NCBI GenBank assembly: GCA_951406725.2
Contig: OX597823.1
Location: 15,686,001-15,750,000 of the forward strand
Direction of reading: 5' to 3'
Source: Octopus vulgaris
Lineage: Eukaryota
DNA: 64,000 nt
The translations under genes were made by a program, and so were the position numbers. Every line of letters starts with the position of its first letter. Positions within the stretch are counted from its first letter, which is position 1. Under the pieces are notes generated by a model. It was not told the origin of the DNA and made no database searches. It worked only from the letters and a program-made list of their open reading frames with translations. Below, piece by piece: positions 1 to 64,000 of this stretch.

Positions 1-32
1 TGAGAGACAGTTTCAAACAAGTCATCTGGTTC
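1..32 (-). CDS. PSMB3: PSMB3 coding exon 5 (partial, runs off window edge)
   Basis: Minus strand reads tatttcag|GAA CCA GAT GAC TTG TTT GAA ACT GTC TCT CA = EPDDLFETVSQ, matching the PSMB3 'xPDxLFETISQ' segment. Phase 0 agrees with the end of exon 4. Confidence 0.93.
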
Positions 33-3000
33 CTGAAATATAATAAATAAACAAGTACTTAAAAAATCAATAAAGATGGACAATAGTAATTTACTATTAG
101 TAGTTTTATTCAATTTTTAAATAGTATTCATCTTAAAAGAAAAGAAAAAAAAAATTAAACCTCACTTGAGTATTTGGGGTCCCTTTAGTCATACTGAGAT
201 CATAATAGCCTCTTTAATGCTGGTGCCATAAAATATTTACATTACACTCTGTAAAGTTTGCAGGTATCAAGGAAGGAAGGAATTCAACCATAGAAATTAT
301 ACCAAAATTTGAGATGTGCGAGGGACACGTGAACCTTTAAGTTGTCTAAGAGAACAGTACCTCTGAATAAAAACTAACTTGGACTGCAATGATAACTCCA
401 AGCTGCATCAGTATGGAAGATGGACATAAAAATGATGGTGATAAACTAGTCAGTCTAAATGAACAGGTGTAGTTCTGACTTCACTAAAGTTGAATAAAAT
501 CCAACTATGATCCTTCAGCTCACAGATCAAATGCCAAAAGTATTTCAAAGCAAGGCTAAATATGCATAATGATATAAAAGTATACCCCACGGTGTGTTGC
601 ATAATCTTAGCTTTCACATTCTTGACAATAGATTCTGGTTATATTACATATGTAGAGTTATTAATGCTTACAACTTATGTGTGATGAGTCTACATAAAAT
701 GGATAGTGTATTACATACACAATAATCCATAATCAGAACCAAAGTCTGGATACAAATGACAGGCTGAGACAAATGATGGATTCTGATTCAACACTGAGAA
801 CTTGGCAATTGATCTGATACTTAAAACAGACAAATGAACCAAGACATTGTATAACAGTGTTCTCTCAGAAACACAAAATACCAGCAGTGGATCTGAATGC
901 ATGGCCCATGCATAAGTACCATGTCCACATGGTCATCTTTACACAAATAGCCAAACTATCAAACAGTACTGTCATAAATTTTTTTGATGACCGTGACTTA
1001 CTAAGCACATGATCACAAGTTCACACATTAATGTTTGAGCAGGGCACATAACTCTTATCTAAAGAAGTCTAAAAAGAAATTTACCATCACAATACCTAGC
1101 TTTTAAATGTATCCTGCATGAATTAAGTTAACTTGATGTGTTTTACAGTATATAAAGGTAGTAGCTTCTGCCTAGTCTCACTTTAGAATAAAAATGTTAT
1201 TGTTTAATTAAACATATTATTGTCATTGTTATTAACATAAATTAATCAATCAAAAAGAAATTATAGGAAAACCACATTTAACTTTGAAAGAACCATCACA
1301 ATCATTTAAAATCTGTTTTCTATGTTGGTATGGGTTAGACAATGAAATTATAATGATGACTAACGCTGGTATCCATCACCATTTGGTGTCAGGCTCAATA
1401 GTAGCTAGCACCATCTAACTGGTGTTATACAAAGAATGGTGTTCACCGTGCTATTCTTTAATTTAGCTCTAATATTGCAAGTTGCTTCAGCATTCACCAT
1501 TGCTAGCTGTGTCAGTATTGAGTTCTTTTATCCCCAATTATGTTTACAGGAGGAAAACGAATAAGCTGCAAACTGAAAGACGTGTGAGTGAAAGAAAGAA
1601 ATTGTTGGATATTAGTAAAATTGAGATAATTGTGAAATCCTTTAAAAATATGTGAAAAAGATAATGTCCTTGATGGAATTGAAAATGGTGTACTTTTTGT
1701 AGGTTTTAATGAGAAAACAAAATTTTTCAATGCTGAAGATGATTAAAGGGCTTTACTTTTTTTTCTTTCTAATGAAGAATAATGCTTTTTGCCCATCCAC
1801 TTATTGTAGTTATTAAAACACAGAAGTTACTATACAGCAATTAGGCATATTTATTGAAAAGTCAATTGGTCAAAAATGCATCTTCAATACCAAATTCATT
1901 GAAAGACATAATCATAAAAACTGTATTAATTTTATTAAACATTTTGTAATTTCAAAATGACAAATTGTAAAATGAAATACATCTCCAGACTTTTCACGGA
2001 AAATATTAGCATTTTCATGAATATTCTAATTTTTTATTTTGCTTTGTTTACAATCAATTTCTCTTTTGAATGATTTGTTTTGCAATGAATTTGCAATCCT
2101 ATGGCTTGTATGTATTTCAATAAATGCTTCAACACCAATTTTGTTACACTGACCTCCTGCTTTATGTTCAACAGAAAAAAAAACTGGTATCTTGCTTTTT
2201 TACGAAAACATTCTTGACATCAATGGAACTTTTGCATGTACAACAATGAATAATCTCTTAATAGTAAAGGACTTCTGATTTTCTATCTCCTACTTTATGC
2301 TCAATAGAATATACTAATTATTTGCTTTTCTTAAATTGATTTTTTTTTGTTACATGTAAACAACTTTTACAGGTATTCATCATGCAGGACCTTTTAATTG
2401 TAAATGACTTCATTCAAAAGTTCAGTGTCTTACCCACTATCATGTGGTGTAAACATGTCATGTATAATATATGTTAAATTACTTCTTTTAAACTCAGTTT
2501 TACCATGATGAAGTGCAAATTCCAATTTTAGAACACAGAAAAAAAAAAAGTTATAGCTGAGAACCAAAGACACAGGATGCTTAAATGCACTACATAGTTC
2601 TTATTCCTGAAATATTCTCTCTGAAATAAGGGCACATCTTACATGCCTTAAAATATGGTATCTATAACTTCACAATTGAGTGAGTGGTTAGCAGTATAAA
2701 AAAAAACCATCCAGCTGTATTAAAGTCAATTGCTCCAACCATATGCAAAATCCAGCTTATTTCTGAATGATGCAAATGTACAGATGATATAAGAATGCTT
2801 CAGTATCAAATGTCAGCAGGTAAATGACAATGACAAGGCCCTTGATGATGATGATAGAACATGATTTCTTCACATTGCTAATGAGCCTCATCAGAAATTT
2901 TGCTTCTAACAATAACTATGAGACAACCTATCACTGAAAGCTGCAACTGGCTGAGTTGATGGAATGACCCACTAAACAAACGGTTGAAAGTTTGTGTCCT

Positions 3001-3325
3001 GTAATTACACAAGGTATGTCCATAACAGAAAAATAACATACACTGGCCCAGCTCCAACAAAGTAAACTGCATAGTTAATAAGTATTTCTTCATGTCACAG
3101 AACGAGGTATCAGTCTTCCTATAACCCTTTAGCAGGCAATGATAAACACAAACTGGAGTGATTGCCTCTGTCAGCTAAAGAAAAGCTAAAATGAAAAGTC
3201 TCAGATGTTTCATTGGTAGAATTGGAATCAGTTTGATGGTATGTATTAATCCTTGCCACATTGTCCAAGACCTAAATAAATAAGGTAGGCTTTAATTATA
3301 TAAATACTAAATAATGAGAACTTAC

Positions 3326-3503
3326 CAGATCTGGTTGCCATAATGACTCACACATACCATACATTTGTTCTGAACAAGTTCCACTCACAACAAAATCACC
3401 AGGGACCATGGGGCAACCAATCAAATCCATAGAGGCAATGAAAGGTTCGAATGTGGTAGGATCCAATCCAGCAATGACAGGTTCAACAAAGTATGGACCA
3501 AAC
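3326..3503 (-). CDS. PSMB3: PSMB3 coding exon 4 (178 nt)
   Basis: tag|G TTT GGT CCA TAC... = (R)[59 protein letters not shown]|gtaagt. Canonical splice sites. Confidence 0.97.
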
Positions 3504-3702
3504 CTAAAAAAATATAAAATGCTCTATTTCAGAAGGAAAAAAAATTTCACATATTTTAACACATTAAATGAAATCTTAAAACAATTACACACATTATATA
3601 AAAATCAAGACTGACAAAAGCAATGCCAACTACATAGTCCATGAACATGATAATTGTTGTTAGTGTAATTAGTGGTAAAGAGATACACTATATAATATAC
3701 CT

Positions 3703-3926
3703 ATTTCTTTATTACCCACAAGGGGCTAAACATAGAGGGGGACAAACAAGGACAGACATAGGTATTAAGTCGATTACATCGACCCCAGTGCGTACTTAAT
3801 TTATCGATCCCGAAAGGATGAAAGGCAAAGTCGACCTCGGCGGAATTTGAACTCAGAACGTAACGGCAGACGAAATACCGGTAAGCATTTCGCCCGGCGA
3901 GCTAACGTTTCTGCCAGCTCACCACC
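3703..3926 (-). mobile_element. tRNA-derived SINE with Meta/MESC-like central domain
   Basis: Minus strand: head GGTGGTGAGCTGGCAGAA, B-box-like GAGTTCAAATTCC, core GAGGTCGACTTTGCCTTTCATCCTTTCGGG...GATAAATTAAGTAC, A-rich tail. Many relatives in the window. Confidence 0.8.
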
Positions 3927-4468
3927 ATGTATATACCAGTATAAAAAGCTTCATCATTGTATATGTTAAACTACAGCACTAAGTTCAACAAGAAGTTACA
4001 CAAATAACTAAAACTAGAATTCTTGATTCTCTTGGTTTTCTTTGCTGTTGGAAGAAGATGTTTGTTCTGAATTTTGAGTTTGCAGGCATGGAATAGTCTA
4101 CTTCACATTAAATTCATCAAAATTTATTATGACAGTGTTAACAGAGTAATATTAGTAACTAGGTTTCAAATTAGCAAGTTAATGTTTGGTGAAGATGGTT
4201 AACATTTGCATGAAAGATATATTACCATATGAGGCCTCAAAATAGTTAAATGAAGAAATATTGCAAAGAATGTGTCAAAGTGGCAAATAATGATTTCTTA
4301 TTTTGGCACAAAACTACACATTCAGGATACAAATGACATCGAGTTTTAATGAGCTCGAAAGGAGAAGCAATGTCGAACTAAACAGCATTGATAAAGGGAC
4401 ATAACTGCACAAAGCAAGTAATTTAGTAATTTTGACCAACCAAAGTTTACGAGTGATACTTCTGACAT

Positions 4469-6556
4469 CACAGCTCAAATAATAAAATGCATTTTACAAA
4501 TTCACGTTTAAAACCTGATACTTGGTTTGTGAAATCAAGGCTGAATTGTACAGGTCTGTGACCAAAAAATTGGGTGAAACTGATCAATTTTCACCTGCTA
4601 ATGTCAAAACATTTCTAAGAAATTGTCCTATCACATACAGTTTCTTCACAAAATTGGTCACTGAATTTTACCATTATGCCTGAATTTGACTCTCTTTTTC
4701 TCTTTTACTTGTTTCAGTCATTTGACTGCGGCCATGCTGGAGCACCGCCTTTAGTCGAGCAAATCGACCCCGGGACTTATTCTTTGTAAGCCCAGTACTT
4801 ATTCTATCTGACTATTGTCTTCTGCTATTACAATTATCTATAACAGTATAATAAACAGGCATAATTTTGAAAAGTAAGCATCTGGCAATGTTTATACTGC
4901 TTCAGCTACATAGAGAGGCGCCTGCATCACTGTAGCTTCAGTGACCTGCAAGCAGTGAGGAGAGGAAGGTGCACTTTACAAGATCACTGTTGCTTAGGTT
5001 AAAACATATCGTTTTTTTATATATTTCCATGTCTTTTTTTCAATGTATAAATGCTATGTGCTTGGTTTATTGTATCATACACTACATTTCAATGCTTCTT
5101 TAATAATACAATGTATACATTTAAATGGTGAGTTAAATATATGTGTTAAAAAAAAATGTCCCCTTCCCCTTTCCTAACAGATCTCCACATCATTTGAAGA
5201 AAGGATGTCTTCTAGAAGATATGCAGCAAGTCTAGATAATTTTTGTTATATTTGTGATAAGTTTATGACAAAAAAAAAAAAAAAAAAAACCATCAGAGAA
5301 ACATTACTGAATTTGTCAAAATATCTTACTACGTTTACTTTGGTGTGAAATTAAGAGACTAAGAAGTGGGTTCCTTATAATGGCCTGCTCAATTGTGTTG
5401 AAGAACTATGAAAATGGATAAAAAGTACAAAGAAGCCCTTTTCATTTGGGGGTTCTAACAATATGGAGAGAACCTAAAAATCACAGTAATGACTGGTTCA
5501 TTTTGTTCATGTAAGTTGCAGGGATACAATAGGAGTGGAAAAACATTGTTTATCCAAATATCACATCTGCATTGTGACCAGTAACTCAGGGACCAGATGT
5601 TCCTGTCCAATCCTCACCAGGAAACCTGAATCAGAAGGCTAAAATAACAACGACAATGAAAACTTCAATAGTAGCGAAGATGAACTTCAACTACTCAAGC
5701 AATGGGAATTAAATGATCTAGTGAGGGACTTAGGGCTTGCAGGAGTCAGCAGAACTTTTAGGCTCCAGATTTAACTCTAAGAATCTTTAAGCTCATTGCA
5801 CATCATTCAATTTGTACTGTAGCTTCAAAATCGCTCAAGAAAATGATTTGGTTTATTGTACAGGTTTATCATGACTAATAGGAAAGTTTTGCATAAGTTA
5901 CAGCCCTGATAAATGGAGACTCTTCAAAGAGAAGTCTTAAAGCTGTTCTACTGCATAATGGTAATAAATATGCTTTCGTCCCTGTTGGACACTCAGTAAT
6001 TATGAAGGAAACATGAAAATTTGGTGTCAGTCTTATTATATGAGAGTAAATTCAAAGATCACAACTAGATGATTTGTGGTGACTTGAAAATAATTTGTAT
6101 GTTACTTGGACAACAGTTAGGCTATACAAAATTTCCTTGTTATTTGTGTGAATGGGTCAGTAGAGACAGGAACTGCCATTAGTCTAAAAAAGAAAGACCA
6201 AATAGGGATATGCTTACACCAGGAACAAAGAATATCTTTTCAGAAAGTTTGTTTGATCTAAAAAGGGTTCTTTTACCTCCTCTGCATATAAAACCTGGCT
6301 GCATGAAGTAATTCATAAAAGCTTTGCCACAGCATAGAGAGGGCTTCAAGTATTTGTGGAGCAAGTTTCCTGCTCTATTAGACACCAATGTTGAAGAGGG
6401 TATATTTGTAGGACCAAATTATGGTCATTAAATAGTAACAAATCCATAAGTTAATGAGAAAGAGCTTTTTGATATTTGAAATAACACCATAAAAATATAT
6501 CAAGTAACATACAATTATCAAAGCAATTTCAAAAAGCTCCATTTTATAGGACTGTG
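4469..6556 (+). mobile_element. Degraded Chapaev3-type (CMC) DNA transposon with transposase pseudogene (~5205-6425), internally deleted
   Basis: Frame-broken motifs FCYICD, WREPKNHSND, ELNDLVRDLGL, SLKAVLLHNGN, ICGDLKII, QQLGYTKFPCYLCEW, LLPPLHIK, EGIFVGP. Right end ...GGACTGTG at 6556. The left end (CACAG at 4469) is tentative. Confidence 0.75.
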
Positions 6557-6994
6557 TTATTTATAAAACAGTTTTTAACTCCTGAAAACTCCTGCTTTTT
6601 TAATAACTAGAAATCGTGAAACACACCTCAGAAGGCAAAGATGTGGTTTAAAAATTGGTATTCTTTTAAGGTTTTCCTAAATAGCCAAACTGTTAAGCAA
6701 GACCCTCTCAACACCTGACATAAAGTCACCTCCCTCTCTACTATATCCCAACTCAATTGAGGAAGCCTGTCTTGTAAGGTACTTGGGGACTTCACAAGTG
6801 CTTGTGTCATGAAAGATCACCCAATAAAGTGGTTAGCATTAGGATGGGCATCTGGCCACAGAAACCACACCAAAGCAGACACTGGAGCTTGATGCAGCCC
6901 TCTGGCCTATCTGATCCTGTTAAACCATCCAACCCGTTCCAGCATAGAAGACAAACATTAAAGAATGGTGACAATAATGAATAATTCATGATAT

Positions 6995-7358
6995 ATATAT
7001 CTATGGATCCCTTTGATTACTATTTTATTCTGGTGGATCCGCCATAACCATTCGATATTTAAAAACTAGCTTTATAGATACTTCTTTCAAAATACCTATT
7101 TTGTCTTTTGCACATTCACTTGTGCAGGTTTGCAAGAGAAGTCTCTGGGAGAACATGGTTCTGTGGCTGGAAACCTGTTGAACTATATAAAATGTTAGAG
7201 GAAAAAAACCTAGCTGTTTCTTACAACAAATACACCTAAAAGCAATATTTATCCACGGACCTTTAAAATATTATTGAAAATCCCTAATTTTCTATTTTGC
7301 TTGCATGGACCCTCAAAAATCTTATGTGGGTCATATGAACCCTGGTTGAGAACCAATG
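6995..7358. mobile_element. hAT-like MITE fragment
   Basis: Ends in CCTGGTTGAGAACCAATG (CAGTGGTTCTCAACC-type TIR), with repeated TGGA(T/C)CC subterminal motifs. No left TIR seen. Confidence 0.45.
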
Positions 7359-7419
7359 CTCTACACTCAAACTCAATATTTAGTAAAATAAGCAAGAGTT
7401 TAGAGAACAGAACACTTAC

Positions 7420-7527
7420 CTTCTTTCATAAAGTAAATTAGACACCATTGACATAAAAGTTTTAGGCTTTATTTTCCGGTTTTCTCTTAATTCATACAAA
7501 TTCAGTCGGAACTTTAACCTCTGGCTC
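7420..7527 (-). CDS. PSMB3: PSMB3 coding exon 3 (108 nt)
   Basis: tag|G AGC CAG AGG... = (V)[35 protein letters not shown](R)|gtaagt. Phase 2 at both ends fits the neighbouring exons. Confidence 0.97.
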
Positions 7528-8244
7528 CTAAATTGTAAAGAAATTAAAAAAAGCAAGACAAGTTTTAAAATTTATAACAAGAAATTGCTCATGTGCCCAT
7601 AATTAGGGGTACTGCTTCAAAGTCAGAGCAATTTTTAAGTTACAGACTCCAAGAAAGTTAACCCCCAAAATAGATAACAATGGTTACCTCAATGAGCATT
7701 TACTAAAGTTAAAAAATAACATATTTATCAGGAGTTGCGATATTAAACCTTATTAAACAAGAACAGTAATCTAATAGAGATTTCTTACAAGACTACTGCT
7801 ACCTGGGAAATGATTATATCCAATATGCAATAAGGTATTACGTAGAAACTTTATACTGAGCACCCAATGTAAATTAGTACACAAAAGGATGCAATGACGT
7901 TTTAAGTACATTCATAGAGAAGGGTTTCATATGTAACTAGGTTGTTTTCTGTCGTTATGCTGCCAGTAATCTGTTAATCATGCACACACCTCCATAAATT
8001 GTTCAAAGTGAGTCTTTTTTAAAAGTCTGTGTTGTGTTGTTTATATGTTGAAAGACCCAGAAAAATACACAAACAAACCAATAACAAAAAACTATTGTGT
8101 GGTAAGAAGATTACTTCCCAACCACATGGTTCTGGGTTCAGTCCCACTGTGTGACACCTTGGGCAAGTGTCTTCTTATATAACCTCGGGGTAACCAAAGC
8201 CTTGTGAGTGAATTTGGTAGATAGAAACTGAACAAAGCCCATCA

Positions 8245-10705
8245 CATCATCATCATCTAACGTCCGCCTTCCATGCTGGCATGGGTGAGACGGCTTGACA
8301 AGAGCCAGCCAGGCAGAAGACTGCACTAGACTTCTGTAACTGTTTTGGCAGGATTTTTACAGCTGGATGCCCTTCCTAACACCAACCACTAAGCAGAATG
8401 GACTTAGTGCTTTTTATGTGGCACAAGCACAGGCAAAGTCAGTTTTGGCAAGGTTTTCACAGTTGGATGCCCTTCCAAAACGTCGACCACTTTACAGTGT
8501 GGACTGGGTGCTTTTAAGGGGCACTTGCACTGACAGGGTCACCAAATACTTGCAAGAGGGAAGGAGGCACTGGGGAAGGTGATCTTGTGTCGGATGATGA
8601 AAGGTTATAGTGAGGCAGAAAAATCAGGCATGAAAACAGAAACAGGTGCACTACCGCAAAAGAAATACATGGTTACCCAACCTGAGGGAAGTGCAGGAGA
8701 AGGAAAGAGTGAGTGGGAGACAGCAGGATAGAGATAGCGACAAAGTGCCGGGCATAGACAATGAGACAGGGTGTGGGTGGAACACACAGGTCGGAAGCTA
8801 GCAGAGAGCAAAGATACAGTGGCACAGGGCCAAGAGGACAGGATTGGGCAGTGGGAGGCAAACCTAGTGTATGTAGTGGAAGTGTGAGGAAGAGAAGACA
8901 TGTAGTTTGGTTTGTTGTGGCAGAGTGTGCAAGAAATTCTCTTAAGTGTGAGTAGGACACACAGCACTTCTAGAACTCAGTTTTGCTAACATGGGTGGGT
9001 CTTCTCAAGAACTTCATAGCGCCAGATATCTTGGGCCATTGTCACATCCTTCGTAAGGCCCAACATCCTGAAATTGGTCCTTACCACTTCATCCCAGGTC
9101 TCCCTCTGCTGCGGGTACCATCTACTTTCACTGACTGGCACTTGTTTATGCAGCTGTCCTCATAAGTATCACATGTCCAAACCAATATAGTCTTCTCTCT
9201 TGCATGCTACATTTGATTCCTCTTATGCCCAACTCAATACATTTGCACTGATGTTGCACATCAAACAGAGCATACCATCTTCATTTCTCTCCAGTCTATA
9301 CATGTCTTCTGCATTCAGAGCTCATTTCTCACTACCATGGAGTATAGCTGTTCACACACAAGCATCATATACTCTACCTTTCACTCTGAGAGAGAGTCGT
9401 TTTGTTGCCAACAGAGGTAATAGTTCTCTGAACTTCCTCCACACAATTCTTATTCTAGAAAGAATACTTTTAGAACATCCTCCATCATTGCTAATTTTGT
9501 CACCTAGGTAACAGAAACTATCTATAACATCAAGAGAGCCTCCTGGGCATTTGAGAGAATCTAATTCTCATGTGCTCTTAGTGCTTATTGTTCCTGCACA
9601 TCTGCCATGTACAAAGACGACTTTATCTGTTAATCTACCTGTGATTCCACTGCACCTCTTATATATCCATAGTTTACACTAGGTGCAGTGAATGGAATTT
9701 CTTCCAACTCCTTTCCTACATATTGAGCAGGATCATTTACCTGATGGAAAGAGAGCTTTATCTCCTTTCTTACTAACAACAACTTTGGTTATTGCTAGGT
9801 TAACTTTAAAGCCCTTTGGTTCCAGCTTTTGTTTCTATACCTGGAATTTCTCCATCAATTCTGCTAAAGATTCTGCAATAAGAGCAAGGTCATCAGCATA
9901 TAGCAAATCCCACAGGCACCCAGTTTTGAATTCCTCTGTTATGGCCTTTGAGCGAAAACACCTAAAGCTCCACGAGGCTCCGGCAGGGGATGGTGGTGAT
10001 CCCTGCTGTACTCTTTCACCACAACTTTCTCTCACTCTTACTTCCTGTTTCTGTTGTACCTGTATTTCAAAGGGCCGGCCTTGTTACTCTCTGTGTCATG
10101 CTGAATATCCCCGAGAACTGCGTTAAGAGTACACGTGTCTGTGGAGTGCTCAGCCACTTACACGTTAATTTCACGAGCAGGCTGTTCCGTTGATCGGATC
10201 AACCGGAACCCTCATCGTCGTAACCGACGGAGTGCTTCCATATGGCCTGGAGGACTATAATATAAGTAGGCTGAGAGCTGAGCCCTGGTGAACCCCTACC
10301 TGTACAATAAATTCATCACTGTATTCATGGCTGACTCTCACCTTACTGACAGCATCACTGTACATGCTTGTACAACTCTAACAAGCCATTCCTCTACTCC
10401 TAACTTCCTTAGAGACCACCAAACAACAGAGCAGGGACTCTGTCAGAAGCCTTCTCCAGGTCGACAAAGGCTAAGTACAATGGCTTACTTTTGTCCAAGT
10501 ACTTTTTCCTGCAGCTGTCTCACTAGGAAAATGGCATCTGTGGTACTCTTCCCAGGTGCAAAAGCCAAACTGCACCTCATCTAGTTTAATTCTATTTCTA
10601 ATCAATTAAGCTATAACCCTCTCAATAACTTTCATGACTTGGTCTAGGAATCTAATGCCTTTGTAGTTGTTTCTCTTTACGGCATCACTCTTACCCTTGT
10701 AGCAG
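8245..10705 (-). mobile_element. 5'-truncated RTE-clade LINE (RT pseudogene plus 3' UTR, (GAT)n tail)
   Basis: Minus-strand fragments NYKGIRFLDQVMKVIERV and LWDLLYADDLALIAES (RT YADD motif). Parallel copy at 41127-42915. Confidence 0.9.
9948..10240 (+). mobile_element. 5'-truncated SINE inserted in the RTE RT region
   Basis: Flanked by an 8-bp TSD TATGGCCT (9940-9947, 10241-10248). Removing it restores the RTE sequence seen at ~42501-42530. Its 5' part matches the SINE at 21246-21559. Confidence 0.85.
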
Positions 10706-10724
10706 CTAAATATAATATATATTA

Positions 10725-10758
<34 letters not shown>

Positions 10759-11587
10759 GTGTGTGTGTCCCTGTGTTTGTCCCACCATCATCACTTGGCA
10801 CCCAATATTGGTGTGTTTACATCCCAGTAACTTAGCAGTTCAGCAAAAAAGACTGATTGGGGTCGATTTGTTTGACTACAGGTGGTGCTCCAGCACGGCC
10901 ACAGTCATATGACTGAAACAAGTAAAAGAATAAACGAATATAGCCTTTTTTTCTTAAGCCTGAGTTGTGTTGACAGACATACACTCAAAAATTCCGTTTT
11001 TAATTGAAACTAGTTAGGTACTATGATGACAACACTACCTGTCTATCTTTCACACACAGACACAGAAATACATCTAGCTTGCATAATCCATTTTGGTACG
11101 GTTTCTATGGCTGAATGCCTTTCCTAGCACCAATCACTTTACAGAGTAGTGGGCACCAGCACTAAGGAGGTTACCTACCTTCACCCCATATGAGTGTTTT
11201 TTTTTGGTGGTGGGTATAGTGATTACAGGACTAGGTGTAACAGCCGAGAGCTGACATGGCCTGCCAGCAAGAAATATTCATGCATGTGCAGGAAGGGTGT
11301 CATCATATCTCACCCAAAGAATTTTGTTTATACGACATTAGTTTTGGCAGGAAATATAAAGTCGGATACTTTTTGAATGCACTTTAATGTGTATGTATGT
11401 ATATAAATATATTCATCCTCAGGTGCAGGTATAGTTGTACAGTTAAGAAGCTTACTTCCCAACCACTTGGCTCTCGGTTCAGTCCCACTGCATGACAAGC
11501 GTTTTCTACTACAGCCCCAGAATGACCAAAGCCTTGTGATTGGATTTAGTAAATGGAATCTGAAAGAAGCATATACACATGTATATG

Positions 11588-12128
11588 CTGTGCGTGAGAA
11601 GACCCGGCAGGACTAGTGAGACCATAACCCGTGGCCTCTACCTGGGATGTAGCCAGTCGACTTATGCATACCTTTCCTTCCTGGGACACAAAACTCCACT
11701 TGTGAAGACCCGGTGAGGCAAGTGGAAATCAGAACCAAAATCGAAGTCGATCAACATCAATGGAAATTGCCGGTGGCACGTAAGCGAACCAGCCGATTGT
11801 GGCCGTTGCCAGCGCTGCCCCGACTGGCACGTAAAAAACACCATCTGATCGTGGCCGTTGCCAGCCTCACCTGGCCCCCATGCCGGTGGCACGTAAAAAG
11901 CACCATCCGACCGTGGCCGTTTGCCAGCCCCGTCTGGCACCTGTGCCGGTGACACGTAAAAAGCACCCACTTCACTCATGGAGTGGTTGGCGTTAGGAAG
12001 GGCATCCAGCCGTAGAAACATTGCCAGATCAGACTGGGCCTGGTGCAGCCTTCTGGCTTCCCAGACCCCAGCTGAACCGTCCAACCCATGCTGGCATGGA
12101 AAGCGGATGCTAAATGATGATGATGATG
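11588..12128 (+). mobile_element. RTE LINE 3' end / 3' UTR with internal GGCACGTAAAAAGCACC subrepeats and (GAT)n tail
   Basis: Near-identical, in reverse complement, to 24905-25455. Confidence 0.85.
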
Positions 12129-12359
12129 TATGTACATATGTATGTGTGTGTGTGCGTGTGCGAATTGATGTCGTGCAACTGTTGTAAATCAGCATTACTG
12201 GCAGTGACCTTCATTACCAATCATCTGTGAAAACATGTAAGGGTTAACAAGAGGTAGGGCATCCACCTGTAGAATATCCACCTCAACAAATTCCATCTGA
12301 CCCATGTAAGCATGGAAATGTGGACACTAAAACAAAGATTATTAATCAAAAGTACTTAC

Positions 12360-12547
12360 ACTGTCTGCACATCTGTCGCAAGACCAGGTAAACCAATGAA
12401 CAAACGTGGCCCCATTTTGAATATTTTCTGAAATTTGGTGCTCACTGTGAGAGAACTTTGTATTCCTAGACGACGGTCAGCAGCGATAGCAACACACTCC
12501 TTTCCTTTCATTGCCAGAATGGCAGAGCCATTGTAAGTCAGAATACT
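12360..12547 (-). CDS. PSMB3: PSMB3 coding exon 2 (188 nt)
   Basis: ttgcag|[63 protein letters not shown]|gtaagt, the typical beta-3 N-terminus. Confidence 0.97.
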
Positions 12548-12789
12548 CTGCAATTGAAACATATACACATTATGGATTACTTACATTGGCTACAAAGCCA
12601 GAAATGATAAAGGATGGGGTAAAACAGGATTGAACTGACACTTGTACAGTTTATAGCATTTTGTCTGTCACATATAGCTATAATTGATTTCTTACAGTAA
12701 AATAAGGCCAAAAACTATAGAGAGGTATAAGGGAATTACATCAATGCCACTACATGACATGTTTTAGCATTCAGCTACATGTGTGCATG

Positions 12790-12826
<37 letters not shown>

Positions 12827-12827
<1 letters not shown>

Positions 12828-13125
12828 TAATTGCAGCATGGATGGAAGGTGTTTCTAAGCCATTTAAAAACACACAAAAACCGTTAAGTTTACTTCAACA
12901 TGTAAATTTAACTTGCCAAAATATTTTTGTCGCTTTGAGACCGCGACCTGTTCACTGACAAAATTCCGTGCTGCATCAGATGCAGTACGGAATTTTGTCA
13001 GTGAACAGGTCGCGGTCTTATAACGACGAAAATATTTTGACAAATTAAACTTAAATGTTGAAGTGAATCTAACGGTTTTTGTGTGTTTCTTCAATGTTTA
13101 TAAGCACCTTCCATGCTGCAATTAT
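12827..13125. mobile_element. ~300-bp near-perfect palindrome (inverted Penelope-like pseudo-LTR pair) between (TA)n tracts, in PSMB3 intron 1
   Basis: Arms are symmetric about position 12978. Each arm carries a hammerhead-like motif reading outward. Confidence 0.7.
12994..13044 (+). ncRNA. Candidate variant type-I hammerhead ribozyme (G3:C8 core)
   Basis: Stem I UUUGUCA/UGACAAA; core GUGAACA plus an extra G; stem II GUCG/CGAC; GAA; palindromic stem III AAUAUU; U17. Confidence 0.6.
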
Positions 13126-14366
13126 TTCCATTCCAGCACACGATCTCATATCAGATCACTTGCTATGCAAGTACATCTCCACAATATATATATACACACA
13201 TATATATATATATATATCTGTATCTATCAGACTACCGGATGTTAATTATTACTGGTTACAATGTGCTCCCTTGCAGAGTTGTAGTTTTCAAATGATGCCA
13301 TGCTGATGGCTAAGTGAATAGGCCAACATTACCCCTGAATGGAATGCTAGTTCATTGCAGTGTTGTCAATTCACAGGTGAGTGAACTAGCTCAAGTACAA
13401 TGCATTGCTGGTCTGGAAATCAGAACCACAATCTTGTGTTTATGAGTAAAGCAACCTAACCATTAGACCATGCAACTTCATACACACACATGGCTATATG
13501 GTCAAGAAGTTTGCTTATGAACCACATGGTTTCAGGTTCATTCCTATTGCACGGCACCTTAGCGGGGTGTTTTGTGAGTGGCTTTGGTAGATGGAAATTA
13601 AAAGAAACCCACTGATTGGATATATGTGCACATCTCTTTATTCTTCTTGTACCTTTGACACTGCTTGATGAGCACCACCGCCATACGAGCAGTGTCATTT
13701 GATTTCAATCGTCTGTGAAGACACGTCTAGCTATGGGGAAATATTATCTGGTTTGGAAACAAGTGAGGATTGGTGACTGTACAAAATCTGCCTCGACAGA
13801 TAGATGTCAAACTGATGATGATGATCACTATCATATATCAAATTGACATTTTAGACGCGAAATGACATGATGGTTCAGGTTGGAGAGACTTTGAATAGAG
13901 GTGTGCTCAATCAGAGCGTACCCAGGGCTAATACATCCATACACAATTTACTTTGCTAAGATTAGATTAGCTCCTTTTCATAATTTTGTGTCGGAACATG
14001 GAAATATCATTCGTCTAATTTTATAACCATTGTACGCTATAAAATTAACTACATTATAGACAAAATAGCGTGTTTATTTAATTACAGCCCTTTAAGTCAT
14101 GAATTAAGATCTCAACGAAATCAAGAGTACTAATAAAGTACTGAGGTCTATAAAATCGACTGTTCCCTCCCAGCGTGGATCTTAGATCCATGAAACATAG
14201 GACAGTAGCATAGTGAAGGGAGATAATATAAATTCAATGACTGGCTACCTCGGTAAAGGTTTGCAATACAAAATCAACGAAACGACACACACACACATAT
14301 AACTGCAAGCTCTATTAGCTTGATAATTTAAATTTTATTTAACCAATATGTGAGTTTTATAACAAA

Positions 14367-14640
14367 CTAGCAGTATCGCCCGGCGTTGCTCGGGTTTGTA
14401 AGGGAAATAACTATATAAGCATTTTTAGAGAGTTACTTCCCTTATATAATAGCAAAAAATTGCATTAAAAATGGGAAAAAATTATGGTAAATTTTTTAAA
14501 AAATCGTAGACTCGTAGAATCGATATGAATCACGACTATAAGATAGCCGGTTTTGGTTAAACTGAACCGCAAAATGTGGGAGTAGTTAGGAATCTAAATC
14601 GTAGGAGACAGACACACAACTTCACTTTTATATATAAAGA
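14367..14640 (-). mobile_element. Non-autonomous Helitron (274 bp) in PSMB3 intron 1
   Basis: Minus strand starts TC and ends CTAG, inserted between A and T with no TSD. GC hairpin CCCGAGCAACGCCGGG lies about 10 nt before the 3' end. Confidence 0.85.
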
Positions 14641-15380
14641 TATATAAAAGTGTTTCGACTTGAATGAATAACAATCAATGAGACAAAGCACGTTTTTTGA
14701 ACGCACACATATTATTAATTTTATTAAAATTATTTCAAACGTATTATTTCCTTATTTTTCAAATTCATCTTTGGATACTCCTAAAATTTTAAATCCCAAA
14801 TACAAAGGTACGCAGCTTCTTAACAGACATCTGCATAAGAATAGCAATGTGATACAAAAGAGGTTTTATTTATTGAAGGCCACAAAGGAATTATATTTAT
14901 TAATCATTTAGATTAATTCAGCTCGTTTGTTAAGGTTCAGAATGATTAAAGATCTACTACTACTCATTTTTAAATTGGTTAGTTGATTGTCTTTGAATAC
15001 AATTCCTCTCGGAAACCAATTCTGTTTTCCGAAACAGAAAGAAAACCCGCGTGAGGATTGTTGCTTTAAACTGTTCATTGGTTTCATGTGGAATTTCCTG
15101 GACTATGCTAAAACATCCAAATCGATTCATATATTGATATTAAAATAAAATATACATACATACACGCAAATTTAACATCTAAAATTTAAGAATATATGAA
15201 TAATAATTTGAGTAAACTTCTTAAATCTACACAAATTATACAAAACCAGTTTTAATATAATGACTTAAACAAATATAATTATGAATGATTAGTATTTCAG
15301 TAATCGATTCAAACGATTCAACAATTTGTTATTAGTATTTCTAAAAAAAGATAAAGGTCAAATCTGAGCAATAAACTTAC

Positions 15381-15383
15381 CAT
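15381..15383 (-). CDS. PSMB3: PSMB3 coding exon 1 (initiator ATG only)
   Basis: Minus strand reads CAGAAATATG|GTAAGT, a strong donor directly after ATG. Exon 2 begins in phase 0 with Ser-Ile and lacks Met. PSMB3 genes are known to have an ATG-only first coding exon. Confidence 0.85.
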
Positions 15384-15620
15384 ATTTCTGCTGGAACCAA
15401 AAATTTATTAAAGAAGAGGAAAAAACGACAAAATCGCAATGTAATGCCGCTGCCCACTGTTTCGTGGTTTCATAACACTGAAAAGCGTACAAAGGAAAGA
15501 CAACCGTGCATTCCGTAAGAATTTTCTTTTTCCTTTTTTTAATTTTTAATTTTTAATTTTTACATTTAAAAATTTTCTTTATTGGGTCTAGTAATCGACT
15601 TCAAGGGTTTGGTCAATCAC
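15384..15620 (-). promoter_or_regulatory. Probable 5' UTR and proximal promoter of PSMB3
   Basis: Unique, CpG-retaining sequence immediately upstream of the ATG exon. The TSS cannot be determined from sequence. Confidence 0.5.
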
Positions 15621-15925
15621 ATTGAACCCCAATCCTTATTTCAGTTTGATACTATTTTCTCGATTTTGATTTATCGAACTGTTGAGAGAGAGTCATGATG
15701 CAAAGGGACACAACTTAAGACTAGTTTTGAGACCGGTGTAAGCAAATTCATTATTTCATTTAATTTGCCACAAGGGCAGCACACAGATAGAAGCTTGTGG
15801 GCTGGACATGGACAGGATGAGATGAAATGAAACTAAATGATGCGGATGAGAGGGGATGTCGGCGCCCACCGACCCGGTGTAAACAAATTCATACAACACA
15901 TGCGTGCTCGATGGGCTTCTGCATA

Positions 15926-16187
15926 GTCAGATCTATGATCAAAGGCTTGCAAGCCGTTATTATTTTGCCTTCCGGCTCCCCAAGCAGAAAGGAATTTATT
16001 GCAGGTGATTGAACCCTGATAAAAACGCTGCATCGCGAATTTTTTAACCATAATTAAAAATTATTATGCTGACTTTTGTTTATTTGTACTCTTTGTTATG
16101 GTTTAACTGCAGGTCAGATCTATGATCAAAGGCTTGCAAGCCGTTATTATTTTGCCTTCCGGCTCCCCAAGCAGAAAGGATTTTATT
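15926..16187 (+). repeat. 75-bp direct repeat (15926-16000 and 16113-16187)
   Basis: GTCAGATCTATGATCAAAGGC...GCAGAAAGGA(A/T)TTTATT, one mismatch between copies. Confidence 0.9.
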
Positions 16188-16302
16188 AGAATGAGAGAGT
16201 GTAAATAACTCAACTGCACTAAGAGCATGAATCTGAGTAATTATGATAAAGAATCACCCACTGAATCCTGTACGTAAAAAATAAATAAAATCAAAATAAT
16301 AA

Positions 16303-16780
16303 TATGTACATGTTTTGTCTAGGTTTAAACAGTAGGCTACAGCAAATATTCTGCTCAATGCCGCCGATTTGCTTGTTCATTACTTGAGCTTAATTACTTA
16401 CGAATGTTCCTTAGTGGCTGATGATATGTGCATCTCTGATCACAAGCAGGAGTAGTAGGAGAGCAACATAACCATGTGTTGAGAGGAATTTTTTGGGGTT
16501 TGAATAATTCACCTCTGGAAACAATGTATTTCGTTCATCCTTAAACAAAACTTATTCAGGGATCTTTTACAAGACCTGAAGAAAATTCTAAATGGGCCTC
16601 ACATGCAAGATCATGTGCTGCTTAGTTTGGTCACCATGTTGCGCACATGGTTGTGATACATGAGCCTAGTGTACCCTTATCAGGCGGGTAGTCATGATGG
16701 GTATCAGGCTTCACATATTTGTATCCCAGCATCACTTTGATGGCATGAGCTGGTCTCGCTCAATGATAATAATAATAATA
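16303..16780 (+). mobile_element. Unclassified non-LTR/SINE-like repeat with (ATA)n tail
   Basis: Homologous in inverted orientation to the fuller copy at 43845-44400. Confidence 0.7.
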
Positions 16781-19308
16781 ATCCTTTCTTATTCTGGCAC
16801 AAGGCCAACAAATTTGATGTGTGGGGAAGAAAATTACATCAACCCAGAGCTCAACTGGTACTTATTTTATGCTTCCCAAAAGGATGAACGGCAAAGTTGA
16901 CCTCAGTGGCATTTGAACGCATTGAAATCTCCTTTGCAGAAAGAAAACAAAAAGCTAGCAATATCAAGGTAACTTACATACTTAAGGAAAGGATGGTGTG
17001 CTTTTTTGTTTAAAGGCAAGGGACAACTATGGACATGTTTCTTTGTCAAAGACCTCATCACCACTTATTTCTGCACTCCTCCAGACCAAATCATATTTTT
17101 TTCTGTCTAATTCACCTCTCTCTTCTTTTACTTCCTCTCTCGATTGTCCATAAGATTAATTGAATAAATCATTAAGAAATACAATTTAATTTGTTTTGAT
17201 GAGAATATTCCCTCTCCTATATGTTTGTCCAAAGAAGAGAGAAGTGACTATGACATTTGCAGACTGTCCTTGATTTAATAGAGGTATTTTGTCTAATACT
17301 CAGCTTGAACATCAGTAAGAAATGACATGAGTGGCTGGAAACTTAGACTTTGATTCAGATGGTTGTGACAGAGTGAACTCCATTAAAGGCATCGAAGGAC
17401 TGAATGGTAGTGTTTTATGCCTACCATCCTCAAAGAAAAAAAAATGAAAAGAGAATTGATTCCTCATTGATGTACTTCATACTGCTTAGTCCTTAAATCT
17501 ACAATTTCTTGCAGTCACTGTGTAAAATACCTCCTGTGTTTAGAAAAGCCTTTATGAGCCAATGTTTAGCTATAGTGTTATGTGCTGAGTAGATGAGAAA
17601 TAATTCCCTCCCTGTACAGGATATTAATCTACCCTAGGTAACACTCCCCAATAACTTAGTGTTAAGGTGAACCGAGTCTATATAGCATAGAGAGTTTTAG
17701 TAAAGGAAAAAAAATGGAAGCGTATGTAGAGGATTTGAACTGATGGTCTATGTGTGAGTAGCCTAATGCTTTCCTTGTTTTATCTCAATTTGGAGAAGAA
17801 CAGACTTTGACTGGTTAACATATTTGACATATTTTATGAAAATAAACTTTCTCTCATGATTCAATAAATCATTTAAATTATGAATTTGAATGGGTAGTAT
17901 TTAAATGATGTAAGTCATAATTAGATTCATAGTGTTATTTCTTCATAAATATCAAACAGAAGTAAGAGAACTTCCTATATATAATAGCCTGTCCTGCTAC
18001 TGTTAAGTGTCTGAAGAATTACTTTGTGGGAGGAAGAAGTTAATTCTTAATGACAGGTTTTCTGTAACTGGTATTGCAGTCACCCACAAAGTAATTAGAT
18101 CCTCCTCCTCCCCTCATCATCCTCTCCTCACTTCTCCCTCCCTCCCTCCTCACCACTACCACCACCACCATCATCATCATTTAATGTCTGTTTTCCATGC
18201 TGGCATGGAGTGGATAGTTTGACAGGGTCTGATGAGCCACAGAGCTGTAATGCGCGCCATGTCAGTTTTGGCAAGGATGTTCTTCCTAATACTAAGCACT
18301 TTACAGGTGCTTTGTTCATGCTACCAGTATTAGTGAGGTTGCCATGTAACTTGCAAGATGGGAAAAATCAAAAAAAGGGAAAAGCCCTTTTGACTTAGTG
18401 AGGGAGTATTTGAGAGGGTGGAGAGGAGATTTTATGTCAGGGACAAGCAGAAGTATCTTGCTATGGAGAAGATACATGGTTACTCCACGTTTGTATAAGG
18501 CTTGGTGGAAGTATCTGGGAAAAAGATTGTTTCTCTTTTCAGTCTCAACTTAGTGTTTATAAAGTGTAATTTTGGTCTGGTTCTATGCCCTACTGGTATC
18601 ATGTTTTATGGTTAGATAGTTAGTGGCTGAACTAGTCAACTCCACCCATTTTTACTGCATGAGAAATGTCTGTAGAACCTAGCTATAATAAAAAATATAG
18701 CCTACCAAACAGAGCTTCTCATGAACCTATGTGTAAAGGAGATAAGCCCCACCAAGTTATTTGCTTCTTGAAATGCAGTATGATACTATAGGGGATTAAT
18801 TTTGCCTGGTTGGCTGATCAGCAGGAAATATAGAAAAAGGAGGTAATGTAGTTTCTCTTGCTGTGTATACAGGGTTTCTATAAACAATGCATTTTGATTG
18901 ATCGTTGGATATCTAGAATCAATTGATTTAGAGTTAAGATAGCAGGGATGGGGATCATCTTAAGTTATAAGTACAAGATCAATGCTATAAGATTGACCAG
19001 ACTCTTGCAAGTTCAGTTTCTCTTACGAATATGGCTCTACTGAACTGATTTTTTCCCCTAAATATACATCGTAAAAAGATGGGGTTTTTAGCAGTGATCC
19101 CTATAATGGATCGTGGAAATTACAGTTACAGCATGTCAATACTGCTTTTGTTTCATACAGTGAACTTCCTTTCGTTTGGAAGAAGTGGGAGAGGGTAACT
19201 AAAATATCAACCTTAAGTTTTATTAAGTGAAAAAAAAAAAAAAAAGAAATAGAATTATCATGTGAACTCTACTGACAATCTTGAATAGATAATCAATATT
19301 TGATTCCT

Positions 19309-19840
19309 GGATCTTTTCCTTTTGAACTGGTACAATGTGTTTATAAAACATCATTTTCTCTTGGCTTTATTGAGAAAATTCTATGGTTTGTAAGATATTT
19401 CGTCTGAAATTTTGAGCATTTCGGCAATTTTAACCAATCGATTACCTCCATTGAGCTAAAATCATTTGCTGCATCTAAAACTGAGACAACATCCTGTTAC
19501 TAACCCTAAACCTCCCCCTAACCCTAACCCTAACCCTAAATTTTTTTTTTCTTAATTGTTAAATTAATTTAACAATTAAGGAAAAAAAAAGTTAGGGGAG
19601 GTTTAGGGTTAGTGACAGGATGTTGTCTCAGTTTTAGATGCAGCAAATCATTTTAGCTCAATTAGAGGCGATTCATTGGTTAAAATTCGAAAAATTAAAC
19701 TATGTTAAACAAACGAATTACAATTTTATCAAGAAAGCCAAGAGAAAGAAATGTTTTATTTTGACACATTCTACCAGTATACAAAGTTTTAAAGTGTTTA
19801 GTTAACTAGAAATTGTGTGCCGTTCAAAAGGAAAAGATCC
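19309..19840. mobile_element. Palindromic MITE, probably Merlin superfamily, with internal telomeric repeats
   Basis: TIR GGATCTTTTCCTTTTGAAC/GTTCAAAAGGAAAAGATCC. 8-bp TSD TGATTCCT/TGATTCCC. (CCCTAA)n at ~19500-19540 and TTAGGG units at ~19590-19612. Confidence 0.8.
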
Positions 19841-20732
19841 TGATTCCCTTCTAATCAAAGGGTTAGTTAGAGGATAAAGGCAGTACACATAATATTTTAC
19901 AGGGTATTGAGATTGGTGAGACGAAGGGAGGACTTCTAGTTTTCATTGTTGTCTTCGTTTACTTAACTTATATGTATGCCTTCTGTCTCTTCTTTTAATC
20001 TTTAATTGGTGAGTTATAGGACATTTTGAGCACTGTATGCAATAAGCTCATTATTGTTATTAACAGCAGAGTGAAATCTGTTAAAGGCACATAAAATGCA
20101 AGGGGTGTGAAATAGGACGACGGATTAAGTCTACCGTCCACTTAATTAGCTTCAATAACTTCTGAAGGACGTGATTTGATGTCTAAACAATTAATCAAAC
20201 AAATGTAGTTACAAGCAGTGGCATCTAATTTTAGAGGTGATAAAATAAACTTGGCAAAATAACCAGTATTTTGTTGGGAAAATGAATATACAGAGTTACC
20301 TCCCCTGCACTTTTATTGAAACTTTTCACCAATTTTCCTGACTACATTTACATTTTAAAAATTTAAAAAAAAACACACCCCTTCTTTTAACGTTTGCTTA
20401 CACGTGGTAGAAGTGGCGGAAAGATTATACAACTTTTCTTAATCTAAAGTTAATCGCCCTTTCCACAAACACACACACACACACATGCCCCTATGCAATT
20501 TCTTGGTAATTTTATTGACAATAGTAACAAGTCAAGGAGGGAGCTACAATGTAGTCACTTGACCTACCAGAAATAGCTGCCTTCTTTTACTCAGATCATT
20601 CCTTGTCATCACAATAAAAAAGGACACATAGGGTGATGAACTCTTAAAAACACACTGGACGAGACAGCCATCTGACTATCTGACATGAAGTTGCTTATTG
20701 TACACTCTAGTCTCTGCTCCATCTATGCAAAT

Positions 20733-20989
20733 GTGGAGGCGTGTGGTTTAGTGGTTAAGGTGTTGGATTCACGACTGTAAGATAGTGGTTTCAATCCCTG
20801 GACTGAGCAATCCATTGTGTTCTTGAGCTAAACACCTCATTTCACATTGCTCCAGTCCACTCAGCTGGCAAAAGTGAGTAATCTTGTGAGGGACTGGCAT
20901 CCTATCCAGGTGGGGAATATATATGCCATGAAACTGGGAAACCAGCCCTGATGAATCAGTATGACTCGAGAAGGTACCTTTACATTTAC
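20733..20989 (+). mobile_element. tRNA-derived SINE (CORE-like middle, V-like 3' domain)
   Basis: A box TGGTTTAGTGG, B-box-like GGTTTCAATCCC, near-TSD CTATGCAAAT/CTAAGCAAAT. Confidence 0.75.
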
Positions 20990-21245
20990 CTAAGCAAATC
21001 TTTTTCTCACTCTCTCCATTTTCCTGTACTGTTACTGTGGCCTCTGTTCCTTGTAGCTAGCTGCTTGGGTGCCACCACCACACAGGTAGTAGCAAGAGCT
21101 GGCAATCCCCAACCTCCTTTGCATAGCACTGTTGTATTTGCTTCAGTTCAACATAGCATGCTACCATCATCAAGGCATCTTAAACTGCTCTCTGCTGCAA
21201 TGGAGAAATAATACCTGCTACACAAGATCTTGATTAATGAGTGAT

Positions 21246-21559
21246 TGTTGTTGTTGTTGTTTGTTCCTTCTCGAGCCATGCCTAGCTCATAGGGCCGGTT
21301 TCCCGGTTTCCTTGGCGTATAGGTTCCCCACCTGGACGGGACGTCGGTCCATCGCAGGTGAGCTGCAAGATGCAGGAGGAAAGAGTGAGAGAAAGTTGTG
21401 GCGAAAGAGTCAGCAGAAGTTCGCTATTACCTTCTGCTGGAGCCGTGTGGAGCTTAGGTGTTTCGCTCATAAACACACACACTGCCCGGTCTGAGATTCG
21501 AACCCATGATCCCTCGACCGCAAGTCCGCTGCTCTAACCACTAGGCCACGTGCCTCCAC
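21246..21559 (-). mobile_element. Full-length tRNA-derived SINE with (CAA)n tail
   Basis: A box TGGCCTAGTGG and B box GGTTCGAATCT. 10-bp TSD AATGAGTGAT at 21236-21245 and 21560-21569. Confidence 0.9.
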
Positions 21560-22059
21560 AATGAGTGATAAATAAGATTGCAAGAACACCTCTACTTATC
21601 AGGAAGAACAAAAGGCAAAGCTAACTTTGGTGGGATTTGAAATTACAATGCAAAGAGGCCTTACTAAGAACTGTAAGACATTTTCTCTGGGACTCTACAA
21701 GTTCTATGAGTCCACCAACTTCTGATCATTGTATAACTGACAAATATTTTGTTAGCTTGTAGTGAATATAATGGTTTTAATATGAGACTCACAGAAAAGG
21801 ACTGGCTTCACTAGGTTCCATCAGGTTCAACATGAATTCACCTACCCCTAAATTGGGTCCCTTGTCTTACATACACATGAAGGTAAAATCTTCAAAGATG
21901 TTTCAACATTTCAGTAAATTATATAATATAATGAACTTATTGTATACAGTGCTCGGGTGCACTACAACACATCAGAAAAAAAGTAGGGACTTAACACTGC
22001 CAGAAAATGTGAGAAAGGAAACTATGTAGAACCTGTAAATGGTTCATGAATATAATATT

Positions 22060-22268
22060 GATGATGATGATGACGATGATGATGAAAATGATGACAACAA
22101 GAATAAGGATGGTGATGACAATGACGACAATGATTAAAATGGTGATGATGATGATGACAGCGATGATGATAGCAACGACAAGGAAGACTGCAATGACGAT
22201 GATGACAGCAATGACAATGGTGGCAACAACGACAATGATGACATTAACATCAGTGATGATGATGATGG

Positions 22269-22301
<33 letters not shown>

Positions 22302-22445
22302 CGATGATGACGATGACGATGTTGATGATGATGACGATGTTGATGATGATGATGACGACGACGACGACAATGGCGACGACGACGACGACGATGATAATGT
22401 TGATGATGATGATGATGATGATGATGATGTTGATGATGACAATGT
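22060..22445 (+). repeat. Degenerate (GAT/GAC)n microsatellite
   Basis: Seen directly in the sequence. It explains the poly-Met and poly-Ser ORFs. Confidence 0.95.
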
Positions 22446-22811
22446 AAATGTAGGATAGTATGTCAGTAGTTCAGGAAGAGAATAATCTGTTCTTTTCATT
22501 CTTTCTTTCTAAATTTGTCTTTCATCATTCTTAAGGTCAAAGTTCAACAGTTGCTGCTTTCACCGGGTCTGCGGCTGCTGTTTGATGCCTCTGTTACAGT
22601 GCAATGCTCTATAGGGATGTAGTCCACATAGCAATGTAGTGGGATGTGTTATGTAATGGTATAGAAGGGGAGCAATATATAGTGCAGTGTGTGGATTGGG
22701 CATAGTGTACAAATGGAGGAGAGCACAGTGTATGGCAGGATATCAGGGTGGGTGGGTGGTTACAGGGCGGTATACAAATGATGTGTTGAACAATGTATAT
22801 GTGAAATGAAG

Positions 22812-22854
<43 letters not shown>

Positions 22855-23524
22855 GTTTAAACGTCCGCTTTCCATGCTAGCATGGGTTGGACGGTTCAAC
22901 TGGGGTCTGGGAAATTCTTGGGGTTAATGAGGACTTGTTAGACATAAGTAAAATCATATGAAAAACGTGTTTCTTCAATAACCCTTTTGAATTCAAAGAA
23001 TTTATGATTTTTTTTCCCTTTCAAATCAAGGAGGTGACATTGGCATAAACAAATATACTTTGGGGTAATTGGTTAAAGAAGTTCCCCGGCCCCTGTTGTA
23101 CAGTGTGCAAGTAGTGTGTAGTACAGTATATAAAAGAAACGTGGAGAAGTGTATGAGTGATGTGAAGGGCAAGGTACAAGTGAAGTGTAGTGCAGTGTAT
23201 AAGTGAGGTGTAATACAATGTATCAAGAAAGTGTAGGACAGTGTACAAGTGAGATATAGGACAGTGTACAAGTGTAGTGAAGTGTAGGACAGTGTACAAG
23301 TGAGGTGCAGTGGAGTGTATGAGGAAACAGTATGACTTTGTATGGCGGAAGTTATCTTATACTGTTATTGTTGATTTCACTCATTTACTCAATATAAACC
23401 CTTTGCTGTTTTCCACTTGTACCATTTATTTTACCTTTGTGCTTATGCCCAAAATCTTGGATCCTTGTGGACATTAAAAAAATCATCCTCATCATTTATG
23501 TATGTATGTGTGTATGTATGTATG

Positions 23525-24903
23525 CATTGCATTCAGAAACTGCAGATATGGTGTTTACATCCATTGTCGAACCTCTGGCAGCATATTTAATATCAGGTGC
23601 TTTGCCTCAAAAACAAAGGTATCTACCTCTATCATAAGAGACCTTTTGTATGCAGATGATTGTGAGCTAGTAGCGCACACAGAGATTGATATGCAACACA
23701 TTTTGAATGCATTCTCTGATGCTTGCACTGCCTTAGGATTGACAGTCAATCTCAAGAAAACTGTTGTCATGTACCAACCTGCCCCTGGTAAGCAGTATAG
23801 TGTACCAAATATCTTTGTGTATGGTAAACGACTTGATGTAGTTGATCAGTTTGTCTACCTGGAAGCACTATTAATAGATATAGCAATTTGGATGATGGAA
23901 TTCCATATAGAATTAAGAAAACAAGTGTTGCTTTCGGAAGGCTAGAAAGGCACCTCTGGAGTCGGTGAGACATATGCAGAAAGACAAAGATAAAGGTGTA
24001 CAAGGCATGTGTGCTCCCTTCTCTTCTCTATGCCTGCGAGACATGGGTCACATATCGATACCACCTTAAACAACTGGAACATTTCCATCAGATGTGTCTC
24101 AGACAGATCTATGGCATTAAGTGGGAGGACCGCATCAGTGATCTTGAAATATTGGAAGGCTCTTGGTGCGAAAGTATAGAAGCTCTTGTGTTAAAGCAAA
24201 GGCTCAGATGGAGTGGTCATCTGGTCAGAATGGAGGATTCAAGGATGCCAATACAACTCTTTTATGGAAAGTTAGCTAAAGGAGAACGACCTCCACATAA
24301 ACCAAAAAAGAGGTATAAGGACTTGCTGAAGGCTTCCTTAAGAGATGCTTGCATCTCTCCTGACACATGGGAGAGCATAGCTATTGATCGTAGCAGGTGG
24401 AGAAGGATTGTGCATGAGGGGACAGCTACTTTTGAGAAATTTCGAGTTGCACATGAGTAAGGAGAGATGTCAGGAAGGGCATCACTGTTACACTTCCCGA
24501 TGGGAAGGGTCTTCCTATGATGCTGACATGCAGTGTCTGTGCAAGACCCTGCCTCAGTAAAGCTGGACTCATGAGTCATCTTCATAGTCATAAAGCGAGG
24601 CAGATGAGTGACAACCTGGCCTCTGGTGGTGGTGTTACACACCATACTAATCATATCTGTCAGGCATGTGGAAGAGAGTGTAATTCAGCAGGAGGACTTT
24701 AACGACATGCAAAGGTACATGAAGCCCAGTTACAACTACAGCCGGCTATTACCGGTAAAGGTTTTAGCTGCCAATTCTGTACAAGACATTGTAGATCTTT
24801 AGCTGGACTAAAAGGCCACATTCGATCACAGCACCAATAAAAGTTAAGCTTTGTGCAATGGCCATACTCTATAACGAGGGGGCAGCCATCATGTATGTAT
24901 GTA
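23525..24903 (+). mobile_element. 5'-truncated RTE (BovB-like) LINE with C-terminal C2H2 fingers, embedded in (TATG)n
   Basis: IRDLLYADDC, NLKKTVVMYQP, YKACVLPSLLYACETW, RLRWSGHLVRMEDSRMP, with frameshifts and stops. Confidence 0.92.
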
Positions 24904-24904
24904 C

Positions 24905-25695
24905 ATCATCATCATCATCGTTTAGCGTCCATTTTCCATGCTAGCATGGGTTGGACAGTTCAACTGGGGTCTGGGAAGCCAGAAGGCTGTACCAGGCCCA
25001 GTCTGATCTGGCAATGTTTCTATGGCTGGATACCCTTCCTAATGCCAACCACTCCGTGAGTGTAGTGGGTGCTTTTTACACGCCACCGACACAGGTGCCA
25101 GACGAGGCTGGCAAACGGCCACGATCGGACGGTGCTTTTTACGTGCCACCGGCATGGGGGCCAGGCAAGGCTGGCAACGGCCACGAACGGATGGTGCTTT
25201 TTACGTGCCACCGGCACAAGACCAATTGGGGCGGCGCTGGCAATGGCCACGTTCGGATGGTTCTCTTACGTGCCACCGGCACTGGTATCACAGCTGCAAT
25301 TTCCATTAATGTCGATCGATTTCGATTCTCACTTGCCTCAACAGGTCTTCACAAGTAGAGTTTTGTGTCCCCAGAAGGAAAGGTATGCATAAGTGGACTG
25401 GCACAACCCGGGTTATGGTCTCACTTGTCCTGCCGGGTCTTCTCACGCACAGCACACTTCCAAAGGTCTCGGTCTCTAGTCATTTCCTCTGTGAGACCTA
25501 AAGTTCGAAGGATGTGCTTCACCACCTCGTCCCAGGTTTTCCTGGGTCTGCCTCTTCCACAGGTTCCCTCAACTGCTAGGGTATGGCACTTTTTCACACA
25601 ACTATCTTCATCCATTCTCGCCACATGACCATACCAGCGCAAACGTCTCTCTTGCACACCACAACTGATGCTTCTTAGGTCCAGCTTTTCTCTCT
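24905..25695 (-). mobile_element. RTE LINE 3' end (RT C-terminus plus 3' UTR)
   Basis: RRLRWYGHVARMDEDSCVKKC...GRGRPRKTWDEVV, followed by a (GAT)n tail. Confidence 0.9.
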
Positions 25696-25697
25696 AC

Positions 25698-25757
<60 letters not shown>

Positions 25758-26671
25758 ATTAGGATTAAGCAACAAGTTGCTTAACCACATACCGAAAATT
25801 TAGAAATAGCAGCCAAAGACCGCTTATTTCTTTTTACTACAGATATTACTCCACAGATAACATTACTCGTAACTCACATAGGCAAAAGAAGAAAAATAAT
25901 GAAATCAAACAGTCTTCGATTAATTGTGGATGTGTTTCTGGGTTAGAATTATACAAAATTCAGTCCTGTCCTCAGCACAATAATTTAATAATTTATAAAT
26001 CTGCAAATGCTATGAACCTACCCTTTGCATCCCGATCCAGTGTCATTGGAAATAACAGAAGATAGTCAGCACATCGAAATCCATATAGACGAAGGAATTT
26101 GTATTTTCCCTCCAAGATTACCATGTGTGTCACACATATATATATATATAAGTCCACTCTGCTGGGTGGTTGATGAAGGAAGGGAATCCAGCTGTAAAAA
26201 TCCTGCCAAAACAGTCACAGAAGTCTGGTGCAGGTTTCTGCCTGGCCAGCTCCTGTCAAACTGTCCCACCCATGCCAACATGTAAGGCGGACATTAAACG
26301 ATGATGATGAACGATGAATGTGTGTGTGTGCGTGCATGCGTGCATGCATGTGTGTGTGTGTGTGTGTGTACATATATACATAAAAAAAGATTAGAGATCT
26401 ATAAAAATCAAATTTTTGTATATAACAGATGGAGGTGGAAATAGCACAGAAGTAAGTCTAAAACATTTCAATTTAACAAGGGATTTAATAAAAATAATTT
26501 TTCAAATTATATAAAAAAAATATTATCGGTTTCGATGATGAAGCTCATCTTATCGAACATCAGTAAATATTTATAAAAATTTGAACTAAAAACAGTTTAT
26601 CCTCTGCCTGGGGTCAAGAACATGTGTATATATATATATATATATATACACATACATACATACATATGCAT

Positions 26672-26731
<60 letters not shown>

Positions 26732-27219
26732 CATGTAACTGACCAGACAATCAGATATTGTTACACATCACTGGTCACAATGCACTTTGCATTGCTTTAG
26801 CCTTTGTTTGAAGCCACCCTGCTGGCTAGATCAGCAGGTCAACATTTCCCTCTGACTGAAAGGGGGATTTGAGCACCAAGAAATGAAGTGTCTTGCTCAA
26901 GAACAGGATGTACCACCCAGTCTGGGAATTGAACCCATGGTCTAGCAATTTTGAGTGCAACAGCCTAACCACTTGGCCACTCACCTCCCCCCCACACACA
27001 TGCATATAAATGAGTGCCACCTCATGTAAGCATTGTCCTTCATTGTCAATCTTCAGTGTAAACTTGTGTAGTCATTCATGGGTAAATATCCTCTTACATG
27101 GAAATAGATGAGGGCTGGTGATAATAGTGGCATCTAACCATGGAAAATCTTTAACAAATCCCATCCAACTCATACAAACATCGGTGTTAAAATGATGACA
27201 ATGATGATGATGATTTATT

Positions 27220-27265
<46 letters not shown>

Positions 27266-27599
27266 TGTGTCTGTATATGTTTGTGTGTCTGTGTTTGTCC
27301 CCCAGCATTGCTTGATAACCGATGCTGGTGTGTTTACGTCCCCGTCACTTAGCGGTTCGGCAAAACGGACCGATAGAATAAGTACTGGGCTTACAAAGAA
27401 TAAGTCCCGGGGTCGATTTGCTCGATTAAAGGCGGTGCTCCAGCATGGTCACAGTCAAATGACTGAAACAAGTAAAAGAGTAAAAGAGTAAAGAGTATAC
27501 ATTAATTAAAGAAGTACATCCTTACAATTAATACAACTGTTTCAATACATATTGTATTTATGAGATCAAAAGGGAAAATTCTTGTTTGATCTCTGCTGA

Positions 27600-28420
27600 G
27601 CTACAGCATATAATTGAAACAGTTAAATTACCTGTAAGGATATACATCTGCTATCAGATTATTTTCAGGAAACGTTCACAATATAATGAAGTCCATTGTT
27701 CAGCTGTGATCTTTTGGTCTTTGTTATTTCATATTTATACCGTATGCATGGTGTGTCCTTGTCTTGATTTTAACTTAACCCTTGTCACACTGACGTGATG
27801 TCACTGGTCTTAGCCTTTTCTGTCTTTATTGCAACATGGAAATACTCTGATGAACTTTCTCTCTTGGTTTCTGATCACTTTGTGCCATCTTGCCTGACTT
27901 CAAACTCACAGTGCTTTTATCCAAATACTGTTGTGCCTCCACAAATAAAGCAATCTTTCTATGGTTGTAGTTGCCAGACTTTGGAACTCTCTTCAATCTT
28001 ATTGTTTTCCTCCTTCTTACGACCTGAACTCTTTCAAGTCTAAAGTAAATCCATTCCTTTTGCCTTAATTTTCCATTCTTCATAGTCCCTTACACCAAGT
28101 ATAAGGACTTTCAAAAAAGCAAAAAAAAAAAAGCAGGGGTGATCAACTGAATAACCTACTCATTGAATTAACATGCAAAGTGACTGAATATTCCACAAGT
28201 TCTTGCACCCTTAATGTAATTACTTGCAAGTAACCTTGCTATTCTGTGTTGGGGAAAACATTTATAGAATTGGTTTGCTTCTGTTTGATCTGGAAAATAG
28301 CAAATGGAAAGACATCTAAGAAAACTCATAACACAGATCAATGCAATATGGTTTGTCAACTGCGACTTTCAGACTATCAGCAAAGTGAAATGCTGCCTTT
28401 CAGTAAATGAATTAACATCC
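27600..28420 (-). mobile_element. Possible highly degraded DNA transposase relic
   Basis: Broken-frame fragments KDCFICG..EVRQ and IADVYP. Weak evidence. Confidence 0.25.
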
Positions 28421-28904
28421 TAATGCTGCAGCGTGTATTGAGTAGTTACTATACATCATATGTTTGACACAGTCCAATGCATAGAAATAAATAAATAAAT
28501 GATAAATAACACACAAGGGATGATGTTATAGAAGTAATGTAACTCAAAACAGACAGTAAAAGAAATAATATATCACATATTTGCTTAATCGCTTGTTGAG
28601 TAGAGTGTTACAGTGGAAGCATGCAGGAGCCATAACCCAGATCAAAACTATGCTCTGTGAAGAAATGGATACTATTTTTGATGCTGTTTTTCATGTATCA
28701 GTTGTCACAACTGACATGTCTACAAATATATCAACCATATACATGTATATATATATCTACAGAGGCTGGAACAAATTATATTATGCAATAGAAATTCATT
28801 CAGGCTGAAAGGGTCACCACCTAATCCAAAGTAATGAGGTCTTCAGAGATGACAACAACAACAGGACTTTCCACTTAGAATATAGTATACTTTTATCATT
28901 CAGC

Positions 28905-29127
28905 CTTACTCTTTTTTACTCTTTTACTTGTTTCAGTCATGTGACTGTGGCCATGCTGGAGCACCGCCTTTAGTCGATCAAATCGACCCCAGGACTTATT
29001 CTTTGTAAGCCTAGTACTTATTTTATCAGTCTCTTTTTTGCTGAACCGCTAAGGTACAGGGACGTAAACACACCAGCATCAGTTGTCAAGTGATGTTGGG
29101 GGGACAAACACAGACACACAAACACGC

Positions 29128-29173
<46 letters not shown>

Positions 29174-29340
29174 TTACGATGGGCTTCTTTCAGTTTCCGT
29201 CTACCAAATCCACTCACAAGGCTTTGGTTGGCCCAAGGCTATAGTAGAAGACACTTACCCAAGGTGCCACGCAGTGGGACTGAACCCAGAACCATGTGGT
29301 TCATAAGCAAGCTACTTACCACACAGCCACTCTTACGCCT
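28905..29340 (-). mobile_element. Full-length tRNA-derived SINE with internal (TA)n and (AAAAGAGT)n tail
   Basis: Matches copies at 60884-61296 and 48050-48495. Confidence 0.88.
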
Positions 29341-30288
29341 AGCCTTATTTATTTATATTTATATAAAACAATACCATCTTGCTCAAGTTGCAACCCCGAC
29401 TTCCACATACCTGAAGGAGGGATACCAGCTCGTCTCTGAATATCAAAATATAGGGCGAAGTATCTATAGTTTTGTCTTGCTTACTTCAGTTTTCACATTT
29501 TGATTTTGATTTTGAGTTTTATGTAGTCATTGGCTATGGTTGGTTAGAAAGTTACCATTGATTTCATGTCTATTATTGCTCTTAGCAGTACAGATGACAC
29601 ATCAGACCTGCTGGCTGAGACAGGATGAAAGAGAGGTCAAGTGAGAAATAGAAATAAATTCTCTCCAAACTCTTTAAATAAATCAACCTATTAAAGAAAC
29701 ATTTCATACACACAAGGACCTTGTTTGTACAAGGAAAGTGAATTGGATATATATATTTGATTGTTTTTTTCTTTTTAGCCAGGAAATGGCATATAATGTG
29801 ATGAAGTGTTAATGACCTGACAAAATTAGTAAATCAGGCTAGTCTAGTGAAAATGTATGGCAGTATGTACACCAAAATCTGAAGAGAGGCATTATTTAGC
29901 AAGTTTGAACTTTAAGCATTTACATTAACCTTTCCAACTCAAATAACTAAATTGTAGTAATGATAAATAATGATTTCTTTCTTAGGAATACAGAAATAAT
30001 TTTTGTGGTATTTGTAGTTGGTTTAATCTACCTCGTATTTGATTGTTACATAGAATAGTGAACTCCAAAAGGAAAAATGATAGATGAAAAGCCAAATTGA
30101 CTTTACTAGGATTTGATCTAAGAACATAAAGAGGAGTAGCTAAATACTACAAAGCATATTATCCTGTGGTCTTCTAATTTTACAAGAGTGAGATGATGAT
30201 GAGAGTAGTGAGGCAGGATTAACTAATTTAATAAACTTGGCCTGAAGTAATACATACACAGATACATATGAGTATATGAATTGATGTA

Positions 30289-30334
<46 letters not shown>

Positions 30335-30344
30335 AGTCAGTAAA

Positions 30345-31420
30345 TGGTGGGGTTGTGTTAACCGCATGTGGAGAAATGATAGTAGAGAAAAAATTATAAT
30401 AAGGCAGAATGCTAAATTGAAGGTAAATTTTAATAAAAATGGGTGTATGAAAAATTAAAAAAGAAAAAACAATAAACCAAACTGGCTTTCATTGCAAGGC
30501 AAATTTTCATGATTTGGAAGGGGAAAAATTTTTTTTAAATTGAAGAAGGGGACAAAGAAATTTACAATGTTTTTTCAAAAAAATAATAATACATATATAC
30601 AAAAAATAATAGATAAGTATACCAATACATTGTAGAATCTTTATGCTCTTAGAGTTCAATAATAGTCCTTGGAAAAACCTCTTTGGAGGATTAGGATGCA
30701 TGTGTTTAAATGTAGTGTATATTTTGAAAGAGTGGGGTAATTGTGTGTCAAAACAGGAAATGGGGTAGGAGTTATTTAGTTCCTGTGAGTAAGGGGAGAC
30801 AATTTTGTGGATTTTATGCTCTTTAATTGGAATGATGGATTTTTTGTCAAACAGGATGCTTATATCAATTTTTTGTCAGATAGGATGCTAGAAAAAGGAG
30901 AATGGTCACTGTGGAGTTTGCATATTAAGACGTGTTTGGAATTTTTCAATAAAAAGATTCTCCTTGTTGATTCTTTCTTGTGTAGAAATTCTGTCTTTAC
31001 ATGTTGAACCGTCCAACCCATGCTAGCATGGAAAGCGGACGTTAAACGATGATGATGATGATGATGATTGGTAGAAAGTGAATATGTGAAATTTGGGATT
31101 TTTATCTCTAGCGCAAGAGTCTATGTGGCTACTGAGTGGAATTTGACAGTATTGTGGGAGATTTATCTGTTCTTTATGGACTGCTACTCTTCTGCGTAAA
31201 GGAAGGCTCATTCCTCCAACATAATTGTATTGGCAACCAGTGCATGTGAGAACATCGATGAGGTTCTTGGAGGAATTTTGTTCCATGTTTGAAAGTAAAT
31301 TCAGAGCCTTCAAGTATTCTGATCAAAATATCAGAATTCAGTCTATACATAAATGCAAGAATAAAATTCTTCGTCTTCATAGGGCATTTGAATTAAAGCA
31401 ACAGATCTTCATCAGAGTGA
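30345..31420 (-). mobile_element. Penelope-like element fragments, including a GIY-YIG endonuclease (~31069-31290), interrupted by an RTE tail at ~31005-31068
   Basis: SSKNLIDVLTCTGCQYNYVGG...LRRRVAVHKEQI...LSSHIDSC fits a PLE GIY-YIG domain with its CCHH residues. Confidence 0.75.
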
Positions 31421-31469
31421 AAAACAAGAGCATGCCATGTTTTCTTTCCTTTTCCTTCTTCCTTTTGTA

Positions 31470-32550
31470 TGGAAGTCCTTCCTCTCCCTCCTTTCCTTCC
31501 TTCCCTTCCTGGGAACTTTCCAGGAAGTACCTCCTCCCCATCCCCACCTTAGAACTTTCCAGGAAGTCATTCCTCTCCCTCCCCTTCCTCCCTTACTCCT
31601 CAGCCTCCCCTCCCTACTTCCTCGTCTTTCTCCCCGTCTTTGAAACTTTCCAGGAAGTCCCTCCTCCACACCCCCCTGCCTTTTTAGGGAGTCTCTATCC
31701 CACTCCTCGGAAATTTCCACGAAGTCCTCACTACTTCTCAGAACTTTCCAGGAAGTCATTCCTCCCCTTCCTCGGAACTTTCCAGTAAGTTTCTCCACTT
31801 CCCACTTCCTCCACTTCCTCAGAACATTGCAAGAAGTCCCTCATCACCTCTTCTCCCTCGGAACATTTCAAGAAGTCCCTCATCCCCTTCCTCCTCTCCT
31901 CCTCGGAACTTTCTAGGAAGTCTCTCGTCCCCTTCCTCCCCTCGGAATTTTCCTGGAAGTCCCTCCTCTCTTTCCTCAGAACTTTCAAAGAAGTCTTTTC
32001 TCCACTTCCTCGGAACATTTCAGAAAATCCTTATCCTTCTCCTCGGAACTTTCCAGAAAGTCCTTCCTCTCCCTCCTTCTTCCTTCCTCCTCTCCTTTCT
32101 CCCACTCATCGGAACTCTCGAGGAAGTCCCTACCCCTCCTTGTAACTTTCCAGGATATCCTTCCTCCCATACATCTTCCTCGCAACTTTCAGGAAGTCCT
32201 TCCCCTCCAATTCCTTGGAACTTTCCTGGAAGTCCCTCCACTCCTTCCTAGTATCTTTCCAGGAAGTCCTTATGCTCTCCTTGGAACTTTGCAGGAAGTC
32301 CTCCCTCCCCTTCCTCGACAATTTCGAGGCAGTACTTCCTCCCTTCCTCGGTATTCCCCAGGAAGTCCCTACCCCTCAGAACTTTCCAGGAAGTCCTTCC
32401 TCCTCTTCCTCGGAACTTTTCAAGAAGCCCCTCTCCCCTTCCTCAGAACTCTCCAGGAAGCCCCTATCCCCTCCTCGGAACTTTCCTGGAAGTTCCTACC
32501 CCATCCTTGGAACTTTTCAGGAAGTTCTTCTTCCCCTTCCTTAGAACTTT
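31470..32550 (+). repeat. Minisatellite: conserved CTCGGAACTTTCCAGGAAGTCC motif with variable C/T-rich spacers
   Basis: Roughly 25-30 recurrences at ~35-45 bp period, counted by eye. Confidence 0.9.
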
Positions 32551-33670
32551 TCTCTTTCACTTTTTCTCACTCTCTTTCCTTCTCTCTTACGTTCCCTCAG
32601 AAACATTTCAAAGCACAAAATGATTGCCATCACCACTCACTGTCTCTTTCACTCTCTCTCTTTCTCTTTCACTCTCTCACTCTCACTCTCTTTCTCTTCT
32701 ATGTCCTCTCTGAAACATTTTCCACAACGAATGCCATCACCACTCATTGTCTCTTTCATTCTCTTTCTTTCTCTCTCATTCCCTATCTTTCTCTGAAACA
32801 TTTAAAAACAAAAAGCGAATGCCGTCACCACTGATGTCTATTTCACTCTCTCTCTCTCTTTCTTTCTCACTCTCTCACTCTCTCTTTCTCTCTCACAATC
32901 TCTCACTCCCTCTCTCTTTCTCTCTTACTCTCTCTATCTCTCCTCCGCTCTCTCGCTTTGCCACTTCAAAGATGTGTGACACACACAACAGGTACGTACA
33001 AAAACAAAAAGTTAGCGTATTAATATTATTGATAGAAATTTATCATTTAACCATCATTCTGAGCTCATCCATTCTTCATTGTAAGGTTTAGCACTTAAAA
33101 TATGTGGTTTCCAATTTATAGACAATACATTATTTTGGAAGGTTTGGCTGCTTCATAGAGTAGATTAAACCAGATAGAATTTATCTTCCTTGATCATTAG
33201 AAAAAAAAACAAAAACAAAACAAAACAAAACAAGAATACAAAAAAAAAAAACAAACAAGTATGAAAACAAAAAAAAAAACAACAACAAAAATTAGATGCT
33301 TTACAGATAAAATTCCAAGGTTCTTTACTGATTAAATTCCAAGTCTTATCAACATTATCTCAGGTTTTACCTGACCTGGAGAATCTGTAATAAACTCAAT
33401 GACATAAAGATGTCTCATAGATAGACGTATATTAATATGACTATATAGAGATAAGGTGGCAAGCTGGCAGAACCATTAGCACGCTAGACAAAATACTTAG
33501 TGATATTTCCTCTGTCTTTATGTTCAGAGTTCAAGTTCTGCTGATGTTGACTTTGCCCCTCATCCTCTTGAGATTGATAAAATTATGACTAGTCAAACAC
33601 AAGGATTACTGTAATTGACTATCCCACTCCCTCAAAATTTTAAGCCTCGTGTCTACAGTAGAAAGCATTA

Positions 33671-34080
33671 CCATATATACTGGACTATAAAACCCCCTTA
33701 TCTATAAGATGCACCCCCAACTTACAAGGTTCAAATTGGGAATTTAATCATTGGCCCAACTATAAGTTGCAGTGACATTTTTTGATGTTGGAGAGCAAAG
33801 TTCGATTAGGAATCGTGCTGACATAGTTGCTGTTTAGTAACTGAGCTTTCGGTAAGCTGAAGATGACTTGCAACAACTGTTATCTCATGCATTTTAGAAA
33901 CCATTGTTTATAATGTAAAATTTTTTCCTTTTCGATTATTCCAAGTTTCAGAACTTCAGATATGGCTTGTACTTAGAGAATATCTGAAGATTTTTTATTG
34001 GATGTGCTTATAAATCACACTCCCTAATTTAGGTGAAAATTTCAGGGAAAAAAGTGTGACTTATAGCTGAGTATATATAG
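33671..34080. mobile_element. Tc1/mariner-pogo-like MITE
   Basis: Imperfect TIRs CCATATATACTGGACTATAA / TTATAGCTGAGTATATATAG, flanked by TA. Confidence 0.65.
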
Positions 34081-34224
34081 TATTATAAATATAGAGAAAT
34101 TAGTCAGTTGGTTTATGAAAATAGATCAACTTTTTTATGAATTCCTTTATTGACTTATGGCAACTCATTATAAACCATGCCAGAAAATTTCTTGCAGTAT
34201 TATATATATATATTATATATACAT

Positions 34225-34315
<91 letters not shown>

Positions 34316-34486
34316 TACAAAGTGAGATAGGGGTTGTGAGTGTAACCCACTATGGGATATCAGTTATCCATTATACTGCTAGTGAAGTACCCAAAAGGCA
34401 AATATATAAATGCTTATAATTGCAATGCAATTAATTCATTTATTGTATTAGATGGGCGAAGGTAAAATATTTTACCTCAAATTCAT

Positions 34487-34764
34487 AATACAAATAAGAA
34501 AATGGAGGAACAGATTCATTTCAATCATCGACTTACAGATATTACCAATTCATATTATTTATTAACTACTTAAATAGGAACATCCAAATCCAACAGAATA
34601 AAACAGAATAAAACAATATACATCAATAAGTAAGATAATACCATTGTTTTATTCTGTTGGATTTGGATGTTCCTATTTAAGTAGTTAATAAATAATATGA
34701 ATTGGTAATATCTGTAAGTCGATGATTGAAAGGAATCTGTTCCTCCATTTTCTTATTTGTATTA
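34487..34764. repeat. Inverted repeat (~120-bp arms), probable PLE pseudo-LTR remnant next to (TA)n
   Basis: CAAATAAGAAAATGGAGGAACAGATTC...AATAAAACA mirrored at 34644-34764. No intact hammerhead core. Confidence 0.75.
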
Positions 34765-34780
34765 TATATATATATATATG

Positions 34781-34832
<52 letters not shown>

Positions 34833-34834
34833 GG

Positions 34835-34869
<35 letters not shown>

Positions 34870-34894
34870 CTTTATTTAAAGCAGCAGAAAATTC

Positions 34895-34948
34895 AACAAA
34901 ATCTGTTACTCTGAGTTTCTCGTTGCCGTTCATCAGACAGTTTTTGCT
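34895..34948 (-). ncRNA. Type-I hammerhead ribozyme motif (Penelope-like)
   Basis: CAAAAACUGU-CUGAUGA-ACGGCAACGA-GAAAC-UCAGA-GUA/ACAGAUUUUG. The stem II closing pair is A.A in this copy. Confidence 0.75.
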
Positions 34949-34955
34949 ATATATG

Positions 34956-35037
<82 letters not shown>

Positions 35038-35048
35038 TATATATACAT

Positions 35049-35146
<98 letters not shown>

Positions 35147-35559
35147 ACCTATTAACTACCTACCTATACATAGATACAAACCTAATACATATATAAAAGC
35201 ATACAGACATACAAACACACACACACACACACACACACACAAATACATATACATACACAAACACACATACATACACCTCCCCATACACACACATATGACC
35301 CTTTTCAGTAGTTCCAAGACTGGTGAGAAGGAAGATATCCCCAAAGTAGAAACCCCTGAATGCTTGCAACAGAGTGAACACCACTAAAGGTACCCCAGGA
35401 TCAAATGGTAGTGTTACACTGGTACACTGGGCAACAGATTAAGTGTACATTCCATGTAGGCTATGGAAGGATTGGAACTCAGAATACAAAGAACTGAAAC
35501 AAATATACCAAGGCATCTTATTCAATGTTATGTATGCCTCTTCTATTTTTTAATTATTA

Positions 35560-36312
35560 TAAATCTTCCACTGCGGAGGGAGCTGGTTTCCAACAAAGAT
35601 ACAAAGCTCCATCTTTGGGATGTAGTTAATACAGACAAATTGGAATTTGAGAAAAGTCTTGCATATTCTTGCTGTTACATTCACAGATTGCACTTGTATT
35701 GTACGATTTAGCTGGCCAATTTCTCTTTCTGAAAATCCCAGTTTATCCAGATTCTCCTTTAAGCATTTACTAACAAAACCTAGTGCTCCAATTATTATTG
35801 GTATGAATATGAATTCATAGTCTGGATATAGAAGCTGGAGGTTTCAAAGCAGTTGTCCATAGATATCCTCTTTTTCTTTGATTTTCAAGGAGATATTTAT
35901 ATCTGCAGGGCAACTGACCTCTATGATGGTACATACCTTTGCCCCTCTGTCCCAAACAACAATATCCGGCCTGTTATGTTTACATTTGACGGAAGTTTTG
36001 ATGGGAATATTCCACTAGTATTCCTTGAGTTGATGTTTTATTAATGTATTTCATAACAGAGGGCTTTTCTAAGTCTATTTCAGGACAATCCGTTTTGTGG
36101 ATGGCAATGTAAATTGCTTTAGCAGCAACATCCTGCCGCATAGAAAAGTAGTACCGTGACAGCATTTTAGGACAGCTGCTAATCACATGTGTGATGTCTT
36201 CCACAGAAACATGGCATGGCCTACACATGCAGTTTCACCTTGGGATTACAAGAACATCACTGTCTCTCTTGTTCACCAGGTACTTAGTGGCAATTTCCTG
36301 TTCCTAGATTGC
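35560..36312 (-). mobile_element. 3' fragment of an R4/NeSL-type LINE with restriction-like endonuclease
   Basis: CCHC knuckle CRPCHVSVEDITHVISSC, then HNRPDIVVWD..IIEVSCPAD..KIKEKEDIYG..IPIIIGALG (RLE motif). Confidence 0.85.
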
Positions 36313-36361
36313 AAATGCACAGCCTTCAAAGTGTGATGTATGTATGTATGTACGTATGTAC

Positions 36362-36392
<31 letters not shown>

Positions 36393-37199
36393 TGTACGTA
36401 CGTACATACGTACATACATATGTATGTATGTATCTATCTATGTAGGTACCTATATACGTATGTATGTACTTATACATACATACACATGTATGTATTATAT
36501 CAATGACCAAGAGACAAAAAGAACAGGAATTACCAAATCACTTTCATTAGCTTACAACTGTTTCTACTAAATGTCAAATGGGTATGCAGCTCTGAATGCA
36601 ATCTTTTCACAGCAGAAACATCTGCATGCTAATGAAAGTGGTTATGCAATTCCTGTTCATTTTCATCTTTCATTAATAGATGTTACTCTTTGTATTCCCT
36701 GTATGGTTTATTCTAAAGTATAAGCATACTGGGTTTTAACAACTGGTTATTAGTATTACTATGCCTTAGCAAAATCATAATATATATATTTAGATAGATA
36801 TAATTGTGTCAAGGACCTATAATCCTTTGAGGGATGCTAGCATCTTAGTTCTTTGGTTTATACTAGTGTTCAGTGAAAACCAAATATATTAGTTTTGCAT
36901 TGATATATATATATAGGTATTTAAAATATTTATGAATGAGAAAACAAGAAAATGGAGAAAGAAACATTTTTTTTAATATGCATTTGAGTATCGCTGAATA
37001 AACTGATATCTGCATGCCAATTTTTCCATTTTCTTCCTTTTCTAATATATCATCATCATCATCATCATCGTTGTCGTTGTTGTCATCATCGTCATCATCA
37101 TTTAATGTCCGTCTTCCATGCTAGCATACATACATGTACCTGAATAATAAGCACACTCTAAAGTATAGAGTCCATCATATATATATATATATATGTATG

Positions 37200-37300
<101 letters not shown>

Positions 37301-37334
37301 GAGGCAGAAGTTTGGAGTAATGCTTCAAGATAGC

Positions 37335-37425
37335 TTAACTGAGAAGAAAAATTACACTGGGTTATGTGAAAGCAATTTCAAAAGATATGTAAACCACCTA
37401 TCTTCTTTCTGTTATATCAATAAAA
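37335..37425 (+). mobile_element. Penelope GIY-YIG fragment
   Basis: [22 protein letters not shown] resembles the YIG..FK.R..NH..SF segment. Confidence 0.55.
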
Positions 37426-37429
37426 ATAA

Positions 37430-37600
37430 TCATCATCATTGTTCGACCGTGTTCGAGACAATGGAATTTACTATGTTACGCCAGGCTTAACGGTCCATCA
37501 TAGCATTACAGAGGTCCTGTTGCTGGATGCCTGTATCCCTGGAGATTACATCAGAGTAAGAGAGTCTGGTATCACGAGCAGATGGCTTAATTTCTACTCT
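37430..37600 (-). mobile_element. RTE LINE 3' end fragment (second family)
   Basis: LSYSDVISRDTGIQQQDLCNAMMDR*AWRNIV, followed by a (GAT)n tail. Confidence 0.65.
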
Positions 37601-38730
37601 TCTCCTCTGGAAGCCACCTGCTCGCTATACAAAAATAAAGCTACATATGGAGTTTGAAGACCAACTGTACACCACATGGAATCATAGAGAAATCCATACC
37701 ATATGGTAAAGGATCCAAGAAATGCAACTGATGCATAGCTGAAAGATTGCATATTCTTTTTAGATCTAAGAACTCCACTGCACTACTGCATTCCAGATCC
37801 CAAATCTTTAGCAAATGCAAACATATGGACAAATTTCTTTTTGTAAACTAAAGGAAACCACTCTTTCTAGGCTGAGCAGCTGTCTTGCAGACTTTGGATC
37901 CCTCTCTGTTGAATTATTCTACATCAACTAGTTGAATTATGGCTTTACAGTCAAAGGGGACATAACTCTAATTTTTTCTTTTTCTTTTTCTTTTCCTGTT
38001 TTTGTTTACCTTTTCATCTTTTATATCTACCTTCTCCTCATTTTTTGTCTCATGATTTCTCTCATACCAGTGTCTTGATCTGCAAATTAAATAGAAAATG
38101 TGCTCAAAGCCTAAAGATTACTTGGAGACACAATGTGTGTTAGAAAAACCTGCCTGTAACCAGTTTCTCCAAAGCAAGGAACTATTATTAGCTTGTATCT
38201 TCATACTGTTTACATTAAATGATATTTATTGCTCATTAGATGAAGTACTTTTTTAGTTGATCTTACCTTAACAGAACAGTTGACTATATATACATGTGTA
38301 TGCATGCATGCACATGTGTGTGTGTGTATATATATATAACTCTTTTACTTGTTTCAGTCATTTGACAGGGGCCATGCTGGAGCACCGCCTTTTGTCGAGC
38401 AAATCGACCCCAGAACTTATTCTTTGTAAGCCTAGTACTGTTTCTATCAGTTTCTATCAGTTTCTATCAGTCTCTTTTACGGGGACGTAAACACACCAGC
38501 ATCAGTTGTCAAGTGATGTTGGGAGGACAAACACAGACACACAAACACACACACACACAGATAGATAGGTAGATAGATATAGATATATACGACGGGCCTC
38601 TTTCAGTTTCCGTCTACCAAGTCCACTCACAAAGCTTTGGTTGGCCCAAAGCTATAGTAGAAGACAGTTGCCCAAGGTGCCACACAGTGGGACTGAACCC
38701 GGAACCATGTGGTTCATAAGCAAGCTACTT

Positions 38731-40192
38731 TATTTTATTAAATTTGCCATAAAGGCAATACACAGAGGGGACACTACAACACATGTGGGGACATATAACA
38801 ATTAAAAATAAAATATGATATAATGAATGAACATGAAAATGCACATGAAGAACAAATTGAAATATGATAATATGAATGATATCTGAAAATGATATTATGA
38901 AGAGTGTGCTACTCACCCCACACTGAGTAACACAACTCGCTGTCTCTGGGTCCTGAGTCCTTTTTCTCTTTTTGTCCAATCCTTTTTCCTTTTTCACTGT
39001 CACTTAATGATAACATTCTCTCCGTCATGCATTCATAACCTTTTTCACCGGGAGTGGGATCTTCTAAATTTTGTGGTGTCTGTTCTTTCTTTTTCTTTTT
39101 TTCTTGAGGGGAAATGGGGGAGGGTGGGTTTGGTGTTTGTATGGGAGGGGTGGGTCTGAGTGGTCTTGGGTGGGATGGGGTTAAACTGGGGTGCCACATC
39201 ATACTCAGTGTCTTTTCTTTTTTTCCTCTTTCTCCTATTGCGCTCTGCAATTTTCCATTCTTCCTCTTTTTTATTGTTTCCTTTGTCTATTTTGTCTTCC
39301 TCTCTTTTCTCTTCTCTCTCCGCAACTATATCCTCAGCCATAGTCCTTCGTAGAGGGCAGTATGCTCTAATGTGGCCAAAAGGGCCACATTTAAAACAAT
39401 GTGGTACTCTGCCCTCTACCCCCACCCTCAGCACGATTTCCCCCAGCGTCACAGTCTCTGCCAAGTTCTCAAGATATCCCTCCTCCGTCTGAATAATTAA
39501 CTCGAGCGACCTTCCTTTCCACCCTCCTTCTTCCGTTTCCATGGCCTGGAGGACAGCCACCTTCTCCTCGCTTTCAACAATGACAGCTGTCACTACCCAA
39601 GCCACATTTATATCAGGTGGAATTCCTTCTACCCTTATCTTGGAAGTCCTTCTTCCAAGATACGTGGGTAGAAGGACCATTTCCTTCGTCTTTACCGTTT
39701 TGCTCGCCAGCCTCCTTGCCTCCTCCTCTGTTCTAAACTGGACTACCATTGTCCCATATTGGCATCCTCTTATCATGTATATTACTCCATTGGATTCCTC
39801 CTTTACTGCCTTTTCTATTTTCTCTATTTCTATTAGGTCGGCCTTCTTACTCTTTATCGAGTAAACTTTGTATATGACCGTTCTTCTTTTTATGCCATCC
39901 ATTATTCTTTGTGGGGGTGACAACGTCACATTGCCGCCCACTTTCTGCACCATTTTTCCATGCACCTTCATTCTTGATAAATCCACCTTTTTTCTCTTCA
40001 CTTCCACAGCCTCTGCGAAACTCTTCGTTTTCTTCAAATATTCATCCATGCCTTCTACTGATCTCAGCAGCTCCTCCTCTGAAGAAGACAGCTCAGACCC
40101 GCTAATGTCTGAGTACATTGTCTTACCGTAGCAACAAAACCGACGTCCGACTCGCACACAAACGACAAACCAAATGCACTATGGGTAACTGG
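38731..40192 (-). mobile_element. ORF1-only (HAL1-like) non-LTR retroelement, L1/Tx1-type
   Basis: 13-bp TSD AAGCAAGCTACTT (38718-38730, 40193-40205). 3' end AATAAAATAAA. Single gag-like ORF, no EN or RT. Confidence 0.85.
39045..40118 (-). CDS. LINE ORF1p-like nucleic-acid-binding protein (357 aa from the first ATG; RRM-like region plus CCHC zinc knuckle)
   Basis: Open frame with KSFAEAV, MVVQFRTEEEA, KIRVEGIPPDI, CFKCGPFGHIRAYC and a basic low-complexity tail (EEWKIAERNRRKRKK). Confidence 0.85.
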   Translation of the reverse strand: MYSDISGSELSSSEEELLRSVEGMDEYLKKTKSFAEAVEVKRKKVDLSRMKVHGKMVQKVGGNVTLSPPQRIMDGIKRRTVIYKVYSIKSKKADLIEIEKIEKAVKEESNGVIYMIRGCQYGTMVVQFRTEEEARRLASKTVKTKEMVLLPTYLGRRTSKIRVEGIPPDINVAWVVTAVIVESEEKVAVLQAMETEEGGWKGRSLELIIQTEEGYLENLAETVTLGEIVLRVGVEGRVPHCFKCGPFGHIRAYCPLRRTMAEDIVAEREEKREEDKIDKGNNKKEEEWKIAERNRRKRKKRKDTEYDVAPQFNPIPPKTTQTHPSHTNTKPTLPHFPSRKKEKERTDTTKFRRSHSR

Positions 40193-40275
40193 AAGCAAGC
40201 TACTTACTACACAGCCACTCTTATGCCTATATATATATATATTATTTATTTAAGATTACAATACATGTATTAAAG

Positions 40276-40328
40276 TGCTACTAATAGTTTCATATGTTGA
40301 GAGAACTGTAACATATTCTTCAGGTGCA
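40276..40328 (-). ncRNA. Hammerhead ribozyme motif (Penelope-like), imperfect stem I
   Basis: CUGAAGA-AUAUGUU..AACAUAU-GAAAC-UAUUA-GUA, with a perfect 7-bp stem II. Lies beside (TA)n. Confidence 0.6.
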
Positions 40329-40456
40329 AACCACTTATAATAACGAACTAAAGAAACTGAATAATAGAAGAAACGCAAAATAAACTGACCTTAAATAAAT
40401 AATATTTATCTCTCAACTGATGGAATCCTTTTTTTGTTTTTTTTCACGGATCAGTA

Positions 40457-40591
<135 letters not shown>

Positions 40592-41126
40592 CTTAGATGA
40601 TAATAACTAAGGAAATATATGTGTGGTTGCTTAAGTCTGTCTATTTATATTGTTTGTATATATGTATTTCTATTATTGATCCTGGACGAATTAAAAGCAA
40701 GGTGAAACCTGAACATATTTGAACTCAGAACATAGAAGAATGAGGAGTTTTTTTTTAATACCTGCCAATCTGTCAGCTTTATATACTGGATAAGAAGAAT
40801 ATCTATTTTTGGCATGCAACCAGAAATTAAGCTAGTGAGTATATATGCTTGAATCAATTCACCCAGTTCATCATTTCTTATTATATTGGCCCACACCTCG
40901 CTCCGGGGACAGGAGGTAATTTTGTTTATTAGATCATATTAAGTTTTAAATATATAAATTTTGACATTTTGTCATATTTTTGGTTCAAAGTTGAATTTCG
41001 TCTTGTTTTTGCGTTGATGAAAAATATTGCCACTGGTCAAAATATCTGTAAACCAGTTACAATTATGGCAGTTGACAGCATCATTACTCAATAATTTGTT
41101 TGGTTTGCTATGTCACATCATAATCA

Positions 41127-42915
41127 TCATTACTGTTTAACGTCCACCTTCCATGCTGGCATGGGTTGGATGGTTTGAGTGAGGACTGGCAAGCTGGAAG
41201 GCTGCACCAGGCTCCAATCTGATCTGGATGTCCTTCTGATCTGGACGCCAACCACTCCAAGAGTGTAGTGAGTGCTTCTTATGCACCACCGGCATGGGTG
41301 CCAGTCAGGTGACATTGGCATCGGTCATGCTTGAATGGAGCTTTTTACATGCCACTTGCTTCGGTGCCAGTCAGGCAGTTCTGGCATCAGCCATGACTAC
41401 GATTTCATTTGGCTCAACAGTTTTTCTGAAGCACAACATATTGTCCCTCAATTGAAGGTGTACTTTTAAATTGGCCAGTTATATGACACTGGCATCAGCC
41501 ACAGCTATGATCTCACTTGGCTTGCTGGGTCTTCTCAAGCACAACATATCACCAAAGGTCCTGGTCACTTGTTATTGCCTCTGTGAGGCCTAACGTTTGA
41601 AGGTCGTACTTCACCACCTCATCCCATGTATTCCTGGGTCTTACCTTTTCCACAGGTTCCACTGTTAGGGTGTGACACTTCTTCACACACCTGTCCTCAT
41701 CCATATTCAATACATGACCATAACAACACAGTCATCTCTCTTGCACACCACATCTGATGCTCCTTATGTCCAACTTTTCTCTCAGAGTGCTTATACTTTA
41801 TCATGTATGCACACTGATATTACACATCCAGCGGAGCATACTACTTTCATTTCTTTCAAGCCAATGCATGTCCCCAGCTGTCACAGCCCATGTTTCACTG
41901 TCGTGTAGCATGGCTGTTCATACAGTCATATAGTCTACCTTTCACTCTGAGTGAGAGGCCCTTTGTTACCAGCAGAGGTAGGAGCTCTCTGAACATTGCC
42001 CAAGCTATTCCTATTTTATCAGCTATGCTTTCAGAGCATCCACCCCCACTACTGACTCGGCCACTCAGGTAATGGAAGCTATCAACCACTAGTTTTCCCC
42101 CTGGCATGTGATGGAATCTGTTTTCTCTACATCTTTGGTGTTTATTGCCCCTATGCATCTGCCACACACAAAAACTATCTTTCCAGTTAACCATCCAGTT
42201 AACCTTCCTTTGATATTGTTGCACCTCTTATGTGCACATAGCTTATTCCAGGTACATCTTAGGGAGTTTCTACTTATGCCATCTCTACAGATCTAGCAGG
42301 GCTATCTACTTGAAGGGAGTTGTGATATTTCTGCCTTCCTACTTACTAAGACTTTGGTTTTTGCTAGTTTGACTTTAAGGTTCTTCGATTCTAAACTTTG
42401 ATTTCTCACCTGAAACCCCTTCTCTAGTTCTGGTAATGACTCAGCTATTATAGCAAGGTCATCAGCAAAGAGGGACTTCCAGGGGCAGTTTGTTTTGAAT
42501 TCCTCTGTTATTGCCTGGAGGACTATGATGAATAAGAGGGGGCTGAGGACTGATCCTTGATGGACCCTGCCTCTACTTGGAATTCTTCATTATACTCATT
42601 GCCAACCCTCACCTTGCTGACAGAATCCTTGTACATAGCTCATAGCTTGTACAGCTCTCACCAACTACTCATCTATCCCTAGTTTCCACATTGACTACCG
42701 GCTAAGAGATCGGGAAACTCTGTCAAAGGTTTTCTCCATGTCAACGAAAGCCAAGTACAGAGGTTTATCTTTGGCTAGGAATTTCTCCTGCAGCTGTCTT
42801 ACCAGAAATATCGCATCAGTGTTGCTTCTCCCTGGCACAAACTCAAACTACATCACATCTAAACTAACTCTTTCCCTAATTAGTTGGGCTATGACCCTCA
42901 TAATTAGTTTTGTCT
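41127..42915 (-). mobile_element. 5'-truncated RTE LINE pseudogene
   Basis: FADDL RT motif, IAWAMFRELLPLLVTKGLSLRVKGRLYD, and the RTE 3' UTR. Same family as 8245-10705. Confidence 0.9.
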
Positions 42916-43080
42916 TTTTATGTTATGAGTTCAAATTCCACTGTTGGTTTATTTTGCCTTCTATCTATCTGGGGCAAGTGTAAACTATTAGTCAGGTAGG
43001 AGAATGAATTCATTCAATTATTTGTTTTTTTATTATTTTTCTTTTGCCTTAGGCCAGTTACTCAGTTTCCATGGCATATA

Positions 43081-43298
43081 TGAAGGGGTGCTGAAAAGTT
43101 CCTGACTTTAAAGGTATCACGAAAGGCTTAGTTGGAGGCCCAACCTTCTGACTTCTTTTACAGGGCTTTGAAAAACTGAAGGACCACTGCAATAAGCATG
43201 TGAATCTGAGAAGGAATATTTTGAATAAAATCATAATTAACTGATCCTCCTGTATTTTATCTTTTACCCAAAGCCAGGAACTTTTTCAGCACCCCTTG
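43081..43298. mobile_element. Mariner-derived MITE
   Basis: TIR (T)GAAGGGGTGCTGAAAAGTTCCTG / CAGGAACTTTTTCAGCACCCCTTG, with TA on both sides. Confidence 0.85.
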
Positions 43299-43844
43299 TA
43301 AATTCCAAGATCACAAGATCCCTCTGAATGAGATGCTAACCCATTGCAGGGTCAAGATTAGTAATTTTTAGAGGAAAGGACAAATTGATTACATTGATCT
43401 AAGTACTTGACTGGTACTTTATTTCATTGAGCTTGAAAAGATGAAAAGCAAAGTTGACTTTGGTGGAATTTGATCTCAGAACATAAAGAGCTGTGTGAAA
43501 TGTTGCTTAGCATTTTGTGTAACATGCTAACAATCCTGCCAGCTCATTGCTTTTCATTCAACTTTACTAACTTCTTTAACAATTTCTAGATATGTACCAA
43601 CAAGAGAAATTCTTAACCCACACTTAAGTTTGGTGGAGTGACAGATAAAGTTCCTGAGTTTAGCTTCATCATTTTTCGATATTATGTGTTCAGATGTGCT
43701 GAGGTTTCACTTTGTCTTTCATTTTTCAATGATCAATCAAAGAAATACAAGTAATTTATAGCAATTAGTTTAATTAGCTGAAGCTTTTATCAATGTGTAA
43801 CACCCTTGTACCAAAGTAAGAAATCATTATTATTATTATTATCA

Positions 43845-44400
43845 TTGAGTGAGAGAGCAGTGCATGCTATCAAAGTGACACTGGGGTAAAATATACAAAG
43901 CCTAGTATACCCATCATGACTACCCGTCTGATAAGGGTACACCAGACACATGCATCACAACCATATGTGTGCAACATGGTGATCTCATATCAAGATAAAC
44001 AGCACATGACTTTGCAGGTGGGCCCAGTTAGAATTTTCTTCTGGTCGAGTAGCCCATCCCACTCAAAAGGTCCCTGAATAAGGGTTGTTAAGGACGTTGA
44101 GCGAACCACCCATGTTTCCAAAGGTGAATTATCCAAACCTCTAAGGATTCCTTTCAACACATGGCTATGATGCTCCCCACTACTTTTGCTTGTGATCATA
44201 GATGCACATATTGTCAGCCACTAAGGGACATGCTCAACTGGTTAAGGTCAAACAACTGACAAGCAAATCTGTGATATTGAGCAGAATATTTGCTGTAGCC
44301 CATCTTTTATACCAAGACAAAACAATGTACATGATAACACTTCCAATCAGTTAAGATCAGAAGTCATGAGAGCCACTGTCTGGTACTGCATCAGGGCATT
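43845..44400 (-). mobile_element. Unclassified non-LTR/SINE-like repeat with (ATA)n tail
   Basis: Matches 16303-16780. Confidence 0.7.
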
Positions 44401-44405
44401 TATTA

Positions 44406-44460
<55 letters not shown>

Positions 44461-44461
44461 G

Positions 44462-44895
44462 ATAGTGAGCTGGCAGAATCGTTAGCATGCCAGGCAAAAT
44501 GCTTAGTGGCATTTTGTCTATCTTCACGTTCTGAGTTCAAATTCCACTGGGGTTGACTTTGCCTTTCATCCTTTCAGGATCGATAAATTAAGTACCAGTT
44601 ATCTACTGGAGTCGATGTCGCCGACAGAATCCCTTGCCTCAAATTTGAGGCCTTGTGCTTCCAGTGGAAAAAATTATTATTATTATTATTATTATTATTA
44701 AGGTGGCGAGCTGGCGGAATTATTAGCAAGCTGGATAAAATGCTAAGCATTGTTGCTACATTCTGAGTTCAGATTCTGCTGAGGTCAACTTTGCCTTTCG
44801 TCCTTTCAGGATTGATTAAATAAGTACCAGCCATGCACTGGGGTCAATGTAACCGAATTACCCCCCCCCTCCACAAGCTGCCCTTGTGGCAAAAA
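44462..44895 (+). mobile_element. Two tandem Meta-domain SINEs separated by (TTA)n
   Basis: Each has GAGCTGGC..GAGTTCA(A/G)ATT..GACTTTGCCTTTC..TAAGTACCAG. Confidence 0.8.
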
Positions 44896-45049
44896 TTACC
44901 ATCATCATCATCATCAAATACATAAGGATGAGTAGGGTGGCAGAAATTGTTTTGTCTTCTTATGTTCAGTGTTCAAATCCTATTTGGGATTGACTTTAAG
45001 TTCAGTCTTTTGAGGGCTAGTTTTATCAATTACATTCTCTGTCTGTCTT

Positions 45050-45530
45050 TCTCCCTCTCACACGCATACTCTCCCTCTCCTGCACACACACCCACACACT
45101 CACATGCGCATGTACATGCACACACACACACATGCACACACTTATGTTCCAACCAACACACTCATGCATGCACTCTCTCTCTGCACACACACACACATAC
45201 GCACTATCATGTTCAGACACACTCTCATGCATGCACACATTCACTCTCTCTTACTCTCTCTGCATGCACACACACACACACTATCATGTTCAGACACACT
45301 CTCATGCACACACACATACACACACACTCTCTCTCTCTGCATGCACACACACACACACACACACACACACGCGCACACACACACACACACACACACTATC
45401 ATGTTCAGACACACTCTCATGCACACACACACACTCTCTCTCTCTCTCTCTGCATGCACACATACACGCTATCATGTTCAGATGCACTCTCATGCACGCA
45501 TGCTTGCACTCTCTCTCTCTCTCTCTCATA
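45050..45530 (+). repeat. Compound (CA)/(CT) tandem repeat with a recurring CTATCATGTTCAGA(C/T)(A/G)CACTCTCATGCA unit (4 copies)
   Basis: Seen directly in the sequence. Confidence 0.85.
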
Positions 45531-45611
45531 TATTTATAGTCTTGTTGTACCGGTTGCAAAAACCTTGATATCCAGGGAGGGGCTCTGACAATAAAACTTT
45601 ACACTACTTAA

Positions 45612-45831
45612 CCCTTTCGATACTGTATTCATTTTGAGATGCTCTGTGTTCCTTTCAATTATTTTAAATATAACAAAGAATTTAGTAAAATAACTTAGCA
45701 ATCATTAAGCTGGTGTTAGGAACATAAATTGTGACTAAGGTTTGGTGGGAGATTTTAATTCAAAACTTATGAAAACAAGACATTTGTATTCAGAGCCAGA
45801 GCCGGTTTCAGCCGGGTTGGTAATGAAAGGG
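45612..45831. mobile_element. piggyBac-type MITE (220 bp)
   Basis: TTAA|CCCTTTCGATAC ... GTAATGAAAGGG|TTAA. Confidence 0.85.
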
Positions 45832-48049
45832 TTAAGAGACATCCCTTTTGAAGCTGAATTCAAATTTTGCCGATGTCAACTTTGCTTTCCATTCTCCAAC
45901 AGACTGACAATATAAAGTTCAATTGAAGCACTGAGCTTGGACTCATTGTCTGTCTCCCTCCTCTGAATTCTTGGCCTTGAGTTTATACAAGCTATAAATA
46001 TCTATCTTAGTACATAAAATGAATAAATGAGACCGGCTGATTTGTCTCTGAGAATTATGAGAACAATCAATTAACAAATCAATCACCTCCAACAACCTGT
46101 GGATACTGCTACAGTAAAAAAAAAAAAAAAAATAAAGAAAGAAGAAAATAAAGAAATAGAGAAATAAACAACAACAATAAAAGAAAAATATTGATTTCTA
46201 TCATTTAGTCACACAGTCCTATTTTTTTTTTTTTCTAAACGCTGTGGATGGCATAATAGTTAATTGATCGGACTCAAGTAGATTATTGATTTCCATTGAT
46301 ATTAGTCACTATGCTGAATTTTGCAGTGTAAAGCATAATAAGACTGATAGTACTGACATTTGCTCTTCCAATCAATAAATAGTACTTATTTTACAGACAT
46401 ACACTGGCCCCCAGAAAGGGAACTGAAAATTAAAATCAACTCCAGTGGCACTTGAACGCAGAGGCAGGAATAAATATTGTAAAACCTTTATAACTTGACC
46501 CTGTTTCACCTTTATATTGTTTCTGCATTTTTTCACAATTAGCCATCGATATCTTAGCTCCCATCCCATCATGAAGGACCACTCAACCGATTTGTATGAT
46601 GTCCCACAACAACACATTCTAATCACTGGCCCTCTGACACACTGCTCCCTTCTCTTCATTCTTCCTCTTCTGTTGTTACTCCTTTGACCTGATTGGTTGA
46701 TTTTTGTCCTATCCCTTACAAGTCCTCCCTGATTCACTCATCTCTCCTATGGTTTTCTCATACTGTCTCCACCCTACCACAATCCCCAGGTTCCACGCTA
46801 AAAACTACTCTTAGAATCAGAATGTCAGCATTCTGGTACTGCTTCCTTGTCCATATTTTTCTCAATCAATTCTGCCTGACCCATGCAAGGATGGAAAAGT
46901 GGACAGTAAAACGATGGTGTTGATGATGATGACAATGTCACTTGTGAAAGATTGCAGTGGATGAAGAAATGTCAAACAACCTAGGTGAAATGAACACGCC
47001 GAAGAGAAAGAAGCGATGATGTTTGATCAGAGGATGCTGGATTGAAATGAATGAGATGATGAAGGACTGTGACAACTGGTGAAACTGTCCACTTTTCCAT
47101 GCTTCCATGAGTCGGACAGAATTAATTGAGATGGATTTTCTACAGCTGGATGCCCTTCCTGTCGCTGACACTCGCATACAGAGATATGTAGCCTTCAACT
47201 CTGCTGCTGGACCAAACCTATTCAACACATGCTTGCATGAAAAGTAAAAAAAAAAACAAAAACAAAACAAGCATAAAAATTATGATAGAGATTAAAATTT
47301 TAGCAGTTAATTCAAGCAGCCAGCAGTTATTAATGGTATCACGATTGCTGTTAACCCTTTTGTGATCATATATTTACCATTGTAAACAGTATAAAGTTTT
47401 AAACAAAATGTTACACAAGGTCAATATTTCCTTTTTAAATTACATTTCTTTGTTGAATAACATGTACCATTGACATGTTCACATATCCAAATTTATTCAT
47501 TAATTCACTTGTACCAATCCCTGTTCTCATTTCTTACCCATTGAGTCATAGAGATAAAGAACTTGTCTTTGGCTGTTGAAGATTTTGACAACAGCAATCA
47601 TTATCGTCATTGTTTTGGTAACCACTTTTTCGTGCTTACATGGAATTTATTGAAGCAGATTTTCTATGGCTGGATACCCTTCTTGTTGCTAACTCTCGCC
47701 TGTTTTCCCATGGCCAGACATATTTTCATAGTTATATTGCAAATGAATGACACTGCTTGTATAACAGTGACACTCGTTTACGACTATCACATGATGTCAT
47801 GAAAGAAACATGTCCCCACCTCATACACATGATAGCCTTCTTTTAGTCTCTATTACAAAGCATTGGTTGGCTAGTGTCCAAAGTAGAAAATACTTGCTCA
47901 AGGTGCCATGTAGATTGAACCCAAAAGCAAGTGGTTCAGAAACAAACTTCAAAACCACACAGCCACACTTATGCTAAACATTTAGGCTGTCAATTTAAAA
48001 ATTCATTAAGGCAACTAAATCTCAACATTTATAGTAATAGTGAACACAT

Positions 48050-48495
48050 AGGTGTAGGAGTGGGTGTGTGGTAAGTGGCTTGCTTACGAACCACATGGTT
48101 CCAGGTTCAGTTCCACTGTGTGGAACCTTGGGCAAGTGTCTTCTACTATAGCCTCGGGCCGTCCAAAGCCTTGTGAATGGATTTGGTAGATGGAAACTGG
48201 AAGAAGCCCATCGTATATATGTGTGTGTGTATATATTATATATATATATATAACACAAAGTAAGTTAGGGGTTATGAGTGCAACCCACTATATATATATG
48301 TGTGTGTGTGTTTGTGTGTCTGTGTTTGTCCCTCCACCATCACTTGACAACCGATGCTGGTGTGTTTACATCCCTGTAACTTAGCAGTTTGGCAAAAGAG
48401 ACGGATAGAATAAGTCCTGGAGTCAAATTATTTGACTAAAAGTAGTGCTCCAGCATGGCTGCAGTCAAATTACTGACACAAATGAGAGTAAGAAT
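48050..48495 (+). mobile_element. tRNA-derived SINE (same family as 60884-61296)
   Basis: Head GGTGTAGGAGTGG..GGTTCAGTTCC, internal microsatellite, 3' domain GCTCCAGCATGGC. Confidence 0.8.
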
Positions 48496-48759
48496 ATCTA
48501 AAAACCTCAGACATATTCACATCTATTCTGACATTTTGCTATTTAAATTTATCTTTTATTTTCCCATTATTTTTATGCTTATTTTCCAAGTCTGACAATA
48601 ACTTTATTATTTCAGTCATATTATCTCATTTATGACAAAACCTAAGTTTCAAAATTTTATTTGCTGTTTTGATATTTTTTAAACCATTCTTTAAAAATAT
48701 TATTTCTGTTTTTTCATTGGAATTTTTTTATTTACTTTGAATTCTGTTTAGGTTGCCCT

Positions 48760-49680
48760 ATGAGGTGACAAACTATCAGGTGGTAGCCATAAGGCGGTAG
48801 CTCCAAGGTGGTAGCTATAAGGCAGTAACTATAAGGTGGTAGCTATAAGGTGACAAGCTATAAGGTGGTAGCTATAAGGTGGTAGCTATAAGGTAGTAGC
48901 TATAAGGTGGTAGATATAAGGTGGTAGCTATAAGGCGGTAGCTATAAGGTGATAGCTATAAGGTGGTAGCTATAATGTGACAAGCTATAAGGTGATAGCT
49001 ATAAGGTAATAGCTATAAGGTAGTAGCTATAATGTGACAAGCTATAAGGTGGTAGCAATAAGGTGGTAGCTATAAGGTGGTAGCTGTAAGGCGGTAGCTA
49101 TAAGGTGGTAGCTATTAGGTGGTAGCTACAAGGTATTTGCTATAAGGTGACAAGCTATATGGTGGTAGCTATAAGGCGGTAGCTATAAGGTAGCAAGCTA
49201 TAAGGCAGTAACTATAAAGCGGTAGCTATAAGGTAGTAGCTATAAGGTGGTAGCTATAAAGCAGAAGCTATAAGGCAGTGGCTATAAGGCAGTAGCTATA
49301 AGGTGGTAGCTATAAGGTGAAAAGCTATAAGGTGGTAGCTATAAGGCAGTAGCTACAAGGCAGTAGCTACAAGGTAATAGCTATAAGGTGACAAACTATA
49401 AGGTGGTAGCTATAGGGCGGTAGCTATAAGGTGGTAACTACAAGGTAGTAACTATAAGGTGGTAGCTATAAGGTGGTAGCTATAAGGTGACAAACTATAA
49501 GGTGGTAGCTATAAGGTGGTAACTGTAAGGTGGTAGTTATAAGGTGATAGCTATTTGGTGGTAGCTATAAGGTGGTAGCTATAAGGCAGTAGCTATAAGG
49601 TGGTAGCTATTTAGTGGTAGTTATTTGGTGGTAGCTATAAGGTGGTTGCTGTAAGGTGGTTGCTATAAGGTGGCAAGCTA
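48760..49680 (+). repeat. 14-bp minisatellite (GCTATAAGGTGGTA)n, ~65 copies
   Basis: Seen directly. It runs into a Meta-domain SINE at ~49664-49870. Confidence 0.95.
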
Positions 49681-50359
49681 TACTGGGCAAAATACTTTGC
49701 AACATTTCTTTTGCCTTTACATTCTGAGTTCAAATTCCACCAAGGTTGACTTTGCCTTTCATCCTTTCTGGGTAAGTAAAATAAGTCCTAGTTGAGCACT
49801 GGGATGATGTAATTGGCTTACCCAACTCCTTCTCGAAATTGCTGGCCTCGTGTCAAAATTTGAAACCATTATTGCAACCGATAAGAGTGTTAAACTGGTA
49901 GAATCATGAGAGTGTTGGAAAAATTTCCAGATGGTACCTGTTCTGGTTTTTTACATTCTGAGTTCAAACCTTTCCAAGGTGAACATTACCGTTCATCCTT
50001 TTGTGATTAATAGAACTGAGTACTAATCGAATCCTGGGGATCAATGGTATTGACCCACTCATTGTCATCAAAATTGCTTCTGGCCTAAATTAGAAACAGT
50101 TATTACAATCTTCTAAGGTTTACCTGTTAACTCTTAAGACAGTTCTGTTTTTTCTTCCTTTCTTTCTTTAATAGCCTATTAAATTTTTCAGTTCAATGAA
50201 ATAAAAATTACGTAAATAAATGAATACAGTACAATTTAGGTTTCTTACTGGTTGGCTAAATGAGAAAGCCATTTATCTAGGCTAACTAGTCATTATTCTC
50301 CGGTAGTTAAACTGACCACTTCACAGAAGCATTAACATTTATTTCATACCTATGTGTAT

Positions 50360-50407
<48 letters not shown>

Positions 50408-50869
50408 GCGTGTTGTATGTGGGGGGAGGGAGGGGGAAAAGAGTATTATGTGCATAGGCGTGAGTGTATGAGTACAATACTATCTTCCCTGACTCAACTG
50501 CTAATTTTTCCTTCTCTTTCTAATCACGTACATTCAATCATACATACATACATACATACATACATACATACATACATACATACGTACATACATACATACA
50601 TACATACATACATACATACATACATACATACATACATACATAATATGGGTGGCTAATTTGCAATTTTACAACTTAAAGGCAGAAATATATTTGTCACCAA
50701 AGTGGCAAGGGGTACTAATCAGTACTAGTATTGCTAGAAATAAGAGTCAAATCAACTGTGGGTATTGAGTTGTTTTGACTCTTATTTCTAGTGATACTGG
50801 TGCTGATTACAGCTTTTTATCACTTTAGTGATGTGTGTGTATGTGTATATATATATATATATATATATT

Positions 50870-51385
50870 ATGTGAAATAGAAAGATGAATAATCTTGTAG
50901 CAGATTAATCAAAAGTTTAACCGATACCTTGGTAGCAAAAATCACAGCAGAAAACAGCACGGTTGGAGGTACAACCATATGGTGTTGCAACCGTGCGTTG
51001 GTGCGGATAATTGAAATTAAAATATTATTGGTGAATTGAAGAAATGGAGCTGAACGAAGATTGAACAGAAAACGTTTTATTTCATTCTACACGTGTTTCG
51101 AAAGGCACAATTTACCAAAATCCGATTGAATAATGAGACCATATTGTGTCTTTCTCTTCAGGAAGAAATAGGAAATCCGTTGGAAAAAACAAAAACAGAA
51201 CAGAGGCGGAGCAAAACAAATAACTATATATAGCCCATAAAACTCCATGGGCTCTTAGGAGCTTAGTTCGATTTGTTTTGCTCCGCCTCTGTTCTGTTTT
51301 TGTTTTTTCCAACGGATTTCCTATATGGTCTCATTATTCATTTTGGTATTGTGCCTTTCGAAACACGTATAAATATAATCTTCGT
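50870..51385. mobile_element. Penelope-like pseudo-LTR with inverted partial copy, between (TA)n tracts
   Basis: Arms ~51085-51219 and 51275-51369. The left arm has an intact hammerhead on the minus strand. Confidence 0.75.
51078..51170 (-). ncRNA. Type-I hammerhead ribozyme (Penelope-like, palindromic stem III)
   Basis: UAUUUCUUC-CUGAAGA-GAAAGACACAAU...AUUGUGCCUUUC-GAAAC-ACGU-GUA/GAAUGAAAUA. All core nucleotides are canonical. Predicted cut between 51088 and 51087. Confidence 0.85.
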
Positions 51386-51386
51386 A

Positions 51387-52180
<794 letters not shown>

Positions 52181-52214
52181 TATATATATATACACACACA
52201 CATATGTACATATA

Positions 52215-52247
<33 letters not shown>

Positions 52248-52485
52248 AATTATTCTATACAGTGCTCAGGTGCACCACAACTTGTCAGAAAGTGCGTATA
52301 GAGTGTATGCAGTAATGTACAAATGTCTGGAAAGCGAGCAATGTATGAGTCAGATACATGCTTGCGTGTGTATGGAGGGGGGAAAATCAGGTGTAGTGTT
52401 GGCGAATCTCAGAAAGCATGGAAGTTTTGAAGGATGCAGTGCTCCGACAACTAACAACTGATGCCGGCAGTTTGTTCCATGCTCC
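52215..52485 (-). mobile_element. CR1/L2-like LINE 3' end with (TTA)n tail (further copy at 56670-56865)
   Basis: AWNKLPASVVSCRSTASFKTSM. Duplicated sequence at 56670-56865. Confidence 0.75.
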
Positions 52486-52814
52486 AAAAGTAGGTTTACA
52501 GGCACTTTAAATTTCTTTTAAAATATTTTATCGCAATAAAATTTCTATCTTGCAAACTGAAAAGGGAGCTTGACAAAATTAACTAAATTAGCATAGAATA
52601 ATGGTTTCATATTCTTTTGTAATTAAGATCTAAATTGTTAATATATAAGTGCGAAAGAGATAATTGAATAACTGTAAGCCTACTTTTGGGCCACCCTGTA
52701 TATATGTTGTGCTCGAGAAAACCTGTCAAGCCAAGTGAAACTGTAGTCGTGACCGATTCCGGTGTCATGTAACTGGCACCTGTACTGTTGGCATGGAATC
52801 CCACTTATTGTTCT

Positions 52815-53119
52815 AGTGAAGTTGAACATTTTATCTAGCTACCACAGACCCCAGATCACAATATTATTGAACATCTATGGTGTATTTTAGAAAAACAAGT
52901 AAGGAGGTGATATCCTCCACCATCGTCACTACAAGAGCTGGAGACTGTTTTAGCTGAAGAATGGACAAAAATTCCTTTGGAAACAATTCAAATTTTGTAT
53001 GAGTCCATACCTTGTAGAATTCAAGCTGTGATTATTGCCAAAGCAGTCCTATCCTACCCCATATTGAAATAAATTTATTTGAAATTTTAAGGTGTTTCCA
53101 TTATTTTGTCCAACCCCTG
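52815..53119 (+). mobile_element. Tc1-like transposon 3' fragment
   Basis: PQTPDHNIIEHLW..ELETVLAEEWTKIPLETIQ..RIQAVI. Right TIR ...TTGTCCAACCCCTG|TA. Confidence 0.8.
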
Positions 53120-53139
53120 TATATAGATACATACAAGCA

Positions 53140-53720
53140 GTTTTATGACTTTCCCAGGAGGAACATTTATTAATTTGAAAGAAATACAAAAGCGTAGTCT
53201 CCTTCACTTGATGTCCATCTCTGTTAAGTAGTTGGTTACCAGGATGGAATTGTGTACTGATGTATTGTCCAGTGCAGTTGTCACTGACCCGAGTGACTCT
53301 TTTGTAATGAAATCTCTTCCTGAACCCCCTCAAAACCTCTACAAAGTACTCTTTGTTGACTGTTTGGCTGGCCAAAAGGAACTCAGGAGATGTACATGAT
53401 GCTATTGCTGTTGAAAAAGGGAATTGCCATGGGCTTCCCAGTGGACTTACTATCCTGGCCTCTTGTGCCAGTGAAAATCAAATGTTCAGCTCCTATATAC
53501 GTTAGTCCATAAGCAGTGTTCAGCATTTCATAAGTCACTGTGGCAATTTTTCTCAGTTTTAACACAAAACCCGATTGTATAGCAAACTTCCAATTTTTTT
53601 TACACATCCTGACTGCATTCCACAAACTAGTCAGCTGTGACAAGCAATGTTTAGAAGGCTGTGCTGAAATTGCTGTTACAACTTTCTCTTTCAATCTGGA
53701 ATAATAAAAGTTGCATATAA
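53140..53720 (-). mobile_element. Degraded mariner transposase fragments
   Basis: FVLKLRKIATVTYEMLNTAYG (HTH region) and QTVNKEYFVEVLR. Confidence 0.7.
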
Positions 53721-53881
53721 TGATATACTAAAGTTAAAATAATGTAGGACATATATAACTACCTCTCCTAAAAAAGTCTCACAACTTCTGGAATGTACTC
53801 ATATATATATATATATATGTATATACATTTCGTTTTTGGATTTGGTTTGCAAGATTCTTTACATGAGTTCGTGTGTTTAAG

Positions 53882-54166
53882 CATATTCTGTTGTGCCTGG
53901 GGAGAGTCATTCTCTTTTAGTGCCTTATTATTTAACATGCTCACCGGTAAAATTTCCACTTATTTCTTATTTTTATTTTCTAAAATTTTCGTTGCCTCTT
54001 GCATCCTTTTCAATAGTCTTGACTCTTGAGAGTCAAGACTATTGAAAAGGTTGCAAGAGGCAACGAAAATTTTAGAAAATAAAAATAAGTGGAAATTTTA
54101 CCGGTGAGTGTGTTAAATAATAAGGCACTAAAAGAGAATGACTCTCCCCAGACACAACAGAATATG
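53882..54166. mobile_element. ~285-bp palindrome (inverted PLE-like pseudo-LTR pair) between (TA)n tracts
   Basis: Arms are symmetric about 54027/54028. Each arm has a hammerhead-like motif reading outward. Confidence 0.75.
54039..54075 (+). ncRNA. Candidate variant minimal hammerhead ribozyme (U3:A8 core); mirror copy at 53980-54016 (-)
   Basis: CUA-UUGAAAA-G-GUUGC-AAGAG-GCAAC-GAA-AAUU-U-UAG. Confidence 0.55.
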
Positions 54167-54215
54167 TATATATATATTATCCGAAATGTGCAGTATTATA
54201 TATCCATTACGGTTG

Positions 54216-54298
54216 ATCTTACCAATTGGTTTCATGCTAGGGGTACAATGGAGTGTTAAGTAACAATCCAATTATATGAGCTTACACTCATCAGAGTT
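54216..54298 (-). ncRNA. Hammerhead ribozyme motif (Penelope-like) with long stem II insertion
   Basis: CUGAUGA-GUGUAAG...CUAGCAU-GAAAC-CAAUUG-GUA. Stem III ACCAAUUGGU is a perfect palindrome. Stem I is weak. Confidence 0.6.
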
Positions 54299-54567
54299 AG
54301 CTGATACACACACACAAATATAAAAATATATAATGATAACAACAACAACAACAATAATAATAATAATTCTTTCTACAGGAGGCACAAGGCCTCAAATTTG
54401 TGGGGAGGGGACTAGTTAATCACATCGACCCCCAGCATTTCACTGATACTTAATTCATTGACCCTGAAAGGATGAAAGCTAAAGTCAATCTTGGCGGAAT
54501 TTGAACTCGTGAAATGCCGCTAAGAATTTCATCTAGCGTGCTAATGATTCTGCCAGTTTGTCGCCTT

Positions 54568-54881
<314 letters not shown>

Positions 54882-55622
54882 GGTATGGTTGTGTGGTAAA
54901 AAGTCTGCTGCCCAATCATTTGGCTCTGTGTTCAGTCCTACTGCATGGTACCTTGGGCAAGTACCTTCTACAATAGCCTTGGGCCAACCAAAGTTTTATG
55001 AGTGGATTTGTTAGATGCAAACTGAAAGAGTTCCAGCATACATAACCAGTCACACTTGGTTATGTTTGTACATGTGGATTGCAGGGGGCGGAAGGGGGGC
55101 ATATTTTCCCTCCTCTCTCACCTCTCTTTGACATGTCAAACATTCCTCCACGTTTTCATCTCTCTCCCTTCTATGGTATTGCTGTATTTACCTGAGAAGA
55201 GCAGAACTGGTGCATCCCCCTTACCAACAGCCCCCCACCCCCCACCCATACTTCTGAACTACTTCCATTCCTCGTGCCCCCAGCCCCCACAATCCCTACC
55301 AGTCGTAGAAAACAAACCAAATATAACATTAGAGATCAACTCTTTCCTATCAAACCTCCCAGTCCATGATAGCATGGAAAGCAGATGTTAAATGATGATG
55401 TATATGTGTGCATTTGTTTAGTGTCTCCTGGCCTTGATTTCAAGGAGTAGTTGGTATCAAATGTCACCATCGAGCAAACATTGTCCTTCATTTCCAGTCT
55501 TCTGTAAAAAAAACGTGTCTGGTTACATGGAATATTACATTACTTGGAAATATTGAAAGGTTGCAAGCAGTGAAATATGAACTTTAAACAATGATGAGGA
55601 TGATAATAACAACAACAACAAC

Positions 55623-55675
<53 letters not shown>

Positions 55676-55802
55676 TAACAATAACAACAACAACAACAAT
55701 AATAATACCAACAACAACAACAACAACAATAATAATAATAATAATGATAATAATAATAATAATAATAATAATAATATATATATATATATATATGCTTCCA
55801 TG

Positions 55803-55848
<46 letters not shown>

Positions 55849-56119
55849 TATATTAGAAGAAATGAGGTACTCAGAAATCTGGATGGTTTAATATTTACAG
55901 ATATTTATTAGTATATTACATGTTTTTATAATTATACAAATCCACTCATAAATATATATGTGTGTGTGTGTGTGCATATGTGCACACACACAAGAGAAAG
56001 CTAAGGTGAGCTGTGGATGTTGGTCCCGGATGAAGAATTTGGAGATTCATTTGAACACTACTAGTGTTTTCCACACTCAATGTATCTAGGTCTCTCCTAT
56101 TGCCTCTGCGTGTGTGTTT

Positions 56120-56156
<37 letters not shown>

Positions 56157-56178
56157 TGTATGTACGTACGCATGTATT

Positions 56179-59100
56179 CAGGGTTGCCAATTTAGCATAT
56201 TTTATAGCTATATCTAGCATTTTGTTTTTCAGCATTTAGCAGAACATTTTTGAATCTAGCATTTAGCAGGGAAAATAGTAGGTTTAAAATTTTATGCACT
56301 ATTTTTTTTAGCATTTTTCTCTGATCATGACATTTCCAAAATAATTACCTCTTTTTCTTCTTTTTCCACTTTCGTTAATGTATCTTATAGCCATATTTTA
56401 GTACCATTGGCTATTGTTGAATTTTTCTTTCACTTTCTTGAAACTTCAAATGAAAGTTTATCAAAAGGAAGTTTGTCAAGTTATGAACTTTTCCAGCCAC
56501 CCCAACCCCATCGGCTTGGATACAGAGTAGTGTTGGTGGGAGGAGGGGGAGAAGATAATTCATGTCAGCACCTGAACTCACTACACAATAATCTAAATAT
56601 GTTGCAAAGAATGAAAGCATAGAAATTTGTTCTAACAATGCTTTATTCTGTGGTGATGAGTTTTTAATATAATAATAATAATAATGAAATTATTGCATAC
56701 AGTGCTCAGGTGCACCACAACTTGTCAGAAAGTGCATATAAAGTACATGCAGTAATGTAGAAATGTCTGGAAAGCAAACAATGTATGAGTCAGATACATG
56801 CTTGTGTGTGTATGGAGGGGAGAAAATCAGGTGTAGTGTTGGCGAATCTCAGGAAGCATGGAAGTTAGCACGACAGGTTGACTGATTTACTTTCAGTTTG
56901 ACTGTTTTAAAATAAGCCTGTGTTTTTTCATGCTTGTTTTGGATTATATATCTTGTGTAGAAGTACGGGGGTGACGGGGTCTCCCCCTTTATATTTCTAC
57001 TTACTTTTTTTTTTTCAAGTATTGTAGTTATAATTGTGGCTTTACCAACAGATATTAAATGTAAGATTGGAAGTGAAATATAAAGCTCCCAGGTTTATAT
57101 CAGAACACAGTTTTAGGATTTCAGAAGATTTTACTTTTCCATTTATAAGTTGGCAACCCTGCATCCTAAATCAGTATTCTTCACCTCAAGGATTTGTAAG
57201 CAGCAAACATAAGAATTGTTAATGATGAATGAAAGAATTGTTAGCGGTAAACTGATAAGTTGTGTTTTCAATTTTATATTTTTATTAATTATTCAATTTA
57301 TTTTCTTGCTTTCCACTACATTATAATGAGCAAAGAAAAAACAAAGTTGTACCAGCAAAAATTCCAAAAAGAATGGCTTAAGTTTCCAGTGTTTACTAAG
57401 TGGTTGTGTGAAGTACCTAGTGACCAATCTAAAGCACATTGCAGATATTGTAGATGTAATATCATCATCATCATCGTTTAATGTCCGTTTTCCGCGCTAG
57501 CACGGGTTGGACGGTTCGACCGGGGTCTGGGAAGCCAGGGGCTGCACCAGGCTTCAGTCCGATCTGGCAGTGTTTCTACAGCTGGATGCCCTTCCTAACG
57601 CCAACCATCTGCGAGTGTAGTGGGTGCTTTTTACGTGCCACCTGCACAGGTGCCGGGGGGGGGTCTGGCATCGGCCACGCTCGGTTGGTGCTTTTAACGT
57701 GCCACCGGCACGGAAGCCAGCCAAGGCGGCGCTGGCATCGGCCACGTTCAGATGGTGCTTTTTATGTGCCACCGGCACAGAAGCCAGTGGCAAAATGTTC
57801 TCTTTTAGTAAGCCACTGTGAAGCAAAAAAACTTAAGGCATCAATTCCTCTTACCAATTTTATTAAAACCAAAAATGATAAGACATCTATGCTTGAAGCA
57901 AATTTAGCAATGTTTATTTGTTGCCACTCATCATTTAATAGCTGTGATCACTTAATAGAGTCATGTGAGAATTATATGTCTGATAGTGATATTATATCCA
58001 AAGAGAAGTTGCTTCGTACAAAATGTGCAAATATTGTGAGAAATGTTCTAGCTCCATATTTTGATGGAGATTTGATTTCTGATATAGGAGATAGAAAATT
58101 TAGCCTGTTATTAGATGAATCCAATGATATATCAATAAACAAGTTGTTACACATTTTTATCGTATATTATAGTGACACTCACAAAAAAGTGGTACATACA
58201 TATTTCAGTATGGTATCTTTAGAAACATGTAATGCAGATGGCATTGTAGATGCCTTAAAAATTGAATTAGTGAAAAAAAAAAATTGGATATAAAAAATTT
58301 ACTGGTTATAGGAACTGACAATGCTAGAGTAATGATAGGAGTCAACAATGGTGTTTTCCAGAAATTAAAAGAAGTTCCATCATTACTTCTATTTAGATGT
58401 GTATGTCATTCTTTACAATTGGCAATATCCAACACTTGTGCTGAATGCTTGCCCATAAATTTAGAATTTTTAGTATCTGAAACCTATAAATGGTCCTCTC
58501 ATTCTTCAACAAGACAAAATGCCTTCAAACAACTTTACCTTGCTATCAATAATAAAGAGCCTTTGAAGATCGTGAATTCTTGTACAACTAGGTGGCTATC
58601 CATAGAACCAACGGTTAATAGAATTTTACGCCAATAGTTTGAATTGCAAACTCGCTTCCAAACTACAACTACAAAAGAAAAATGCTTTACAGCACAAATG
58701 TTACAAGAAATATTTTGTGATTCTAGGAATGAACTTTATCTTTTATTTTTGCATCCTATTTTAAATCATGTTCAGGAAGTGAATAAACTGTTTGAATCAA
58801 ACACTGTTGACAAAACAAAATTACTTGAAGATCTTTCAAATTTGATCAAATCTGTTGCTAATATGATAGTGTTGCCAACATGTAAAATTTGACCCTCTTG
58901 ATCTGGATGAAAAATTTCTGGATCCTAAACCAAATTTAGGCTACAGGTTTGAGAGAAAGATAGCAGAAATGAATATCAAGAAGACTGTAACAGCCACTGA
59001 AGAAAATAATATTTGCAAAAGAGCACAACAATTTTTACTCTGCCTTCATAAAGAGCTCAAGTACCATTTGCCAGGAAATATTAATGTACTGAGGAATATC

Positions 59101-59715
59101 AAATGATTTTCAGTAGAGAATATTTTGCAGCATTTCAAAGAGCCAATTTTACCTGTCTTAGAAGCAATGCATTTAAATGAAAAAAAAATTGCTTCAATTG
59201 AAATTCAGTTTAATAGCATTCATTTAGTTAAATGAACAAATACGTCTAAACTGAAGCATTCTGGCTGGAAGTCTTGGAATATAAAGATGCTACTGGAGGA
59301 AATCCTTTTAGAGATGTTGTAAATTTTGCCATTAATCTATTGACATTGCCAAACTCAAATGTAGAACTTGAATGGTTTTTCAGTAGTATGGGTGTAATCA
59401 AATCAAAATTGAAATGTATCTTCCTATGCTTGGATCAATACTGTCTGTAAAATATGACCTGAAAAGATATGGCAAATGTTGCATAAACTTCGATATTCCA
59501 AAACACATAATTAACAAGATTGGGATCTTGATTGTATACAGAAGTCAAGACCTAGGCACTGCAGCTGAAAGTGATCAAATCAGTGAAATTCAAGAAATTA
59601 CTTTTCAATACTGAACATAATAAAAGAAAGTAAATAAAAATTAAGCTTTTTGTTATAATTAGTCTTTAGCATTTTTTGGTATTTTAGCATAAATTTGGTA
59701 ATTTAGCATAAATTA
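56179..59715 (+). mobile_element. Degraded hAT DNA transposon
   Basis: Left TIR CAGGGTTGCCAA. TTTAGC subterminal repeats at both ends. Right TIR not seen; a SINE is inserted at ~59720. Confidence 0.75.
57326..59614 (+). pseudogene. hAT transposase pseudogene, interrupted by an RTE 3' UTR at ~57460-57790
   Basis: Zinc-finger start YQQKFQKEWL..WL..KAHCRYC; FSLLLDES (D); IGTDNARVM (D); CVCHSLQL; TRWLS; LPNSNVELEWFFS (E/dimerisation region). Stops and frameshifts present. Confidence 0.9.
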
Positions 59716-59919
59716 ATATACACACACTCACATACATGATGGGCTTCTTTCAGTTTCCGTCTACCAAATCTATTCACAAGGGTTTGGTTGGACCAGGGCC
59801 ATAGTGGAAAATACTTGCCAAAGGTGCCATGCAGTAGAACTGAACCTGGAACCATGTTGTTGAGAAGCAAGTTTCTTACCACACGGCCACGCCAGCACCT
59901 CTCTCTCTCTCTATATATA

Positions 59920-60650
59920 TTATCATCTGTTGTCCATGCTAGCATGGGTTAGATGGTTTGACCAGGCTGTTAAGCTGGAAGGCTGCACCAGACTCCAGTC
60001 TGTTTTGTCATGGTTTCTACAGCTGGATGCCCTTCCTAACGTTGACAACTCCAAGAGTGTAATGGATGCTTTTACATACCACCAGCACGGGTGCCATTTG
60101 CATGACACCAGTATCTGCCATGGCTTCAGTTTTATTTGGTTTGATGGGTCTTCTTCTCAAGCATGGCATCATGCCAAATGGACTCAGTCATCGCCTCTGT
60201 GAAGCCCAGAATATTGCCAAATGGTCTTGGTCCTTGCCTCCGTGAGGCCCAACATTCAAAAGGTGCTTTTACTCTCTGCCACATCTGTGATTTTACTTGG
60301 CTTGATGGGTCTTCTTCTCAAGCACAACATAATGCCAATGGTCTTGGTCATTGCCTATGTGAGGCCCAACATTCGAAAGGAGTTTGATCTTAGTCCTTGC
60401 CTCCATGAGGCCCAATGCTTGAAAGGTGCTTTTTATGTGCCACCTGCATGGGTGCCTGTTGCATGACACCAGCATCAGCCACAACTGCGATTTCACTTGG
60501 CTTGGTGGGTCTTCTCAAGCACAGCATATCACCAAAGGTCTCGGTCACTAACCATTGCCTCTGTGAGGCCCAAAGTTTGGAGATCATGCTTCACCACCTC
60601 ATTCCATGTCTTGCTGGGTCTACCTCCTCCACAGGTTCCTTCCACAGGCA
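59920..60650 (-). mobile_element. RTE LINE 3' end with internally duplicated 3' UTR segments
   Basis: Homologous to 24905-25570, with repeated GGGTCTTCT..CAAGCAC..TGTGAGGCCCAA blocks. Confidence 0.8.
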
Positions 60651-60883
60651 AAAGAGATCAATAGAATAAATACCAGGTTTTAAAAAAAAATTGTACTGGG
60701 GTCGATTCATTCAACTAAACCCCTTCAAGGTGGCGCTTTTGCATGACCACAGTTAAATGACCAAAACAATTTAACGATCAAATGTGAAAGATATATGTTT
60801 TCACACACACACGTTTACTTAGATGACGTCACTTAAAAGACTAGTCGTGTTTCTTTCGTTTTCAAATAAATAATATATATACT

Positions 60884-61296
60884 CTCTTTACTCTTTTCTC
60901 TTTTACTTGTTTTCAGTCATTTGACTGCGGCCATGCTGGAGCACCACCTTTAATCGAGCAACTCGACCCCGGGAATTATTCTTTGTAAGCCCAGTACTTA
61001 TTCTATCGGTCTCTTTTGCCGAACCACTAAGTGACGGGGACATAAACACACCAGCATCGGTTGTCAAACAATGCCAGGGGGACAAACACAGACACACAAA
61101 CATACACGCACAAACATATATATACATTTATACGACGGGCTTCTTTCAGTTTCCGTCTACCAAATCCACTCACAAGGCTTTGGTCGGCCCGAGGCTATAG
61201 TAGAAGACACTAGCCCAAGGTGCCACGCAGTGGGACTGAACCCGGAACCATGTGGTTGGTAAGCAAGCTACTTACCACACAGCCACTCCTACGCCT
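60884..61296 (-). mobile_element. Full-length tRNA-derived SINE
   Basis: Head GGCGTAGGAGTGGCTGTGTGG..GGTTCAGTCCC, CORE-like ACCTTGGGC, internal microsatellite, (AAAAGAG)n tail. Confidence 0.9.
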
Positions 61297-61624
61297 ATAT
61301 ATATATGTGTGTGTGTGTGTACATGTTTGTGTGTGTGGGGATGTGGATGGGTTAAGTTATGTCCATCTAATGTATGTGTGGATGTTGATTCTCAATTCAT
61401 CATTCTGTTGAATTTGTAAACAAACGAAACATGACTAGTCTTATTGGATCTTTTAGATTTTTAAATTATCAAAGATTTTCACTCGATATTACTGAGTACT
61501 TATTCTTCGATTGTTCTTCTCCCATTTTTAAAACGGGTATTTCTTATAACTGGGATCTCTTTATGTATTATTTATGTATGTAAATATGCATTATGTATGA
61601 ACGTATATATGTATGTATGTGTAG

Positions 61625-61714
61625 ATAGATATGTTTCTTTATTAGCCACACAGGGCTGCACACAGACGGGACAAATTACAAGGTAGAGCTTTTCTTTTTT
61701 GGGATATCTATATG

Positions 61715-61746
<32 letters not shown>

Positions 61747-61791
61747 GATAGATAGATAGATACATAGATAGATAGATAGACAGATAGATAA

Positions 61792-61862
<71 letters not shown>

Positions 61863-61935
61863 TGTTTCTTTATTAGCCACACAGGGCTGCACACAGACAG
61901 GACAAAATTACAAGGTAGAGCTTTTCTTTTGGTGG
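61625..61935 (-). repeat. Duplicated ~70-bp SINE-tail segment separated by (GATA)n
   Basis: AGATATGTTTCTTTATTAGCCACACAGGGCTGCACACAGAC...GAGCTTTTCTTT at ~61627 and ~61857. Confidence 0.85.
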
Positions 61936-61999
61936 TAAAAGAAGGGGGTTTGGTTTTCGATCAAAAGGGATCGTAAATGGAAAGAAAGAGGACAAAAAA

Positions 62000-62054
<55 letters not shown>

Positions 62055-64000
62055 CGCACACATACACAGAAGCATAGACAAACTTTTACATGTTGCACGC
62101 ACACACACACACACACATACTCTACCACACGTATGCACACAAATCCGTTGGATAAGATCCCTGTTTGGCATAGCTCGACATAAACAAAGCTTGTTCATTT
62201 CGTACTGGTGTCATCAGCAGGTGTGAGTATGTCGTTGTCATGTTGTGACAGGCATGTTGTGACTTACTCCAGTTGGTAGTGGTCTGTTTGTCAGTTTACA
62301 TATCTTCTCTGTCCGTGCTGCCTGCCGGAAATATTCCCTTTTCTTTTTCGTTCACATGTTTGCAGAAGCTCCTTTCAACAAAGAAGAAACAAGAATCCTT
62401 GAGATCTGTGACGGAATTTTGCAATACACACACAAGCACTGGGCTTCTGTATACATATGTATGTTTGAGTTTACAAACAGGAGAAGGGAGTACTCACTAC
62501 ATGTTGTGTAGTATATGCTTATTTTACGAAATAGTGTGTACTTATAGGCATATATATAGTTTAACAAAGCTTGTAAATCGTCGGGGAAAAAAATCACTGG
62601 ATAATTATTAGACGAGAGATTTTATTATTAATATTTATATATTTGAGATTCGTTGAACAGCTAAATGAATGTGTCTCATAAATAAAGACAGTCAGAAGAA
62701 AAGAAGGTTTAGAGGAAGAAAGAAAATTTATCTCCGAACGAGTTATGAAGATAGCCTGAGGAGAAGAGGGAGGCAAGAAAGAAAGAGAGAGAGAGAGAGG
62801 GGAACAAAAAGGAGGGAATAATGAGGGAGGGTGAAAAAGAAAGAGAAAACAAAGGAGAGATTAAGAGGGAGGGAGAAAAAGAAAGAGTGAACAAGGAGAT
62901 ATAAAGAGAGAAAGGAAGAAAGAAAGAAAGAGCAAACGAGGGAAAGATAAAGAGAATGAACGAAGGAAGGAGAAAGAGACACGATGTAATCGATAATACA
63001 ATAAAAGCGAAGAAATCAAACCAGATTCCAAGGTACACGTTCAGTTAATTGACTGCAGTTCTCGCCTCTTTTCGACATCTAATATGATTTTATTTTGACA
63101 CGCAAAAGCCTTTAAGATATCTGTATTTATTTTTTTTTTCTGTTCGTGTTCTTCGGTCGTCTTAATCTTATTTTAATAATCTGATGTTTTCAAGCAGTCT
63201 TCTTGCTCCACCGCGAGGAGAACATAAATTTATGCTACCACCAACGATTTAATCGTGACTTGCATGGGATACAATATATATTTATTTATATATTTTCACA
63301 TTCCTCTAAATATATAAAAGTTCATCTATAAGATCCTACATTGTTTCCCCTTAGTTGCAATGGATTGGGGAACCGATGCGAACAGGTAAGTACCATTTAA
63401 TGCTTGTCACTGTTTTACTTTCTCTTTTTCTTTAAGTCTTGTTTCGAAGCACATGTCGGACTAAAAGTGGGGGTCCAGTATGTATCTAATTTTGGTGGGA
63501 GGTTTTCATTAGCAACGTCCAGCTGGCGTCCTTAGCGCAGCTTATCACAAGCTTAAATTAAAATTCAGTGTGTAAGAGCGATAAACAAACACATATGCTG
63601 GAGAGCCGTAGAATAAAAAAGAAATATCACTTTATTTTACTATTATATCTTGCCCTGTCCTTGCTGGTAAATTATTATAAAAGCCAATTTGAACATGCAT
63701 TAGATATCTTTCGATAGAGCACTGCGTTCTGAGACATGTCATATCATGTTATATATTTCTCCAAGACTTTATGTTTAAATAAAGTACTGACAGTATTATA
63801 AATAAATGGAATTCTAGAGCACCTAACTAGAACATTTTACTGTATATAGTTCAAAGTATCACTTAGTTTTGTCTTTAAAAAATCCCAGTCTTCTACAACA
63901 TAACAAAAGAAAATCTATAGTTATTACTTTTCATAGAGCGAAAGTATCACAGCATTCATCTTCTAACTGGAGACAATCTTGTTATTATTTGAGTGGCAAA

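Follow-up and report, generated by a model that had tools for sequence, protein, structure and literature searches.

The question raised by positions 12994–13044 of the window (the whole analysed stretch of 64,000 nucleotides from Octopus vulgaris) is whether this short segment is a hammerhead ribozyme with an inverted core pair, G3:C8 in place of C3:G8, and, if so, which element carries it and whether it cuts. We put a probability of about 65% on the reading that it is the pLTR hammerhead element of a young PLE, in which C3:G8 was replaced by G3:C8, and that it would be a slow self-cutter in intact elements, needing a second copy or a protein. The features of the locus are listed in Table 1.

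Table 1. Features of the inverted pLTR pair and of the hammerhead motif (window coordinates).
Feature	Position	Strand	Remarks
(TA)n tract, left insertion boundary	12796–12822	.	limits approximate
Second pLTR copy, inverted, head-to-head, without tail	12829–12977	-	
Mirror-arm motif copy	12912–12962	-	G3:C8 retained; 5-bp stem II; G12 to A at 12928
Solo pLTR copy, PLE family A	12978–13183	+	from putative transcription start A12978 to 3' tail end
Minimal type I hammerhead motif with G3:C8 core	12994–13044	+	sequence, covariation
Stem I	12994–13000 / 13038–13044	+	7 Watson-Crick pairs
Core GUGAACA	13001–13007	+	G3 13001, C8 13006, A9 13007
Extra G after A9	13008	+	
Stem II	13009–13012 / 13024–13027	+	4 bp in window copy
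G12–A14	13028–13030	+	G12 is 13028
Palindrome AAUAUU (stem III)	13031–13036	+	
U17	13037	+	triplet UUU; predicted cut directly after
Remnant of first PLE ORF codons	13094–13183	+	frame broken in window copy
Tail of ~55 nt, on one arm only	13128–13183	+	start approximate
(TA)n-rich tract, right insertion boundary	13184–13219	.	limits approximate

All elements of the motif described by the initial annotation were present in the sequence. The hammerhead core (U4 G5 A6, A9, G12 A13 A14, A15.1, and U16.1) was complete at 13002–13036, with G3 and C8 instead of the C3 and G8 of the literal consensus, and helix III could be supplied by the palindrome pairing in a dimer. The annotation as a hammerhead variant stands as far as a hammerhead-derived motif is concerned, on the grounds of position and covariation; the extra G and the palindrome, listed as oddities, are normal traits of PLE hammerheads (PMC4209133; here and below, published sources are drawn on from part of their content). 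The UUU triplet, which had been called unusual, obeys the NUH rule (PMC8495972), and U17 was also found in the canonical relatives L272 and L276. The reported stem II GUCG/CGAC is present in the window arm; its length of 4 bp is a peculiarity of this copy, owing to a G>A change at 13023, where the homologous position is G in 71 of 74 family A copies and the family has 5 bp. The folding energy of the 51-mer was not significant (z = -1.29; 25 of 200 shuffles folded equally well), and the Rfam hammerhead models gave no match at gathering or E-value thresholds, only hairpin models matching below threshold. A 19-nt core pattern occurred twice in the 64-kb window against 0.01 expected. The case against chance is made by position and covariation, not by folding energy.

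An inverted repeat (12829–12977 vs. 12979–13131) holds the motif in its right arm. A transcript through both arms was predicted to fold into one long hairpin (-193.5 kcal/mol) with a hammerhead stem probability of 0.0, and the mirror-arm motif is predicted to be inactive, with A in place of G12; the window copy is therefore probably inert. It would be a passive insertion product: an inverted pair with a tail on one arm, set in a TA tract. Head-to-tail tandem monomers that give circular RNAs, a trait of non-LTR retrozymes, were absent from the locus, which is a head-to-head pair. Comparison of the arms showed 18 differences over 148 positions and distinct loop II types; arm pairs beside young ORFs differ at 2–6 positions only. 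The window arms may come from two templates, or the pair may be old. A composite repeat with 3–4 internal units spaced 52–63 nt was noted at 11595–12110 of the window, and repeats of the same kind occur in other loci.

The arm proved to be a dispersed repeat of ~205 nt with 1,257 candidates in the 2.8-Gb genome, designated family A. Its copies end at two positions ~55 nt apart, often in TA tracts: of 121 aligned copies, 78 had the 3' end at +198 to +207, 41 at +142 to +151, and 2 elsewhere. Inverted pairs were common, one arm often lacking the tail. Two end positions, TA targets, and inverted pairs are described signatures of PLEs (PMC8557442). Upstream of the repeat, across more than 1 kb of simple-repeat-rich sequence, RT and GIY-YIG frames were reached on the same strand as the motif. 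The Pfam scores of these pieces were below the curated cut-offs (RVT_1, E = 0.072; GIY-YIG, E = 1.4e-4). A protein search returned many near-identical family A copies, with frames of up to 839 and 1025 aa, and 99 homologues were found. The frame is a single ORF with RT followed by GIY-YIG, the arrangement that defines an EN+ PLE, and the family also displays partial pLTR tandems, inverted 5'-truncated copies, a tail at one end, and (TA)n targets. The translation contains a CX2-5CxxC linker motif, which is of the Neptune/Nematis type by the description in PMC8557442 and suggests a candidate placement in one of these clades.

The repeat was linked to the RT-GIY-YIG ORF in loci L121, L126, and L131–L142. 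In all 12 loci around long family A frames (L131–L142), an identical G3:C8 motif was found ~1 kb behind the ORF, and a scan of these loci detected no further hammerhead in either the 3' end of the element itself or its pLTR. In L142 the pLTR is continuous with the ORF, whose start lies 50 nt downstream of stem I; when translated, this frame corresponds to the N-terminal region of the 1025-aa frame in L132. Since the repeat runs on into the ORF in L142 and the motif also lies behind the ORF in L131–L142, we place the motif in the pLTR, the site of PLE hammerheads (PMC4209133). The parent element was also sought among 20 loci taken from a Pfam GIY-YIG list and earlier matches; these belonged mostly to an unrelated U3:A8 family. 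This family (L071–L074, L079, and L089, e.g., L071:906–4587) is very young, has a 781-aa RT-GIY-YIG frame that is overlapped upstream by another of up to 479 aa, and carries a U3:A8 minimal hammerhead in its pLTR; a GIY-YIG fragment on the minus strand of the window (30924–31274) is 41% identical to it. Beside family A copies on one contig, a common frame of 138–142 aa was seen (L124:3281–3694, L125:3526–3951, and L122:6272–6697), which suggests duplication of a segment that includes part of an unrelated gene.

G3:C8 is the state of family A as a whole. Exact matches to a 21-nt pattern numbered 6,691 genome-wide with G3 vs. 202 with another base, and reversed controls gave 0. Among the first 100 G3 matches listed, 97 had C8; among the first 100 non-G3 matches listed, none had C3:G8. 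A further sample was drawn without reference to the motif: 77 loci, selected through their flank or protein, yielded 74 copies. G3:C8 was present in 63 of these copies, G3 in 73, U17 in 73, and C3:G8 in none. Aligning genomic copies, the check proposed in the initial annotation, showed G3:C8 to be family-wide. Position 8 (13006 in the window) was the most variable of the non-CpG core positions: it differed in 10 of 74 copies (G in 4, A in 3, T in 3), compared with 0–1 of 74 at most others. These variants lay scattered over different subfamily backgrounds and formed no subfamily of their own; a subfamily with a G3:G8 mismatch was not supported. No change at position 3 or 8 above 5% was seen in four DNA or unlabelled runs with four organism labels. 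A family of G3:C8 motifs with another second pair in stem II was not seen either (174 matches vs. 325 in the control).

The same core was found in an older family, to which 22 of 30 loci from a pattern search belonged; the other 8 were family A. The majority sequence of the older family was identical to young family A at 99 of 136 flank positions (~73%), and the copies agreed with this majority at ~75% identity. N7 is C or U in this family, the palindrome is 4 nt long compared with 6 nt in family A (A 15, U 15, and U 18 of 22 at positions 15.2, 16.2, and 16.1), and outer stem I has G (12/22) opposite C (12/22) where family A has U-A; the palindrome and the outer stem I pair had been left free in the search pattern. 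When positions 3 and 8 were allowed to vary, 184 matches were obtained; the first 100 comprised C3:G8 in 66, G3:C8 in 15, and others in 19 (tallied by eye). Family C, which emerged from this search, has a canonical CUGAAGA core, with the inner stem I and the start of stem II the same as in family A; its protein is represented by a fragment only. A few of its copies also differ at position 9.

Sister family B, with 57% protein identity to family A, carries C3:G8 at the homologous place, ~420–640 nt behind the ORF. In the 30 loci examined (L151–L180), C occupied position 9 in all 29 that had the motif; this C9, also present in L272, suggests that the clade may tolerate decay of the core. A 67-nt piece on the minus strand of the window (53811–53877) resembles, at 78% identity, the stretch that immediately follows the pLTR of family B. 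Of 31 loci from metagenome relatives, 7 had the motif behind the ORF (4 with C3:G8, 3 with U3:A8, none with G3:C8), and L272 (2497–2504) combined U3:A8 with C9; in 8 of 15 long metagenome loci, no motif was detected with the patterns used. Viral contigs gave 49 pattern matches, of which one passed the stem filter, apparently by chance. In a protein tree built without reference sequences and without the older G3:C8 family, families A and B paired as sister groups (100/99), and the relatives with C3:G8 or U3:A8 fell outside this pair. In a tree of the sequence behind the motif, 19 rows of families B and C grouped together (100/99) and separated from the 26 rows belonging to the G3:C8 lineage, with one mislabelled row (L340, which carries the family A motif) and two long-branched older copies. 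By parsimony, G3:C8 would have arisen once from C3:G8; we infer that the swap is old and persisted across successive families.

Comparison across families showed that positions 3 and 8 covary as a pair, in agreement with the initial description of the change as compensatory. A standard 3-8 pair was kept in all 16 cross-family rows (C:G in 7, G:C in 5, U:A in 3, U:G in 1), where G3:C8 represents one evolutionary event and its five rows are not independent. For the 3-8 pair and stem II together, 79 of 79 cells were paired, and for the inner stem I and the palindrome, in 10 rows aligned in register, 88%; none of 500 shuffles was as high in either case, a control that is inflated by relatedness among the hand-picked rows. 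Palindrome pairs were kept in relatives with changes on both sides. U4, G5, A6, G10.1, C11.1, G12, A13, A14, and A15.1 were invariant in all 16 rows, and the core was retained across families except for position 9 in family B and L272. Helices I and II, with G10.1-C11.1, are thus backed by covariation, and stem probabilities in a young copy were 0.7–1.0.

As for activity, two copies would pair through the AAUAUU palindrome to make stem III, with cleavage expected after U17. For the monomer, a 1-bp stem III was calculated to cost ~5 kcal/mol to close (-7.9 vs. -13.3 kcal/mol open). The swapped dimer (-27.2 kcal/mol) was level with two open monomers (2 x -13.3 kcal/mol), and a non-hammerhead dimer fold was ~4 kcal/mol more stable than the swapped dimer. 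These modelled energies fit the weak, dimer-dependent activity of PLE minimal hammerheads (PMC4209133), as well as the partial rescue seen, with protein assistance, for the C3G/G8C mutant of the anole element (PMC11167929). Partial rescue by the C3G/G8C double mutation is reported for hammerheads including a PLE hammerhead that needs its protein (PMC11167929, PMC8495972).

The starts of the copies bear on the same question. Of 29 copies chosen by their 3' part, 20 start at or before +14 and hence span the scissile bond; one starts exactly at the predicted 3' cleavage product. An extra G precedes 16 of 20 distinct copies starting at AGATG, where full elements have C or T. The shared start was observed at window position 12978 and in L005, L006, L014, L032, L043, L053, L056, and others. 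The extra G is likely a cap copied from uncut RNA, marking the transcription start of the element; in L1, an untemplated G at the 5' end has been associated with the cap being reverse transcribed (PMC9341517). Sequence resembling a branch point and a splice acceptor lies directly upstream of the start in full elements. Splicing as the cause of the +1 starts is less favoured than a copied cap: a single G is shared and the preceding letters differ. No splice joint was seen in contigs of RNA-guessed runs covering the pLTR, such contigs being blind to ends, strand, and level. On the simplest reading, reverse transcription would initiate internally at the tail and copy back to the capped start of uncut RNA. 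Since most reverse-transcribed RNAs appear to have been capped and uncut, cleavage would be slow, late, or dispensable. In the anole PLE, uncut RNA is the main substrate and cleavage is dispensable for insertion in vitro (PMC11167929).

The same observations could mean that the motif descends from a hammerhead and no longer cuts, being kept as a fold (for protein binding, positioning of the RT start, or structure of the 5' leader) or simply carried along. We regard this as unlikely, with an appreciable chance left to it. It would account for the derivation of most copies from uncut, apparently capped RNA, for C9 in the young sister family B, and for the greater variability of C8 compared with its neighbours, and it agrees with the dispensability of cleavage in vitro and with the successful proliferation of PLE clades without canonical hammerheads (PMC8557442). 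However, the core positions named above are invariant across all rows, and the 3-8 pair, which exists only in the active conformation (PMC3884650), is a standard pair in every family examined. The palindrome, too, was retained through a 2-nt change in length, and the C8 variants, spread over different backgrounds, have not given rise to a subfamily.

We consider it very improbable that the inverted locus itself is what matters, as a 149-bp hairpin giving small RNAs or host regulation with an incidental hammerhead. Although both arms fold into one hairpin and miRNA models match at its centre below threshold, these Rfam matches are far below gathering scores, and inverted pairs are routine both in family A (27 locus entries with both arms, some of them duplicates) and in PLEs generally (PMC8557442). 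A chance look-alike within the repeat is less credible still. The insignificant folding energy, the lack of an Rfam hammerhead match, and the single viral-contig match that passed the stem filter are what speaks for such an origin, but the motif has the same position and architecture in families with canonical cores and all its helices covary; the canonical sister families effectively refute this reading. We therefore keep to a pLTR hammerhead with a swapped core that would cut slowly in intact elements. A bolder form of this view, which we consider less likely than not, is that it would be an active natural G3:C8 hammerhead, the first such in thousands of copies, in a clade where swaps in the core dampen the ribozyme and leave capped, uncut RNA intact long enough for reverse transcription. 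The swaps would then be G3:C8 in one lineage, C9 in its sister, and U3:A8 in relatives.

The motif shares with metazoan PLE hammerheads (Cervera and de la Pena, 2014; PMC4209133) the pLTR location, natural covariation of the 3-8 pair, the extra nucleotide between 9 and 10.1, G10.1-C11.1, the palindromic vestigial helix III implying dimers, and the many solo and opposite-strand copies. It differs in the 3-8 pair, G:C here and unreported in the covered part of that paper, where the natural covariation is U3-A8, and in stem I, which has 7 bp compared with 4–5. A compensatory 3/8 change, again U3-A8, is also among the natural core variants of Perreault et al. (2011; PMC3088659), whose section on core variation does not name G3-C8. 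Another close counterpart is PAc, the anole Poseidon element, whose C3G/G8C mutant (Frangieh et al., 2024; PMC11167929) has the same core and is partly active. PAc also carries its motif at the pLTR-ORF junction, has two 3' end positions that result in a one-end tail, and uses uncut RNA as template. Unlike in PAc, the swap is a natural family state here and not a laboratory mutant, the ORF starts ~50 nt after the motif and not inside it, and the family A protein has the CX2-5CxxC linker. Short palindromic stem III, dimer cleavage, and PLE association are shared with the dimer-cleaving variants of Lunse, Weinberg, and Breaker (2017), as reviewed in PMC6765202.

In the literature covered, G3-C8 appears as a laboratory variant (PMC11167929, PMC8495972, PMC3884650), and no natural case was found there; Lunse 2017, the most likely prior report, lies outside that coverage and may include G3:C8. 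The covered portions of PMC6765202, PMC6155905, PMC7229834, PMC10085705, and bioRxiv 10.64898/2026.07.22.740005 hold no natural G3:C8 case; in the supplement of PMC8557442, neither of the two hits displayed, out of three, matched the motif. Genome searches for hammerheads were built on C3:G8 or U3:A8 cores (PMC4209133) or on CUGANGA strings (PMC8557442), and families with G3:C8 were therefore missed. The chemistry of G3:C8 will not surprise specialists, given the known partial activity of the engineered double mutant.

One overlooked G3:C8 family amounts to ~6,700 copies. The natural swap adds an evolutionary argument for the 3-8 pair in the active fold, and the presence of canonical, G3:C8, and C9 sister families in one genome can serve to test whether PLE hammerheads must cut. 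If the motif is indeed active and down-tuned, the sister families would be a natural allelic series for the purpose of PLE hammerheads.

Follow-up and report, generated by a model that had tools for sequence, protein, structure and literature searches.

Inverted end repeats of a Penelope-like element with minimal hammerhead motifs in a (TA)n tract of Octopus vulgaris

We investigated a palindrome in a 64-kb window of Octopus vulgaris DNA, the window being the whole stretch that was analysed. With high confidence, we explain the palindrome as a pair of inverted, 5′-truncated and decayed end repeats of a Penelope-like element (PLE) lying in (TA)n, whose minimal hammerheads are predicted to cut only as a dimer, likely with protein help. 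The inverted repeat spans 53826-54166, with arms of 201 nt and 138 nt and a junction of 2 nt (Table 1). An earlier note on this DNA had placed the mirror pair at 53980..54075 (96 nt), and the palindrome is larger than that. Its arms are ∼97% alike aside from one 7-nt indel, and (TA)n tracts stand on either side. The last 11 nt of the left tract are repeated at 54162-54172, possibly as a target duplication, the tract being of low complexity. We note that the window holds two more long inverted repeats, at 19442-19671 (with TTAGGG-like runs) and 51170-51322, and a 14-nt minisatellite of ∼64 copies at 48773-49682. Separately, an open 1,076-aa endonuclease-RT frame, LINE-like by eye, was noticed at L059:3264-6491 beside a 181-nt tandem array.

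Table 1. Positions of the features in the window, or in the named locus, with strand and basis
Feature	Position	Strand	Basis
Left arm: entire 201-nt repeat unit (pLTR end piece) with tail	53826..54026	-	91-97% match over nt 1-200 to units 3′ of the 3′ UTR and GIY-YIG ORF end at other loci
Head-to-head junction TG; 5′ ends both at unit nt 1 (54026, 54029)	54027..54028	.	sequence
Right arm: 201-nt-type unit ending at the short end, ∼unit nt 144, without tail	54029..54166	+	sequence, end comparison
First 28 ORF codons (MTLPRHNRIC...) within the left arm	53827..53910	-	in L090 these codons lead into the complete ORF; the sister family's intact ORF begins with a homologous stretch
Right-arm ORF start, ATG at 54138, broken off after ∼9 codons	54138..54166	+	sequence
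57-nt tail, left arm only, between the two preferred 3′ ends	53826..53882	-	3′-end positions of 146 arms
(TA)n target, left flank	53801..53825	.	sequence
Putative minimal type I hammerhead, U3:A8 core	54039..54075	+	descriptor scan, folding, sister covariation
Right-arm hammerhead stem I	54039-41/54073-75	+	3 bp
Right-arm hammerhead core	U3 54042, A8 54047, A9 54048, extra G 54049	+	
Right-arm hammerhead stem II	54050-54/54060-64	+	
Right-arm hammerhead GAA; palindromic AAUU stem III; U17	54065-67; 54068-71; 54072	+	
Right-arm hammerhead predicted cut	between 54072 and 54073	+	
Hammerhead motif of the left arm, 36/37, with the stem II break at 54004	53980..54016	-	sequence; descriptor scan
Comparison motif (7-bp stem I, AAUAUU, G3:C8 core), part of another inverted pair, which belongs to a related family	12994..13044	+	
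Sister-family full elements	L263:1240-5838; L264:2745-7333	-; +	pLTRs in direct repeat

The parent element and its copies

A 35-nt form of the motif, with the loop base left free, has at least 1,983 exact matches in the 2.8-Gb genome (control, 0), and a 40-mer further down the unit has 580. The motif is conserved over ∼2,000 copies, which bears out the expectation that it would be kept from copy to copy. Both window arms carry a loop variant that is found in 3 of the 100 copies listed. Some copies continue upstream into a common 450-nt region. When the upstream 421 nt served as the query, 20 loci were recovered, and the unit follows in all 20, one of them with an internal deletion; the end of an ORF was confirmed by translation in 9 of these loci, which were picked by eye. 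Longer stretches of these 9 loci all contain pieces of the ORF.

The best-preserved frame, in L054, has 665 open codons with a YVDD motif, a CTNDNCMVC linker, a GIY-YIG-like VIYSIRC...YIGET and a later His pair. In Pfam this protein gives RT at E 0.008 and GIY-YIG at E 0.013, both below the cut-off. It has 184 homologues at E≤0.001, and one of the six that were scanned passes the GIY-YIG cut-off. The repeat unit follows the 3′ UTR of the RT + GIY-YIG ORF, also precedes the ORF and contains the ORF start. In L090 and L098, two of the nine long loci chosen for 5′ extent, the unit stands before and after the ORF at a distance of 4.3-4.4 kb, and in L090 it runs into the ORF, with unit nt 117 as the ATG. 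As read from these loci, the plan is the pLTR-ORF-pLTR arrangement of an EN+ PLE with RT and with GIY-YIG at the C terminus, and the hammerhead motif sits in the pLTR. The order of RT, CX2-5CxxC linker and GIY-YIG is that of the EN+ PLEs in the consulted part of Craig et al. 2021 (PMC8557442), where this linker before GIY-YIG defines the Neptune/Nematis clades; by its CxxxxCxxC motif the octopus element is assigned, on linker sequence, to the Neptune/Nematis type.

No intact ORF of the window's family was found among 150 scored matches, in which the longest frame was 665 aa, and the family looks dead. Within the motif, 4.0% of sites differ from the majority base when copies are compared, against 3.8% in the ORF part, which indicates no selection on the motif among copies. 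Unit nt 1 is a sharp 5′ boundary at which ∼41 of the 100 copies listed stop matching. By hand count a G precedes it in 20, or in 8 of 29 after removal of one duplicate and of the cases explained by an inverted partner. That unit nt 1 is a transcription start site with a copied cap is a weak possibility.

The minimal hammerhead and its relatives

To locate hammerheads, we scanned with a descriptor for a relaxed type I fold in which the 3:8 pair could be any of the Watson-Crick pairs and the extra base was optional. The sites at 54042 and 13001 were the only ones in the 64-kb window, and 30 dinucleotide shuffles of the window gave one match in total. The left arm fails the scan. The earlier note had reported a 37-nt motif on both arms, and in the right arm it is present exactly as written; the left arm agrees at 36 of 37 positions, with A for U at position 10.2, which makes an A-A mismatch at the second stem II pair, and in the folded arm the probability of stem II is ∼0. 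The right-arm motif has the features of PLE minimal hammerheads: the core boxes, a Watson-Crick 3:8 pair, GAAA and H17, an extra nucleotide between 9 and 10.1 next to a G10.1-C11.1 pair, a 15.1-16.1 stretch that is palindromic and lacks loop III, and a helix I of 3 bp. An Rfam search returned 7 matches to E 10, none a hammerhead; no hammerhead was among the 150 matches listed out of 165 in another Rfam search, and a PDB sequence search gave 0 matches.

A sister family shares 61% protein identity over 670 aa with the window's family. Its 1,309-aa ORFs are intact and lie between pLTRs in direct repeat at a distance of 4.6 kb, and its protein has no Pfam match for RT or GIY-YIG. At the matching place lies a hammerhead with C3:G8 in which two stem II pairs and one stem I pair are also changed, all of them still paired, and in which the extra G is kept. 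Both the stem I pair and the 3:8 pair go from U-A in the window's family to C-G in the sister. In the counted pairs (stem II and 3:8), 3 of 6 changed on both sides and 24 of 24 cells are paired, across two lineages only; the stem I change was read from the sequences themselves, the automatic alignment of whole units having misplaced the motifs and set stem I one column off. Because the sister family keeps the fold through four double changes, the motif is not a chance product of AT-rich DNA, and the worry voiced earlier on this point falls away, also in view of the single match in 30 shuffles. These changes support the right-arm sequence as a real minimal hammerhead fold kept by covariation.

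The sister motif has 3,092 exact copies, and in 96 of the 100 listed it has C at core position 9, together with U17. A9 and C17 are instead found in an older sister copy, L040, and in almost every RNA read of organism B. The young sister family spread with A9C, and this favours a ribozyme that is dispensable or decaying in at least one lineage. Among the open papers searched, none deals with A9C in a hammerhead.

The second site in the window belongs to a family whose ORF start is homologous to that of the window's family (score 49; best of 2,000 shuffles, 40) and which has the same two-end layout. An upstream walk from this family did not yield a link to an RT ORF, the query having caught other repeats. 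As noted earlier, the two motifs have in common the extra G, an AU-only palindromic stem III and U17, from which a common subtype had been proposed. Relatedness stands, since the two repeats encode homologous ORF starts and the link is therefore one of descent; that AU-only stem III, U17 and U3:A8 mark a subtype is not supported. In the closest relative we find C3:G8, AGAACU and U17 or C17, and stem III, position 17 and the 3:8 pair vary among the window, sister and 12994 families. In the 12994 family (window 12827-13160; L195, L196, L203, L207) the ATG lies at unit nt 117, as in the window's family, and the unit start has a branch-point, pyrimidine tract and AG, resembling a 3′ splice site. 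Other minimal hammerhead families, with ACGU stem III and some with C4 or CUGUCGA cores, were seen in L197, L208, L252, L226 and L193, and families with C3:G8 and ACGU turn up in the retrieved DNA.

The motif's features had been presented as distinctive, which the literature does not support. Minimal hammerheads (min-HHR) in the pLTRs of metazoan PLEs were described by Cervera and de la Pena 2014 (PMC4209133); the sections compared report the U3-A8 core, with ∼1,300 matches in Schistosoma mansoni, and also the additional base, a helix III that is palindromic, a short helix I and G10.1-C11.1. In Fig. S3 of that paper, whose rows were taken from machine-extracted PDF text, the S. mansoni(4) row agrees with the window motif in its UUGAAAA core, its helix I of 3 bp, its palindromic helix III of 4 nt and U17, and the Crassostrea gigas row has its AAUU, U17 and 3-bp helix I. 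All features but the identity of the extra base match these rows; the extra G lies outside the >80% consensus (H) but appears in the Nasonia row. The window's family and its host are absent from the sections of PMC4209133 compared, and the window sequence is unrelated to its rows. The open papers searched include none on this PLE family and none linking Penelope, Octopus vulgaris and Neptune; for U3-A8 and G3-C8 cores, PMC4209133 and PMC3884650 were the sole ones listed. The motif is one more family of a described class, not a new kind.

Dimer formation and cleavage

The AAUU stretch cannot close as a hairpin, and a dimer is therefore the sole way to form stem III, as the earlier note had argued. 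The mirror copy, however, cannot be the dimer partner because it is antisense, and either strand forms one hairpin; a link between the mirror pair and the dimer is not supported. In folding calculations the whole palindrome reaches -230.7 kcal/mol with both motifs buried, and the other strand forms a hairpin of -223 kcal/mol. Read-through RNA of the locus is thus predicted to be one long hairpin with the motif as a passenger, and by these models the window copy is likely unable to cut. The strand-swapped dimer, with 10 inter-partner base pairs, scores -5.2 kcal/mol, whereas a pair of stem II hairpins scores -11.8; it is thus 6.6 kcal/mol less stable than these in the nearest-neighbour model, which is rough for the junction; the 12994 motif dimer scores -18.8 kcal/mol. 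Since the dimer is weaker than the separate hairpins, the window motif would need help to cut, as the anole motif does. Small PLE hammerhead variants with reduced stem III, the subject of work by Lunse, Weinberg and Breaker in 2017, reportedly cleave as dimers. In the sections of PMC4209133 compared, opposite-strand pairs lie 100-700 bp apart, the monomer is inactive and dimers are weakly active.

Same-strand motifs in tandem were seen only in full elements, which have two pLTRs. The head-to-tail copies that the earlier note had suggested looking for are these two pLTRs, separated by 4.3-4.6 kb; short arrays of intact motifs were not found. In an active element, two such motifs, either in the two pLTRs of a long transcript or in two RNAs held by protein, may swap strands. 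We infer that the swap would run through AAUU/AAUU and stem I, with the cut after U17. When three raw RNA runs from organism B, along with a contig set, were compared with the window-family stretch, reads fell equally on both strands, 88% of them ran into unlike flanks, and no pile-up of molecule starts or ends was seen. Because the reads come from dispersed copies, they are uninformative on cleavage. On the sister stretch they show one weak start site, away from the cut.

A close parallel is the green anole's Poseidon_Ac (Frangieh et al. 2024, PMC11167929). In the part of that study consulted, uncut RNA is the main template, no RNA-seq read ends at the cut site and the hammerhead needs protein, all in likeness to what is seen or predicted for the present family. 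The anole ORF begins inside the hammerhead, whereas here the ATG lies ∼70 nt behind the motif.

We considered whether the motif descends from a hammerhead but no longer cuts, serving as a structural or protein-binding element with selection on shape and not on catalysis. The stems, of 3 and 4 bp and mostly A-U, are very weak, and copies come from uncut RNA, with 68 of the 146 arms in the layout sample below beginning at nt 12 or upstream. Nearly all of the listed exact copies of the young sister family have C9, and in the portion of PMC11167929 consulted, ribozyme mutants had no effect on insertion in vitro. However, both partners of the 3:8 pair change together, while G5, A6, G12, A13 and A14 are kept across families, as catalysis requires. 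Moreover, A9 and C17 in nearly all organism B reads make the canonical core the older state, and the anole motif cuts once protein is added (PMC11167929). On balance, we regard this shape-only account as unlikely and favour a hammerhead predicted to cut as a dimer.

Inverted pairs and the proposed insertion mechanism

To examine the layout across the family, we took the first 100 of the 580 40-mer matches, which were not chosen for their 5′ end; an exact 40-mer anchor favours young copies. After pairs had been merged, a duplicate (L120) dropped, one array (L129) set aside and two places already covered left out, 86 loci (L099-L186) remained. Head-to-head pairs are present in 52 of these, and in 34 the unit stands alone. 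In 47 of the 52 pairs the ends fall near nt 144 on one arm and near nt 200 on its partner; no pair has both ends long, 4 have both short and 1 is of another kind (p 2e-10 against independent ends). Among all 146 arms, 70 have 3′ ends at nt 132-149, 70 at nt 192-202 and 6 elsewhere. Junction gaps are mostly -5 to +9 nt, the whole motif is on both arms in 11 of the 52 pairs, and only 2 of the 146 arms start at the predicted cut, with 5 within one base of it. Flanks of family copies are 84% AT, and 37 of 141 open with (TA)3. The family usually inserts as inverted pairs in which a long 3′ end is matched with a short one, and the window pair is of this common kind. The sister and 12994 families have the same two 3′ ends as the window's family, those of the sister lying at the same distances from the ATG.

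The PLEs in the part of PMC8557442 consulted likewise have partial tandems, an inverted 5′-truncated copy at the 5′ end, a tail that is often confined to one end, and (TA)n targets. The inverted 5′-truncated copy, the one-sided tail and an AT-rich or (TA)n target are all present in the window's family, whose tail is 57 nt compared with 30-40 bp there. The mirror layout is an ordinary insertion scar of a PLE. In Poseidon_Ac, too, as far as the consulted part of PMC11167929 goes, a tail lies between two internal reverse-transcription start sites, the two sites are inside the ORF start, targets are AT-rich and the template is uncut RNA. The anole start sites lie at least 111-118 nt into the ORF, against ends at ATG+27 and +84 here. 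In vitro no difference in start site between the strands was seen for the anole element, whereas the genomic pairs here nearly always have one long and one short end.

From the end positions and PMC11167929, we infer that the element protein would nick AT-rich DNA and start reverse transcription inside the RNA. The two start sites would lie in the first ORF codons, at ∼ATG+27 and ∼ATG+84. With uncut RNA as template, two cDNAs, one per site, would extend inward, each from one strand of the target; they would end early, here both at unit nt 1, and then be joined head to head. None of the open papers searched describes twin priming in PLEs.

Arms of the same pair share 22 of 175 variant sites (12.6%), compared with 2.8% in shuffled pairs (at most 7.8% among 500), and this suggests either a single source molecule or an exchange between the arms at a later time. 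At the 5′ end, unit nt 3-12 make up a small inverted repeat, and hairpin joins at nt 9-10 are seen in many pairs; such joins suggest fold-back of a cDNA end. The palindrome might then have formed after insertion, or by one cDNA folding back, in place of two priming events, and shared variants are also expected from fold-back or arm-to-arm conversion. Fold-back alone, however, copies the first arm. It leaves unexplained why, in 47 of 52 pairs, the second arm stops at the other of the preferred sites, and hairpin-free joins at unequal points are seen in many pairs. We therefore hold this origin to be improbable and retain two priming events.

We also weighed a non-LTR retrozyme, in which short head-to-tail repeats yield dimers and RNA circles. 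An array of 12 copies of a 218-nt unit (L129:1952-4567) does hold family sequence, and retrozymes have been proposed to derive from pLTRs in a 2026 preprint (10.64898/2026.07.22.740005), the main text of which does not mention Octopus. However, the array is an amplified inverted junction of the window's family with a broken core, none of the 100 motif copies listed has, by eye, a same-strand neighbour within 1 kb, and the unit belongs to a coding element. Non-coding head-to-tail repeats that each carry an intact hammerhead, the feature of such retrozymes, were not found, and this reading is very improbable. Least credible of all is a DNA transposon of MITE type, whose terminal inverted repeats would be long and whose hammerhead look would be due to AT-rich chance: the palindrome is short, non-coding in appearance and high-copy in AT-rich DNA, with no Rfam hammerhead match, but the points at which its arms join vary, their ends fall at two unequal sites and arms stand alone in many loci, the double changes in the sister and the shuffles speak against chance, and the continuation of the arms into an RT ORF refutes this reading, since a MITE has fixed terminal inverted repeats and no RT link.

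For the Penelope-like end repeats as we explain them, we tentatively propose that one complex primes two nicked strands at the fixed positions ATG+27 and ATG+84 and that the hammerhead takes no part in this, the rule being kept across PLE families that are 61% alike while a core base may be lost (A9C) in a lineage that spreads. The near-strict pairing of one long with one short end constrains Penelope-like integration, a step that a first in vitro study has addressed. With the 3:8 pair as U:A, C:G and G:C, the three related families offer natural test pairs, and the young sister family, with intact ORFs and A9C beside older A9 copies, gives a direct route to the question of cleavage versus spread.
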